From Obrimoposthia wandeli (taxonomy: Eukaryota): a DNA stretch of 64,000 nt. Made by a program: the position numbers and the translations under genes. Below are positions 1-64,000 of this stretch, piece by piece (the stretch's first letter is position 1; every line of letters begins with the position of its first letter). The notes below the pieces were generated by a model that searched no databases, was not told the DNA's origin, and worked only from the letters and a program-made list of their open reading frames with translations. The stretch covers positions 124,001 to 188,000 of the forward strand of contig CDROCS010005135.1 in NCBI GenBank assembly GCA_977020255.1. The letters run 5' to 3'.

Positions 1-687
1 GTTGTTGTTAACTTCACCAACAATTGCCATAGGAACGCCTTCTGCTTTCAATCGATCCATTTCAGGAATGAAATCTAACGCTAAATCAGAGTTACTGCAC
101 AAGCTGTACGTTGTTACGCCATTAATGACACGTTTGGCAACGATTTGGGCGACAACATTCACCCCTTTATCTAACAGATCTCGAACGGCATGCGTATAGT
201 TTGTACTGGTGTAATTTAATTGCTGTGTGCTATTTAAAAAGCTGCCTGCTTTGAAGAAAAATTCATTCACGCAGATATTGCTAGGCATATCGCCTTTACG
301 AAGACCACAGATATAATCAATATCGGGTACATTCGCAAATTCGCGTTTGACGAATGGCCCTAAAAAATTTTTCTCTAACGTACTTTTACCAATAGGTTTT
401 TCGAGTGTAATACCCGTTTCTATACGAAGTGAAATAGAAGGATCGGCTTTAGCTCGTTGATAAAGCGCATTGATAAAAGCAATGGGTTTTCCGATAGCAA
501 GAGGTACGCCGATAACGATTTTCTTTCCAACTTGCGCAATTATTTGATCAACAAGTTCATCTGGTGTTGCTAATGTTTGCGCAGCAGATTTTGTTTCGTT
601 TTCTGTATGTAATGTTTGGTCATCGGAATGACTAGGAGAAAGAGCAGAAGGGTAAATAGGTGTATCTATAAATTCAAGTACAGACAT
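1..687 (-). CDS. Acetyl-CoA hydrolase/CoA-transferase family protein (N-terminal part; runs off the left edge)
   Basis: Not in the ORF track. Manual translation from ATG 687 (RBS AAGGA upstream) gives MSVLEFIDTP...TPDELVDQIIAQVGKKIVIGVPLAIGKPI..., with no stop seen in the frame. The GxPLxxGKP N-terminus is typical of the long acetyl-CoA hydrolase/transferase family. Confidence 0.7.
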   Translation of the reverse strand, partial: MSVLEFIDTPIYPSALSPSHSDDQTLHTENETKSAAQTLATPDELVDQIIAQVGKKIVIGVPLAIGKPIAFINALYQRAKADPSISLRIETGITLEKPIGKSTLEKNFLGPFVKREFANVPDIDYICGLRKGDMPSNICVNEFFFKAGSFLNSTQQLNYTSTNYTHAVRDLLDKGVNVVAQIVAKRVINGVTTYSLCSNSDLALDFIPEMDRLKAEGVPMAIVGEVNNN

Positions 688-968
688 GACAAATTCCTTT
701 TTCACTATATTTACTATTGGTGGCGAGTGTTTGCTAAGTTGTTTTATTATTATCTTTATACTTTTTAAGGATAGAGTTATGACTCTAGTTGTCTATTGAA
801 AATTGAACTTTATTTCAATATGTTGAACCCAATCACAGATAGTTAGGTGAAATAAATAACGATAATTAGGTTGAGGATTCTAAAATAAACAAATAAAGCC
901 GGATGTTCACATAAGTATTTGATTTATTTCTTGTTTTTGGTTTTTGGTTTTTTGTGAGCTCAGCGGTG

Positions 969-988
969 TTCTAATTATAAAATTAGAA
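969..988. promoter_or_regulatory. Perfect 8-4-8 inverted repeat, candidate transcription-factor operator
   Basis: TTCTAATT-ATAA-AATTAGAA in the divergent intergenic region, about 110 nt upstream of the phasin-like gene. Confidence 0.3.
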
Positions 989-1096
989 AGAATGATCTAA
1001 TTTTAATTGCTAACCTTATTTTAATGATAGATGCCATTGTTTCTTTATATTTCATTCGTAATAAGAAGCAGGCTGTAATAAATAAGGGAATTAATT

Positions 1097-1453
1097 ATGA
1101 TGCTCAAAAATATAATCGGAAGTGTTAAATCTGTTACTTCTGTTGGTGAAGAGACTGCTCGCACTGTTTATTTAGCGGGTCTAGGTGCTTATAGCAAAGG
1201 CATGGAACAAAAACAGCAAACTCAAGGCTTGTTAAATAGCCAATTCCGCGCTTTAGTTGATAAAGGTGAATATGTTGAAGCCGAGAGTAAACAGCGTATT
1301 TATTCAACCAAAAAAGTTGTTTTAGGTAACGTTGAAAAGCAGGTTAATTATGTTATTCGCCGTACAAGCGGTATCGACCGTACTAAATTATCAGGCCTTG
1401 AAGAGCGTATTGATACGTTAACGGCAGCTGTTGATAAGCTTTTGCAAAAATAA
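1097..1453 (+). CDS. Phasin-like (PhaI/PhaF-type) granule-associated protein
   Basis: Motifs ARTVYLAGLGAYSK, FRALVDKGE and C-terminal LEERIDTLTAAVDKL match the pattern of the PHA granule-associated protein family. Confidence 0.75.
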   Translation: MMLKNIIGSVKSVTSVGEETARTVYLAGLGAYSKGMEQKQQTQGLLNSQFRALVDKGEYVEAESKQRIYSTKKVVLGNVEKQVNYVIRRTSGIDRTKLSGLEERIDTLTAAVDKLLQK

Positions 1454-1464
1454 GAGGAACATCT

Positions 1465-3141
1465 ATGCCTAGTTTGTCTCTTCTCGACTTAAGTTTCATT
1501 ATTTTTGAATCTGACAAAACACCAATGCATGTAACTGGTTTAGTTATATTAGAACCGCCTAAAGAGCATGCGGATACGTATGCGCAAGATCTCTATGGTG
1601 AATTTTTACAGCAAACTGACGTGACAGCACCTTTTAATTGGAAGCTTCAGTGGTCGTTTACGGGCAAACCAAGCTGGCAAACACTTCCGAGAGTGAATTT
1701 AGACGATCATTTACGTATCACTATGCTTCCATCACCAGGAAATGACCAACAGTTACAACAAGTTGTTGGTCGTTTACATGGTCAAGTATTGGATCGAAGT
1801 CGACCAATGTGGGAAGTATGGGTGATTGGTGGTCTTGAAAATAATCGTGTGGCTATTGTATTTAAAGTTCACCATTCAATGGCGGATGGTGTTCGTGCCA
1901 GCAGTTTATTTACCCGAAGTTGTGCCACAAACCCTGAAGACTCATTTAGCCAGCCTATTTGGCAGTGTGATTTACGTAAAACGGCATCAGAGCGTCGTGC
2001 AGAAACACGTCTTACCAACATGGTAATAAAAACAGCCACGCAAGCATCAAAGCAAATATCGCTTATTCCATCCATGTTCCGATTGGGTAGTAAGCTTGCT
2101 TTAAAAGCGGTAAAGCTGGCTGATTGTGATTTAAAGGTGCCGTTTACAGCGCCCAAAACGCCTTTTAACTTGAGCCCGAAGCGTAGCCGAGCGGTGAGTC
2201 TTGGTCAGTTTTCAATGGGTAGATTGAATCAGCTTAGCCGCATAACAGGTTCATCAATGAATGATGTACTCTTTACGGTAAGCGATATTGCTTTGAATCG
2301 TTACTTAAATGATCGTTCATTACCTTTAAGAAAACCGTTAGTTGCCATGATGCCAATTAATCTTCGTAGTAAAGGAGAGTTGGCAAGTAAAGGTAATAAG
2401 ATGTCTGTCGGGCATGTTGAGCTGGGACGATCGCACTTAACGTCATTAGAGCGATTAGAAGCGATTCAACAGGCAACAGTTGATTTAAAAAATGAAGCCT
2501 TAAATATTTCACCTGATGCTTATATTAATTATTCCCTACTTGTTAATGGTGCGTCTTTAATTAGCGGTAAATTTGGCTTAAATGGGTTTATTCCGCCTGT
2601 AAGTAACTTGCTCATCTCTAATATACCGGGTGTAAAAGACACCTTGTATTTCATGGGTGCAAAGGTGAAAGAGCAATATCCAGTATCGCTACTGATGCCA
2701 GGGCAAACATTGAATATTACATTCTTTAGTAATGCCGGGCAGATGTACTACTCGTTGGTTGCATGTAGCCAGTCTTTACCTGGGTTTGAGGTAATTGCAG
2801 GGTACATGGAAGAAGCCTTAAATGAGTTAGAACAAGACATCATGGATACAGCAGTGTCAGCAGTATCAGAGCAGATGGAAAGCCATGATAGCGAGACAGT
2901 GGCGGTTGAAATGGCGGTACTTGCAGCACGAGAAGCTCTTACGCCAGATGATGCTGAATTTGAACGTTTGTATATAGAGAAACAGCAGCGAGTAGAGCAT
3001 CTGGAAAAGCAATTATCACAGCTAACTGCCATGCTTTCTAAAACTATCGAGATTGATCCTGCGGCTAAGCCGATAAACGAAGAGCTAATGAATGAATCAG
3101 TTGCTATCGATATCATTCCCAAAATTACATCAGCTTCATAA
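1465..3141 (+). CDS. Wax ester synthase/diacylglycerol acyltransferase (WS/DGAT) with C-terminal extension
   Basis: Catalytic HHSMADG (HHxxxDG), N-terminal PMHV, LDRSRPMWE and ISNIPG motifs; RBS AGAGGA; 11 nt after the phasin-like stop. Confidence 0.93.
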   Translation: MPSLSLLDLSFIIFESDKTPMHVTGLVILEPPKEHADTYAQDLYGEFLQQTDVTAPFNWKLQWSFTGKPSWQTLPRVNLDDHLRITMLPSPGNDQQLQQVVGRLHGQVLDRSRPMWEVWVIGGLENNRVAIVFKVHHSMADGVRASSLFTRSCATNPEDSFSQPIWQCDLRKTASERRAETRLTNMVIKTATQASKQISLIPSMFRLGSKLALKAVKLADCDLKVPFTAPKTPFNLSPKRSRAVSLGQFSMGRLNQLSRITGSSMNDVLFTVSDIALNRYLNDRSLPLRKPLVAMMPINLRSKGELASKGNKMSVGHVELGRSHLTSLERLEAIQQATVDLKNEALNISPDAYINYSLLVNGASLISGKFGLNGFIPPVSNLLISNIPGVKDTLYFMGAKVKEQYPVSLLMPGQTLNITFFSNAGQMYYSLVACSQSLPGFEVIAGYMEEALNELEQDIMDTAVSAVSEQMESHDSETVAVEMAVLAAREALTPDDAEFERLYIEKQQRVEHLEKQLSQLTAMLSKTIEIDPAAKPINEELMNESVAIDIIPKITSAS

Positions 3142-3216
3142 AGTAACATAATAAGAAAGACGTTCTTTCCCTTGTTACCGCAATCTATACTTATAGGTTG
3201 CGGTTTTTTCTGCACA

Positions 3217-3245
3217 TAAAAAAAGACCGCATCAAGTGCGGTCTT
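3217..3245 (-). terminator. Intrinsic terminator after ACBP
   Basis: Stem AAGACCGCA/TGCGGTCTT with an A-run on + (U-tail on -). Confidence 0.7.
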
Positions 3246-3268
3246 ATAGTATCTTGGTTATGCATGGG

Positions 3269-3535
3269 TTATGCGTAAGTTGCAGCCATTTTTTCTACTT
3301 GGTCAACATACTTCTGCATCGCAGTTTCAGCATCCATTCCTTTTTGCTTTTCCCATGCTTCGTATTTTGCGGCCCCTTTAAAGTCAAACATACCAGGACG
3401 CTTACCGTGAACGTCGCCATCAGTCGCTTGTTTGAACAAAGAGTACATTGTAAGTAATTCATTGTTTGTTGGGCGCTGAGTCAGTTTCTTAACGTCTAAT
3501 TGTGCTTGTTCAAAGCTTGCTTTTAAATCTGCCAT
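3269..3535 (-). CDS. Acyl-CoA-binding protein (ACBP)
   Basis: LLTMYSLFKQATDGD...PGMFDFKGAAKYEAW is the ACBP signature; 88 aa. Confidence 0.93.
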   Translation of the reverse strand: MADLKASFEQAQLDVKKLTQRPTNNELLTMYSLFKQATDGDVHGKRPGMFDFKGAAKYEAWEKQKGMDAETAMQKYVDQVEKMAATYA

Positions 3536-3604
3536 GATTATCTATCCTTAATTAAGATTATAAAGTTGTTAATACCTAGCCACCGATGAAGGTGGGTTTT
3601 TAAA

Positions 3605-5596
3605 CTACAAGTGAATACCACGTAGTAGTGCAGAGAATGCCATTAACTCTGCTGATGATGCTTTTTCTGTTTTATCCTCTTTACTTTGCTCACTTTCTTT
3701 CGAATCAGGGAACATGCGGAAGCTGCTGTTCATGATTATTTCAGCAAGTTTAGGGAAAAGAGCATTAAGAACAGAACCGAAAATACCTAAGTTAGTCGCA
3801 ATACGCTTTGGCTTATCAATGATTGCCGTTGCTAATAAATCAGCTGCTTGATCTGGCGATAATGTTGGTACCGATTTGTAGATCTTCGTTGGTGCGATCA
3901 TTGGGGTTGCCACTAAAGGCATATTGATCGTTGTGAAGTTAATGTTCATGTCTGAATATTCAGAGGCAGCACAGCGCGTAAATGCATCCATCGCTGCTTT
4001 TGAAGCGACATAAGCAGAGAAACGGGGGGCATTAGTCAGTACGCCAATGGATGAAATATTAATAATATGGCCACCACCTTGTGCTTCCATACTTGGTAGT
4101 AAGCCTAAGGTTAGTTTCAAAGAGCCAAAATAGTTAAGCTGCATTGTGCGTTCAAAGTCATGGAAACGATCAACGGAATTCGCAACAGATCGACGAATTG
4201 AGCGACCAGCGTTGTTAATTAAGATATCAACACGTCCATGCTCAGCCAAAACATTTTCAACGAGTGTATCTACCTGATCTATTTTGGATAAATCGCACTG
4301 GTATGTATGCGCGATACCACCACGATCTTCCACTTCCTTTCTAGTGTAGGCCAGTTTTTCTTCATCACGGGCAACCAAAATCATTTGTGCGCCATTCTCG
4401 GCAAGCTTGAAAGCAGTTGCTTGACCAATACCTGAACTTGCACCGGTGATCAAAATGATCTTGTTTTCTACGCGACCTTTTAGGCTGCGATCACCAGAAA
4501 TTTCTGGATCAAGATGACGCTCCCAATAATCCCAAATGGCAGGGGCATAGCTTGGTAAGCGAGGGCACTCAATACCAGAGCCTTTAAGGGCTTTTTGCGT
4601 TTCACGGCAATCAAATTCTGTAGGGTAGGTGAAGAATTGTAATGCTGATGAAGGAATACCAAGATCTTTCATCGTTACGTCGCTAATTTGTTTAATCGTT
4701 GGTAACGATAAAATAGCGTTCTTCATTTGATTGGGAATAAAGCCAAATAAGCGTGCATCTAAACGTAATGCCATACGAGGCGCATGGCCCGCTTCAGCAA
4801 AAATGTTAAGTACTTCTCCTGAGCGGTAAGGTTTAGGATCCGTTAGGTGAAAACAACGATTATCTAAGCCATCTTTATGCGCAATATAGTCTAGTGCATC
4901 AACAACGTAATCAACGGGTACGATATTAAGACGTCCGCCTTCTAAACCAATAGTTGGTACCCATGCAGGTAATACATTACGAATGCGTTGTAGCATTTTG
5001 AAGAAGTAGTACGGCCCATCGGCACGATCTGCAATCCCCGTTTTTGAATCGCCCACAACCATACCTGGACGGTACACACGAAAGGGGACTTTACATTTTT
5101 CGCGAACAACTTTCTCTGATAAGTGTTTGGTTGAGAAGTAAGGGTGATCTAGATTTTCTGCCTCATCGAACATATCTTCGCTGAAGTGACCTTCGTACAA
5201 GCCAGCTGCTGCAATTGAGCTGATGTGATGGAAGCAACCAGCTTGTAAATTTTCAGCCGCATCGACAGCATTTTGTGTCCCTTCGATGTTAACGGCTTCT
5301 TGTATTTCGGCTGTGGCATTTAAATCATAAATAGCCGCAAGGTGGAAAAAATGCGTAATAGAGCCAGATAATTTTTTAATATCATTTTTGGCTAAACCTA
5401 AACCAGCCTGCGTTAAATCCCCTGTGATAGGTAAGATACGACCCGCTGGAATAGACCATTTCGCTATGTGAGCTTCGAGTATATCTTGTGATTGTTCATT
5501 ATGACAAAGGACGTAAATCGTGCCTTCTCGTTTTAGAAGTCTGGTGATGAGGTTTCGGCCAAGAAAACCTGTTCCGCCAGTCAAAAAATATGCCAT
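3605..5596 (-). CDS. Two-domain fatty acyl-CoA reductase (alcohol-forming, Marinobacter Maqu_2507-type SDR-SDR fusion)
   Basis: N-terminal extended SDR (TGGTGFLG, YFSTK) plus C-terminal classical SDR (TGASSGIG, NNAG, YVASK); 663 aa. Confidence 0.88.
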   Translation of the reverse strand: MAYFLTGGTGFLGRNLITRLLKREGTIYVLCHNEQSQDILEAHIAKWSIPAGRILPITGDLTQAGLGLAKNDIKKLSGSITHFFHLAAIYDLNATAEIQEAVNIEGTQNAVDAAENLQAGCFHHISSIAAAGLYEGHFSEDMFDEAENLDHPYFSTKHLSEKVVREKCKVPFRVYRPGMVVGDSKTGIADRADGPYYFFKMLQRIRNVLPAWVPTIGLEGGRLNIVPVDYVVDALDYIAHKDGLDNRCFHLTDPKPYRSGEVLNIFAEAGHAPRMALRLDARLFGFIPNQMKNAILSLPTIKQISDVTMKDLGIPSSALQFFTYPTEFDCRETQKALKGSGIECPRLPSYAPAIWDYWERHLDPEISGDRSLKGRVENKIILITGASSGIGQATAFKLAENGAQMILVARDEEKLAYTRKEVEDRGGIAHTYQCDLSKIDQVDTLVENVLAEHGRVDILINNAGRSIRRSVANSVDRFHDFERTMQLNYFGSLKLTLGLLPSMEAQGGGHIINISSIGVLTNAPRFSAYVASKAAMDAFTRCAASEYSDMNINFTTINMPLVATPMIAPTKIYKSVPTLSPDQAADLLATAIIDKPKRIATNLGIFGSVLNALFPKLAEIIMNSSFRMFPDSKESEQSKEDKTEKASSAELMAFSALLRGIHL

Positions 5597-5652
5597 GTGC
5601 TCTCCTTAATATACAACTGATCTAATAACATTCCTTTTAGAAATACAAAATA

Positions 5653-5669
5653 CACTGGTCAGAGCTCTT
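5653..5669. promoter_or_regulatory. Candidate FadR operator
   Basis: CACTGGTCAGAGCTCTT matches 13/17 of the gammaproteobacterial FadR consensus AACTGGTCAGACCAGTT; lies between the divergent reductase and GMC genes. Confidence 0.45.
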
Positions 5670-5898
5670 GTTGTTATCAAATGATTGAAAATACTAAACA
5701 GATCACCTTTTTATTTAAATTAACGGTAAGATTTCATCTTAAGTGAAAAAATTAATAAGTTTTTTGGAAGTTACACTATGATTTATAATGGTGGCAAAGA
5801 ATGGTTTTATATTAAAAACAACATTTTTTATAATAACAATATTAACTTTAAATAAAATTGGCTGGCAATTATCATTACAATGAATGTGAGAGGGTGTT

Positions 5899-7536
5899 AT
5901 GTATGACTTTATAATTGTAGGTGCAGGATCTGCAGGGTGTGTACTTGCTAATAGATTGTCAGCCGATAAAAAGATAAAAGTTTGTTTAGTAGAAGCAGGG
6001 CCAAAAGATTCAAGTATTATGGTGCATGTTCCATTGGGTTTGATTGGAATGATGCATTCAAAAAAAATGAATTGGCGTTATTATACCGAGCAAGAATCAC
6101 ACCTTGGCGGACGAAAGTTATTTTGGCCTCGTGGTAAGACACTTGGAGGAAGTAGTGCTTCTAATGCGATGTGTTACATCCGTGGGCATGCGTGTGATTA
6201 CGATGAATGGGTAACATTAGGTAATGACGGCTGGGGATATAGTGATGTGCTCCCTTACTTTAAAAAGGCACAACACCAAGAGCGTGGTGCTTGTACTTAT
6301 CATGGTGCGGGCGGTCCGTTAAATGTCGCTGATTTACGGACAAAAAATCCATTATCAAAAGCGTTTCTCAACGCTTCGCAGCAAGCTGGACATAAGCTAA
6401 CGGATGACTTTAACGGCGAAGATCAAGAAGGTGTCGGCTATTATCAGGTAACGCAAAAAAATGGTCAGCGTTGTAGCTCTGCCGTTGGGTATTTACGGCC
6501 AGTCGAACAAAGAGAAAACCTTACCGTTATTACAGATGCACTGACGACAAAAATTAACTTTGATGGTAACGCTGCAGTCGGTATAGATTACCTTGAAAAG
6601 GGTAAAAAACATACGATAACCGCAACGAAAGAAGTCATTCTTAGTGGGGGGGCAATTAATAGTCCTCAGCTCTTGTTAGTTTCTGGTGTTGGTGGAAAAG
6701 ATGTTTTAAATCAACATGGTATAGAGCAGGTTTGTGAGCTTGATGGCGTTGGTAAAAATTTACAAGATCATCTTGATGTACTGGCTGTAACCCGTGAGCG
6801 TACTTTTCACTCTGTTGGTTTTTCACCTGTTGCCTTAATGCGTTCGATTAAAGGTATTTTTGACTTTTTATTATTTCGAAAGGGTAACTTCACCACAAAT
6901 ATTGCGGAGGCTGGTGGCTTTGTAAAGAGTGACCCCTCCCTTGCTGCACCTGATGTTCAATTTCACTTTTCACCGTGTTTTCTTGATAATCATGGTCTTA
7001 ATCTATTGCAAACAGTTAGGCATGGTTATTCATTACATGCATGTAATCTTCGCCCTAAAAGCAGAGGAGAACTGACATTAAGAAGTGCAGATCCCGCTGT
7101 TCCTCCATTGATTAATGCTCGTTATTTAGAGAACAAAGAAGACATCCAAATCATGATAAAGGGCATTAAAATGTCTCGTGAAATCTTGAAGCAACCAGCT
7201 TTTGATCATTACCGAGGCGTTGAAGTATTTCCAGGGAAAGAGGTTCAAACAGACGAAGAGTTAGAAGCGTTTATTCGCCGAAAAGCAGAGTCGATTTACC
7301 ATCCAGTTGGCACTTGTAAAATGGGTGTTGATGATCAAGCGGTTGTTGACCCAACGCTAAAGGTTATTGGCCTTAAAGCTTTACGTGTTGTAGACGCATC
7401 AATCATGCCTACGTTAATTGGCGGTAATACCAATGCGCCGACCATTATGATTGCTGAAAAAGCAGCTGATATGATTTTGGCTGATTATAAAAAGAAAAAT
7501 ACTGAAATAAAGGTAAAAGAAACAACTAAAGCTTAA
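5899..7536 (+). CDS. GMC oxidoreductase (AlkJ-like alcohol dehydrogenase / choline dehydrogenase family)
   Basis: GAGSAG FAD-binding, [24 protein letters not shown] and GGNTNAP motifs. Confidence 0.9.
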
Positions 7537-7550
7537 TGGTATTATTTGTA

Positions 7551-7588
7551 AACGTAAAAAGGCTGAATTATTTCAGCCTTTTTACGTT
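7551..7588. terminator. Perfect 17-bp-stem hairpin, bidirectional terminator
   Basis: AACGTAAAAAGGCTGAA-TTAT-TTCAGCCTTTTTACGTT directly after the GMC stop. Confidence 0.8.
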
Positions 7589-7867
7589 AAATATAAAGAT
7601 TAGGGTGAGTATTCTAATTTTTATGAATATACTATATAAGATATGCTTAATTATTATATTTTCTTGTTAAGATAACTACATTTTAGTTGCCGTTCTGCTT
7701 TTTTATTTCATTTCAATAAATCTACTGTAAATATGTATTAGCGATACAAAGTGTGATTGTATAGATATCGTATAATAAGTATTATTATACGATTGCTAAC
7801 ATATTAGGCTTTGGAAAATACGTACCGTTATATGAAAGCATTTAGAACCACAAATCGGGGTGTGAGT

Positions 7868-8977
7868 ATGATTTCAAGGAATAACCTGAGTCAGAAATTC
7901 CAAGCATTGATGGATGAAATTTCTTCTAAAATGGTTGAGAACACCGGAGTCGCTAAAGATAAAGTCACAGAATTTATCGAGCAGGGTCTACCACCCGTCC
8001 AGAGTGATGCAGTGATTGCTACCTTAAATGGCATGGTAGGTGATTCTCTTGAACAGCGAGACAGCCGTTTTGCTCAAAAGATGCAGTTTCGCGATCAACA
8101 ACAAACCCTAAGTGACGATCCGGCTTTATTACCTCTTCAACTCCCCGATGCGACAGACAGAATTATACTTTGCGTACACGGTTGGTGCATGAATGATGTG
8201 CAATGGTTACGTAAAGAGCATGACCATGGTCGTTTCATGGCGACATTTGGCTATACCCCCATCTACCTCCGTTATAACACTGGTATGCATATTTCAGCTA
8301 ACGGCGAAGAGTTTGCATTAAAGCTTGAGGCGTTATTAGCCGCTTGGCCATGTGCGGTCACTGAGTTAGTGATTGTAGGTCATAGTATGGGCGGGTTGGT
8401 TACTCGCAGTGCTTGTTATTATGGCAAAAAGCATGATGTGGATTGGTTAGATAAATTAACCACGTTTATTACATTAGGCACACCACATAATGGTGCCCCA
8501 TTGGCTAAGCTGGCAAGCTGGGTTGATGAAAGAATTGCAGATGCGCCGTATTTAAAAGTGTTAAGTAAAGTCGCGGAAATCCGCAGTAGCGGGACAAGAG
8601 ACCTAAGCCATGGCTTCATTTGCCATAGTGATTGGCAGCAAGATGAAGAAACAAGAAAGATACTTAAAAAGCGACCTACGTTGCCTGAAGGGGTTGCATG
8701 TTATGCGATAGCGAGCTGCCTTGGGAATAATTTTTATGATGAGAAAAGCCAAATGTTAGGCGATGGGCTCGTGCCAGTATCAAGTGCATTAGGCGATGCG
8801 GAAACAGGGCATATTGGGTTAGATTATCCACCTAAACATAAGTGGATAGGCGAGGGGATAAACCATCTCGACTTGCTTTCTCATCCCCTTATCATGTCTA
8901 AAATCAAAGAATGGATTTTAGACAACACGATCCAGCCCTTTGACCTGCGTGAAGGCCCGTTACGTTCTGGTTGTTGA
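7868..8977 (+). CDS. Alpha/beta-hydrolase lipase/esterase (PGAP1-like)
   Basis: GHSMGG nucleophile elbow, LGTPHNG, GDGLVP (Asp), NHLDLL (His). Start uncertain (TTG 7811, ATG 7832 or ATG 7868). Confidence 0.82.
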   Translation: MISRNNLSQKFQALMDEISSKMVENTGVAKDKVTEFIEQGLPPVQSDAVIATLNGMVGDSLEQRDSRFAQKMQFRDQQQTLSDDPALLPLQLPDATDRIILCVHGWCMNDVQWLRKEHDHGRFMATFGYTPIYLRYNTGMHISANGEEFALKLEALLAAWPCAVTELVIVGHSMGGLVTRSACYYGKKHDVDWLDKLTTFITLGTPHNGAPLAKLASWVDERIADAPYLKVLSKVAEIRSSGTRDLSHGFICHSDWQQDEETRKILKKRPTLPEGVACYAIASCLGNNFYDEKSQMLGDGLVPVSSALGDAETGHIGLDYPPKHKWIGEGINHLDLLSHPLIMSKIKEWILDNTIQPFDLREGPLRSGC

Positions 8978-9019
8978 AAAACGACGAGCATTTTAACTTT
9001 TATCGATGAGTTTACCTTT

Positions 9020-9053
9020 TGCCACCTTTGTCTATGCACAAGGTGGCATTTTT
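9020..9053 (+). terminator. Intrinsic terminator after the lipase gene
   Basis: TGCCACCTT/AAGGTGGCA stem followed by a T-run. Confidence 0.7.
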
Positions 9054-9084
9054 ATATCACCAATCGTTACATCTGACTTTTGAT

Positions 9085-9104
9085 ATATATGAAAAGTCGT
9101 ATAT
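9085..9104. promoter_or_regulatory. Candidate ArsR operator 1
   Basis: ATATATGA-AAAG-TCGTATAT near-palindrome just upstream of the arsC-arsR start; same architecture as 10624-10643. Confidence 0.6.
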
Positions 9105-9136
9105 GATGATTTCAAATATCGAAAATAAAGACTCAT

Positions 9137-9898
9137 ATGAAAAAAATACTTTTTCTCTGCACTGGCAATTCGGCACGATCTCAATTGGCTGAAGCACTAA
9201 TGCGGCACATGGCAGATGATAGTTATGAAGTGATGAGTGCGGGTATGAGCCCCGAAACTGTCGATGAGCGTGTTTATACAGTTTTATCTCAATACGGCGT
9301 CAATAGTGACAATCTTCAAAGTATTTCAGCAGAATCATTACATGATCAGCATTTTGATGTGGTTATTACGTTATGTGATAAGGCGAGTAATGAGTGTGGA
9401 TTATTCCCTGAATCTGATGCGTTGATCCATTGGGATTTTAAAGATCCTAAACCACAAGAGGGGGCTCAGGGTTTCGTTGATACCTATGAAGGGCTTAAAG
9501 CAAGAATCGCATTATTTTTGATGTTAAATGGTGAAGATCAAAGTGATGCTGTCGGTCCTGTTGAACTTTTTAAGATCATGAGTGATCCGCTTCGTCTTCG
9601 TATCTTGATGTTGATTGAAGATGAGTTTGCCCTTTCTGTGGGCGATTTAACGAAAGCCTTGTCTGTTAGTCAGCCAAAAGTTTCTCGTCATCTTGCTCTA
9701 TTGCGTGATGCGGGGATTTTGAAAGATCAACGTGAAGGTTTATGGGTTTTCTATCGTTTACCTGAGAATTTACCTGTTTGGATCCACCACATATTAACAA
9801 CGGTACGCAATGGTAATCCTGGGCTAATCAATAATGAAAAATTAAAGCTCAGCCAGATTAAAGATAGAAAAAAGCCAGGATTTAGTAAGAAAAAATAA
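9137..9898 (+). CDS. ArsC (LMW-PTP-fold arsenate reductase) - ArsR/SmtB HTH fusion
   Basis: N-terminal CTGNSARSQ loop plus C80/C87; C-terminal SDPLRLRIL...SQPKVSRHLALLRDAG...WVFYRL ArsR HTH. Confidence 0.9.
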   Translation: MKKILFLCTGNSARSQLAEALMRHMADDSYEVMSAGMSPETVDERVYTVLSQYGVNSDNLQSISAESLHDQHFDVVITLCDKASNECGLFPESDALIHWDFKDPKPQEGAQGFVDTYEGLKARIALFLMLNGEDQSDAVGPVELFKIMSDPLRLRILMLIEDEFALSVGDLTKALSVSQPKVSRHLALLRDAGILKDQREGLWVFYRLPENLPVWIHHILTTVRNGNPGLINNEKLKLSQIKDRKKPGFSKKK

Positions 9899-9964
9899 GT
9901 TTTATGGACACTGATCTCTCAAGGTTTTAGTCATTTCAAAACAATAAAATTATAGGTACACACA

Positions 9965-10477
9965 ATGTCGAATACACATCCATTTTGGGCTCTTTCTCTA
10001 GATGTAACTTCGGGCAACCAAGGCGCACAACTTCTGCTAACGCCTTGCCCTGGAAAGAAAGAAGCAAATTTGCATGATTCATTAGTACAATTAAAAGAGG
10101 CAGGGGCAACCGCTGTTTTAACGGCATTGCAAGAAAGTGACTTACCTGATGGCGGACTTGAGCTGTTAACACAAGAATGTAATACGTTAGGGCTTAAGTG
10201 GTTTCACCTTCCTATTGAAGATGATTGTGCCCCAGGCGAAGCATTTGATGCAAACTGGGAAGCTGCCAATACCGCTGCACAAGCAATATTAGATAATGGC
10301 GAGTCATTAGCTATTCATTGCATGGGGGGGTCTGGTCGAACAGGGTTGATTGCCGCACGTTTGATGTTAGATCGTGGTGTTGAATTAGAATCTACGATTG
10401 CACAAATTCAAGCACTTCGTCCGGGGGCATTTACCCGTCAACCACACATTGATTACATTCGGCAGTTTGTTAAGTAA
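9965..10477 (+). CDS. CX5R dual-specificity/CDKN3-like protein phosphatase (VarH-like)
   Basis: HCMGGSGRTG P-loop, PIEDD general-acid loop, LLTPCPG motif; located inside the ars cluster. Confidence 0.85.
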   Translation: MSNTHPFWALSLDVTSGNQGAQLLLTPCPGKKEANLHDSLVQLKEAGATAVLTALQESDLPDGGLELLTQECNTLGLKWFHLPIEDDCAPGEAFDANWEAANTAAQAILDNGESLAIHCMGGSGRTGLIAARLMLDRGVELESTIAQIQALRPGAFTRQPHIDYIRQFVK

Positions 10478-10527
10478 GCGGTTTATCAGGGTTGGAGTGT
10501 TATTTAACCTATAGATAAGCCAGAATT

Positions 10528-10571
10528 AAGCCCCTTAGCGCAAGAGTTACAACGTGCTAAGGGGCTTTTTT
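10528..10571 (+). terminator. Intrinsic terminator after the phosphatase gene
   Basis: 12-bp stem AAGCCCCTTAGC/GCTAAGGGGCTT plus T-run. Confidence 0.7.
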
Positions 10572-10623
10572 ACAGAAAAAACTGGTCAATCGCGATAAGG
10601 TTATATAATATCCGAATTATCAT

Positions 10624-10643
10624 ATATATGAATTTACATATAT
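10624..10643. promoter_or_regulatory. Candidate ArsR operator 2
   Basis: ATATATGA-ATTT-ACATATAT just upstream of the GAPDH start; matches operator 1. Confidence 0.6.
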
Positions 10644-10687
10644 TATAAGTTAGTTTGAATTAGCATTGAATCAATAAGGGTAAGAAC

Positions 10688-11689
10688 ATGACAATTAAAG
10701 TCGGTATTAATGGTTTTGGTCGTATCGGACGTTTAGCACTTCGCGCAGCCTTTGATTGGGAAGAATTAGAATTTGTTCAGATAAATGATGTGGCTGGTGA
10801 TGCAAAAACACTGGGGCATTTACTTGAGTTCGATTCGATTCAAGGTCGTTGGAATCATGCCGTTACTGTCGAAGATGACCAGCTGTTGATTGGCGATGTA
10901 AAAATCACATGTACCCAAGAGCGTGATATTGATGCTGTCGATTGGTCGGGTTGTGATGTTGTTCTTGAAGCAACGGGCGTTCATCGTAAAACATCATTAC
11001 TGCAAAAATACCTCGACCAGGGGGTAAAACGTGTTGTTGTATCTGCCCCCGTAAAAGAAGAAGGTGTACTCAATGTGGTGGTGGGTGTGAATGATCATTT
11101 ATTTGATCCAGAAAAGCACCGTATCGTTACAGCAGCATCATGTACTACCAACTGTATTGCACCGATTGTTAAGGTGATTCATGAGAAGATCGGTATCGAT
11201 CAAGCCTCTTTTACGACAATTCATAATTTAACCAACACCCAAACCATTCTTGATGCGCCGCATAAAGATCTCCGTCGTGCACGTTCATGTGGTTCAAGCT
11301 TGATTCCAACCACAACGGGTTCTGCTACTGCTATTGTAGAAATTTTCCCTGAATTAAAAGGTAAAATTAACGGTCATGCAGTACGTGTACCTTTAGCTAA
11401 CGCATCGTTAACGGACATTATTTTTGATGTTAGCCGAGATACAACGGCTGAAGAAATTAACGCACTGCTAAAAGAAGCATCAGAAACTGAAATGGTGGGT
11501 GTACTGGGTTTTGAAGATCGCCCACTTGTCTCAATTGATTACAAAGGTGATCAACGCTCAACAATTGTTGATGCACTATCTACCATGGTTGTTAATAACC
11601 GCATGGTAAAAATTTACGCTTGGTACGATAACGAAATGGGCTACGCAACGCGTACTTCAGAGCTTATTCGTCAAGTTGGCTCAGTGTAG
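10688..11689 (+). CDS. ArsJ-associated glyceraldehyde-3-phosphate dehydrogenase
   Basis: [18 protein letters not shown] catalytic Cys, WYDNE; directly upstream of arsJ. Confidence 0.95.
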
Positions 11690-11795
11690 ATACAGTTAGC
11701 ACAGTCATTGACTACGTTGATGATCGCTAACAAAGAAAATGACTCCGTATTTATGAATCAGTAATAAATGCGGAGAATGAAATAGAGATATCGGA

Positions 11796-13028
11796 ATGAT
11801 TGCAGCGTTTTCAAATCTGTCGAAAGATGTAAAGCAGTACATGTTGGTGACGTTTAACTATTGGAACTTCACTATCACCGATGGTGCATTACGCATGCTG
11901 GTGATATTGCATTTCCATCAACTAGGCTATTCACCTCTCGAAATCGCATCGCTATTTTTGTTTTATGAATTTTTTGGTGTTGTGACCAACCTTATTGGTG
12001 GTTGGCTTGGTGCGAAGGTCGGATTAAATCGCACGATGAATATTGGACTTGCCTTGCAGGTTATTGCCTTAGTCATGCTCGCTATACCGACAGATTTCCT
12101 TACCGTTGCTTGGGTGATGTTGGCGCAAGCGATGTCGGGCATAGCCAAAGATTTAAATAAAATGAGCGCGAAAAGTGCCATCAAAACCTTAGTGCCAAAT
12201 GATCAACAAGGTGCATTGTATAAGTGGATTGCGATTCTAACAGGTTCTAAAAATGCCCTTAAAGGCGCAGGATTTTTTCTGGGCGGTTTACTGTTAGCGG
12301 TATTAGGCTTTCAAGGTTCAGTGTTGATAATGGCGGGGGTGTTGGCGATTGTATTTTGCATGAGTTTGCTTTGGCTTGAGAAAGACATGGGAAAAGCCAA
12401 GAATAAGATAAAATTTAGTCAGATATTTTCAAAAAGTGAGAGTATCAATATTCTGTCTGCCGCCCGTATGTTTTTGTTTGGCGCGCGTGATGTATGGTTT
12501 GTTGTTGCACTGCCTATTTACCTCGGGCAAGTATTTGGCTGGGACCATGTAATGGTTGGGGGCTTTCTTGCTACTTGGGTTATTGCTTATGGTGTGGTGC
12601 AAGGTTTTGCTCCTCGGTTAACGGGTAAAGCGAAAGGTGTTGTGCCAGATGGACGAGCTGCGATGGGCTGGGCTGCTTTGCTTGCCGCTATTACTGCAAT
12701 TATTGCGCTTGGCGTACAGTTTCATTGGCAGCCAGAGCTGACTATTATCGTGGGTCTATTAATTTTTGGCGCGGTATTTGCGGTTAATTCTTCACTGCAT
12801 TCATATTTGATTGTGAGCTACGCCAAAGATGATGGTGTATCGCTGGATGTTGGCTTTTACTACATGGCTAATGCGATGGGGCGTTTAATTGGCACCATTT
12901 TATCGGGTTGGGTGTATCAAGAGTACGGACTTGCTGCTTGTTTATGGGTCTCTTTTGTTTTCTTAGCCATAACAACGGTGATTTCTATTCGTTTACCTGC
13001 ACACCCTAAGATACAAGCTGCTTTATAA
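11796..13028 (+). CDS. arsJ: Organoarsenical efflux MFS transporter ArsJ
   Basis: YWNFTITDGALRML, AKDLNKMSAKS, GSKNALKG and VGFYYMANAMGRL motifs; GAPDH neighbour. Confidence 0.92.
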   Translation: MIAAFSNLSKDVKQYMLVTFNYWNFTITDGALRMLVILHFHQLGYSPLEIASLFLFYEFFGVVTNLIGGWLGAKVGLNRTMNIGLALQVIALVMLAIPTDFLTVAWVMLAQAMSGIAKDLNKMSAKSAIKTLVPNDQQGALYKWIAILTGSKNALKGAGFFLGGLLLAVLGFQGSVLIMAGVLAIVFCMSLLWLEKDMGKAKNKIKFSQIFSKSESINILSAARMFLFGARDVWFVVALPIYLGQVFGWDHVMVGGFLATWVIAYGVVQGFAPRLTGKAKGVVPDGRAAMGWAALLAAITAIIALGVQFHWQPELTIIVGLLIFGAVFAVNSSLHSYLIVSYAKDDGVSLDVGFYYMANAMGRLIGTILSGWVYQEYGLAACLWVSFVFLAITTVISIRLPAHPKIQAAL

Positions 13029-13153
13029 CGTCGCACGATGGCAACTTGGGTATAAGTATTCATTAACACATTAATAACGATGTGTTGGTGAATTTTTTGC
13101 TTTCAGCAGAACTAACTTCTAACATAGCCACTTCAGTTTGTTGGGGAAATATA

Positions 13154-13843
13154 ATGCGGGCTATTTGTTTTGATTTTGATGGCACTCTTGTCGATTCTGA
13201 AGTGTTCCATGCTGAAAATTGGTCTGTGTTTTTAAAGACATTAGATATCGATTTTTCAGTGGGGGCATTTCTTGCTCAGTATGCCGGTGTAACATGGGAT
13301 AAGGTGGCGACAGATCTTTTTACGCGCTTTCCCATTAGTATGCCGATTGAGCACATGCTGCAACAAATGGAAGCAATAACAGAAAAAGCGCTAATGCTTG
13401 ATAATATTCCGGCTAAATCGGGCGTGAGTACATTGCTGCATGAGCTATCAGGTAAAGTGCCTTTAGCGGTTGTTACTGGCGCGCCACGTATTTATGTTGA
13501 AGGTATTTTACAGCGTCATGGTTGGCTTGAATTATTTGATCATGTTTTCTGTGGTGAAGATGTAGCCTCTAACAAACCCGCTCCCGATATATACCAATTA
13601 GCGTGTAAAACGTTAGGTTTTAATCCTCATGAAGTCTTAGCGATTGAAGACAGTGTTACTGGCATCAAATCGTCGTTATCCGCGGGATTAAAAACAGTAT
13701 TAGTGAACGATATTGATGTTATCGACTCTTCTATAGACACCTCAAAACATGGACTGCTTGAATTGGATTACTCTTTTGATTCAATGCATCAAGCACACCC
13801 AACGGTATTGAATTTAGCAACACGTTCAATTCGACACATTTAG
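13154..13843 (+). CDS. HAD-family phosphatase (subfamily IA)
   Basis: Motif I FDFDGTLVDS, motif III KPAPDIY, motif IV IEDS. ATG 13154 has RBS GGGGA; the track start 13082 is probably too early. Confidence 0.85.
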   Translation: MRAICFDFDGTLVDSEVFHAENWSVFLKTLDIDFSVGAFLAQYAGVTWDKVATDLFTRFPISMPIEHMLQQMEAITEKALMLDNIPAKSGVSTLLHELSGKVPLAVVTGAPRIYVEGILQRHGWLELFDHVFCGEDVASNKPAPDIYQLACKTLGFNPHEVLAIEDSVTGIKSSLSAGLKTVLVNDIDVIDSSIDTSKHGLLELDYSFDSMHQAHPTVLNLATRSIRHI

Positions 13844-13859
13844 TGTTAGCTCGGGCATA

Positions 13860-14122
13860 TATACCCATGATACTTCAAGATGCAAAGTCAGCAAGGCAAA
13901 TTGTGCCAATATGCTAGGCATAAAATTGAAGTATAGTTATTCTACATAGAGATTTTATAACAACGCAGATTGGTGCAAGTTGCCTTGCCCTACGGGGCGC
14001 AAGCTCGAAAACCAGCCCTGCGTTGTAACATTCAAAAAGTGAATAACAATTACCTCATGTTGCGCCTTGCTCTGATTATCGAGCTTGTGCCTGACAAAGC
14101 ATCTTGAGGTAACATGGGTATA
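13860..14122. mobile_element. 263-bp MITE-like element with ERIC-like terminal inverted repeats
   Basis: Left end TATACCCATGATACTTCAAGATGC and right end GCATCTTGAGGTAACATGGGTATA are 24-bp inverted repeats (2 mismatches) with TA termini; internal inverted repeats; no coding capacity. Confidence 0.8.
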
Positions 14123-14165
14123 AATAGAGTAAAATACTCAAGAATTTATTATACAGGCAATAAAG

Positions 14166-14432
14166 ATGCAGAACGAAGATATCATGACTGGCGATATGCT
14201 AGTGGAAATCGTTGAAAATCAACTTACTGATGGCAATCCAGTTAAGGTGAAAGAAACATTGATGCGCCTAGTTATGTCAGGTACGCCGCGTGAAGAAGCC
14301 GTTCAAATGATTGCTTGTGCACTTTCTATCGAAGTTTTTGATGTTGCTAAAAATGAAGGTACATTTGACCTTAAGCGTTACAGTGAAAACTTAACGTCAC
14401 TTCCCGATATGCCTTGGGAATTTGAAGACTAA
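14166..14432 (+). CDS. Small acidic hypothetical protein
   Basis: 88-aa ORF followed by a terminator hairpin (AAAACCGC-TTTTT-GCGGTTTT); helical and acidic, no recognised family. Confidence 0.7.
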   Translation: MQNEDIMTGDMLVEIVENQLTDGNPVKVKETLMRLVMSGTPREEAVQMIACALSIEVFDVAKNEGTFDLKRYSENLTSLPDMPWEFED

Positions 14433-15107
14433 AGTTGATAAAAGCTAAACGTTGATATCAATCGATTTGAAAGAAAACCGCTTTTTGCGGTTTTTTTATG
14501 CCATACCTGCCTTGTTATTATCAATTTTCTCTACGCAATTATCTGACCATTTACTTATCCTGAGTGGTTTAACACCTCTTGAACTCAATGCCCGAAGTTT
14601 AACTGTGATGTTTATCCTAGTATAAAAGCTGCAGCCTCCATTTTTGTGATCTTATTATTTTAAACCAGCCCCTAATACTTCACTTGGTTGCTTTTTTGTT
14701 AATTAATCGTGTTTTGCTGTGCGGTTTTGATCCGTGGCTTGCTTTAGTTTTTAATGAGCAGTAATCCATATAAATAGTGCTTTGTTCTATAGCTAATCCT
14801 TTAAATATGCCTTTAACACCTTGATGTTACTTATATATGAGAGTTTTAATTAGTGTTTACATCTGCTTTTTGTTTTTATTTTGGATTTAACCGCTACCTT
14901 AGTTAGGTTTGACGGTTAACTGGTCTGCTTTGGTTCTTTTTATTGAACTTATGTAGTGTGACTCAGCTCAAGATCGGTTGATTATACTGATTTGGAATAA
15001 AATACCAGGGTCATTTGTTGAATATTGGTTAAAAAACGGTGACACATTCCAAGAGGAATTCATTATTGTGTACATAACTCCTAAACAAGTCAGTAAGGAA
15101 AATTAAG

Positions 15108-16223
15108 ATGATTATTGGTGTACCGAAGGAAATTAAAGTTCATGAGTACCGTGTAGGTATGGTTCCAGCTTCAGTAAACGAAGCTGTTTCTCATGGTCAT
15201 ACTGTATACGTTCAAACTCTGGCTGGTTCAGGTATCGGTTTTAGTGATCAAGATTACATCGACGTTGGTGCACAAATTTTACCAACTGCTGAAGCGGTAT
15301 TTGCAGAAGCAGAAATGATTGTAAAAGTAAAAGAACCTCAAGCCGTTGAACGCGCTATGCTGCGTGAAGGTCAAATTCTATTTACATACCTTCATTTGGC
15401 ACCGGATCCTGACCAAACTACAGATTTGGTGAACAGCAAAGCAGTCTGTATTGCGTATGAAACAGTAACAGACGACAAAGGACGCTTACCCCTACTAGCA
15501 CCAATGTCGGAAGTGGCTGGTCGTATGTCTATTCAAGCCGGTGCTTTCGCTCTAGAAAAATCTAAAGGCGGCAGCGGTATGCTTCTAGCGGGTGTACCAG
15601 GTGTTGAACCTGCGAAAGTTGTTATCATCGGTGGTGGTGTTGTAGGTGCAAACGCTGCACAAATGGCTGTAGGCCTACGTGCTAACGTTGTTGTTCTTGA
15701 CCGTAATATCGATGTACTACGTGATTTAGACGCACAATTTGGGGGGGCTGTTCAGTGTGTTTATTCAACGAAAGAAGCAATTGAAAAGCATGTACTAGCG
15801 GCTGACCTTGTTATCGGTGGTGTATTAGTCGTAGGTGCTGCAGCTCCGAAACTAGTTACAGCTGAAATGATTAAGAAAATGAAGCCGGGCTCTGCGATTG
15901 TAGACGTTGCAATCGACCAAGGTGGCTGTGTTGAAACATCGCACGCAACAACGCATAGTGATCCAACATATATCGTTGATGATGTTGTTCACTACTGTGT
16001 TGCTAACATGCCAGGTGCTGTTGCGCGTACATCAACATTCGCGCTAAACAACGCAACGCTACCTTACATTCTTAAATTGGCTGACAAAGGCTACAAAGCG
16101 GCACTTCAAGATGATAAGCACCTACTAAACGGTCTAAACGTTTACCGTGGTCAAATTACTTGTGAGAGTGTTGCATCTGCATTAGACCTAGAGTTTGTTG
16201 CTGCAGATAAAGCGATTGCTTAA
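15108..16223 (+). CDS. ald: Alanine dehydrogenase
   Basis: [46 protein letters not shown] and [10 protein letters not shown] motifs. Confidence 0.97.
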
Positions 16224-16246
16224 ATAACGTTGCTCTAAACTTTATG

Positions 16247-16272
16247 AAATCCCTACTTCGGTGGGGATTTTT
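16247..16272 (+). terminator. ald terminator
   Basis: AAATCCCTAC-TTCG-GTGGGGATTT, a UUCG hairpin with T-tail. Confidence 0.8.
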
Positions 16273-16664
16273 CTTTTAGCTTCATTAAGTTATAAAAAAT
16301 AATACATAAATTGTGGTTATAAATTGTTGTTATAAATTAAATAACATTGCCATGTTGAGCACATTTTTTATTGTGGCTTGCTATATAAACGTTAGCGACT
16401 GTTCATTACGAGAAATATTACTATTAAATCAACGAAGTTAATACGTGTGGTTGTCGGGAATGTAAATTAGCTAGTATGATATTTGAAATTATAATAATGA
16501 TTAGGAAGGTGAGGAGAGCGTTGGTTGAATATTCAAAGATTATTGTTATTGAACTTATTTCTATTTTAGTTAATGAATTTTATATATCTGAAATTAATAA
16601 CTATTTGTTGATTTCAAAGAAGCTATGGTCGATATCAGAATGACGTCGACCATAATTGAAAGTA

Positions 16665-17309
16665 TTAAGCATGTGCAAAGATAACACTACCGTCTTTAAT
16701 GGTATCAATGATTTTCTTCGATAAGTTTTTAGGTAAAGCTGGGCAGCCCCAACTGCGACCTAAGTAACCATTTCGCTTTATAAACGTTTCTGTCGCATAG
16801 TCTGCACCATGAATCACGATGTAACGACGACGTGCGTTATCATTAACGCCAGCGGTGAGTCCATCTAACCTTAACGAATAACCGTTGCCACCGCTATAAG
16901 TCGTTGATGTTAGATATGTGCCTAACGAGGTTTTTCTTGAATCAACAGTATTTGAAAAGTTTTTCGCCATCTTTCCACCGCTGTTTACGCCATGTGACAC
17001 ATACGTGTTGTACAGTAATGTATGGCTTTTTAAATCAATAACAAAAAATCTTTTTTCAGTTGAAGGCTTACTGTAATCAATGATCGTAAGTAGCGACTTC
17101 TTTTTTCCCTTAGTATTGGTGTATGCGTTAAATCCTTGTTTGAAAATTGCATAATCAATAACGCCTTCAAGCTTTGTTTTCTTGTAAACGTATTGTACAA
17201 CAACATCAGCATTACTTTTAGAATATGAACTACTTTTGACATTACTTGCAGATGCCTGAAGAGGCAAATAAAAGAGAATCAAAATGCATAGGCAAATTGC
17301 TTTTTTCAT
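16665..17309 (-). CDS. Murein L,D-transpeptidase catalytic-domain protein (YkuD_2-like)
   Basis: Signal peptide; IIDYSKPS, VSHG, TSLG, IVIHGADY and GRSWGCPA motifs. Confidence 0.85.
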   Translation of the reverse strand: MKKAICLCILILFYLPLQASASNVKSSSYSKSNADVVVQYVYKKTKLEGVIDYAIFKQGFNAYTNTKGKKKSLLTIIDYSKPSTEKRFFVIDLKSHTLLYNTYVSHGVNSGGKMAKNFSNTVDSRKTSLGTYLTSTTYSGGNGYSLRLDGLTAGVNDNARRRYIVIHGADYATETFIKRNGYLGRSWGCPALPKNLSKKIIDTIKDGSVIFAHA

Positions 17310-17760
17310 TGTACTTACTGAACACTCTTTTTATTATTTGTGTTAACGGGATGCAGACTTTAACATAAAAAATAAGAAAGTTTAGTGCTCAAAGCGTAAA
17401 GGAATGCATATCAGGATTTTTACTATATGAGTGTTGTTTGAAGCAGTCGTGTAATAATTAATTTAATAACAGGTGCTTATTTACTAAACATCGTTTAATT
17501 AGGCTTTAAACCCAAGATTACAAAATTGAATATAAAGGTAAAACAAACTTCAAGCATTACATTATAAAGTATTGTTATTTATTAATAAAATTATTTGTAT
17601 TTATCGAATAATGCTAAAAATAGCCAGTTGAACTGTTTGGTGAAAAAATGAGCACAATATCTCGTTTTTTATGAGAGATGAAATCCGAACATTAATTCAT
17701 GCGCAGTTGGTTGCTTTGCTTTACTGGTGGTGGGTGCGCCGAATATATGTAGGGTGAATG

Positions 17761-17785
17761 AAAGCGCAGAGACTATCTGCGCTTT
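17761..17785. terminator. Terminator of the chitodextrinase gene
   Basis: AAAGCGCAGA-GACTA-TCTGCGCTTT perfect 10-bp stem just past the stop. Confidence 0.75.
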
Positions 17786-17806
17786 AAATTAATGATGCTG
17801 ATTAGC

Positions 17807-20800
17807 TTAAATTGAACAAACCGTTGCCCAGCTGCCATCGCCTCCTGGTGTTGATTTTGTCCACCAGTTTGCTTGGTAGATTACGCCGTTGTGAATGATT
17901 TTGTCTCCTTGATTAGCGTGGCTAGGCTGACCGCCCAAATCTGTTTGTGGCCAGTTAGGGTATGTGTTGATGCCTGTAATATTACAGTCACCTCCATTAC
18001 CACCACCGTTATCAGCGCCACCAGAGCCAATATTACCTAACGGTAGGTCTGGATATTCAAACTTGAGCGCATATTCTTTACCGTTAATGTTAACGGCATA
18101 ATTAGCAGGTCCAGATATTGGGAGGTAATAAACCATATCCAGTTCGTAAGTGCCGCCGTTTGGTAAATTCTTCCACGACGGTAGGGTGAAGGCAACACGG
18201 TGCATGTCACCTTGTAGCCCGCCAATGTTATTTGCTGCTGTGTGTCCTGATGCTATAACCGCTAAACCACCACCTGATTGATCGGTTGCGTTATCTGGCG
18301 CTGATGTTGGAATATCAAATTGGAATTCCGTTCCACCAGGAAGCTCAGACCCTGTGTTGTTTGTAAAGGTTAACTTAGGGTTGATAGGGTAGTTTTTATC
18401 GCCCACCTTAAAGCCACTGATTGATACTGTAATATCGACGGCTTCTGTTGGTATCGGACCTGTTGCGACAGTATTTCCATACGGTGTAGCAGACTTAAAC
18501 TTATCATAGATAGCTTTTGTCATTGTGTTACCCATATGGTATTCACCGTTTCCGGTCTTACAGGCATTTTCTGTTGCATCAATACTGGTACGTTGGCCAT
18601 TAGCATCGAGAATATAGCAGTTATAGTCACCTGCTAGCTCCCAGAACATGATGCCACCGATCTCTTTATCGACGATGTAATTAGCTTTAACGTTAATGGA
18701 CTCTTGATCTTCAGTAGATAGGAATACTTTCTTCTCGGCATTCCATAACCAAGGTGCAACAGCCACTTCATCGTAATTGCGCGCGTAAGTGCCCACAAGT
18801 GGATTAGTCGATGGCGTGAGCCCATAAGCAGCCGTGTAAGTACCGTAAATGCCTTGTGCTAAGTTCATTGCATGCCACATTGGGTTCGAGCCTGCGCCCA
18901 TTTCATTACCGGCAGACCCTTTGTCGTGCCACAAGTTATCAATGCCCATTGCGCCATTACCGCAATTATTTTTCTCGCCTTCACCAGTACCCGCTAAACA
19001 TTCTGCTTGATTAGGCAGTGGTGCTTTACCCCAAAGCCCATTATTTCCACCTGTTACACCCTGCCAACCACGCGTATAATATGGAACCCCAATATTAATA
19101 CGTCCTGCAGGCATTGAGCCTCGGAAGTAGTGATATGCCCAGTCAGTATTCAGGTAACCAATACCACCATAAGCTGCAGTGTCATAAACATTCCACATAG
19201 CAAGCTCTGAATCTTTACCTGTGTCGTAAAGGGCTGCGTTATGGCCTACATGCTCATTCCATGCACCGTGCAGATCATAAGACATGATATTGACATAATC
19301 GAGATACTTAGTGATCTCCATTGTTTCCATACCGCGTAACAAGTAGCCAGAAGATGGAGCAGCAATGGTTAGCATATAGTGAATGCCATCATTGGCACTG
19401 GCTTGATCTAATTTTTCACGCAGTACACGCATTAACTCATGGTATGAACGCATGAGGTAAGGGCGGCGAGCTTCGGCAAAAATTATATCGTCAGGATTAC
19501 CAGCGCCCGACATACTGGTTGGGTATTCGTAATCGACATCGACACCATCGAACTTGTATTTGCGCATCATTTCAACGGAAGATGTTGCAAACTTTTCGAT
19601 ACCCGCATGGTTTATGCTGCCATCGGCATTGGTTGTCATGGTGTAGAAGCCACCATCGGCAATACGATCACCATTTGGACCAAAGTGGCCGCCTGTTTCA
19701 GCCCATCCACCGATTGAAATGAGCGTTTTAACATCATGCTTAGCTTTGGCTGTCGCGAGTGCACCAAAATGCCCTTTAAAACCTAATGCTGGATCAATTT
19801 CAACGTTGTTCCACTCCATACCCACTGCTGGGTTAGTCGGGTCATTAACGTCTCCGATATTCACGTTGCCATCAGCACCAATACTCACAAACGCATAGTT
19901 AATGTGAGTGAGTTGCTCCCAAGGGATATCTTTTACAAGGTATGAGGTTTGTGCATCGTCACCTGCGCGCCAACTTGTAAAGTAGCCAATCACACGGCGA
20001 GGATGATCTGCGCCCATGATTTCACGCCCATCTTCGTCATAAATACTACAGTAAGGAACGGTTACCCCCTCTGTTTGATATAGACCATCAGGACGACAAT
20101 TACTGGCAATAGAACCACCAGATACTGCAAGTTGACTAATTACAGAGTCAGAGGTAGCCCCTAAATCGTCAGTAGCACGAGCAAAAAAGCTGATGCTTCC
20201 AGACTGAGTAGCTGTATATGTGAATGTGTATGGTGATGTAGCGGCCGTACCAATTAATGCACCATTGGCAAAGAAGTCGACTTTATCGACTGTGCCATCT
20301 GAATCGGCAGCAACTGAAGTCAGTGTTACTGTTGCACCAATGGCTACGGTATTGGTTGAGAGGGTTAAGTCTACCGTCGGTAATTCATTTCCACCTTGGG
20401 CTGCATCAACAGTAATAATGACCGCTGAGCTGGTTGTTTCAGCACCTTTATCGTCGACTGCTTTCGCTGTTACGCTGTGTTGGCCTGGAACTGCCATCCA
20501 TGACAAAGCAAAAGGAGCTGATGAATCAGAACCGATTAATGTGCCGTTAGTATAAAAATCTACGCGTACCACTGTGCCATCTGTATCTGCTGCATTGGCA
20601 GTAATCGAAACAGCATCACCTTCTGTAATAATATCAGAAGCTGATGGTGAGCTTAGCGAAACTGTTGGTGCTTCGTTGCCTATACCTCCACCCGTTTTAC
20701 AGCTATCGAGTAAAGACCATTCTTGAGAGGCATTAGAATGGGTAGATGGTGATTGCCCTTGAGTCCACCAGTTTGCTTTATAAGCAATATTATTTTCTTG

Positions 20801-20959
20801 GACTTGCGCTCCTCCAGAATAGGAAGAGCTTGAGTTCCATTCTTCTATACTGCTGCAATCTATTGCTGCCTGCGCATTAAATGCAAGTAAACAAGAAACG
20901 GTGAGGGTACTGAGTGTAAATAAGGGTTTAGATATCGACCTTTGTTTCAAATGGTACAT
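17807..20959 (-). CDS. Multi-modular GH18 chitinase/chitodextrinase (CBM - two Ig-like - GH18 - ChiC-type domain - CBM)
   Basis: [11 protein letters not shown] (DxDxE), [15 protein letters not shown], terminal YKANWWT/YQANWWT chitin-binding modules. ATG 20959 has RBS AAGGA. Resembles Vibrio chitodextrinases. Confidence 0.92.
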
Positions 20960-21466
20960 GTCATCATCCTTAACAAATTGTGTCATTGAATTAATAAAAT
21001 CATACCGTTCATAAAACTTTCGTTCTGAACAAAATCAACTATAGGGTTGATGACAAAATGAGCACCATTGTTTGTCTTGTTTTACATACTAAATCGCAAA
21101 TAGTTGTCGTTTTTATGTAACGGAAATGATCTTATTTTGCACCGAGAACTAATTTAAATGGAAATCTAAGCAAGAGGAATGTGCGATATGTAAACGTAAT
21201 TAGACTTAAAAGAAACGCCTCGCATTCATTTTGTCTGCGAATGAATTGATCTTGATTCATTTTCGGTATTAAGGTTAATTGTGGTTGAATTGGCAAAATA
21301 AGGTTGCTTACCAAATAAGCTTTATGAATAAAACGCAGTATTCTGACAAGTGTATTCCGATGTCTGTTTTTTCAGACAGATCTGATCCCCGTAAACTGAA
21401 CGATTTATTGGTTCACGCAGGTCTCAATCAGTATTCTGACAACAAAGTGTTGATTATTACGTTTGA

Positions 21467-21961
21467 GAAAAATATATATTAAAAATATTATCGATTATTT
21501 CTTTTCTGAATACGTCGTTGTATGGCAGACAGGGTACGATTGGTTCGATAAAGCAAGCTGTATGCTTTATGGGAGAGAATAATATGCGGAAGTTTATATC
21601 ATTATTAACGGCTCAAGAATTAACGCAAACTAGAACGACTGATATTTATACGAAAGCGGTCAGTCGAGCACGTTTTTGCGAGTTGGTTGCAATAAATACA
21701 GGTAAAAATAAAACATTTATCGATAGGGCTTTTTTGGTTGGGCTATTTTCAAACCTTCCCGATATTTTAGGCTTAGATATTCAAGAAGCGTTAGATATGT
21801 TGAAGGTTAATGATGAAATTAAAAAAGCCTTATTAGGGCAAGAGTGTGAACTTAAAAAATATCTGGAAAGTGTTATCGCCTTTGAGCAGGCTGATTGGCA
21901 GTTACTTTACAGTGTAACGGAAGGGAATGATATTTCGCCGGGCGTTTGTATAATCAAATGA
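21467..21961 (+). pseudogene. HDOD-domain relic (EAL-HDOD/YuxH-like C-terminal fragment)
   Basis: LNTSLYG...IGSIKQAVCFMGE...KAVSRARFCE...AFLVGLFSNLPDILG is HDOD-like. There is an in-frame TGA at 21464-21466, no N-terminal domain and no convincing start/RBS. Confidence 0.65.
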
Positions 21962-22073
21962 TCCGTGAAGTACGCAATAACAGCTACTTACATTAACGAT
22001 AATGAGCCACTAAAAAGGCTTTGTTTGTACAAAGCCTTTTGTCATTCCTACTCGAGTAAAACAGAAAAAGAGC

Positions 22074-22718
22074 TTACTTCGCAATACGCGCTTTAAAGCT
22101 AGTGCGCGTTGCTTCATCTGCTTGGCTGTACCAGTAATCTAGCATTTGACCTGCTACAGTTGTCTTTTCGCCATTCTTGTTTTGAAGTGCTGGGTAATCA
22201 GCAGGGTTAATCGTTGCTGGTAGTGTTACCGCTATTGCACCTGTTGCCATTGCATAGGCTGCTGGCTGCGATGTTTGGTTGTAGACTGCGATCTCTTTTT
22301 CTAAATCACGACCAAATTGTACGCCATTTTTCATTAGCTTACCCTGCTCAAAATTCACAGAGCTATCTGATTTATTTTTTAGTTTTAGTGAAGGGTTGCG
22401 GTTAAACTTTTCACCCTCAAGGCTTGATGTGATTTTAGGTAGTGTTAATACATAATTAGCATCTTGACCGTCAAACGTCATGATAACGATATCTGACTTG
22501 AATAGATTGTAATCGCCATTTTCGCGGTAGTTTTGTTCAATGCGGAATGCGATTTGGTTTTTACCATCTTTCAAAGTAAGCGCATTGTTACCATCAGCAT
22601 CAACACCGTTGACCAGTACAAGTTCAGCACTTTTAGGTAATTCAAGATTTACGTCTGCTAATGTTGGGAAACTCAGCCCACAAGCTGTTAAAGCGATGAT
22701 GGCGGTACGTAATTTCAT
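22074..22718 (-). CDS. DUF2057/YccT family exported protein
   Basis: Signal peptide, LVLVNG, LKDGKNQIAFR, C-terminal MLDYWYSQADEATRTSF; near rlmI as yccT is in enterics. Confidence 0.8.
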   Translation of the reverse strand: MKLRTAIIALTACGLSFPTLADVNLELPKSAELVLVNGVDADGNNALTLKDGKNQIAFRIEQNYRENGDYNLFKSDIVIMTFDGQDANYVLTLPKITSSLEGEKFNRNPSLKLKNKSDSSVNFEQGKLMKNGVQFGRDLEKEIAVYNQTSQPAAYAMATGAIAVTLPATINPADYPALQNKNGEKTTVAGQMLDYWYSQADEATRTSFKARIAK

Positions 22719-23017
22719 GTTTATTCCTTTCGAATTCTAATGACGAATTAAGATAAAGCGAATGTAAGTGTGACAAAGTATTACATTGTATACCCAGCGA
22801 CCTTGAGTCTGAAGCCAGAAACCTGAATCTAAACTGAACCAGCTGTACCCGTAATCAATTTATAGTGTCTTTTGATATCAATGCTATTAAATTCTGTACT
22901 AAATATTAGGTTTACATCATTTATTGCTAATCTTGTTCATTTATTGTGCTAGCGTAACTTTCATCATATTTAAGAACTATACCCTGCTTCCTCACAACAT
23001 AGGGATACAAGCATTAT

Positions 23018-23776
23018 ATGGATATCACACTTCTACATGTTTTTATGCTACTCATAACAGGGTTTTTAGCCGGTATTATCAATACGCTTGCTGGTGGCGG
23101 TTCCAATTTAACCTTACCCGCACTCATGATCATGGGGATGCCTGCAGAAGTGGCAAATGCGACTAATCGGGTAGGAGTTGCGATGCAGGCTGTGACTGCC
23201 GTATCAGGGTTTAAACGTCATGGGAAAATGGATTCTGACGATATAATCCCTATTATTATTCCTTCTGTTATCGGTGGCTTAATCGGAGCCGCTGCTGCTG
23301 CTTATATGTCAACAGAATACATTAAACCTGTGCTATTAGGCACAATGCTGACTATGGCGGCTGTGATGCTGGTGAAGCCTTCTTTTATTGCCCCAGAACC
23401 CGGCACGCTAGTTAATAAAGTAAGGGATACTCCGAGTTCGTGGTGGGGGCTGGGTATTGCTGGCTTTTATGGTGGCTTTATTCAAGCTGGAGTAGGGTTT
23501 GTATTAATTGCAGCTTTAGCTGGCACATTACGATATGACTTGGTAAGAGCAAATGCGCTCAAAATGCTATGTACATTAGTCTTTACTGTTGTTGCGTTGG
23601 GGTTATTCATTGCTGAAGGGTTAGTGATGTGGGTACCTGGGTTAATATTGGCATTTGGTACGATGTTTGGTGCACACATTGCCGTTAACATGGCCATTAA
23701 AGCCCAGCCCGCTACCCTCAAGTGGTTTTTATTTATAATGACTTTATGCGGTTGTATAGCGGCATTAATGTTTTAG
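23018..23776 (+). CDS. TauE/SafE (TSUP) sulfite exporter family membrane protein
   Basis: AGIINTLAGGGS, ANATNR and GFYGGFIQAGVG motifs; about 8 TM helices. Confidence 0.88.
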   Translation: MDITLLHVFMLLITGFLAGIINTLAGGGSNLTLPALMIMGMPAEVANATNRVGVAMQAVTAVSGFKRHGKMDSDDIIPIIIPSVIGGLIGAAAAAYMSTEYIKPVLLGTMLTMAAVMLVKPSFIAPEPGTLVNKVRDTPSSWWGLGIAGFYGGFIQAGVGFVLIAALAGTLRYDLVRANALKMLCTLVFTVVALGLFIAEGLVMWVPGLILAFGTMFGAHIAVNMAIKAQPATLKWFLFIMTLCGCIAALMF

Positions 23777-23841
23777 AAACAAAAAAGCCTGATTTTCTTT
23801 TAGGCTTTTTTGTTTAGCGTGCAATTGTTGTTTGCTCGTTT

Positions 23842-25035
23842 TTATTTAACGTAGCAAGCAAAACCTTTCAGGTAGAAACCTTCAGGGTAAGCACTGTCTA
23901 GTGGGTGATCAGCTGCTTGGCCAAAACGTTCAATAAATTGTACTTCACGGTGTGCATCAAGGGCTGCATCGGCAATGATTTTTTGGAACAAGCCGTTGTC
24001 CATCAAACCCGAACAAGAATATGTTAGTAGCATACCGCCTGGGTTAAGAATTTGCATCGCCACCATGTTGATATCTTTATAACCACGACATGCGCCTACC
24101 AGCTGTGATTTAGATTCAGCAAACTTAGGTGGATCCATGATAACAACATCAAAAAATTCGCCACGTTCACGGTATTCACGTAGTAGCTTGAACACATCAG
24201 CGTTTACGAATTCTGCATTTTCAACAGGTAAACCGTTAGCTTCTGTGTTTAGTCGTGCTGTGTCTAGCGCTGGTTGTGAAACATCAACGTTAACGACTTG
24301 GCTAGCACCACCTTTAAGAGCGTAAAGTCCGAAACCTCCGGTGTAACAGAAGCAGTTCAGAACACGCTTACCATTCACATATTTAACGGCTGCTTGGCGG
24401 CTATCGCGTTGGTCTAGGTAGAAACCTGTTTTATGTCCACCGACGATATCAACATTGATTTTAATGCCGTTTTCTTCGATAGTCACAAACTTAGGTGGCT
24501 CTTCGCCTGAAAGAACACCAGTACGCTGTTTTAACCCTTCTTTCTTACGAACTGCGACATCAGAACGTTCGTATACGCTACATTCTGGGTAACAGATGTT
24601 TAATGCTTCAACCAGCACATCTTTTTGCTCTTCAGCGCCAGCACTTAGTAGCTGACAAACCAAAAAGTTTTGGTAACGGTCAATGGTAATACCTGGTAAA
24701 CCATCAGATTCTGCGGCGATTAAACGATAGCCTGTTAAACCATCACGTGCTGCTAATACATCACGTAAAGCTTGTGCAGCTTTAAGACGCTTAACAAAGA
24801 AATCGACGTTGATTACTTCTTTTTTATCGAATGTCCAAACACGAACACGAATTTGTGATTGTGGAGAATACGCACCACGTGCTAACCATTCGCCGTTGTT
24901 GTCGTAAACTTCAACAGTTTCACCCATTGACGGTTTATTTCCTTCAATGCGATCGATGCCGCGCGAGAAAACCCAAGGGTGGCGGCGGCGAAGTGATTTT
25001 TCACGGCCTTTAACAAGATAAATAGAAGCAGTCAT
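23842..25035 (-). CDS. rlmI: 23S rRNA m5C1962 methyltransferase RlmI
   Basis: [19 protein letters not shown] domain, [24 protein letters not shown] 25035 gives 397 aa. Confidence 0.95.
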
Positions 25036-25147
25036 GACATGCCCAGTTAAGGAAATCGAATGGGGGCGTATTATGTTGCTGCTAATCATTAAAAGCAAAT
25101 GAAAAAGCCGCCAAAATAGGCGGCTTGAGGTAAACCGTTACAGTTTA

Positions 25148-26548
25148 TTAAGCTTTAAGACCGCTCATCAAAGATTCAAGCACTTCCGCTTGTTGGTTGA
25201 GTCGTTCAATTTCAGTATTCGATTGAGCAATCACGTCACAAACCTGACGAGATTGCTCGCGTACTTGTTCAACGCTAGAGGCAATGTTATCTGCCACGGC
25301 ACCTTGTTGTTCTGCAGCGGCTGCGATCTCTGTACTGCGATCTGAAATCTGCTGATTACGTTCTGTAATTTGGCTTATTTCATTATCGACAGAATCCATT
25401 AACTGCTCACTCTGCTGAGCATTTTGAACGGTATTATTCATTACCGACATTAATTGCTGGCTGTTTTGCTGTAAGGATTCAATCATTTGCTGAATTTCAA
25501 CGGTTGCACTTTGTGTGCGTCCTGCAAGGGTACGCACTTCATCAGCAACAACAGCAAAGCCACGGCCTTGCTCACCAGCACGCGCCGCTTCAATCGCTGC
25601 GTTTAATGCTAATAGATTGGTCTGTTGAGAGATGCCATTAATTGTTGTGACAACGTCGTTTATTTTTGTTGCATTACTGTCTAGTTCAGAGACAGCATTT
25701 GCCGCGACATTAATTTCACTCGAAAGCGTAGAAATAGCCGACTTTGTTTCACCAACTTGTGTTCGTCCAAGCTCAGACATTTCTTGTGCTTCACGGGTTT
25801 GATCTGATGTTTGGTGAGCGTGAGTCGCCACTTCACGGATTGATGTCGCCATTTCTTCTGTTGCGCTGGCTAATGAATCTAAATGTTGTTGCTGGCTTAC
25901 TGAAAGGTTTTCGCTTTGATGGCTACGCTGACGCAGATCACTACTAATTTGTTGCATCATCGCGGTGGCTTCTTGTGTTGCTTGAACAAGTTTTTGTTCA
26001 CGATCAGCCACGCGATCTATGGTAATGGCAATAGTGCTGAACTCGTCGCGCACTTGAAAGAAATTCATACGTTGTGTTAAGTCGCCATTAGCCAAATTGG
26101 CGAGGGCTTTGTTCATGGTGAACATCGCGCCACCGATGAATGTCATTATGAAATAGACACAGGCGAGTACAATAACAAGCAGTAGAATCGTAAAGCTGAT
26201 CTGTGTGGTAGACAGGTAGCTATAGATACTGGACGGATCAATAGTTGATATCACATAGTTCATGTTTGAAACGGTTGATGAAATTTCACCATTTCCAAGT
26301 TTTAATCCACTATTAGTAAGTAGCGAGGCGGCATCTGATTGACTAACATTATACTTTGATAATAATGCTGTTGTTGTATGGAGTTGGTTCGTCGTGATTT
26401 CAATACGCTGTTCGTTAGCGGCATCGACTAAAATGGCACTAACACTGATAATGGCGATTAAAGGCAGAAGAAATAAAAGATAGAACTTTTCTTGTATCTT
26501 TAAATGAATGAGGTACTTATCAATCCATCGAAACGCGACTTCTTTCAT
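25148..26548 (-). CDS. Methyl-accepting chemotaxis protein (short periplasmic region)
   Basis: Two TM helices, HAMP (GDLTQR...DEF), signalling hairpin [31 protein letters not shown]. Confidence 0.95.
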
Positions 26549-26642
26549 ATTGGTGTCCTGATTAACGAAGAATACGGCTGTCTAATGACAATTTACTATA
26601 TAAGTCGTTATCGGTTGATTTATAAAATTCTTGAGGTGATAT

Positions 26643-26915
26643 ATGTCACAGATTTGTGTAAAGGCAAACGTCAAAGGGACAGTTCAGGGGGTCGGGTTCA
26701 GATTTCATACCGTTCACGAAGGTTTACAAGGTGGTTTGAGTGGTTATGCGATGAATCTACCAGATGGAAGCGTTGAGGTGCTAGCGTGTGGAAACGAAGA
26801 TAATGTGAATAAGTTGCTGGCTTGGCTAGAAAGCGGGCCTAAAACGTCAAGAGTTGACAGTATCGACGCTGAAATCATTGAATGGCGACATATTGATGGA
26901 TTCGAAATCAAATAA
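26643..26915 (+). CDS. yccX: Acylphosphatase
   Basis: GTVQGVGFR, GYAMNLPDGSVEV and GPKTSRV motifs; 90 aa. Confidence 0.93.
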   Translation: MSQICVKANVKGTVQGVGFRFHTVHEGLQGGLSGYAMNLPDGSVEVLACGNEDNVNKLLAWLESGPKTSRVDSIDAEIIEWRHIDGFEIK

Positions 26916-27000
26916 TGTGGTTTTATAGATAAAATAACAGGGCTAGTTAAATAACATAGCGCCCTGTTTGTAGTATTTGCTGATGTATTCTGTAAAAGCG

Positions 27001-27330
27001 TTAGATACACTTTACGGGTTTTGGTAGGCCAGCAAGTTTTGTTGCTTGCTTCGCAGGCCCCTTGATAAAGAGTTTGTAAAGATAACGAGAGCTACCTTTC
27101 TCTTCACCGTATTTTTTTGCCATTGCTTTTACAAGCATACGAATAGCGGGTGAAGTGTTAAATTCTAAGTAAAATTCTCTTACAAAGAGAATCACTTCCC
27201 AATGTGCCTCAGATAATTCAATACCTTCATCCTGAGCGAGAAGGGGGACAATATCTCTCGACCAATCATCAACGTTCTTAAGGTAACCCTGAGCGTCGGT
27301 TTCTATTTGTTTGCCATTAATTTCAAGCAT
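27001..27330 (-). CDS. tusE: Sulfur transfer protein TusE (DsrC family)
   Basis: LSEAHWEVI...[25 protein letters not shown] with C-terminal Cys; ATG 27330 gives 109 aa. Confidence 0.95.
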
Positions 27331-27486
27331 GATGTGCCTCGATATTCGGATCGCAGAAAGGATAGTGATTCGAACACGGCGCTGCAAGTAGAAATGGAAA
27401 AATCATGTAAATAGCAGGCAATAAAAAAGCGTCCATCCGGACGCTTTTTTTTACATTATCTATTTAACGATTCACTAAAAAAGTGA

Positions 27487-28152
27487 TTAATCGTTGTTAC
27501 CCATGATACCTAAGATTTGTAGCAAGCTTAGGAATAGGTTGTAGATAGATACATATAATGTAACGGTTGCAGAGATATAGTTCGTTTCACCACCACGGAT
27601 GATTGACTGCGTAGTAAGCAGAATCGCCGCTGAAGAGAACAGAACAAACATACCGCTGATTGCTAATGAAAGCATAGGTATTTGTAGGAAGATGTTTGCA
27701 ACAACTGCAACAATAATCGCAACAAAACCAGCCATTAACATACCATTCAAGAATGATAGATCACGCTTAGTTGTTAGTGCATACGCAGAACAAGCCATAA
27801 ATGTAAGGGCTGTACCGCCTAGAGCAGGAACAATTGCGTGTCCCATGCCAGCGCCGATGTACATGTTCAGAATAGGCCCTAGGGTGTAACCCATGAAACC
27901 CGTTAATGCGAATGTAAAGACGATACCAAGGCTACTGTCTTTGTTCTTTTCAGTTAAGAACATTAGACCGTAGAAACCAACCAACGTAATGATGATTCCT
28001 GGGTAAGGCAGGTTCATTGCCATAGCGGTACCTGCGATAACCGCAGACCAAAGCAATGTTAGAGAAAGTAGGAAGTACGTGTTTCTTAAAACCTTATTGG
28101 TTGAAAGTACGCTATCGTAAGATCCAGTACGATTCACTATACGATCGTTCAT
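27487..28152 (-). CDS. yccA: Bax inhibitor-1 family membrane protein YccA
   Basis: NKVLRNTYFLLSLTL...GGETNYISATVTLYVSIYNLF; conserved position beside tusE. Confidence 0.93.
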   Translation of the reverse strand: MNDRIVNRTGSYDSVLSTNKVLRNTYFLLSLTLLWSAVIAGTAMAMNLPYPGIIITLVGFYGLMFLTEKNKDSSLGIVFTFALTGFMGYTLGPILNMYIGAGMGHAIVPALGGTALTFMACSAYALTTKRDLSFLNGMLMAGFVAIIVAVVANIFLQIPMLSLAISGMFVLFSSAAILLTTQSIIRGGETNYISATVTLYVSIYNLFLSLLQILGIMGNND

Positions 28153-28539
28153 AAGTGTCCCCTTAGGGTTAGTTATGTTGATATTTGTTAAGACATATAT
28201 GAGGGCAAACGTTCATAATTGCAAGCTATTAACTTGTAATAAAACTATTTACGGACCAAACATATCCTATCTAAGTTCTTGAGTAGAATGATACTTAACA
28301 TTTCATTATCTTTTACGGTAAAAATGTAAATAAATATTTCAGTGTCATTCGTACGATAAATTCGTATGAGGTTAAAACCCTCAATCTGCACAGTGTAACA
28401 CTCAACGAGTGGTTACGAGTATGAAACGTATCGCTATGCAGGGGTTTTCTACATTCAACGTATTCTGCTTTATTGATAGGTTACATCATGCAGCAGAACA
28501 GAAGCTGAATAAAGCTTCGTTTTTTGTATTAGATTATAT

Positions 28540-29364
28540 TTAATGCAGTATCTGGCTTAAGAACAACTGCGTACGGTCAGACTGTGGATTGTCGAAGAAA
28601 TCGTGAGGATTGTTTTCTTCTATGATCTCACCACGGTCCATAAAGATAACGCGATCGGCAACCTGACGGGCAAACCCCATTTCGTGCGTTACACATATCA
28701 TGGTCATGCCTTCATGAGCCAACTCAACCATAACATCGAGTACCTCGCGTACCATTTCAGGGTCTAGTGCAGAAGTGGGTTCATCAAAGAGCATGATTTG
28801 CGGGTTCATACATAGCGAACGTGCAATCGCGACACGCTGTTGCTGTCCGCCAGAGAGTTGGCCTGGGTACTTATCTGCTTGGTCGGGAATTTTAACGCGC
28901 TCAAGATAATTCATTGCTAATGCTTCAGCTTCTTTCTGAGGCATTTTCTTCACCCAAATAGGCGCAAGAGTGCAATTTTCTAATACGGTAAGGTGGGGGA
29001 AGAGGTTAAAATGCTGAAAACACATGCCGACTTCTTTACGTACTAATTCGATATTTTTAAGGTCATCGGTTAGTTCGTTACCAGCAACAACTATCTGACC
29101 CTTCTGATGTTCTTCTAAGCGGTTAATACAGCGAATCAAGGTTGATTTTCCTGAGCCAGAAGGACCACAAATAACGATCTTTTCACCTTTAGTTACGGTT
29201 AGGTTGATGTCTTTTAGTACGTGAAATTGCCCATACCATTTATTAACGTTAGATAGATCAATCATTGTATCGGTCATAATAGATTGATCCGACTTTGTTG
29301 TTTCGTCCAAAGTGGTTTTACCACCGGAAAGGTTACTACTTGCAATCAACGTACTGCTTGTCAT
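28540..29364 (-). CDS. aapP: General L-amino acid ABC transporter ATPase
   Basis: Walker A GPSGSGKS, signature [16 protein letters not shown]. Confidence 0.93.
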
Positions 29365-29378
29365 AGTGCTATCCTTGC

Positions 29379-30476
29379 TTATCGTTTATGACCCGTGTGC
29401 AATTTATTTTCTAAAAAGATGCTGTAACGAGACATACTGAAACAGAAAATCCAAAAAACGAGTGCGACAAAAACATAACTTTCTGTCGAAAATCCTAACC
29501 ATTCGGGGTCGCTGTTAGCGGCTTGGCCAATACCTAACACATCGAACATACCGATGATTAAGACAAGGCTGGTGTCTTTAAATAGACCAATAAAGGTGTT
29601 CACAATTGAAGGGATGGTAATCTTTAAGGCTTGCGGTAACACAATCAGGTACATGCTTTTCCAATAAGAGAGCCCCAGCGCATCTGCCGCTTCATATTGG
29701 CCTCTTGGTATTGCTTGCAACCCACCTCGTATAACTTCAGCCATATAGGCGGCGCTAAATAACACCACGCCGATTAATGCCCGAAAAAGCTTATCCATTT
29801 CCATTTCAGAGGTTAAAAATAATGGCAGTAGTACAGAAGCCATGAATAATACGGTAATAAGGGGGACACCACGCCATATCTCGATATAAACGGTACATAT
29901 GCTACGTATTATTGGCATTTCAGATCGTCGACCAAGGGCGAGTGCCACGCCAATAGGCAGTGAAACAACAATACCTACAATTGCAATAACCAGTGTGACG
30001 AGCAATCCACCCCATAAGTGGGTGTCAACAACTTCTAAGCCAAATACTCCGCCGTACAACAAGAAGGCAGCAAAGAAAGGGTAAACATTAACAAAGAATA
30101 ACCAAATCCATTTTCTACCCGGTGTCTTTTCAATCACAAGCAATGAAATGAAAATTGCCAGCGTAAAATAAAACAGCTTTGGTCGCCAAAGTTGCTCGGC
30201 AGGGTAGAAGCCGAACATGAATTGATCAAAACGGACATTAATAAATACCCAACACGCTCCATCACGAGAACAAGCATCACGCGTATAACCAATCCAATCG
30301 GCGTTTATAAATGCCCATTGGATAACGGCCCATAATCCCGTTATTGCAAAATAAGCGAGGAAAAGGGTCGCGATTGAATTTGTTATCGATGAAAATAAGT
30401 GCTGACGAGCCCATCCAATAATACCGACAGTATTTGCTGGTGGTGGTAAGTCAGGCTGAAAATTATGATGACTCAT
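29379..30476 (-). CDS. aapM: General L-amino acid ABC transporter permease
   Basis: WRGVPLIT and [26 protein letters not shown] (EAA loop). Confidence 0.92.
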
Positions 30477-30480
30477 TATA

Positions 30481-31692
30481 TTACCTCTCCACCAAAGCGA
30501 CTTTCTTGTTATACATATTCATAAAGAATGACGTAGTTAAGCTTAAACCTAGGTAAACCCCCATAGTCATAGCAATAATCTCAATAGCTTGACCTGTTTG
30601 GTTTAATGTTGTGCCTGCAAAAACAGAGACGAGATCGGGATAACCGATAGCCATAGCTAATGAAGAGTTTTTGGTCAGGTTTAAATATTGGCTAGTAAGA
30701 GGTGGAATAATGATCCGCATCGCTTGGGGAATAACGACCAGGCGTAATGTTTTACTTCGTGGTAAACCTAAAGCAAGTGATGCCTCTGTTTGCCCATGAT
30801 TTACTGCATTAATACCTGATCGTACAATTTCAGCAATGAAAGAAGCGGTGTAGATACTAAGTGCGATAAGTAAGGCGGCTAGTTCCGGTAAAATGGAGAT
30901 ACCACCACGGAAGTTAAACCCTTTTAGCTCTGGGTATTCAATCGATACCGGCATACCTGCTGCGAAAAAAGCAACAACAGGCAAACCAATTACCATACCT
31001 AGGGTTGTGAGTAATACGGGCGATTGCACCCCTGTATCTTTCTGTTTTTTATGTGATTTTATGGCATATATGATGGATAGCACAACCGCTAAAGCTAATG
31101 CTGCAAATATCCAACTTGAACCTTCGTTAAAGACAGGGCCAGCAAGATAAAGCCCACGTACATTAATAAAAAGGCTTTCTCCTATACTTAGGCTCTGACG
31201 CGGTGAAGGCAATGCTTGAAGTACTGCAAAGTACCAGAAGAAAATTTGTAGTAAAAGAGGGATATTACGAAATGTTTCGATATAAAGCGCCGCAAAGCGG
31301 CTAATTAACCAGTTTGAAGAAAGGCGTGAAATGCCAACTGTAAAGCCGATAATTGTCGCTAAAAATATACCTAAAACAGACACTAACGCTGTATTTAGTA
31401 AGCCGACAAAAAAGGTACGACCATAAGTATATGTTTCATCATAATCGATCAGTGTTAAGCCAATGCCAAAACCAGCTTCTTCGTTGAGAAATCCAAACCC
31501 TGTTGCAATACCACGTGCATCAAGATTTTCCAGTGCATTATTTATGATGTTGTAAAAAAAGAAAAGTAACCCCAGTACTGCAATTATTTGAAAAATAATG
31601 GCGCGAAAAGTGGGATTATAAAAAAGGTTTTGTTTCTTAGGTGGACTAGCTACATCCGATGTATTTAACGCTTTTGCTGTTTTAGGAGCCAT
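30481..31692 (-). CDS. aapQ: General L-amino acid ABC transporter permease
   Basis: FRNIPLLLQ, FIAEIVRSGINAVNHGQTEA and NLTKNSSLA motifs. Confidence 0.92.
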   Translation of the reverse strand: MAPKTAKALNTSDVASPPKKQNLFYNPTFRAIIFQIIAVLGLLFFFYNIINNALENLDARGIATGFGFLNEEAGFGIGLTLIDYDETYTYGRTFFVGLLNTALVSVLGIFLATIIGFTVGISRLSSNWLISRFAALYIETFRNIPLLLQIFFWYFAVLQALPSPRQSLSIGESLFINVRGLYLAGPVFNEGSSWIFAALALAVVLSIIYAIKSHKKQKDTGVQSPVLLTTLGMVIGLPVVAFFAAGMPVSIEYPELKGFNFRGGISILPELAALLIALSIYTASFIAEIVRSGINAVNHGQTEASLALGLPRSKTLRLVVIPQAMRIIIPPLTSQYLNLTKNSSLAMAIGYPDLVSVFAGTTLNQTGQAIEIIAMTMGVYLGLSLTTSFFMNMYNKKVALVER

Positions 31693-31779
31693 ACAACAAC
31701 CTCAGTTCCTATTGAGATGTTGGGAGGCAGCAACAATGTTACTGCCTCCGCTTCATATTACGTAGATTGATTTTAATAA

Positions 31780-32808
31780 TTAACGAATAGGGGCAGCGTA
31801 TTGAATACCGCCATCTTTCCAAAGTGCATTTAAGCCACGTTCGATTTTAAGTGGTGATCCTGTACCAACAGTACGTTCGAAGCTTTCACCATAGTTGCCC
31901 ACTTGCTTAACGATTTGGTATCCCCAATCATCATTTAGGCCAAGCCCTTTACCTTTAGGACCATCTAGACCGATTAAACGACGAATATTTGGATCTTTTG
32001 ATTCTTTCATTTTATCGACGTTTGCAGATGTAACACCGTATTCTTCAGCATTAAGCATTGCGTTTAATGTCCACTTAACAATATTGAACCATTGATCATC
32101 GCCTTGTCGAACAACTGGTCCTAGCGGCTCTTTAGAAATAACTTCAGGAAGAACAACCGCAGAAGCTGGTTCAGCCAAATTTAGACGAAGTGCATATAAT
32201 CCTGATTGGTCTGTGGTTAATACGTCACATCGACCAGAGTCAAAACCTTTCGATGTTTGAGGGGCTGTATCAAATACAACTGGGCTATATTTCATGCCAT
32301 TAACACGGAAATAATCGGCAAGGTTAAGTTCTGTTGTTGTACCCGATTGCACACATACAGCTGCGCCATCTAGCTCTTTGGCACTTGAGACGCCTAGCTC
32401 TTTTTTGACCATAAAACCTTGGCCATCATAATAACTAACACCAGCAAAGTTTAAGCCTAGAGCACTATCACGGTGCAGCGTCCATGTTGTATTTCGAGAT
32501 AACACATCAATCTCGCCTGATTGAAGTGCAGTAAAACGTTCTTTTGCTGTTAATGGAATATATTTAACTTTTGTTTTATCACCGACAGTTGCTGCTGCGA
32601 TTGCCTGACAGAATTCAACATCTAGCCCTTCCCATTCCCCTTTAGAGTTTGGGTTTGAGAAGCCAGGTAAGCCAGCACTCACACCACATTGGACATAACC
32701 TTGCTTCATTACCTTTTCTAGGGTCGTGTTAGCTGCTGATGCATTAACCGCGAAAAGTGCTGATGTAGTGGCTATTGCCGCAAATAGTACTGATGTTTTT
32801 TTAGCCAT
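31780..32808 (-). CDS. aapJ: General L-amino acid ABC transporter substrate-binding protein
   Basis: RFTALQSGEIDVLSRNTTWT, SKEPLGP and C-terminal YAAPIR motifs. Confidence 0.93.
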   Translation of the reverse strand: MAKKTSVLFAAIATTSALFAVNASAANTTLEKVMKQGYVQCGVSAGLPGFSNPNSKGEWEGLDVEFCQAIAAATVGDKTKVKYIPLTAKERFTALQSGEIDVLSRNTTWTLHRDSALGLNFAGVSYYDGQGFMVKKELGVSSAKELDGAAVCVQSGTTTELNLADYFRVNGMKYSPVVFDTAPQTSKGFDSGRCDVLTTDQSGLYALRLNLAEPASAVVLPEVISKEPLGPVVRQGDDQWFNIVKWTLNAMLNAEEYGVTSANVDKMKESKDPNIRRLIGLDGPKGKGLGLNDDWGYQIVKQVGNYGESFERTVGTGSPLKIERGLNALWKDGGIQYAAPIR

Positions 32809-32973
32809 TATTGTCGTCCTTGTTTAATGTAAAAGCGCATGTTGTGTTTGTTTTTGAATGTATCTACGTACAAATGTAAATACTTTGTTAACAAGTACAA
32901 GTATAGAAACAGAATCCTTAACGTCTATTCTTATGACGGTTTATGATCACGTTTTCGCTAATTGTTTATAATT

Positions 32974-32989
32974 AGCAAGTTACATACCA
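32974..32989 (-). promoter_or_regulatory. Candidate sigma-54 (-24/-12) promoter of aapJQMP
   Basis: The minus strand reads TGGTATGTAACTTGCT, i.e. GG-N10-GC with the TTGC -12 box, about 165 nt upstream of aapJ. Confidence 0.55.
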
Positions 32990-33457
32990 ACCATGTATGA
33001 ATGGTTTTTTATGCTGATAGGTTGTTTTTTTATTCTTATTTTGAAGGGGGGGATGAGGTGATGGCCTATGTTTATAAGTAAGATAAATATGAAAATCAGT
33101 AGAGGGCAAGATCGAAGATAATGTTGAAGTAAGCAGTTTGTATTATATTACACTTTGCTTTATATCGTTATAGGTTGATTTAAAAGGTTTTATTATGGGT
33201 CTTGGTGTGAAGTTTAAAAAGATGGTGGGTTTCATCATTCAAACGGAAGAGGTCGGAATATTATCACAAGGTGATGTTAAAAATGTGATTTGACCACATA
33301 GCCTATTGCAAAAATATGCACTCGATGATTTTGCATATACGAGTATTTAAAGATTTTTTGCTTCACTTAAGTAGCCGCTGCACGAAAACAAAGCAAAAAA
33401 AACTAAGTTAGTAATGAAGCTAACGTATTGTTGTTAATATTGTGGCTTAATTTTCGC

Positions 33458-34390
33458 TTACTGATTAACACAGGTTGTATATAAAAGTGCGGGTGGGCGA
33501 TATTCATCATACTTACCACTTCGTAAATTTAATGTCTTTATTTCGTTGGTGATAGGATTGACTGATGCTGTCCAATAGTTGATTTCTGTTGGCCAGCGAT
33601 ATCGCATTAATAGGTGTCTACCATGGCTTTGCAATAATTCAATTTCTTCATATGTAGGAAGTCGTAAACCATAGTTTCGGCACCACTTTTGAGCACTATT
33701 AATGTTTATACGCGACCAATAGTTATCTTGTTCATTGGTGAACATGGGTGGCATATTTTCAGTCGAGTAAATATCTTTAGGTCGGTGGTACTGCAACCCA
33801 TTGAATGTAAATGAGTACATGATCGAATTAAGTACAACCCTATTTTCAACAAGCGTATTTAACGTGGTATCACTCGATGCTTTGGTTGACGCTATTTTGT
33901 ATGTTTTTTGTTTTGGTGCAAGCTCTGATGTGACCGTTTTCGCTAAACTCGATACCTTTTTTGTGGCGTGCCGTATAAATGTGTTTGTTATTTGCAGGGT
34001 TTCAAGTTGCTGTTTTGCCCCTATAGCCTTGACGTGTGTCGGGTAGGGACCAATAAGGCAACGATACTTACCGTTATCTTTTATTAAGTAAGCATTTTCA
34101 GGAAATAAGAGATTCACTTTACGTGAGAAGGTTTTGTTTGGAATTGCGCTACTGTAGTTACATTGAACCCAAAAACTACCAGTATCTGATTTTGGCGTTT
34201 TACCCCATAAACCTGTTCCAATATCACAAGCATCATTAAGTTGTTTCCATACGCTATTCGTTGCTGATGCCTCAACGGTACATAACGAAATACCTGAAAG
34301 GGGTATCGAGTTTGCTTTTGCTAAATTTATAAAAGGCAAGCAAGCAAATAATGAGCAGTAAACTGCAAAACGTCTAATGTTGCTAAGCAT
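33458..34390 (-). CDS. Exported protein with SPOR-like domain and C-terminal C-type-lectin-like (DUF823/DUF1566/invasin-type) domain
   Basis: Signal peptide; YRCLIGPY...A...L...FIR (SPOR-like); SAQKWC...LRLPTYEE...WPTEINYWTAS...TTCV (lectin-like). Confidence 0.6.
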   Translation of the reverse strand: MLSNIRRFAVYCSLFACLPFINLAKANSIPLSGISLCTVEASATNSVWKQLNDACDIGTGLWGKTPKSDTGSFWVQCNYSSAIPNKTFSRKVNLLFPENAYLIKDNGKYRCLIGPYPTHVKAIGAKQQLETLQITNTFIRHATKKVSSLAKTVTSELAPKQKTYKIASTKASSDTTLNTLVENRVVLNSIMYSFTFNGLQYHRPKDIYSTENMPPMFTNEQDNYWSRININSAQKWCRNYGLRLPTYEEIELLQSHGRHLLMRYRWPTEINYWTASVNPITNEIKTLNLRSGKYDEYRPPALLYTTCVNQ

Positions 34391-34542
34391 ATTGGTCTAT
34401 GTATTTATATTAATAAAGTCAATAATTGGCACATATAACAACACAAAAACTGTCATTAATAAGTGAATTTTTTGCCAAATAATGATTTATTCATCACTTT
34501 ATTTATAATTTGCGCAGTTGAGCCAATAGTTAGCAAAAAGAG

Positions 34543-34579
34543 TTTACAGCAAAGAGGAAAGTACGTATTATCTGCGCCC
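34543..34579 (+). promoter_or_regulatory. Sigma-70 promoter of tRNA-Ser with GC-rich discriminator
   Basis: TTTACA-17 bp-TATTAT followed by CTGCGCCC. Confidence 0.75.
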
Positions 34580-34582
34580 TAC

Positions 34583-34673
34583 GGAGAGATGGCTGAGTGG
34601 TCGAAAGCACTGGTCTTGAAAACCAGCAAGGGTTTATAGCCCTTCTAGGGTTCAAATCCCTATCTCTCCGCCA
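34583..34673 (+). tRNA. serT: tRNA-Ser(TGA)
   Basis: GGAGAGATGGCTGAGTGGTCGAAAGC...CTGGT-CTTGAAA-ACCAG anticodon arm, long variable arm, GGTTCAAATCC T-loop, encoded CCA. Confidence 0.97.
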
Positions 34674-34680
34674 CATTCAA

Positions 34681-34710
34681 AAAAGCCGCTACATTGCTAG
34701 CGGTTTTTTT
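34681..34710 (+). terminator. tRNA terminator
   Basis: AAGCCGCTA/TAGCGGTTT stem plus T-run. Confidence 0.75.
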
Positions 34711-35150
34711 ACGTCTGGACTTTGCCAAATAAGATAGGGATGCAGAATCCTAGATTGGGTTCACCTGAGCGAAGCGAAAGCACATTGCCCGTACCGAAGG
34801 TGCGAAAAGGCAATAGCCCGAAGGGTACGAGCTTGCGAGTAATAAATCCCTATCTCCTTTATGCTCATCCCGCCACATTGAACTAAGAAGGTGCTTTAGA
34901 GTGTACTTTGTGTTTAGAGCTAAAACAGAAGAACATTGTTCTTTAAGTGACAGCGTCGCATTCACTTAGCCATAAAACAGTTTTTACGTCTGGATTTTAA
35001 AGCTAGTGTGACCGATAGTAAAGCTTTGATAGCAGAATCCTGATATTTCGCCACCTAAGCATTTTTTGGCGATGAGATTGGGTTCACCTGAGCGAAGCGA
35101 AAGCATGTTGTAGCCCGAAGGGTACGAGCTGCGAGTAATAAATCGCCACA
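34707..35150 (+). repeat. Two degenerate tandem tRNA-linked repeats carrying copies of the tRNA 3' end
   Basis: Identical 31-mer AGATTGGGTTCACCTGAGCGAAGCGAAAGCA at 34752-34782 and 35075-35105; second shared block at 34814-34848 and 35111-35144; tRNA 3' fragments AAATCCCTATCTC (34844-34856) and CCGCCACATT (34870-34879). Confidence 0.85.
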
Positions 35151-35223
35151 GGCCGCGTTATTTTTTATAAAAGACCCAGACACCTGAGCAGCTGTTGTCT
35201 GTGCCGAAGGCGCGATATAAAAG

Positions 35224-35249
35224 AAAACCCAGACCTTTCGATCTGGGTT
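35224..35249 (-). terminator. Terminator of the di-heme peroxidase gene
   Basis: AACCCAGA/TCTGGGTT stem with an A-run on +. Confidence 0.6.
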
Positions 35250-35277
35250 GAGTTACTTCAAGCTTTTCGTAGGGTAA

Positions 35278-37578
35278 TTAGTTCACTGTTACAGTGACTG
35301 TTGCTACGTTTGAAGTATTACCGTTGGTATCATTAACGGTGTAGTTAAAGGTAAAGGTTCCTTTACTTTTCGCGAAGTACGAAATTGTACCGTCATTTCT
35401 GACTGTGATAGTTGCTTTACTTGATGCTGGTTTGTTAGTGACTATGACAGATCCTTTATCAAGCGCTGCACCAATAGTTTGGTCATTATCAAGCACTCGA
35501 AGGGTGAGTGTTCTATAACGCTTGGTTGTTGCATAGTCGTCTACCGCATCAGGTGAAAGGTCTTCAGGTGTGTCTAAGAATCCAACCAATGCGGGTAGAT
35601 TTTTAGCTGTTCGACCTTGCGCACCCACTTTAGGAATTTCTACCCACTCATCAACCGCTAGGCCATCACCACGATTTGTTGCAGAGAACTCATCATCAGG
35701 GTGACCGACTGGTACAAATAACTGTGGGCGATCAAACGGTGCTGCTTCCCAACGTACACGATCATCTGTTAGTGATTTTAAGAAGGCAACAAGATTGGCT
35801 TGCTCTTCATACGATAGCCCCAAGCTAGAAATATCTGGGTCTAGGTTAGACTTGTTGCTTCCAAAGCGAGTTGTATCATCTTCATCACTACCTTGGCGGT
35901 TACCACCTCGGTTATAAAACTCAACAACTTGCTCTAGGGTTGCCATACCACCATTGTGCATATAAGGTGCTGTTAGCTCGACATTTCGTAGACCTGGTAC
36001 TTTAAATGCGCCATCGACTGCGTTACGTTCCGTTGCCGTTATGTCTACTCCCGGATCAACTTCAAACGTACTTGCATCTACCTCAAAGTGGTCTGGTGCA
36101 CCTATGCCTGCGATCTTATTCTGTGCTTGGCGAGTAAAAGAGAGAGGATGATTAAATGGTCCATCAGCACCCACACCCAAATCTTCTTCAGTTGGGCGAA
36201 CACCAATGTTGTAGAAACCATTATCATAGACGGCTGCATTATGATCACCCATGATCATGCGTTCAACTAAACCATTTTCTTCATTTTCGCCTACAAGGTG
36301 GATTGCAGCTTTTGAAAATTCAGGGCCGCTGTGACAGTTTGCACATTTACCTTTTCCAAGGAAGATGCCCATACCTGCCTGTTCAGCACTGGTTAATTCA
36401 CTAGAAGCACCGTCCATAAAGCGGTCAAAACGAGAATCATCTGAAATTAATGTACTTTCATACATCTGGATTGCTAGTCCCCAGAATAACGAGAAGTTCA
36501 TTTCAAATTGGTTATAGCCATCGTCTGATTTATATGGGCTCTTCCAATAACCGTCTTGGAAGGCATCAATAATCAGTTTACGGTAATCAACCATTAAACC
36601 TTTACCACCAAATGCAGCGACTGAACCAAGTACACTATCGGTAGGGTCGACTTCTTGTAATGCGAGCGGCTTAAGTTTAAGCATTTTACGACCAAGGTCT
36701 TTAAATGATTTTCCGCCACAAGACATTTCGAAATCACTTAAAGGGGGACCAACAGCCTGTGATGCTGCACTTGAGTTAATTAGGTTAACTTCTTCAAGAC
36801 TTGTACTGCTTGTTGATTGGTTATAATAAACAACTCGTGCGTTTTCATTTCGACGACCAAATGGGTCTACACCATTAAACACGTTATTTGCACGACCATC
36901 CCAAAAGTTTCGGAAATTAAAAATGGCGTTGATCATAGTTGGTGTGTTACGTGGTTCGACTTTTCGTGTTCCTACTGATCCTACATGGAATATATCAGAG
37001 ACTTTGTCACAATTTTCTACACCGTCAGTAAAGTCATTATATTCTTTGACGATATTTATCCCATTAAACGTTGTGTTAAATACACCTTGAGAAGATGTTA
37101 CGTCATCGGTTTCAAATTTAATGCCAGAACTACGATCTTTAGGGTCATAAAATTGGGTAAATGGATAATCATCAAGTGTAAGGGTGTAATTAGGGCCACC
37201 GCTACCGCCAGATTGAGTAGAGTTGAATATTTCTTTTTTAGTTGGATCAGTATGATTCAAACCAGGGCTAAGTTGGTTTCTATCTCGAGGATCCGCACCA
37301 GCACTGAAGTGACAAGTACCACAGCTTTGCCCTTGGCTACCTGTTTGCATATCCCAGAAAAGGGCTTTACCTAACTTAATAGCAGCATCTTTATTCTTGA
37401 TATATTTTTCAATGCCTGGAACCGCAGCTGGCTCTATTCCTTTCAATGAACCAATAGATGGAGGTTCAACAACAACAGGCTCTACTGAATAAACGTACCC
37501 TGTCGATAATCCGAATATAGTTGTAGCTGCTATCACAGCACCGAGCCGTGAACGTCTTTTATTCGTTCTATTACTCAT
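35278..37578 (-). CDS. Large di-heme cytochrome c peroxidase/MauG-superfamily protein with C-terminal Ig/cadherin-like module
   Basis: Two CXXCH motifs (CGTCH, CANCH), RNTPT, FWDGRA, LRNVELTAPYMHNG; C-terminal AVDD...VLDND...FNYTVND...ATVTVTV. Confidence 0.85.
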   Translation of the reverse strand: MSNRTNKRRSRLGAVIAATTIFGLSTGYVYSVEPVVVEPPSIGSLKGIEPAAVPGIEKYIKNKDAAIKLGKALFWDMQTGSQGQSCGTCHFSAGADPRDRNQLSPGLNHTDPTKKEIFNSTQSGGSGGPNYTLTLDDYPFTQFYDPKDRSSGIKFETDDVTSSQGVFNTTFNGINIVKEYNDFTDGVENCDKVSDIFHVGSVGTRKVEPRNTPTMINAIFNFRNFWDGRANNVFNGVDPFGRRNENARVVYYNQSTSSTSLEEVNLINSSAASQAVGPPLSDFEMSCGGKSFKDLGRKMLKLKPLALQEVDPTDSVLGSVAAFGGKGLMVDYRKLIIDAFQDGYWKSPYKSDDGYNQFEMNFSLFWGLAIQMYESTLISDDSRFDRFMDGASSELTSAEQAGMGIFLGKGKCANCHSGPEFSKAAIHLVGENEENGLVERMIMGDHNAAVYDNGFYNIGVRPTEEDLGVGADGPFNHPLSFTRQAQNKIAGIGAPDHFEVDASTFEVDPGVDITATERNAVDGAFKVPGLRNVELTAPYMHNGGMATLEQVVEFYNRGGNRQGSDEDDTTRFGSNKSNLDPDISSLGLSYEEQANLVAFLKSLTDDRVRWEAAPFDRPQLFVPVGHPDDEFSATNRGDGLAVDEWVEIPKVGAQGRTAKNLPALVGFLDTPEDLSPDAVDDYATTKRYRTLTLRVLDNDQTIGAALDKGSVIVTNKPASSKATITVRNDGTISYFAKSKGTFTFNYTVNDTNGNTSNVATVTVTVN

Positions 37579-38051
37579 TACGCGCTCCTAAGTGTTTTAA
37601 TTTTATTTTTAACACAATTAATAATGGTTGAGCTTTATTCCTTGCCAATTAATAATGAGTGATAAAGGTAAAAGATATTTATCATTTTCGCGATTTTAAT
37701 ATAAATATAAAATGTGATGTGTTCATGTTTGACTTTTTGGTTTTTAAATTGAGATGTGATATTTAAAATGATATTTTTATATTTTCATTCTTGTTTTTGA
37801 ATGATGATTTTTATGTAACTATATTCATTTAACTTAAGACTTTCTCATGTTAAAGGTTGAGAGTTGTAAATATGACACGAATCTTATTTAGTGGTATTGC
37901 TAATCAGTTTGTTATTGAAACTTTATTCTTATTTATAGTCTTTATATTAGAGGAATTGCGAGGAGCTGTTTAGGTTGTTGTAGGTGAGTGATACAGATAC
38001 CCCTCTACCAATAATGGCAGAGGGGTATTTATAGTAAACGAACAATTACTA

Positions 38052-40595
38052 TTATTTCCTATTCATTGACTTTAGTTTGTCACCGACAGGGCCTGAAAAA
38101 TTATAGCCATCATGTTCATCCCAATTGATCGACCATGCCATCACACCACCAAAATTTGGATAGAGTTTAGTGGGTACAATGGTTCCGCAGCTTGTACCAA
38201 GCGTTAGACAGTCAAGGGCATTAACAATGTTTTGAATCGGAGCTTGACCTGAGTTGGCAGAGCTTGGGCCAGATGGTAAACCAATAGCGACTTGATCATC
38301 GCGTAAAGGTTGGAACATAGTCCCGTTTGCTAGTTCAAAGCCTTCAACCAGCATACGTGAAGATGCAACCATCATATCAACAGAACCTTCAGGGGCAATA
38401 CCTGAAGTATAAGGGTTAGCTAATCCGCCATTATTGTATAGTTGTACATGCAGTAGATTAAGCATGTCGCGAAGTTGATCTATTATAGGGATGTATGCCC
38501 CCCAAATTCCGGAATAGGCTATCATGCCACCTTGAACATAAGGGTGTTCGGGTGCCATTGTTAGGTACATATCACCACCAATATTGGCTTCGATCTGCTT
38601 TAATGCCTGTGGTAGACGAGCTTGAATTTGAGTACCGTGAAGTAGGTTTGAACCACTTTCCAGGTCAATATCTAAACCGTCAAATCCCCACTCTTGAATG
38701 ATAGAGGTTAAGCTACTAACAAAATTGGCTTCGTCGGTAGCGTTATTAAGCGTGATAGTGCCTTCTGCGCCACCAAGAGATAGAACAATAACTTTTCCTT
38801 GAGCTTGTAACTCACGTATATCTTGCTTAAATAACTCAGGGCTTAATGCCGGACAGGTGCTGTGCATATCACCAGCATAGAGATTGAAATGAACAGTGCC
38901 ATTGCTATTACGATCATTATCAGCAAAAGCTATATCGATTATATCCCAAGCGGGTGAAATGTCGCGTAAACGGATAGGGCAACCAGCACCATTTACAAAG
39001 TTATGCCAGTAGCCTATAAGCTGATGTTTCGTTGCAGACTGTTCGACAACTTTTACCGTGGCAGCTATTGATAGTGCAGTGTTGCCTTGTGTATCAGTGA
39101 CAAGTGCGGTGACGGTGTAACCACCAGCTGAACCTGCCGTCCAATTCGCCGAATATGGCAGGGTAGTATCGGTAGCAATCACATTACCGTTGACTAAAAA
39201 GTCCACTTGTTGAATAGCACTATTGAGTGATGATGCTGTAGCCGAAAGATTAAAGGCTTTACCCAAGCTGACAGTCGTGCCACTTGTTGGTGAGGTTAAG
39301 CTCGTCACTAATGCTTGGTCACTCACACCAACCAATAGCGATGATTCCGCATTGTTACCTTCGTTGTCGGTTGCGATTGCTTTCAATGAGGTTTCACCCA
39401 GCTCTACTGCTAACCAATTCACAGAGTATGGGGCAGTAGTATCAATCCCCAAGTCTTCATTGCCTGCAAAAAAATGCACCTGATTTATTGTGCCGTCGGC
39501 ATCCGTTGCTGTGGCTTGAATTGTAACGTCACTACCAGCAAGAACAATGCTGTTATTTGCTGGTGATGTAATATTAACGTCAGGAACGATAGCGCAAATG
39601 CCTAAGTCACTCCAAGCGTCAGTCCAGTACAATCCATTGCCAGGTTCATACGCCCAAGATGAATCGGATGAACACCAACCTGCTGTTTTACATAGATATT
39701 TATTGTTCAAGTTTTGAACGGTATCACCTGTACTATAACTGTTTCCCGCAGTATAGGCAGGTATACCTGCACAGCCGCCACCAACAGAACCACCTGCAAT
39801 AGCAACGGTGATGACTTCACTGAATGTTGTGGCATTCTCGTTATCGATTGCTTTTACTTTGAAGGTTTTCACTCCCTCTAGAGCGGTCCATGAGTATTCG
39901 TATGGGGCGCTACTATCGCTACCAATGAGCAGGTCATTGACATAGAAATCGACTTGCGAGATCGAACCATCGTTATCGGAAGCATTAGCGGTAATCGATA
40001 CAATGTTGCCAGTGGTAATTTGAGAGGATGGTGTCGGGTTAGTTAGGCTTACGGCGGGTGGTAAATTGTTGGTGGCACTGACGACACTGATCGTTACATT
40101 GTGGCTTGTGCTCGCCCCTTGGTTGTCGGTAACGCGTGCTTCAATATTGTAATTACCGACCACAGAAACCCAATCTAAAGTGTACGGGGCAACGGAAACT
40201 GTGCCGAGAGGTTGAGTACCTAAGAAAAATTCGACATTGTCGACACTGCCATCAAGATCACTGGCTGATGCCGTTAAGACAACGACATCATTTGCTGTAA
40301 ATTGGGCGTTGTTAAGAGGAGAAGTAACCGTAACGATTGGCGGTTGATTCGCTGGGTTACCATTACAATTACCGAGATTTGTCCATTCTTGTCCCGGACC
40401 AGAATGGTTTGCAGGGTTATTGCCTTGGCTCCACCAATTCGCTTGATAAGCGATGGCACTACTTTGTATTTTGGTTCCGCCATTGTATATAGTGTTTTGT
40501 TCCCAACTGGCGAGTTGAGAGCAATCTACTGCATAACCTTGACCCATGACGCTAAAGCTGGCGATTAGCGCGCATGTTATCAATGATTTTTGCAT
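38052..40595 (-). CDS. Multi-modular GH18 chitinase (CBM - Ig-like repeats - chitin-binding module - C-terminal GH18)
   Basis: LIGYWHNF, FDGLDIDLE (DxDxE), LTMAPE, WSINWD; N-terminal YQANWW CBM. ATG 40595 has RBS AGGGA. Confidence 0.92.
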   Translation of the reverse strand: MQKSLITCALIASFSVMGQGYAVDCSQLASWEQNTIYNGGTKIQSSAIAYQANWWSQGNNPANHSGPGQEWTNLGNCNGNPANQPPIVTVTSPLNNAQFTANDVVVLTASASDLDGSVDNVEFFLGTQPLGTVSVAPYTLDWVSVVGNYNIEARVTDNQGASTSHNVTISVVSATNNLPPAVSLTNPTPSSQITTGNIVSITANASDNDGSISQVDFYVNDLLIGSDSSAPYEYSWTALEGVKTFKVKAIDNENATTFSEVITVAIAGGSVGGGCAGIPAYTAGNSYSTGDTVQNLNNKYLCKTAGWCSSDSSWAYEPGNGLYWTDAWSDLGICAIVPDVNITSPANNSIVLAGSDVTIQATATDADGTINQVHFFAGNEDLGIDTTAPYSVNWLAVELGETSLKAIATDNEGNNAESSLLVGVSDQALVTSLTSPTSGTTVSLGKAFNLSATASSLNSAIQQVDFLVNGNVIATDTTLPYSANWTAGSAGGYTVTALVTDTQGNTALSIAATVKVVEQSATKHQLIGYWHNFVNGAGCPIRLRDISPAWDIIDIAFADNDRNSNGTVHFNLYAGDMHSTCPALSPELFKQDIRELQAQGKVIVLSLGGAEGTITLNNATDEANFVSSLTSIIQEWGFDGLDIDLESGSNLLHGTQIQARLPQALKQIEANIGGDMYLTMAPEHPYVQGGMIAYSGIWGAYIPIIDQLRDMLNLLHVQLYNNGGLANPYTSGIAPEGSVDMMVASSRMLVEGFELANGTMFQPLRDDQVAIGLPSGPSSANSGQAPIQNIVNALDCLTLGTSCGTIVPTKLYPNFGGVMAWSINWDEHDGYNFSGPVGDKLKSMNRK

Positions 40596-40722
40596 AATAA
40601 TGTCCCTATCAATATATCTCAAAGTGAAAGGTAGAGGTTGCCGATCTTTATGAAAAAACCCTAACGATTATCTTATTGCTAGAAAGACGTTAGGGCTTAT
40701 ATTCAAAAATCGGTGCATACAT

Positions 40723-42405
40723 TTATTTACATGAAACTTCACCCCAGAACCAGTTTGTACTGGTAGGGGTATCCCAAACGCCTGGGTTGTTTTTGGCAAT
40801 AAAGCATTTACCGATATTTGTCACCTTATCACCGTTACTCACAGTTGTTTGCCCTGCGACCCATTGAGTAACACCTGTTGGCGGTAACGGATCAATCGAT
40901 GGTTCTGGGGCTACTGGTGGTTCAGAAATAACGGGAGGTTCAGGTTCTACTGATGGCTTAGGAGTAACGGGAGTATCGGAAATGAGTTTCCACGGATTAC
41001 CTTTGCTCGGATCATTACCTTGTGACCACCATTTAGTCTCATAAGAAGCACCGTTGTAGATCACCTTATCACCGGCAGCGTATACAGTGTTTATATCCCA
41101 TGGTGGGTAGTTGCCATCTACCGGAGGGTCTACAGGATCTAATTGATCAACCACGCGAACATTTGGCCAATTAGCGTGAGACTCATAAAAATTAGTGACA
41201 CATTTTTCGTAGTCGGCCTTAACCAACGCAGAATAGGCGGTTTGATAACCTACCAGCTTACACTCGAAAGAGACTCCGCCTGGGCGATCAGCATGATACG
41301 TCCAGTCACCATCCCAGTTGGTGTAAAGTACATCGGTTGCACCATTCAGGTTAAGGCTACCGTAGGGTGTTTGCTGCCAGCATGTGTTTTTTTCATCTGG
41401 TTGGATAGGTATTTGGTAGTAATCTGATAATCCTTCCCAGTAACGGATGCGATTAACGGGTTGCCCTTTATATCTATTCTGTTCACCGCACTCAATACCA
41501 CCATTAATAATATTGATAGTGGTACCAAAGCCGTAGTCAATCCCTGCTTCGGTTTCTCGCTGAGATGGCTTCCATGTGCGATCAATAACGTGCAGCATGG
41601 CAGGCTTTGGTGATTGAGGGGTTAGGAAAAACCATGTCGCAGAGGCTAAATTTAGCCATGAATCTGCAACGAGTCTTGGATTATTAAGTAGGACAGTTGC
41701 ATCACCATCGAACATGACTTCAGAAAAGGCACCATAGTTAAAGTGATATGAAAGTTGCTTAGCGCCTCGTCCAAAATAGCCTTGTCCTTCTGCACATGGC
41801 CAGCGTTTATTTTGCCAATCGTTTTGACCACATCCAGTGGTATAGCCGGGTTGGCCTTCAGACCAGCCCATTTCACGAACGTGAACCAGTGCCTGTTGCC
41901 ACTCTTCTAAACCTTTCGGATTGTCCCAAATATTTTCGATCGCAATATGACCACCTGTTTCTTGAGCAAAATGGGCAAAAGAAGTAACGATAGATTGTTT
42001 ACAAATAGCATCGGAATCGCGACCATCAGTATATTCGCCACAAAACGCTGGAAATTTTCCTATTGCACGAAGGAATCGGGTATAGGTGTATTCAGATGCA
42101 GCCATTTGCGTTAGGTAGATCCATTCCGTTTCTGGAAATACGCGCTCAGCTCGAATGACGTTACTTGGGTTAGAGGCTAAGCCTGGTAAAATGGCTTCAA
42201 CTTGTTGATTAGGAAGTGTTTCAAGCGCTTTTGCCCAAGTGTCGTACATTGGATCTGCTGTTTTAGTTTGTTCTGCTGCATCAATATCAGCCCGAGGTAT
42301 AACATAGCCACCCGGGTTATTGGGGTCTGGTTGAATATTCATAGCAAAGCTATTTGTGGCAAGGGTGCAACTGAGTAATACTGCTAAGTGTCGGAATTTA
42401 AACAT
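40723..42405 (-). CDS. GH19 chitinase with C-terminal chitin-binding modules
   Basis: [34 protein letters not shown]; [12 protein letters not shown]; Pro-rich linker. Confidence 0.92.
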
Positions 42406-42880
42406 GTTAGTATTCCTTTAATAAACATTTATGTTGTTTGTTTCATTGTGCTATTCACGATGAACGATTAGTGTTTATTACTTAGGATTGACTTCAGTTT
42501 CGTTCTACATCAAGTGCATAGCCATTTCAATATATAACCTTGTTTGTACTTGAACCACCGAGTCGAATTTTCATATTAAACTGAAAATTCGTAATATATT
42601 AGTTATTAACTCTAATTTTTTGTTTAATATGCTATATTTTGAATTTTTTGGTTGTTTAGGAGGGGAATAAAGGTAGGTTTATTTACAAGGTTGAATGTTG
42701 TCAATATTAATATGTGCGAGTGATTTCATTTACTCGATGAATAAGACTGTAAAGGTAACATCTTTTTTTGAATCACCAACTCACTTCTGGTTTTACTGCG
42801 AAGGCATACAAAATAACCGCATATATTGGCAACTTTTCAGGTGGCAATATATACGGCTTTATAGGGTATCGTTTTGACGC

Positions 42881-44251
42881 TTATTTAAGTGACATTGCTA
42901 TTTGGAATTCATCGCTTTGGCGTTGAATCCAACGTAGGCGCATAGCAAGCATAATCGCTGCAGCGGATAAACCAACAATATTACCAATCCAGAAACCATG
43001 TGGTCCCATCGGTTCTACAATCCAGTCTGTCATACCCAGAATATAACCAACAGGTAAACCTAGTACCCAGTACGCGATGAATGTACGAATAAAGATTGCT
43101 CGCATATCTTTATAACCACGTAAAGCGCCCGCGGCGACAACTTGAATCGCATCGCTACATTGGTAAACGGCGGCTAAAAATAAAAGTTGGCCTGCAAGTA
43201 CAATAACATCGGCATTATCGGTGTAGAGAAGGGCAATTTCTTCACGGTAAATAATGGTTAAAAGAGCGGTCATTAGCGACATAATTAACCCAACAAGAAG
43301 GCCGCAATGGCTTGCGATTTTAGCGCCGACTAAATCTTGTTCACCAAGCATGTGACCGACACGAATACTTAATGCGATCCCTAAGCTCATAGGTAACATG
43401 AAGACCAACGACGAGAAATTAATCGCGACTTGGTGTGAGGCAACAATAATTGAGCCCAATGGTGAAATCATTAAAGCAATGACAGCAAATAATGACACTT
43501 CAAAAAACATTGAAGCGGCAACAGGGAAACCAAGCTTGAACAGTCGAAGTACTGCTTTAGGCTGTGGTTTGTACCAAACCTCAAATAATCCAGCACGTTT
43601 AAGGCGCTTGTTTACTAATACATAGACCAACATAGAGAAGAACATTAGCCAATAAACAATGGCTGTAGCTACTCCACAACCGACACCGCCCATTTCTGGG
43701 AAACCGAATTTACCGTAAACAAAAATCCAGTTAAGCGGAATATTTGCCATTAGACCTATAAAACCGATAACCATACCTGGCACAGTTAAAGATAACCCTT
43801 CTGCAAAACTTCTTAGGGTTTGGAATAGTAGAAAAGCGGGTACAGCATATACAACAGCATGTAAATAACCAATGGTTTTTTCAGCCAGAATGGCTTCGAC
43901 ATCCATGTAGTCAATCAATATACCGGCATTATATAAAATGGCCATAATGGGAATGGACATGATCAAGGCAAGAAGAAAACCATGTTGTACTTCAAAAGGA
44001 ATTTTATCTTTTTTGCCTGAACCATTGAGTTGCGCCACGATTGGTACAAGGGCAATCAATAACCCAACACCAAAAAGAATGGCAGGTAACCAGATACTAG
44101 AAGCAACAGAAACGGCAGCCATATCGGTAGCACTTACACCACCAGCCATAACGGTATCAACGAATCCCATTGATGTTTGGGCAACAGATGCAATAAGAAC
44201 AGGTATTGCTAAAGTAAGAAGTTGACGTGTTTCACGCCTGTAATTATGCAC
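42881..44251 (-). CDS. norM: MATE multidrug efflux transporter NorM
   Basis: PVLIASVAQTSMGFVDTVMAG, FFEVSLF and GALRGYKD motifs; divergent from riboflavin synthase as in enterics and vibrios. Confidence 0.93.
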   Translation of the reverse strand: MHNYRRETRQLLTLAIPVLIASVAQTSMGFVDTVMAGGVSATDMAAVSVASSIWLPAILFGVGLLIALVPIVAQLNGSGKKDKIPFEVQHGFLLALIMSIPIMAILYNAGILIDYMDVEAILAEKTIGYLHAVVYAVPAFLLFQTLRSFAEGLSLTVPGMVIGFIGLMANIPLNWIFVYGKFGFPEMGGVGCGVATAIVYWLMFFSMLVYVLVNKRLKRAGLFEVWYKPQPKAVLRLFKLGFPVAASMFFEVSLFAVIALMISPLGSIIVASHQVAINFSSLVFMLPMSLGIALSIRVGHMLGEQDLVGAKIASHCGLLVGLIMSLMTALLTIIYREEIALLYTDNADVIVLAGQLLFLAAVYQCSDAIQVVAAGALRGYKDMRAIFIRTFIAYWVLGLPVGYILGMTDWIVEPMGPHGFWIGNIVGLSAAAIMLAMRLRWIQRQSDEFQIAMSLK

Positions 44252-44522
44252 AGAGCATGCTCCTAAAAGCAGAAATTAATAATAAAGGTATAGAGTAAAG
44301 CGCGGTGATTATAGCGATTCAATAAGAAGAGACAATCAATATCATGACTGGATAATTGCTATTCAGTTGCTTTGCTTGAAACGTGCGTACATTACCATAC
44401 TTTACTGATAAAATTGATAGCTTAAAATGAGTTGAAGTCGTTTTTTTTCGATGAAATTGTATGAATCGTTATATGATTAACGCATTAACCAACTGATATT
44501 AAATTAATAGTCGGGGATACTG

Positions 44523-45140
44523 ATGTTTACAGGAATTGTTCAAGGTACAGTACGTGTCGTTAAAATATTAAAAAAAGAAAATTTTCAGACACATGTATTA
44601 AAAATGCCGCAAGAGCTGCGAAAAGGATTAACGCTTGGTGCATCCGTAGCGCATAACGGTTGTTGTTTAACGGTTACCAAAGTAGAAGGTGACTTCGTTT
44701 CTTTTGACTTAATGCAAGAAACCTTAAAAGTGACTAATCTCGGTTTGTTAGTCGAAGGTGATAACATCAATATTGAACGTGCTGCAAAGTTTGGTGATGA
44801 AATTGGCGGACATTCTATGTCGGGCCATATCAATCTGTGTTCGACCATTTCTGATGTGATTAATACCGCAAATAATTGTACAATTTGGTTTACGATGCCA
44901 ATGCCGTCGATGAAGTATGTGTTAACGAAAGGGTATATTGGTATTGATGGTTGTTCATTAACTATCGGTAAGGTTAAGGACAATCGATTCTGCGTCCACC
45001 TGATCCCTGAAACATTGGAAAGAACACTTTTTGGTACCCGTAAAATAGGTGATGTGGTTAACATTGAAATTGATCCACAAACTCAAGCGATTGTTGACAC
45101 CGTCGAGCGAGTGCTTATGAACCAAGCGAATAATACGTAG
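44523..45140 (+). CDS. ribC: Riboflavin synthase (alpha chain)
   Basis: [24 protein letters not shown] and [11 protein letters not shown] motifs. Confidence 0.95.
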
Positions 45141-45229
45141 TAATAATTTGAGTATTAAGTTAAGCCTATTGAATGATTATATATTGAAGGCTCATATAGG
45201 CTTAGACTCACTTTTGTCTATAACGAAAG

Positions 45230-45433
45230 TTAAAAGATTTGTTCATCATCAGCATCAATGAATAAATTGATGGTTTTATGAACCTCATCAATTTGCATGT
45301 TTAAATGCACGGCATGGCAGCACGACGGGCAGTCATCGTAGAATTCTTGACTACCACCACTCGTATCAAGGGTTATCTTGATAGTATGCCCACAATGCGG
45401 GCAAGAGACACTCTGCTCTGAATAATTCGTCAT
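45230..45433 (-). CDS. Small CPXCG-motif cysteine-rich protein
   Basis: CPHCG...EFYDDCPSCC; ATG 45433 with RBS AAGGAG; 67 aa. Confidence 0.85.
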   Translation of the reverse strand: MTNYSEQSVSCPHCGHTIKITLDTSGGSQEFYDDCPSCCHAVHLNMQIDEVHKTINLFIDADDEQIF

Positions 45434-45805
45434 TTGATACTCCTTGGTTTGATGCACCTCTACAGATACAAAATTCACAGAACCAGTGTCACCACTTGAT
45501 GCTCCTGACGTAAGAATCATTATTAATAAACTGTCAGGTGATTTACTGGTATAACTAAATCCTAGCGTTTCGCATTGGTTTTTGCTGAAAATTAACTACA
45601 AACTTTGAGTTGATAAGAAGAACTGAATAATTATTAAGTGAGGGATCTCAGTATTGTATTTTTTTGATGGATACAGTAGAGTTTATAACTTTCAATAAGT
45701 TTTATAAAATGTCAAAAGTGAAACATTTAATTGTTTGAATCGTGATAATTGTTGATGTAGCAAGGTTTCACTCTTTGCTACACCATCAATTGAACTGTTT
45801 TTTGT

Positions 45806-46459
45806 TTATAGGCTATTTAATAATTGCTGATTTACTTCGTGAAGCGATGAAAGTTTTCTATCTGCAATCGCCCAGCGAGCATCATTGGCATATTCCGCTT
45901 CAGGTACCGCTATTCCTTTCATTTGTGCCGCTTTGGCTGACAGTAAACCGTTGACCGAATCTTCAAAGGCGACGCATGCTTGTGGCTCTACGCCTAATGC
46001 ATCTGCAGCGTTGATGTAGACTTCAGGGTGTGGTTTACCATAACGAAGATGTTCAGCAGATAAAACGGCTTCAAATTCATTTTCTAGCCCTAATGCTTCT
46101 AATGTCGCTTCAATTAAACCCAATGGTGATGAAGAGGCTAGGGCAACCTTTAACCCCATTGCTTTACAGGTTGCAATGGCTTCAAATACACCGGGTAGCA
46201 CTGGCTTATGTTCTTTCACTAAATCTTGTACGCGAGAAACGATTAAAGCGGTTATTTCTGCACAATTAGCGCCTTGCCATGGTTGATTTTCAAACCAAAA
46301 TTCGACGACTTGATCAATGCGCAAACCCATCGTTTGCAATGTGTCTTTTTGTTCAATGGTAACGCCGAGGGATGAGAAGACTTCGACTTGTGCTTGTTGC
46401 CAAAACGGTTCTGAATCGACGAGTAGCCCATCCATATCAAATACTGCAGCTTTTAACAT
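45806..46459 (-). CDS. yniC: Hexitol/2-deoxyglucose-6-phosphate phosphatase (HAD)
   Basis: FDMDGLLVDSEPFW, KPHPEVY and FEDSVNG motifs. Confidence 0.9.
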   Translation of the reverse strand: MLKAAVFDMDGLLVDSEPFWQQAQVEVFSSLGVTIEQKDTLQTMGLRIDQVVEFWFENQPWQGANCAEITALIVSRVQDLVKEHKPVLPGVFEAIATCKAMGLKVALASSSPLGLIEATLEALGLENEFEAVLSAEHLRYGKPHPEVYINAADALGVEPQACVAFEDSVNGLLSAKAAQMKGIAVPEAEYANDARWAIADRKLSSLHEVNQQLLNSL

Positions 46460-46623
46460 GACTTATTATACCTATAAGGTTTATACACATAACGACTGTC
46501 GAGATTACTGTATTTTGCACAAAAAAAACATCAGCTCGTTTACCGTGCTAATGTTTTTGGTTCTATTTTTTATTCAGGCTTTTACTATGATGTTAGCTTT
46601 AGCACGACACAAGGTTATACGCG

Positions 46624-47490
46624 CTAGTTGGCGAGTTTTAACTTTTCTATAATGTGCTCTGCTTGGGCTAAGTATTCACCGCCGAATAAATTACAGTGAT
46701 TTAAGATATGGTATAAATTATAAAGATCGCGGCGCTCTTGATATCCTTCATCTAATGGGAAAACAGACTGATATCCGTCATAGAAACTAGCAGGAAAACC
46801 ACCAAAGAGCTCTGTCATTGCGATATCACACTCTCTATCTCCCCAATATGTCGCGGGATCAAAAATGATAGGCCCCGTGACAGTCAACGCTGTATTACCA
46901 TGCCATAAATCGCCATGCAGTAAAGAGGGGGTTGGCTGGTGGTGCATCAATAATGAAATAACATTACTTGTTATGGTATCGATATTCCCAAATTGAATTC
47001 CCTTTTCTTCACATAGTTGAAGTTGCCATGCTATGCGCTGTTCGGCAAAGAATCGGCACCAACGACGACGCCATTTATTAGGTTGCAGAGTAATGCCAAC
47101 ATAGTTATCAAAGTCAAAACCATATTCTGCTTGTTCTCCCCATTGGTGTAATTCAGCAAGCTGCTGACCAAGTTTGAAGGCAGATTCGTTGTCGACAGTT
47201 TTTGTTGGTAAGTAATTTAGAATTAAGAAAGATTTTTCTCGGCATGTACCAAGGTGTAACAGCTGTGGTACTTGAACGCAATTCGCTTCGTTGAGAATGC
47301 GTAAGCTTTCGGCTTCACTTTTAAACATGGCAAGCTGATCTTTATCATTTAGTTTGATAAAAAAGCGCTCATCACCATCACCAATGCAATAGCATTGATT
47401 GACATCTCCACCTTCGAGAGCCTCTCGTTCGCTGATTTTAAACTGTTTACCCAGTACATCTGATAGTTGGTGAGAAATGGCTTGCCACAT
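46624..47490 (-). CDS. yniA: Fructosamine kinase family protein
   Basis: MWQAIS start (RBS GGAGG), GGDVN, PSLLHGDLWHGN, DPATYWGDRECD. Confidence 0.92.
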   Translation of the reverse strand: MWQAISHQLSDVLGKQFKISEREALEGGDVNQCYCIGDGDERFFIKLNDKDQLAMFKSEAESLRILNEANCVQVPQLLHLGTCREKSFLILNYLPTKTVDNESAFKLGQQLAELHQWGEQAEYGFDFDNYVGITLQPNKWRRRWCRFFAEQRIAWQLQLCEEKGIQFGNIDTITSNVISLLMHHQPTPSLLHGDLWHGNTALTVTGPIIFDPATYWGDRECDIAMTELFGGFPASFYDGYQSVFPLDEGYQERRDLYNLYHILNHCNLFGGEYLAQAEHIIEKLKLAN

Positions 47491-47801
47491 AGCATCCTCC
47501 ATGTTGGAACAATACAATCAGTGAAACAGCTACCCATATTAATATGAATAGCAACGAATAATAGTAGTGTCTCATCAATATCTTAGACCATTTAAGACAG
47601 ATATAACCGTGCATTTATCAAGGTTTTAACTTTGTATGCAATATTCATAGCGTGAAAAAGCTTGTAAATCAACTTAGAAGAGAGGGGATATCAAAGGTGG
47701 GAAAGGATTAAAATATCAAAAAAAACAAAACTGACCAGAATGTTAAAGGCCAGTTTCGATTTATATCATGTTATAAAGCAAGTAATTATTACAACGCTAC
47801 A

Positions 47802-49334
47802 TTACAAGCTTGGAAGTAATGTTGATGGCATTAATGCATTGTATGTCGCTTCTTTTAGTAGTTGATTTGCTTTTGCGATATCGGGTGCAAAATAGCGATC
47901 TTTGTCATAGAAAGAGACACGTTCACGTAATTGCATTTTTGCTTGTTCGATTAATTTAGAGCTCTTGTTAGGGCTTCTAAAATCGAGACCTTGTGCCGCC
48001 GCCAGCAATTCAACTGCGAGAATACCCCGTGTGTTTTCAGCCATATCGGTTAAACGACGTGCTGCGAATGTAGCCATTGATACATGATCTTCTTGATTCG
48101 CTGATGTTGGTAAGCTATCGACAGATGCTGGGTGAGCCAGCGATTTATTTTCACTCGCCAGTGCTGCGGCAGTGACTTGTGCAATCATAAAGCCTGAGTT
48201 AACTCCGCCGTTATCCACTAAGAATGGTGGAAGCTTACTTAACCCGCTATCAATTAATAATGCCATACGACGCTCAGATAAGCTGCCGATTTCAGCAATG
48301 GCTAGTGCTAGGTTATCTGCTGCCATTGCAACAGGTTCAGCATGGAAGTTACCGCCCGAGATAATGTCGCCATCATCGGCAAAAACGAGTGGGTTATCGG
48401 ATACTGCGTTTGCTTCGACTTCTAACGTGACAGCAGAATTACGAATTTGCTGTAAACAAGCGCCCATCACTTGTGGCTGACAGCGTAGTGAGTAAGGGTC
48501 TTGCACCTTCTCACATTGTTGATGAGATAAACCAATTTCGCTGTTTTGGCCTAACATGTGACGGTAGCCCATTGCCGCGTCAATTTGACTACGGTGACCA
48601 CGAACACGATGGATGCGAGGGTCGAATGGACGACGGCTGCCCAGTGCAGCATCAACAGACATTGCGCCACAAACTGTTGCGGCTGCGTATAAATCTTCTG
48701 CGGCAAAAAAGCCTTCCAGCGCAAATGCGGTCGATGCTTGGGTGCCGTTAAGCAGCGCTAACCCCTCTTTAGGGGCTAGGGTAATAGGTTCTAATCCTGC
48801 AATCTCAAGCGCTCGTGCACCAGTAATTAATTCTCCTTGGTAACGCGCTTCACCTTCCCCTAATAACACGGTACTCATATGAGCAAGAGGGGCAAGGTCG
48901 CCAGATGCACCCACAGAACCTTTTTTCGGAATACATGGATACACTTCAGCGTTAACCAGTTGCATTAATGCATTAACAACCAATGGACGAATACCCGAGT
49001 AACCGCGGGCAAGGCTGTTTACTTTCAATACAATCATCATTCGCACAGTGGCGTCGTCCATGAATGTACCGATGCCTGCAGCGTGTGAAAGCACAATGCT
49101 ACGTTGCAGTGTTTCAAGATCTTCTGCGGCAATACGTGTGTTGGCGAGCAAACCAAACCCAGTATTAATGCCATAAACAACCTTGTTGTCTCTGATGACT
49201 TGTGCAACCGCTTCTGCACTGATTAGCATTTCAGGCAGTGCATCTTCAGTTAAAGATAATTGAGTAGGCTGACGGCTAACTTCACGAAGTTGTTTCAGCG
49301 ATAGCTTGCCTGGAATAATTTCTAATTGGTACAT
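47802..49334 (-). CDS. hutH: Histidine ammonia-lyase
   Basis: MIO-forming [29 protein letters not shown] and [10 protein letters not shown] motifs. Confidence 0.97.
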
Positions 49335-49358
49335 GATGACTTTCTCGCTATCGGTTGT

Positions 49359-51095
49359 TTATTTAGAGTGAATTTTTGTTGAAAGACTGTTTTGCGAATG
49401 AGTGTTTTTTGTATTTACCATCGGAAGGTCGAGACCTTGCTCTTCGGCGCAGTTAATGGCGATATCGTAACCAGCATCGGCATGACGCATTACACCTGTT
49501 GCTGGGTCATTACGAAGAACACGTTCTACGCGCTCGGCTGCATCGTCTGTACCATCACACACAATTACCATGCCTGAATGCTGTGAGAAGCCCATGCCAA
49601 CACCGCCACCGTGGTGAAGAGAAACCCATGTCGCACCTGATGCCGTATTTAAAAGAGCATTCAACAAAGGCCAATCAGACACCGCATCTGAACCGTCCAT
49701 CATGCCTTCTGTTTCACGGTTAGGGCTGGCAACAGATCCTGAATCAAGGTGATCGCGTCCAATAACAATAGGGGCTTTAAGCTCACCATTTTTGACCATT
49801 TCATTGAATGCCTTACCAAGGCGAGCTCGATCTTTTAAACCAACCCAACAAATTCGTGCAGGTAAACCTTGGAACTGAATATGTTCACGTGCCATATCTA
49901 ACCAGTTATGCAGATGCGGGTTGTCTGGAATCAGCTCTTTTACTTTTTGATCGGTTTTATAGATATCTTCAGGGTCGCCAGAAAGTGCAACCCAACGGAA
50001 AGGTCCAATACCTTCACAAAATAAAGGTCGAATATAGGCAGGAACAAAACCCGGAAAATCAAACGCGTTTTCAACACCTTCTTCTAGTGCCATTTGACGA
50101 ATGTTATTACCATAATCAACCGTGGCTGAACCGGCTGCTTGCAGCGCAAGCATTGCTTTAACTTGAACTGCCATTGATTGTTTAGCAGCTTTTACGACAA
50201 CCGCTTCATCTTCAAGGCGCATTGCAGCCGCATGTTCCATCGACCAACCTTGAGGTAGGTAACCGTTAAGCGGATCATGCGCAGAGGTTTGGTCTGTTGT
50301 TACATCTGGCACAATGCCACGCTTAACAATGTCTGCATATACATCTGCCGCATTACCCAATAAGCCGACTGATACTGGCTTACCGGTTTGCTTCGATTCT
50401 TCAATAATCGCTAATGCTTCATCAAGGGTTGTTGCTTTGCTATCGACATAACCGGTACGTAAACGGTAGTCGATACGCGATTCATCACACTCTACAGCCA
50501 GCATTGAAAAGCCAGCCATTGTTGCCGCTAGTGGCTGAGCGCCACCCATACCACCAAGCCCACCAGTCAGCACCCAACGACCTTTGGCATCACCAGCGAA
50601 GTGTTGACGAGCCATGGCAACAAATGTTTCGTAAGTACCTTGAACAATGCCTTGTGAGCCAATGTAGATCCAGCTACCTGCTGTCATTTGGCCGTACATC
50701 ATCAAACCTTCTTTATCGAGCTCGTTGAAGTGCTCCCAGTTTGCCCAATGCGGCACAAGGTTTGAGTTTGCAATTAATACACGCGGTGCATTGGTGTGTG
50801 TTTTAAAGACGCCAACAGGTTTGCCTGATTGCACCATCAAGGTTTCATCGTCTTCAAGACGCTTTAATACTTCAACAATTTTGTCATAACATTCCCAATT
50901 ACGTGCAGCACGACCAATGCCACCATATACAACCAATGCGTGAGGATGTTCAGCAACGTCTGGGTGCAAGTTATTCATTAACATGCGAAGTGGGGCTTCT
51001 GTTAGCCATGATTTAGCATTTAATTGCGTACCCGTCGGTGCAATGATTGTGCGTGATTCATCCAGACGTGGGTTTGGAATTGTTGATTGTGTCAT
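49359..51095 (-). CDS. hutU: Urocanate hydratase
   Basis: [22 protein letters not shown] and HHGGGVG motifs. Confidence 0.97.
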
Positions 51096-51173
51096 GTAGC
51101 TCTCCTTGCTGTGCTATTCGTGTTAGTGGTTATATTGTTCACTGTTATTTTAAATAAATAAGCGATAGCGGGT

Positions 51174-52268
51174 TTAACGAATGGCACGGGCTATTGTCCA
51201 GGTCAGTCTTGCTGCTAACCGTGCAGTTTGGTTATCAATATCAAAACGAGGGTTATATTCTGCTAAATCAGCGACAAGTAACTTTGAATCACCTTGCTCT
51301 GTTTTAGCTGTTAAAATGGGTTCCATTAACTGTTCGATGATTTCTAACGATACGCCACGAGCCGCAGGTGCACTTACACCGGGTGCGACACAGGCTGGAA
51401 AAACATCTAAATCAATTGTGAGGTATAAGTAGTCGCATTCAGCGATAAATGTATTAAGTGCCGCTTGGGTTTGTTCGATGGTTCGGTGTGTTAATTCCGT
51501 ATCATCTCGGTATAAAACCCCAAGCCGATCGGCTTTTTCATATAATGCTTGTGTGTTACTGCCGCGGTTTAAACCAAGACAAGCATAATTAAATGGCCAG
51601 TGCTGTAATTCGCAAAAACGAGCGATTTGATGGAATGGAGTACCTGAACTGCCAGCACTCGCTTGTGGACCAGATGGTGGATTACGCAAATCAAAATGCG
51701 CATCAAAGTTGATAATGCCAACCCGAGGTGCGGGCGTAGCAGTCTTTTTTTTATTGGGTTCCGCTGTCTTTATTTCATTCAATTCAGATGGTGCTTGAAT
51801 ACTTTCAGTGGCTTCTTGTTTTTGCAGTAAATAAGCGCCAATACCTTGGAATGTTCCCCATGCCATTTCATGGCCACCACCAAAGACAATCACTTTATGT
51901 TTTTGACGTAAAGCAAGACAGACATCTTCACCTAAGCGATGTTGAGCTAACTCTAAGTTGCCGTCATCGCAGCTGATATCGCCACCGTCATAAACTGGCT
52001 CTTGATGGTGCCAAGCTAAATTTGCCAGTGCGCGTCGAATAACAATAGGGGCACCGTAAGCACCAGTGCGGCCTTTATTACGAGCGACACCAGCATCACA
52101 GGCGAAGCCCAGCAACATAATGCCTTCTTCATTGGCTTGATCGGCAGGTAGCACTTTTTGGTGCCATCGCATGCCCAGTTCGCCATCTTCAGAATCGGTG
52201 CGCCCTTGCCAAGCACTCATGTTGATTGTGTTTGAAATAGTTGCGTTTGATAATTGGTTATTTGGCAT
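51174..52268 (-). CDS. hutG: Formimidoylglutamase (arginase family)
   Basis: WQGR, GGGHE, DAHFDLR, DLDV and GVSAP motifs; start at 52268 or 52220. Confidence 0.92.
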
Positions 52269-53502
52269 AGAAAATCTCTCCGTCCACAATACGTGCAACA
52301 AGATCGGGCACACCTAGTCGGTAAGATAATTCAGCGGGTGTATCAATGTCCCAAAGTGCGAGGTCTGCTTCCATGCCAACACTGATTTTCCCGCGAGAGG
52401 CTTCCAGACCTAACGCTTGAGCAGCGTTACAAGTCACACCTCGTAAACATTCTTCGGGTGTCAGTCGGAAGAATGTACATGCCATATTCATCATGGTACG
52501 AAGCGAGGCGATAGGGGATGTTCCCGGATTAAAGTCGGTTGAAATTGCCATAGGAACCTGCAATTTACGTAAATGTTCGATGGGTGGACGTTGCGTTTCA
52601 CGCAAGAAATAATAAGCCCCAGGTAGCAAGGTTGCGACGGTATTATTCGCAGCAAGTGCCGCCACACCATCGTGGTCGAGGTATTCAATATGATCGACAG
52701 AGGTGGCCCCCATTCTTGCCGCAAGCGCACTGCCACCTAAATTGGATAATTGTTCGGTATGGCCTTTAATTCCCAGCCCGTAGTGTTTGGCGGTTTCAAA
52801 TACACGTTGGCATTGCTGAGTAGAAAACCCAATGCCTTCGCAGAAAACATCAACATAATCTGCGAGCCCTTGTTCTACTGCCGCAGGAATAATGTGTTGG
52901 CAAACATAGTCAATATAATCATCAGCACGGTTTTTATATTCAGGAGGCACAGCGTGAGCGGCTAAAAGCGTAGTAGAAACCTTAATATCTGGCATATCTC
53001 CAATGCGTCGAGCCACACGAAGCATTTTTAATTCATCTTTCAGTGTTAGCCCATAACCTGACTTAATCTCAATAGTTGTGACGCCGTCACGTTTCAGCCC
53101 GTCTAAGCGCTTAATCGTGAGTTGGTAGAGTTCATCTTCTGTTGCTTCACGGGTCGCTTGAACGGTAGAGATAATACCACCGCCTCGTTTGGCTATTTCT
53201 TCGTAAGGCATACCGGTTAGGCGTTGTTCAAACTCGTTTGCTCGATTACCAGCAAAGACAAGATGGGTGTGACAATCAATTAAACCCGGGGTTACTAATG
53301 CATTACCACAATCAATCACATCAGGATGGCCATGTAGGTCGTTATGACATGCAAAAGGATTATCAGATGCAGAACCAACAAACATGATTTTTCCGTTTGT
53401 TATTCCAACCATGCCATCTTTGATGATCTGATAACCGTTATTATCGGCTGATGTCTCTGACGACAGGGTGACTAATCTAAGGTTAGTAAGCACTCGTTCC
53501 AT
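52258..53502 (-). CDS. hutI: Imidazolonepropionase
   Basis: [27 protein letters not shown] and STDFNPG motifs. Confidence 0.96.
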
Positions 53503-53546
53503 TTATAATCCGCTTCTTTGATTGCGTGCAAGATACAAAAGCAATA

Positions 53547-53556
53547 TGTATATACA
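53547..53556. promoter_or_regulatory. HutC operator upstream of hutIGUH
   Basis: Perfect palindrome TGTATATACA 45 nt upstream of the hutI ATG. Confidence 0.75.
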
Positions 53557-53743
53557 AATAAATAGGCGATTTTGGAGTGAAACTCAAGATGTAATGTAAA
53601 GGAGTTGTGATCAAAGTTGTAATTATTAACTGACAGTAACTGAAAAGTTAGAGAGTGATCGGTTGGGAAAGCGGTTTAACAGTAGAAGTAAATAGCTCCA
53701 ACAGCGACCATTTTGCCTTGTCACAAGTTAGAGCGAATACAGA

Positions 53744-54448
53744 TTACACCTTAGTACGAGAACTCAACTTATATTTATTACCTGGGTGATATAACAATGC
53801 AGTGCTAATCAAATTTTTATCGCTCCACGTACGACGATTAAGTAATAAACAAGGCTCACCGTCGTTCATTTCAAGTAAAGATGTAATACGACCAATAGGA
53901 ATAATGGCTTCAACGGTATGTTCTATATCACTAAGAGGGCAGGTTTGAACCAAGTATTCATTAGGTGTTTGTGCCGTGAAGTCTTGTTCTAGATAATGAG
54001 GGGCAAAATCGGGGTTAACCCAGCGTTCTTCAAGCTGAATGGGCACTTCATTTTCATAATGTACTATTTGTGTAAAGTAAATCATGGTGCCGTTTCTTAC
54101 GCCTATACGTAAAGCGACGTCATCTTTTGCCTCAACACTATTTTGGCTTATTACTTGGCTTGAATAGTCATGGCCACGGTTACGTACCTCATTGGCAATG
54201 TTTCGAATTTCCATCAATGGTGATTCAGCTTTTTTATGACAAACAAATGTGCCTAATCTTGGCGTGCGTTTTAATAAACCATCGCCCACTAGATCACGAA
54301 TCGCTTTATTTGCTGTCATCCGGCTTACCGAAAATTGCTCTGATAGCTCAATTTCAGTCGGGATTTTAAAACCCGGCGGCCAAGTTCTTGTTTGGATTTT
54401 ATCATTTAAATACTGTTTTATTTGTAAATAACGAGGAGATTGAGCCAT
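53744..54448 (-). CDS. hutC: Histidine utilization repressor
   Basis: GntR wHTH (SVSRMTANKA) plus UTRA domain (EHTVEA, CLLLNRRTWS); probable start ATG 54448. Confidence 0.93.
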   Translation of the reverse strand: MAQSPRYLQIKQYLNDKIQTRTWPPGFKIPTEIELSEQFSVSRMTANKAIRDLVGDGLLKRTPRLGTFVCHKKAESPLMEIRNIANEVRNRGHDYSSQVISQNSVEAKDDVALRIGVRNGTMIYFTQIVHYENEVPIQLEERWVNPDFAPHYLEQDFTAQTPNEYLVQTCPLSDIEHTVEAIIPIGRITSLLEMNDGEPCLLLNRRTWSDKNLISTALLYHPGNKYKLSSRTKV

Positions 54449-54464
54449 GAGTGTCATTCCATAA

Positions 54465-54476
54465 TTGCCTATACAA
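54465..54476. promoter_or_regulatory. HutC operator at hutC (autoregulation)
   Basis: The minus strand reads TTGTATAGGCAA, close to the HutC box TTGTATAGACAA, just upstream of hutC. Confidence 0.6.
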
Positions 54477-54629
54477 ATAGAAGCAAGTTTATCGCTGTAT
54501 ATCAAGTAAATATTTCTTATTGGCTATTTTATATGTAGGACTGAAGATAAGAATGCGTAGAATAAGAACCAAAGAAGAGTAGCTGTATACCCAAGTTACT
54601 CGTAATGCCCGTAACGGCGATATGTAATT

Positions 54630-54965
54630 ATGAGCAAAAAAATGATGACGACTATCCCAACTGAAATGACATTTTTCGCACGTTTTGAAAGCGATATTTT
54701 ATCAAGTAAGAAAACGATAACAATTCGTGATGAATCTGAACGTTACTATGTACCGGGCACCACGGTAAAAGTATCAACGCTTGAAGAAGGGCGTGAGTTT
54801 TGTGAGTTAGAAATTATATTGGTTGAGCCAATATTGTTTGATGAACTGACTCAATTTCATGCAGATCAAGAAAATATGACTCTGCCAGTTTTAAAGGATG
54901 TTATTCAAGATATCTATCCTGGCATCAAACAGCTTTATGTCGTGTCTTATAAGCTAGTTGCTTAG
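54630..54965 (+). CDS. yqfB: ASCH-domain N4-acetylcytidine amidohydrolase
   Basis: TFFARFESDILSSKKTITIRD...HADQENM...IQDIYP pattern. Confidence 0.88.
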   Translation: MSKKMMTTIPTEMTFFARFESDILSSKKTITIRDESERYYVPGTTVKVSTLEEGREFCELEIILVEPILFDELTQFHADQENMTLPVLKDVIQDIYPGIKQLYVVSYKLVA

Positions 54966-55042
54966 TTCTGAACAAATTGCGGTAGCGGTATAAGCATCAA
55001 GAAGTGAGCATTTAGACTGACTTCCTGATGCTATATTTTCTT

Positions 55043-56287
55043 TTAGTGACTTAATTTCTGTTTTAGTAAATCAAACATTTCCTCGTTTCTATCACCTTCA
55101 GCACAAACACTTAACAGATCATCAATGAAATGACACAGTGCACGGTGTTCAATCTGCTTGATAGATGCTTGTTGTGTATCAGTTAACATGTGATACATGC
55201 TCGCCGCCCCGAAATCGCCAAAAATGATATTCGCTTCTTCATCATAAAGGGTGTTATGTGCGTATAAGTCGCCATGGCAGACCTGATTTAAATGCAAATG
55301 AACAAAAACCTCTTCCATCTGCTTAACGATTTTATCGATATGTTCAACCGACAAGGTGAAGTCTGGTGAAAAAGTATCTCGCGTACAGCTATTAAAGCAG
55401 GGTGGTAGCCCTAAGTTGCGGAAGTGAGAAGGGATTAAATTCATGATTAAGGCTAAATAACCGTCTTCATTCACTTGTGCTAAAGACTGCACGACATTGG
55501 GGTGGTTACCGACTTTTAAGCAGGCTTGTAATTCATCATCAGGATAACCATCGCTTGTTACTTCGCCTTTAAACACTTTAACGGCAATATCTTCAGGGAA
55601 GTCTGTTTGCTTTTTATTCTTCCACGTCGCTTTAGAAATAACGCCTGATGCGCCTTGCCCTAAAACGTCTTGTAAGGTGAAGCTGGAAGATGGCAATACA
55701 GGCACTGATTGAATTGCGCTATTTGTTTGGCTAAACGGGTTACCCGCAAAGGCAAACCAAGCAAGCCTAGGCAGTGAAAGCAGTTGCTCTGGGCATTTCG
55801 TTAGTTGGTTGGCAGAAATGCGAACTAACTCTAGGTTGTCTAATTGCGACATTGACTGAGGTAGGTGTGTTAAACAGTTACCTGCTAACGCTAATTTCTG
55901 TAAGCGTGGGCGTTCACCTAACGAATCCGGTAACGTTTTGATTTGGTTATCGGTCAAAATAAGCCAGCGTAACTGAGTTGGTAAAGAATGCGCTGGAACT
56001 GAATGTATTTTATTCGCCTTGAAACCGACCATCTCTAAATGGGGTAACTGACCGAGTACTTCAGGCAGTATTTCAAATTGGTTATTCGAGGCAAAGATAA
56101 TTTTAAGCTTCTTAAGCTGTACTAATTCTTGCGGTAAAGAGGTTAATTGGTTGTTGGATAAATCAAGGATTTCTAAGCTATCAGCCAGAGATAAAATTTC
56201 TAGTGGGAATGACGTTAAATTTTCTGACAATTTTAAGCGCTGAATACCGGCTAGTTCGCCAGATTTTAGCTGAGAAAGAGTATGCAA
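55043..56287 (-). CDS. Leucine-rich-repeat protein with C-terminal protein-kinase-like domain
   Basis: Several LxxLxLxxNxL repeats, then LGQGASG, IAVKVFK, HGDLYAHN and GDFG; probable TTG start at 56287. Confidence 0.88.
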   Translation of the reverse strand: MHTLSQLKSGELAGIQRLKLSENLTSFPLEILSLADSLEILDLSNNQLTSLPQELVQLKKLKIIFASNNQFEILPEVLGQLPHLEMVGFKANKIHSVPAHSLPTQLRWLILTDNQIKTLPDSLGERPRLQKLALAGNCLTHLPQSMSQLDNLELVRISANQLTKCPEQLLSLPRLAWFAFAGNPFSQTNSAIQSVPVLPSSSFTLQDVLGQGASGVISKATWKNKKQTDFPEDIAVKVFKGEVTSDGYPDDELQACLKVGNHPNVVQSLAQVNEDGYLALIMNLIPSHFRNLGLPPCFNSCTRDTFSPDFTLSVEHIDKIVKQMEEVFVHLHLNQVCHGDLYAHNTLYDEEANIIFGDFGAASMYHMLTDTQQASIKQIEHRALCHFIDDLLSVCAEGDRNEEMFDLLKQKLSH

Positions 56288-56439
56288 AATGATGAATCCA
56301 TGATGAGAGTGATACAAAACAGCAAAATAGTTTACAAGAAAGTTGGAATAAAAGGAAAAGGGAGAAGCGGGATAAGTACACAAGATATGTTCAATTAGAT
56401 ACTAATTAAACGTATTAATTAATAAATATGTCTGTAGCT

Positions 56440-56469
56440 TTGCATTATCCCGCAGGCGTTTGTTATAGT
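56440..56469 (+). promoter_or_regulatory. Candidate thrS promoter
   Basis: TTGCAT-18 bp-TATAGT with an extended -10 TG. Confidence 0.55.
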
Positions 56470-56573
56470 TCGCCTTCGTTTGTACCCCCGAGTGCTGCTC
56501 AGTATTGCGGAACCGGCTTACAAACTTTCGAAATTTTCATCAAAGCTTCTCTAAGCTTTATTTAATTCAACAT

Positions 56574-56594
56574 GTGCTACTTGGTATGTGGCAC
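56574..56594 (+). promoter_or_regulatory. thrS translational operator, tRNA-Thr anticodon-arm mimic
   Basis: GTGCTAC-TTGGTAT-GTGGCAC: 7-bp stem and 7-nt loop with a central GGT (Thr anticodon), followed by CACTG and the SD. Confidence 0.8.
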
Positions 56595-56613
56595 CACTGT
56601 GAAGGACATTTTA

Positions 56614-58542
56614 ATGCCTGTAATTACTCTTCCTGACGGTAGTCAACGTCAATTCGATAACGCTGTTTCAACAATGGATGTTGCTGCTGACATCGGTCCT
56701 GGTCTTGCGAAAGCATGTATCGCTGGCCGTGTTAATGGCGAACGTGTTGATGCGTGCGATTTAATTGAAAACGATGCAAGCCTAGCAATCATCACAGCTA
56801 AAGACGAAGACGGTCTGGAAATTATCCGTCACTCTTGTGCTCACCTACTAGGTCACGCAATCAAGCAACTTTATCCTGACGCGAAAATGGCGATTGGTCC
56901 AACAATCGACAATGGCTTCTACTACGATATCGACCTTGAGCAATCTTTAACACAAGACGACGTTGATGCGATTGAAAAGCGCATGAAAGAGCTTGTGAAA
57001 ACAAAGTATGCCGTTGTTAAGAAGAAAGTAAGCTGGCAGGAAGCGCGTGATGCATTTGAAGCGCGTGGCGAGACTTACAAAATTGAAATCCTAGACGAGA
57101 ATGTTTCCCGTGACGATCGTCCAGGTTTATACCACCACGAAGAATACATCGATATGTGTCGTGGTCCTCACGTTCCTAACATGAGCTTCTGCCAGCACTT
57201 TAAACTATTAAGTGTTGCTGGTGCTTACTGGCGTGGTAATAGCGACAATAAGATGCTGCAACGTATCTACGGTACTGCTTTCCAAGATAAGAAGTTGCTA
57301 AAAGCGCACCTTACACGTCTAGAAGAAGCATCAAAGCGTGACCACCGTAAGATTGGTAAGCACCTTGATCTGTTCCACATGCAGCAAGAAGCGCCGGGTA
57401 TGGTTTTCTGGCACCACAATGGCTGGACAATCTTCCGTGAGCTAGAAGTATTTATTCGTGAAAAGCTAACGGAATATGAGTACCAAGAAGTGAAAGGTCC
57501 ATTAATGATGGATCGCGTTCTTTGGGAACGTTCTGGTCACTGGGACAAATACGCTGAAGCAATGTTCACAACAAGTTCAGAGAACCGTGAATACGCTATC
57601 AAGCCAATGAACTGCCCAGGTCACGTACAAATCTTCAACCAAGGTTTGAAGTCGTACCGTGATTTACCATTACGTATGGCAGAGTTTGGTGCATGTCACC
57701 GTAACGAGCCATCAGGTGCTCTTCATGGCATAATGCGTGTTCGTGGATTCACTCAAGATGATGCACACGTTTTTTGTACTGAAAACCAAGTGCAACAAGA
57801 AGTTACTTCTTGTATTAAAATGGTGTATGATACGTATCAGACATTTGGCTTCGACAACATTGTTGTTAAGCTTTCTACACGTCCTGAAAAACGTGTAGGC
57901 TCTGATGAAATGTGGGATAAAGCTGAATCTGACCTAACAGTCGCACTTGAATCAATGGACATTCCATTTGAAATTCAAGAAGGCGAAGGTGCATTCTACG
58001 GTCCTAAGATCGAGTTCACACTTCATGACTGTCTAGATCGTGCATGGCAGTGTGGTACTGTTCAGCTAGATTTTGCATTACCAGAGCGTTTAGGTGCAAC
58101 ATATGTGGGTGAAGACAACGAACGTCATACCCCAGTTATGATTCACCGTGCTATTCTTGGTTCACTAGAGCGTTTCATCGGTATTCTTATCGAAGAATAT
58201 GCGGGCTTCTTCCCTACTTGGTTGTCGCCTCAGCAAGCTGTAGTGATGAACATTACTGACAGTCAGTCAGAATATGCAAAAGAAATAGTAAAAAAATTGC
58301 AAAAATGTGGAATTAGAGTCAATGCGGACTTGAGAAATGAGAAGATTGGCTTTAAAATCCGCGAACATACTTTGAAGCGAGTGCCTTACATGCTTGTCTG
58401 TGGCGACAAAGAAGTCGAAGCAGGCGAAATAGCAGTTCGTACTCGCAAGGGTAAAGATTTGGGTAAACTTAAGATTGATGAACTTGTTGCATTCTTGCAG
58501 CAAGAAATTAGCAGTCGCAAGCTCAATGTTTTGGAGGACTAA
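56614..58542 (+). CDS. thrS: Threonine--tRNA ligase
   Basis: [10 protein letters not shown] start with RBS AAGGA; [19 protein letters not shown]; 642 aa. Confidence 0.98.
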
Positions 58543-58545
58543 GGT

Positions 58546-59097
58546 ATTAAAGGCGGAAAAAGAACTCAAGCACCAGTTAAACAAAATGCACACCGTTTAA
58601 ACGGTGAAATTCACGGCGTTAGTGAAGTTCGTTTAACAGGTATAGATGGCGAGTCCATCGGTGTTGTATCTTTTGAAGAAGCAACTCGCATTGCTAATGA
58701 TGCAGGTGTGGATTTAGTTGAAATCAGCCCAAATGCCGAGCCACCAGTTTGTCGCGTGATGGACTATGGCAAGTACCTGTTCGAAAAGAGCAAGGCTGCT
58801 AAAGAGCAAAAGAAAAAGCAGAAACAAATCCAGATCAAGGAAGTTAAATTCCGACCTGGTACAGACGAAGGCGACTATCAGGTAAAACTACGCAACCTGA
58901 TTCGCTTTTTAGAAGAGGGCAACAAGGGTAAAGTCACACTACGTTTCCGTGGTCGTGAAATGGCCCATCAGAATCTTGGTATTGATCTTTTGAATCGTAT
59001 TAAGGCAGAACTTGAAGACCTAGCGGTCTGCGAGAGCTTCCCTAACCGAGTTGAAGGTCGCCAAATGACTATGATGCTTGCTCCAAAAAAGAAGTAA
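58546..59097 (+). CDS. infC: Translation initiation factor IF-3 (ATT start codon)
   Basis: GGAGGACTAAGGT-ATT-AAAGGCGGAAAA; in frame with the ORF-track fragment at 58708; 183 aa. Confidence 0.96.
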
Positions 59098-59192
59098 TTA
59101 CGGCATTAAAGTAGCTAAAAGCGCTGCTCCGGCAGGGCTTTTGTTCGCCTGATTACTATGATTATTAACTATCAACAATGCGGAGTCTCATC

Positions 59193-59387
59193 ATGCCTAA
59201 GATGAAATCCAACAAGGGCGCTTCTAAGCGCTTTAAGAAAACTGCTGGTGGCTTTAAGTTTAAGCACGCTACAAAACGTCACATCCTGACTAAACGTACT
59301 ACTAAGAACAAACGTCAGCTTCGTCCAAATGCAATCCTTGCCAAGTGTGAAGTGGCTGCAGTTGCTCGTATGCTTCCGTTCGCTTAA
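59193..59387 (+). CDS. rpmI: 50S ribosomal protein L35
   Basis: [17 protein letters not shown]; 64 aa. Confidence 0.97.
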
Positions 59388-59431
59388 TCGTTTTTAGTTT
59401 TATTTTTTAATTTATTAGTTAGGAGTCTCCT

Positions 59432-59785
59432 ATGCCTCGCGTAAAACGTGGTGTACAAGCGCGTGCACGTCACAAGAAAGTTCTTAAACAAGCTAAAGGT
59501 TATTACGGAGCACGTTCACGTGTTTACCGCGTAGCTTTCCAAGCTGTTACTAAAGCTGGTCAATATGCTTACCGTGACCGTCGTCAGAAGAAACGTACTT
59601 TCCGTGCTCTTTGGATTGCTCGTATCAACGCTGCTGCACGTCAAAATGGTTTATCTTACAGCCGTCTAATCAACGGTCTTAAGAAAGCGTCTATCGAAAT
59701 CGATCGTAAGATCCTTGCTGATATCGCTGTATTTGACAAAGCTACTTTCACAGTACTTGTTGAAAAAGCAAAAGCTGCACTGTAA
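59432..59785 (+). CDS. rplT: 50S ribosomal protein L20
   Basis: [16 protein letters not shown]...WIARINAA. Confidence 0.98.
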
Positions 59786-59804
59786 TACAGTTTAGTTTTA
59801 AGTG

Positions 59805-59832
59805 AAAAGGAGAGCCTTGGCTCTCCTTTTTT
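59805..59832. terminator. Bidirectional terminator after rplT
   Basis: AAAAGGAGAGCC/GGCTCTCCTTTT stem. Confidence 0.85.
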
Positions 59833-59866
59833 CATATCTGCCGTTTAATCTTTTCTCACTTCTCAC

Positions 59867-60820
59867 TTAATGCACCAACAATTCTTCTCCTTGTATCTTT
59901 CGCAGCACTAAATCTTCTTTAAGGTAATCAAAGCACAGTTCTCTGAACCATTGATGCTCCGGATCGTGTATATGCTTACTGTGCCAAAGCAGGTAATAAC
60001 TGTGTGGAGGTAAGTGGAAAGGAAGAGATAACAAGCTTAACTGGTATTGTTCAGCATACTGCGCGGCAATATGGAGTGGTACTGTGGCTATGGCTGGTGT
60101 GTGTTGTAATGTTGCAAAAGCCATCTCAAAGCTCGGTACGATCGCAAAAACATCGCGTGTCTTGTCCTGTTGAGATAACACGCTATCGACTTCACGATGT
60201 GGATCGACAATGCCATTCACTAAAATATGTTTAGCACTGGTGTAACGCTCAATAGTCATTGTTTGTTGAGTGTTAGACTGGGTGTGACAACAGACCACGA
60301 CATAATGATCGTCGATGATTTTCTTTCCGTGTAAATTATCAGGTACTGATAATGCAGTAGTGGCAATAAGATCAAATGGTTGTTTAGCCAAGTTATCTAA
60401 AGGCTGATTTTGCCATAAAGTGCAGTTGATACCTGCTTGTGGGGCGAGGGTAGCGATTTTCTTACATAAATGAGGAATCATCGTCGGGGACACAAAGGCA
60501 CTGTAAGAAAGGGAGAACTGGCGCTGACTGTGAGCGAGTACAAAAGCTTGAGGAAAGTACAGCGCATCAAGTTGCTGCAGTAAATCGGGAAGCTGCTGTT
60601 TAAGCTGAATTCCTCTTTGCGTTAATATATACGTGTTTCCTTCGCGGACTAAAATAGGGTCGTGAAAGGTATCCCGAATATGCTTGAGTGTTTTACTCAT
60701 CGCAGATTGCGTGACATTGAGATTATCGGCTGATTCTGTCACGCTCTGCGTTTCTAACAATGATGCCAAGGCTGGTAATAGTTTGTAGTTGTACACAGTG
60801 ATCATCCCTGATGGAGCCAT
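59867..60820 (-). CDS. LysR-family transcriptional regulator
   Basis: N-terminal HTH (SVTESADNLNVTQSAMSKTL, DPILVR) plus substrate-binding domain ending PEHQWFR. Confidence 0.88.
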   Translation of the reverse strand: MAPSGMITVYNYKLLPALASLLETQSVTESADNLNVTQSAMSKTLKHIRDTFHDPILVREGNTYILTQRGIQLKQQLPDLLQQLDALYFPQAFVLAHSQRQFSLSYSAFVSPTMIPHLCKKIATLAPQAGINCTLWQNQPLDNLAKQPFDLIATTALSVPDNLHGKKIIDDHYVVVCCHTQSNTQQTMTIERYTSAKHILVNGIVDPHREVDSVLSQQDKTRDVFAIVPSFEMAFATLQHTPAIATVPLHIAAQYAEQYQLSLLSLPFHLPPHSYYLLWHSKHIHDPEHQWFRELCFDYLKEDLVLRKIQGEELLVH

Positions 60821-60849
60821 AAGCTCATCCTAGCACCTCTTTGACTATC

Positions 60850-61332
60850 TTAAAGTTGTTTTAACATCCACACATCACATCCGTTATGTTCGGTTCCTGC
60901 CATAGGCGCTTGAAGGTGTGTGAAGCCTAATCTTTCGTATAAATGTACAGCCGATTGCATGTTTGTGAGGGTATCAAGGTAACATTCAGTGAAACCTTTT
61001 GTTTTGGCATAGTCCAAACATTTAATGGATAACGTCTTGCCCAACCCTAGCCCACGGGCTTCCGGTAACAGAAACAACTTTTTTAGTTCGCAGGTGGTTT
61101 CGCTGCTATTAAATGGTGCTACACCGCATCCGCCTACAAGCTTACCATCAGCTAAAGCGACCAAATACAGACTGCTTGCCTCGTTATGATAAAAGCAACT
61201 CATCGATAAGACCTCTGCATCTGATGGACCGAATCCTTCACCAACTGCACCAAATTCAGCGCCTACATGTTTAATCACATCACAAAGCGCGGCATCATAT
61301 TCCGACGTTACAGGTATTACATCTACTTTCAT
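60850..61332 (-). CDS. GNAT N-acetyltransferase
   Basis: ELKKLFLLPEARGLGLG, CYLDT and AVHLYERLGF motifs. Confidence 0.9.
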   Translation of the reverse strand: MKVDVIPVTSEYDAALCDVIKHVGAEFGAVGEGFGPSDAEVLSMSCFYHNEASSLYLVALADGKLVGGCGVAPFNSSETTCELKKLFLLPEARGLGLGKTLSIKCLDYAKTKGFTECYLDTLTNMQSAVHLYERLGFTHLQAPMAGTEHNGCDVWMLKQL

Positions 61333-61731
61333 GGCGTATTCCTATTGGTATCTAGATTAGGTTGTTGAGTGTCGCAAAGTGGCTTAATTGCATGCGGAGC
61401 AGCAACACTCCAATGTGGATAGATGAAAAAGGCTAATAAGTATTGCAATAAATGCATCGTAAATCCTCTTTTTTATTGAGGTTTGCCCTCTCTGTAATAA
61501 ACCAGTATTTAAACGCAGTTTATATATTCATCAACATGTTGGTTAATGTGGATTCACTATACAAAAGGTAAGTGCTTATCGAGAAATGGTATTAACGACT
61601 ACAAGGTATGACTTTTAGTGGTAGTGCGTAAAGTTCGCACCCTATGTGAAAACAGATTCCAGAGATGATGGCTTTATTGCAAAGTGAACATGAAAGAGGG
61701 CTAAGGAGACTTTTTTCATCCAATACTGCCA

Positions 61732-61831
61732 TTTTATTGCGATTCAGTTTGGATTTAGACGCGTGTTTCTTTACGCGAATTTATATCTCCCTTATGGACG
61801 CCACCTGTGGGTGGATGAGGAAACGATGCAA
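61732..61831 (+). repeat. Direct repeat copy 1 of the pheS 5' leader, RBS and first two codons
   Basis: Identical to 63776-63888 except for a 13-nt indel and one C/T change; ends GAGGAAACG-ATG-CAA. Confidence 0.95.
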
Positions 61832-61853
61832 GCCGGGCAAGAGCTCGGCTTTT
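61830..61853. terminator. Hairpin terminator at the islet boundary
   Basis: AAGCCGGGC-AAGA-GCTCGGCTT plus TT; downstream of the acyltransferase stop and immediately after repeat copy 1. Confidence 0.6.
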
Positions 61854-61923
61854 CGATCTATTATTGAGACTTTTTCGTTTTTCAAATGGTAATGAACTGG
61901 GCTGTGTACACAGGTGCAGCTCC

Positions 61924-63417
61924 CTAATAACTCGGGCTGACTTGCTCCTTGGTACTAGTATGTGCCATGTAGAGCCATTTCTGCAGGCCGAGAGTGATAC
62001 CAACAGAAAAAACAATGAGTACACTAAACGTAACAAACGGGCTGGATAGTACTGAAATAAACGGATTGGCCCCCTCTTGGTAGAGGCTTCTCAGCATCTC
62101 TAGTACACCGCTAGCAGAAAGGGCTAACCAATAGCCAGAGACTGCTGCTCCGACAATAATATGTTTGATAATCGGAATTGATTTGTGGTCTCTGACAGGA
62201 GCTAGCCATCGAACAAAACCGTAATAGACCATGCAACATATACAAACTGCAACAAACACTGTCATTGGGTTCTGGCTATTAAACAAGTTCTCGCCCTGGC
62301 CGTTTGTGAGATATATAAATAACAGCCAGAACGCACTGAGCACCATAGCGGATTCTCGGTAGGCGCTAAGGGTTTGCTTGCCAAAGCAACGTCGGAATAA
62401 ACTGCGGATGGCAAAATAGAAAGTAAGATTGACTGCAAGGGCGAGAGGAACCAGAAGTATTTGTAGGGTAAGATTGCTACTAACCACGGCTCTTACTTCG
62501 GGATCTGAAAAGACGCCCATGAACCAGAATACGGACATAACCATGCTGTTTAATACCCCATGGTTCAGGTAGATTTCACCACTGTGCTCCCCGATCTTAG
62601 CGAACCATGATGGTTTGTTTACTGGGGGAAGAGTCAGAGCCAGTGCGATGAAGGAGAGCGTGACAGGCAGAGTCATGATGTAATAGTCAGCGATGATCCC
62701 GCCGTGTCCTTTGATCAGCCATAAGCCTTCTGCCACCGACAAGCCTGAAAAAAGAACTGCTCCCAGCAGATATACCGGCCACGGAAGTTTTTTGATTAAA
62801 CTCACTGCATTGACTTTGGCCAGTTGGTATCCGAGGGTTACGTAGAAAAGACCAAAAAAGAGCGGGTCACGGGAATTGATAAAGAAGCTGTTTGTTTCCG
62901 AATTAAAAATCTCAAACGGAAGAAGTGGTTGATAAGACTGTCCGCTTAGTCCTATCAAGTGCAGCAGGCTGGCAATCACAAACAAGATAGTGCTGGCATT
63001 GAATTTTTTGGCGATAAATTGCAGTAGCACAGCAATTGTTAATGCTGGCATAAACCACATAATTTCAGAGCCGAAAGTACCGTGGTAGAACATCGCGGTA
63101 AATGAAAATGGACGCCAGAACTGATAGCCAATACCGACAAGTACAAAATAAATTAGGGTCCAGCTGAGATACATCCTGATCAGCTTGGCCAGATAGCGTT
63201 TGGTATAAGCGTCACTGTCAGTCATGCTTTGAAAATAATAAAGATAGCCTGCAACAACAAAGAAAAACGGTACCGCAAAACGTGCCAGAATATTGAGGCT
63301 AAGATAAATAGAATTGTGCTCAATACCGCCGTAAGAGTTAAATATTGAGTAATGAATGATAAATATTGCCACAATACCCAGTAATTTCAGGCTATCAAAT
63401 GCGTAAACTCTTTTCAT
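61924..63417 (-). CDS. Acyltransferase family 3 (membrane O-acyltransferase) with extra C-terminal TM region
   Basis: R..AFDSLK...AIFIIH, RFAVPFFFVVAGY, MWFMPAL, IGEHSGEIYLNH; ATG 63417 has RBS GGAG. Confidence 0.85.
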   Translation of the reverse strand: MKRVYAFDSLKLLGIVAIFIIHYSIFNSYGGIEHNSIYLSLNILARFAVPFFFVVAGYLYYFQSMTDSDAYTKRYLAKLIRMYLSWTLIYFVLVGIGYQFWRPFSFTAMFYHGTFGSEIMWFMPALTIAVLLQFIAKKFNASTILFVIASLLHLIGLSGQSYQPLLPFEIFNSETNSFFINSRDPLFFGLFYVTLGYQLAKVNAVSLIKKLPWPVYLLGAVLFSGLSVAEGLWLIKGHGGIIADYYIMTLPVTLSFIALALTLPPVNKPSWFAKIGEHSGEIYLNHGVLNSMVMSVFWFMGVFSDPEVRAVVSSNLTLQILLVPLALAVNLTFYFAIRSLFRRCFGKQTLSAYRESAMVLSAFWLLFIYLTNGQGENLFNSQNPMTVFVAVCICCMVYYGFVRWLAPVRDHKSIPIIKHIIVGAAVSGYWLALSASGVLEMLRSLYQEGANPFISVLSSPFVTFSVLIVFSVGITLGLQKWLYMAHTSTKEQVSPSY

Positions 63418-63775
63418 TTTATCTCCGATAAATAGGTTCATCTAAGTTGTACAGAAAGGTCGATTTGACATTATTGAGTCCGCATATCCTGACTTGAATA
63501 AAAAGGACACCGTGATCATCTGGGCTGGAATATAGATAAATCATGGCAAGGTGTATCTCTGCAATGTTTGCGTCACAGTCAATAAGGCCGTGGTTTCATA
63601 TTAAATACTATCATTAATATCTTGCTGTTCATGTTCAAGCGGTATGTAGACATTTCATAACGTTTCATCACTCTGCGCGAGTGATTACTCGATTGTTATT
63701 GTGTTATACCCAATGAGAGAAGTATTTGGCTGGTTCACAACAACAAAGCGGCATTATTTTTGTTCAATTCCCTCT

Positions 63776-63888
63776 TTTTATTGCGATTCAGTTTGGATTT
63801 AGACGCGTGTTTCTTTAGTATGTATCGCTACGCGAATTTATATCTCCCTTATGGACGCCACCTGTGGGTGGATGAGGAAATGATGCAA
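63776..63888 (+). repeat. Direct repeat copy 2 (functional pheS leader)
   Basis: Same sequence as 61732-61831 with an extra GTATGTATCGCTA; continues into the intact pheS frame. Confidence 0.95.
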
Positions 63889-64000
63889 CAACTAGACGAG
63901 ATCCTAGCCAACGCAACGACAGCGATTGAAACCGCTGATTCGTTAGTCGCACTTGATGAAGTGCGTGTTCAGTACTTAGGTAAAAAAGGCGAATTAACTT
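63883..64000 (+). CDS. pheS: Phenylalanine--tRNA ligase alpha subunit (5' part; runs off the right edge)
   Basis: Not in the ORF track. [38 protein letters not shown]; RBS GAGG; expected position after rplT. Confidence 0.95.

Follow-up and report, generated by a model that had tools for sequence, protein, structure and literature searches.

Does a run of seven adjacent lipid-type genes from the Photobacterium profundum group encode a self-contained cycle in which wax esters are made, stored and mobilised again, as a sequence-only reading had proposed, or only part of such a cycle? The genes lie at the start of the window (the whole 64-kb stretch of DNA analysed), which is affiliated with that group by 97–99% protein identity; the host Photobacterium is a deep-sea bacterium. 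All seven open reading frames were confirmed in place, each matching the family named for it, and their order is identical in P. profundum SS9 and P. atrarenae; the gene content of the locus is real and a chance pattern is excluded. Four of the genes make up a well-supported core, in which those for a phasin-related protein and a WS/DGAT converge with those for a Maqu_2507-type fatty acyl-CoA reductase (FAR) and an acyl-CoA-binding protein (ACBP); this support comes from high-scoring family matches with their motifs intact, from paired terminators and from the clustering of the same genes elsewhere. The other three, encoding a GMC oxidoreductase, a lipase-like hydrolase and a CoA-transferase-like protein, are weakly tied to this core, mostly by gene order within the genus.

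Gene families of the core and its neighbours

The WS/DGAT (wax-ester synthase/diacylglycerol acyltransferase; 558 aa, positions 1465–3141, plus strand) contains PF03007 and PF06974 and scored 358.8 bits against TIGR02946 (cut-off 310). Its HHSMADG motif occupies residues 136–142, where 18 relatives show no variation at H136, H137, D141 and G142, and it matches the solved enzymes of Marinobacter (6chj, E 4e-65) and Acinetobacter (7nxg, E 1e-59); a C-terminal extension of ~100 residues (about 2830–3138) is found in Photobacterium orthologues only. Separated from it by an 11-nt gap, the upstream gene for the phasin-related protein (118 aa, 1097–1453, plus strand) encodes a probable neutral-lipid-body coat protein, as suggested by matches to PF05597 Phasin (34.7 bits, cut-off 28.8) and NF047773 (66.2 bits, cut-off 35). 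The modest size of this phasin match, together with a TIGR01837 score under the cut-off, counts against the four-gene core as an explanation.

On the minus strand, the 663-aa reductase (3605–5596) matched the PRK07201 equivalog model (NF005539) over its full length (residues 1–663; 986 bits, cut-off 549), with NAD_binding_4 at residues 5–234, adh_short at 379–568 and Rossmann and YxxxK motifs readable in the translation of both domains; its C-terminal half resembles PRK05866, a stand-alone SDR of ~294 aa (313 bits). Marinobacter orthologues of 661 aa have the same two-domain build and share 61–62% identity with it across 100% of its length, genus-mates from which we infer its identity to Maqu_2507. 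The latter is a characterised reductase that takes acyl-CoA or acyl-ACP to the alcohol (PMC7744569). The gene for the 88-aa ACBP (3269–3535; PF00887, 101 bits), also on the minus strand, follows that of the reductase; the protein matches solved ACBPs over its full length (E 2e-22).

The same two enzyme families occur here and in the pathway of Marinobacter aquaeolei VT8 (Maqu_2507 or Maqu_2220 with Ma-WS/DGAT). In Marinobacter, however, the reductase gene stands alone, without WS/DGAT, ACBP or phasin genes nearby, whereas in Photobacterium the four genes are adjacent and accompanied by a FadR-like site; that the reductase is unclustered in the genus where the pathway was characterised counts against the four-gene core as an explanation. 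The Acr1 and AtfA genes of Acinetobacter baylyi ADP1, to our knowledge, are not arranged as in this locus; the 7nxg match of the WS/DGAT and the SDR-like C-terminal half of the reductase recall that system. Acr1, in contrast to the two-domain reductase here, has one domain and carries the reduction no further than the aldehyde (PMC7744569). Coat and regulator families are also common to these loci and the PHA granule system (phasins, PHA_gran_rgn, PhaD-type TetR), from which the loci differ in holding WS/DGAT and fatty acyl-CoA reductase instead of PHA synthase.

The GMC-family FAD oxidoreductase (545 aa, 5899–7536, plus strand; PF00732 GMC_oxred_N and PF05199 GMC_oxred_C) is a candidate alcohol dehydrogenase or oxidase. 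At 680 bits (cut-off 605) it belongs to the PRK02106 subfamily, shared with the membrane-associated alcohol and choline dehydrogenases AlkJ and BetA, but it differs from BetA in falling under the equivalog cut-off (TIGR01810, 572 against 732 bits) and in having neither betB nor betI as a neighbour; its best solved relatives are choline dehydrogenase, chloramphenicol oxidoreductase and alcohol oxidases, and "AlkJ-like" is for this enzyme a label. The PGAP1-like alpha/beta hydrolase, an orthologue of PBPRA2211 (388 aa, 7811–8977, plus strand; PF07819, 38.4 bits), carries GHSMGG at residues 190–195, and its S192, D318 and H352 do not vary across 36 homologues. Translation probably begins at M20 (position 7868), the RefSeq forms being 369 aa long. 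In the AlphaFold model (pLDDT 82.8), residues ~20–82 form a three-helix N-terminal extension and the predicted fold is lipase-like, the nearest solved folds being family I bacterial lipases (E ~5e-8, TM 0.4–0.6); no signal peptide is evident in the protein, which is described as cytoplasmic.

The CoA transferase claimed earlier is rightly located, but the window start cuts it to the N-terminal 229 residues (1–687, minus strand) of an acetyl-CoA hydrolase/transferase-family protein of ~750 aa, and this fragment matched nothing in Pfam or NCBIfam. The SS9 orthologue, 756 aa long, has PF13336 AcetylCoA_hyd_C at residues 472–639 and is related to 4-hydroxybutyrate CoA-transferases. The gene is divergent from the phasin gene and adjoins WS/DGAT in five Photobacterium species and in no other genera.

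Terminators, a predicted FadR-like operator and RNA-library coverage

Convergent intrinsic-terminator-like hairpins (3177–3245; 3177–3204 on the plus strand, 3245–3223 on the minus strand) divide the phasin–WS/DGAT unit from the reductase–ACBP unit. Contigs from four marine-sediment metatranscriptome studies, which come from related strains and may include DNA carry-over, covered all core genes at 90–99% identity and bridged phasin to WS/DGAT and ACBP to reductase; they were sparse across intergenic regions, with a depth minimum at 3000–3199. A further hairpin, A+T-rich and trailed by a run of T, lies immediately downstream of the GMC stop codon (7556–7589, plus strand; AAAAAGGCTGAA-TTAT-TTCAGCCTTTTT); a consensus terminator scan missed it because its stem is G+C-poor. 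It is probably the terminator of the GMC gene, in which case the hydrolase would have its own promoter in this strain.

Ahead of the reductase, in the divergent reductase/GMC intergenic region, we found a predicted FadR-like operator, CACTGGTCAGAGCTCTT (5653–5669), 56 nt upstream of the start codon, which agrees with 12 of the 16 specified positions of AACTGGTCNGACCAGTT; only three sites in the window match the pattern this well. Equivalent sites lie 29–59 nt 5′ of the reductase in SS9, P. atrarenae, P. jeanii, Ferrimonas pelagia, Corallincola and the relative L089 (four mismatches in Photobacterium, two in F. pelagia, three in Corallincola), so that the box precedes the reductase in four lineages, each with a background chance of 0.5–1.7% per 150-nt window. 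As negative controls, the regions before the reductase in Marinobacter, one Ferrimonas MAG and 11 metagenome loci lack the site (6–8 mismatches). The four mismatches in Photobacterium, and a sequence scan that could place no promoter relative to the operator, count against this part of the explanation. The operator is a new observation here; FadR binding and its sign are predictions.

Co-location across genera and within Photobacterium

The closest relatives of both the WS/DGAT (~48% identical in Ferrimonas) and the reductase (62–66%) lie in clusters of the order phasin(s)–WS/DGAT–esterase–TetR–ACBP–DUF2505–reductase in F. pelagia (without ACBP), Corallincola platygyrae and L089. These clusters hold the same core genes, with phasin genes directly 5′ of WS/DGAT, and the FadR-like box; in place of their hormone-sensitive-lipase-type esterase, TetR and DUF2505, none of which occurs in the whole window, Photobacterium has the GMC, hydrolase and CoA-transferase-like genes. 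ACBP adjoins the reductase in P. jeanii, Corallincola, L089 and many metagenome loci, and 14 of 35 ACBP-anchored metagenome loci (≥8 kb) hold a Maqu_2507-type reductase or a WS/DGAT. The synthesis and storage half of the proposed cycle is accordingly supported, both by the equivalog match of the reductase and by the clustering of WS/DGAT, ACBP and phasin-related protein with it in at least three lineages besides Photobacterium.

Clusters with the same core have been described from Antarctic and Subantarctic sediment metagenomes, where ws/dgat lies beside ACBP, an SDR 59–62% identical to Maqu_2507 and a phasin/PHA-system protein on scaffolds assigned to Beta- and Gammaproteobacteria (PMC10351704, 2023). 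Those scaffolds are uncultured, Photobacterium is absent from them, and no GMC, PGAP1-like hydrolase, CoA transferase or regulator site was reported. The claim that no such locus had been described in this lineage holds within the literature searched, which also yielded no lipid or enzyme data for any Photobacterium, but it would not hold for this kind of cluster in general.

Uniform co-conservation of the genes failed on inspection of the genus, an outcome that the sequence-only reading had itself named as one that would refute it. P. damselae carries WS/DGAT–ACBP–GMC–hydrolase, but reductase, phasin and CoA transferase are missing there; P. sanctipauli has no reductase at the locus; in P. 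jeanii and P. kagoshimensis nothing but CoA-transferase–WS/DGAT remains at this site, the reductase–ACBP–GMC–hydrolase block of P. jeanii lying away from WS/DGAT. This instability counts against the four-gene core as an explanation. Moreover, the conserved genus-level order extends to unrelated ArsC–ArsR fusion, phosphatase, GAPDH, MFS and HAD genes, so adjacency within Photobacterium proves little.

Competing explanations and proposed function

We consider it unlikely that all seven genes form a closed cycle, in which acyl-CoA is converted via the alcohol into wax ester, kept on coated bodies, and is recovered by the lipase and AlkJ-type GMC re-oxidation, with the CoA transferase re-activating the acid. 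The hydrolase always adjoins GMC in the Photobacterium loci seen, and wherever ACBP and reductase occur there, both stay beside them, even in the moved block of P. jeanii; the two genes overlap in P. damselae, and reductase and GMC share the intergenic region that contains the FadR-like box. The invariant Ser-Asp-His set, lipase-like fold and lack of an evident signal peptide in the hydrolase agree with such a cycle, as do its true orthologue (268 bits) ~3 kb from an ACBP–WS/DGAT–TetR–reductase cluster on a non-Photobacterium contig (L171), the esterase of another family in the clusters of other genera and the sub-cut-off BetA score of GMC. Yet the genus order embraces clearly unrelated genes, the other genera have no GMC gene in their clusters, a probable terminator of its own follows GMC in this strain, and CoA transferases of this family use short acids, with only a domain-level match above threshold. 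The locus encodes neither an aldehyde dehydrogenase nor an acyl-CoA synthetase, which leaves the cycle incomplete. Neither the self-contained form of the claim nor its mobilisation half was borne out: the fold of the hydrolase fits, but the surroundings of two distant homologues are unrelated, with no comparable lipid-storage neighbours, and GMC is only putatively AlkJ-like.

Two narrower alternatives seem to us improbable. The WS/DGAT might make mainly triacylglycerol or other esters while the reductase serves separately in aldehyde detoxification or in producing free or secreted fatty alcohols, wax storage then not being the function of the locus. WS/DGAT orthologues are indeed kept without a reductase at the locus in P. 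damselae, P. sanctipauli and P. kagoshimensis, no P. damselae protein is among the close reductase relatives, and both its name and its solved members mark the family as bifunctional. Against this, reductase and WS/DGAT share a cluster in four lineages where the former is present, and the neighbourhood has none of the Kennedy-pathway genes (GPAT, AGPAT, PAP), unlike the TAG-type clusters of PMC10351704. We give equally little credence to the phasin-related protein belonging to PHB granules, its place 5′ of WS/DGAT being incidental. Members of the genus classically accumulate PHB, whose granules the protein could serve, and both its PF05597 match and a PHA_gran_rgn gene in the Ferrimonas cluster would fit. 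Against this stand the short gap to WS/DGAT and the RNA-library contigs bridging both genes, the failed PHA_granule_1 model (TIGR01837, 30.9 against 94.7 bits), the position of phasin before WS/DGAT in four lineages with PHA synthase in none of these loci, and the recurrence of PHA_gran_rgn next to ACBP and WS/DGAT in metagenome loci.

A four-gene core for wax-ester synthesis and storage under FadR-type control, arranged as two convergent transcription units, is the best explanation and, in our judgement, a probable one. In the reductase–ACBP unit, the reductase would use NADPH to form fatty alcohol from long-chain acyl-CoA (or acyl-ACP), while ACBP may buffer acyl-CoA or hand it over; in the phasin–WS/DGAT unit, WS/DGAT would join the alcohol to a second acyl-CoA, yielding wax ester, and probably could also acylate diacylglycerol. 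The neutral-lipid bodies so formed would receive a coat of phasin-related protein, and the putative operator would link the reductase unit to the cellular level of long-chain acyl-CoA. The GMC oxidoreductase and lipase-like hydrolase are plausible accessories for alcohol re-oxidation and ester hydrolysis, and the CoA-transferase-like gene would be a conserved neighbour of the core. Given the similar clusters in other marine bacteria, the Photobacterium locus appears to be a credible candidate for the known wax-ester pathway.

Gene content of the lipid locus

Seven ORFs occupy the initial 9 kb of the window, and their order and motifs are those that the sequence-only reading had described. Six of them were matched directly in family scans, and the host of the locus belongs to the Photobacterium profundum group. 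The WS/DGAT protein (558 aa) scored 358.8 bits as a whole protein against TIGR02946 (cut-off 309.95) and comprises PF03007 and PF06974 domains (catalytic, residues 4–268; C-terminal, residues 310–455). Its catalytic HHxxxDG motif reads HHSMADG (residues 136–142), with H136, H137, D141 and G142 invariant among 18 relatives, and the protein is a predicted wax-ester and/or TAG synthase. It is 97% identical to its counterpart in P. profundum SS9, and its nearest relatives beyond the genus, in Ferrimonas, share ~48% identity. An acidic, helix-prone C-terminal extension of ~100 residues (residues ~456–558, window 2830–3138) is common to all Photobacterium orthologues (548–561 aa) and is missing in Ferrimonas (465–471 aa), Corallincola (482 aa), locus L089 from a further relative (495 aa) and solved enzymes. 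The neighboring phasin-related protein (118 aa) matched PF05597 (34.7 bits vs 28.8) and NF047773 (66.2 vs 35) and missed the PHA_granule_1 subfamily TIGR01837 (30.9 bits vs a cut-off of 94.7); no sequence relative was found among solved structures.

On the opposite strand, the reductase (663 aa) aligned over residues 1–663 with profile positions 1–657 of NF005539 (986 bits vs 549), making it a full-length equivalog of the Maqu_2507-type family PRK07201 with two domains, PF07993 (NAD_binding_4, residues 5–234) and PF00106 (classical SDR, residues 379–568). As read from the translation, the GGTGFLG and YFSTK motifs of the N-terminal domain and the TGASSGIG and YVASK motifs of the C-terminal domain are intact, and a four-electron reduction of acyl-CoA to alcohol is predicted for the enzyme. 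The reductase is 98% identical to proteins of P. profundum and P. frigidiphilum, and its nearest relatives beyond the genus are found in L089 (66%), Kistimonas (64%) and Corallincola (62%); it also shares 61–62% identity over 100% of its length with many 661-aa Marinobacter proteins, a set that does not include the VT8 sequence. A role in supplying luciferase aldehyde was considered for this enzyme and dropped, because no lux genes lie nearby and its clustering partners are of storage type. The accompanying ACBP (88 aa) matched PF00887 almost end to end (101.1 bits vs 28.3; residues 6–80 on profile positions 2–76 of 76) and solved ACBPs at an E-value of 2e-22, and its KQA..GD and KYxAW motifs are preserved, with K35, Q36, A37, G40, D41, K57, Y58 and W61 invariant.

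Proposed transcription units and a FadR-like operator

The phasin-related and WS/DGAT genes (plus strand, 11-nt gap) and the reductase and ACBP genes (minus strand, 69-nt gap) form two proposed convergent units, separated by paired terminator hairpins (3177–3204 on the plus strand, 3245–3223 on the minus strand). A further A+T-rich hairpin followed by a T-run lies 3′ of the GMC gene (~7556–7589), so the hydrolase gene is probably transcribed alone in this strain; in P. damselae, the GMC and hydrolase genes overlap. RNA contigs from marine-sediment metatranscriptomes of four studies matched the phasin-related, WS/DGAT, ACBP, reductase and GMC genes at 90–99% identity, single contigs bridge phasin-WS/DGAT (1199–2678) and ACBP-reductase (3259–3856), and contig depth reaches its minimum over the two intergenic regions. 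These contigs stem from related strains and do not in themselves prove transcription; their pattern fits the proposed units and suggests that close relatives make use of these genes in the environment. Separately, two of the RNA libraries (X1 and X2) yielded contigs with an “opposite strands” joint near the phasin start codon (1048–1195); this may reflect either misassembly of an A+T-rich leader or a genuine inverted structure. The 409-nt divergent stretch between the CoA-transferase-like and phasin genes (688–1096) is itself very A+T-rich.

Within the divergent intergenic region between the reductase and GMC genes, a FadR-like site, CACTGGTCAGAGCTCTT (5653–5669), agrees with 12 of the 16 specified positions of AACTGGTCNGACCAGTT, the FadR consensus of E. 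coli and Vibrio; only three sites as good as this one occur in the 64-kb window. Seven loci from four lineages have such a site, with 2–4 mismatches, 29–59 nt upstream of the reductase ATG, those beyond the window being P. profundum SS9, P. atrarenae, P. jeanii, Ferrimonas pelagia (2 mismatches), Corallincola (3 mismatches) and L089, at a background chance per site of 0.5–1.7% per 150-nt window. P. sanctipauli, in which the reductase has been lost, carries the site upstream of ACBP instead. As a negative control, Marinobacter, a Ferrimonas MAG and 11 metagenome loci gave only matches with 6–8 mismatches, and many of the metagenome loci have a TetR in place of the site. From this distribution of sites, we infer that FadR, a long-chain-acyl-CoA sensor, would control the reductase-ACBP unit in these lineages. 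The region upstream of the phasin-WS/DGAT unit (688–1096) lacks any FadR-like site at ≤4 mismatches. A consensus promoter scan, aimed at telling repression from activation at the FadR-like site, returned 26 matches, compared to 26.0 expected in shuffled sequence, none of them usefully placed. No paper linking FadR to native wax-ester genes was found in the literature searched.

Conservation of the cluster within and beyond Photobacterium

Comparison across the genus, built on exact-protein look-ups, showed that the seven-gene set is only partly co-conserved. P. profundum SS9 and P. atrarenae have the identical seven genes, and P. sanctipauli has an ORF of 547 aa without a family in the reductase position. 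P. damselae retains WS/DGAT-ACBP-GMC-hydrolase and is devoid of the reductase, phasin and CoA transferase genes at this locus, and no P. damselae protein was found among the close relatives of the reductase. Only CoA-transferase-WS/DGAT is present at the locus in P. kagoshimensis; P. jeanii has the same pair there, with ACBP-reductase and GMC-hydrolase more than 10 kb away. The P. sanctipauli ORF (L085:11896–13539) matched no Pfam family and gave a faint N-terminal cytochrome c551-like match. A Photobacterium-like metagenome contig (L094, LLEM01000131.1) shows the P. jeanii arrangement (phosphatase-ArsCR-hydrolase-GMC and reductase-ACBP), each gene being split over two to four frames, which could be sequencing error or decay.

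Downstream of the hydrolase gene (9137–13843) lie genes for an ArsC-ArsR fusion, a dual-specificity phosphatase, GAPDH, an MFS transporter and a HAD hydrolase, in an order that is the same in five Photobacterium species, and in P. jeanii the ArsC-ArsR and phosphatase genes relocate along with the GMC-hydrolase block. Since conserved order thus reaches plainly unrelated genes, adjacency within the genus is weak evidence of shared function. Horizontal transfer was also considered for the locus; nothing points to an island, given that its G+C content (0.35–0.45) matches the rest of the window.

Outside the genus, the cluster takes the form phasin(s)-WS/DGAT-esterase-TetR-ACBP-DUF2505-reductase, as read in three relatives (Ferrimonas pelagia, Corallincola platygyrae and L089), with Ferrimonas pelagia having no ACBP gene and an additional PHA_gran_rgn gene. 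The esterase of these clusters is of the hormone-sensitive-lipase family and is related to LipY. DUF2505 directly adjoins the reductase in Ferrimonas, L089 and Corallincola (L084:12963–13460, L089:10007–10513, L090:10000–10503) and may be an uncharacterized partner of it. No HSL-type esterase, DUF2505, PhaD-like TetR or PHA_gran_rgn gene was found in the whole 64-kb window. In a metagenome scan anchored on ACBP, 35 loci reached a length of 8 kb or more; a Maqu_2507-type reductase or WS/DGAT occurred in 14 of them, TetR in 13 and PHA_gran_rgn in 5. The matches listed for a WS/DGAT-anchored genome scan comprised a single Photobacterium locus alongside 79 distantly related ones, and hardly any of the 79 had the other genes nearby. 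The orthologous reductase of Marinobacter stands alone, whereas that of the window is clustered.

The cross-genus clusters and the metagenome co-location thus identify the four-gene core (phasin-related, WS/DGAT, ACBP and reductase) as a recurrent module. The GMC, PGAP1-like hydrolase and CoA-transferase-like genes are best regarded as Photobacterium additions, with thin support outside it: 3 of the 35 ACBP-anchored loci had a hydrolase match, one of which is a true PGAP1-like orthologue (268 bits). This orthologue (L171:9457–10731), found on a metagenome contig from outside Photobacterium, is separated by ~3 kb from an ACBP-WS/DGAT-TetR-reductase-PHA_gran_rgn cluster and is the only outside hint tying the hydrolase to the module.

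Candidate mobilization genes and a proposed wax-ester body module

The GMC protein (545 aa) reached the broad PRK02106 subfamily (679.8 bits vs 605) and fell below the BetA equivalog TIGR01810 (572.1 bits vs 732.1), and no bet genes are found among its neighbors. Its nearest solved structures are choline dehydrogenase, chloramphenicol oxidoreductase, alcohol oxidases and fatty-acid photodecarboxylase, and a tblastn search against plasmids yielded nothing beyond genes with the generic name “choline dehydrogenase” (~50% identity), so that “AlkJ-like” is a label for this protein and not a result. The GHSMGG protein (388 aa), a PGAP1-like alpha/beta hydrolase orthologous to PBPRA2211, matched PF07819 (38.4 bits vs 24.3), and the residues of its GxSxG nucleophile elbow (H191, S192, M193, G194, G195) as well as D318 and H352 are invariant across 36 homologues. 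Its predicted structure (pLDDT 82.8) has an N-terminal three-helix extension, and the top Foldseek matches are family I bacterial lipases (1ys1, 6wpx, 4hs9, 1ex9; E ~5e-8) at a TM of only 0.4–0.6 and 13–20% identity. No signal peptide was evident by reading the sequence, and these features are compatible with an intracellular lipase. The true start is most likely M20 (window 7868): residues 1–21 are modeled with low confidence (pLDDT below 50), M20 itself is conserved in nearly all homologues and RefSeq lists forms of 369 aa. Two distant homologues of the hydrolase lie in unrelated gene contexts.

The gene called a CoA transferase is present on the minus strand, cut by the window edge, and the fragment inside the window (the first 229 residues) matches no family. 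Its 756-aa SS9 orthologue contains AcetylCoA_hyd_C (140 bits), related to 4-hydroxybutyrate CoA-transferases, and falls far below all NCBIfam equivalogs (at most 40 bits vs at least 500). The family is known for short acids. For this reason, and because the locus has no aldehyde dehydrogenase or acyl-CoA synthetase and the seven-gene set breaks up between species, the “self-contained closed cycle” drawn for the locus is overstated: the reading is supported for the predicted synthesis, plausible for storage and unproven for mobilization.

A larger proposal, which we regard as possible if somewhat doubtful, is that a hitherto uncharacterized “wax-ester body” module is widespread in marine and freshwater Proteobacteria, with Photobacterium as a host. 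PHA-granule-type proteins (phasin-related, PHA_gran_rgn and PhaD-like TetR) would have been co-opted for the coating and regulation of neutral-lipid bodies, bacterial ACBP would channel acyl-CoA between the Maqu_2507-type reductase and WS/DGAT, and FadR would switch the reductase arm by acyl-CoA in FadR-bearing Gammaproteobacteria. The PGAP1-like lipase and the GMC alcohol oxidoreductase would form Photobacterium’s own mobilization pair.

Among Gram-negative bacteria, Acinetobacter and Marinobacter are the genera in which wax-ester storage has been elucidated; their genes are scattered, and we know of no dedicated coat, carrier or regulator established there. The enzymes of the locus are textbook, and the pathway they would make up is already known biochemically. 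Metagenomic scaffolds have been described in which ws/dgat lies beside ACBP, a Maqu_2507-like SDR (59–62% identity) and phasin or PHA-system genes (PMC10351704, 2023). In the literature searched, we found no paper on Photobacterium WS/DGAT function, and the SS9 locus tags PBPRA2211–2216 were absent. The added value of the present analysis is modest and consists of the FadR-like operator and the recognition of a recurrent four-gene core. P. profundum is a genetically tractable deep-sea model organism, and its compact cluster would offer a clean system for asking whether phasin-like proteins and bacterial ACBP help to form neutral-lipid bodies and whether FadR gates alcohol formation. If the proposal is true, such a module would gain in Photobacterium its first piezophilic host amenable to genetics.
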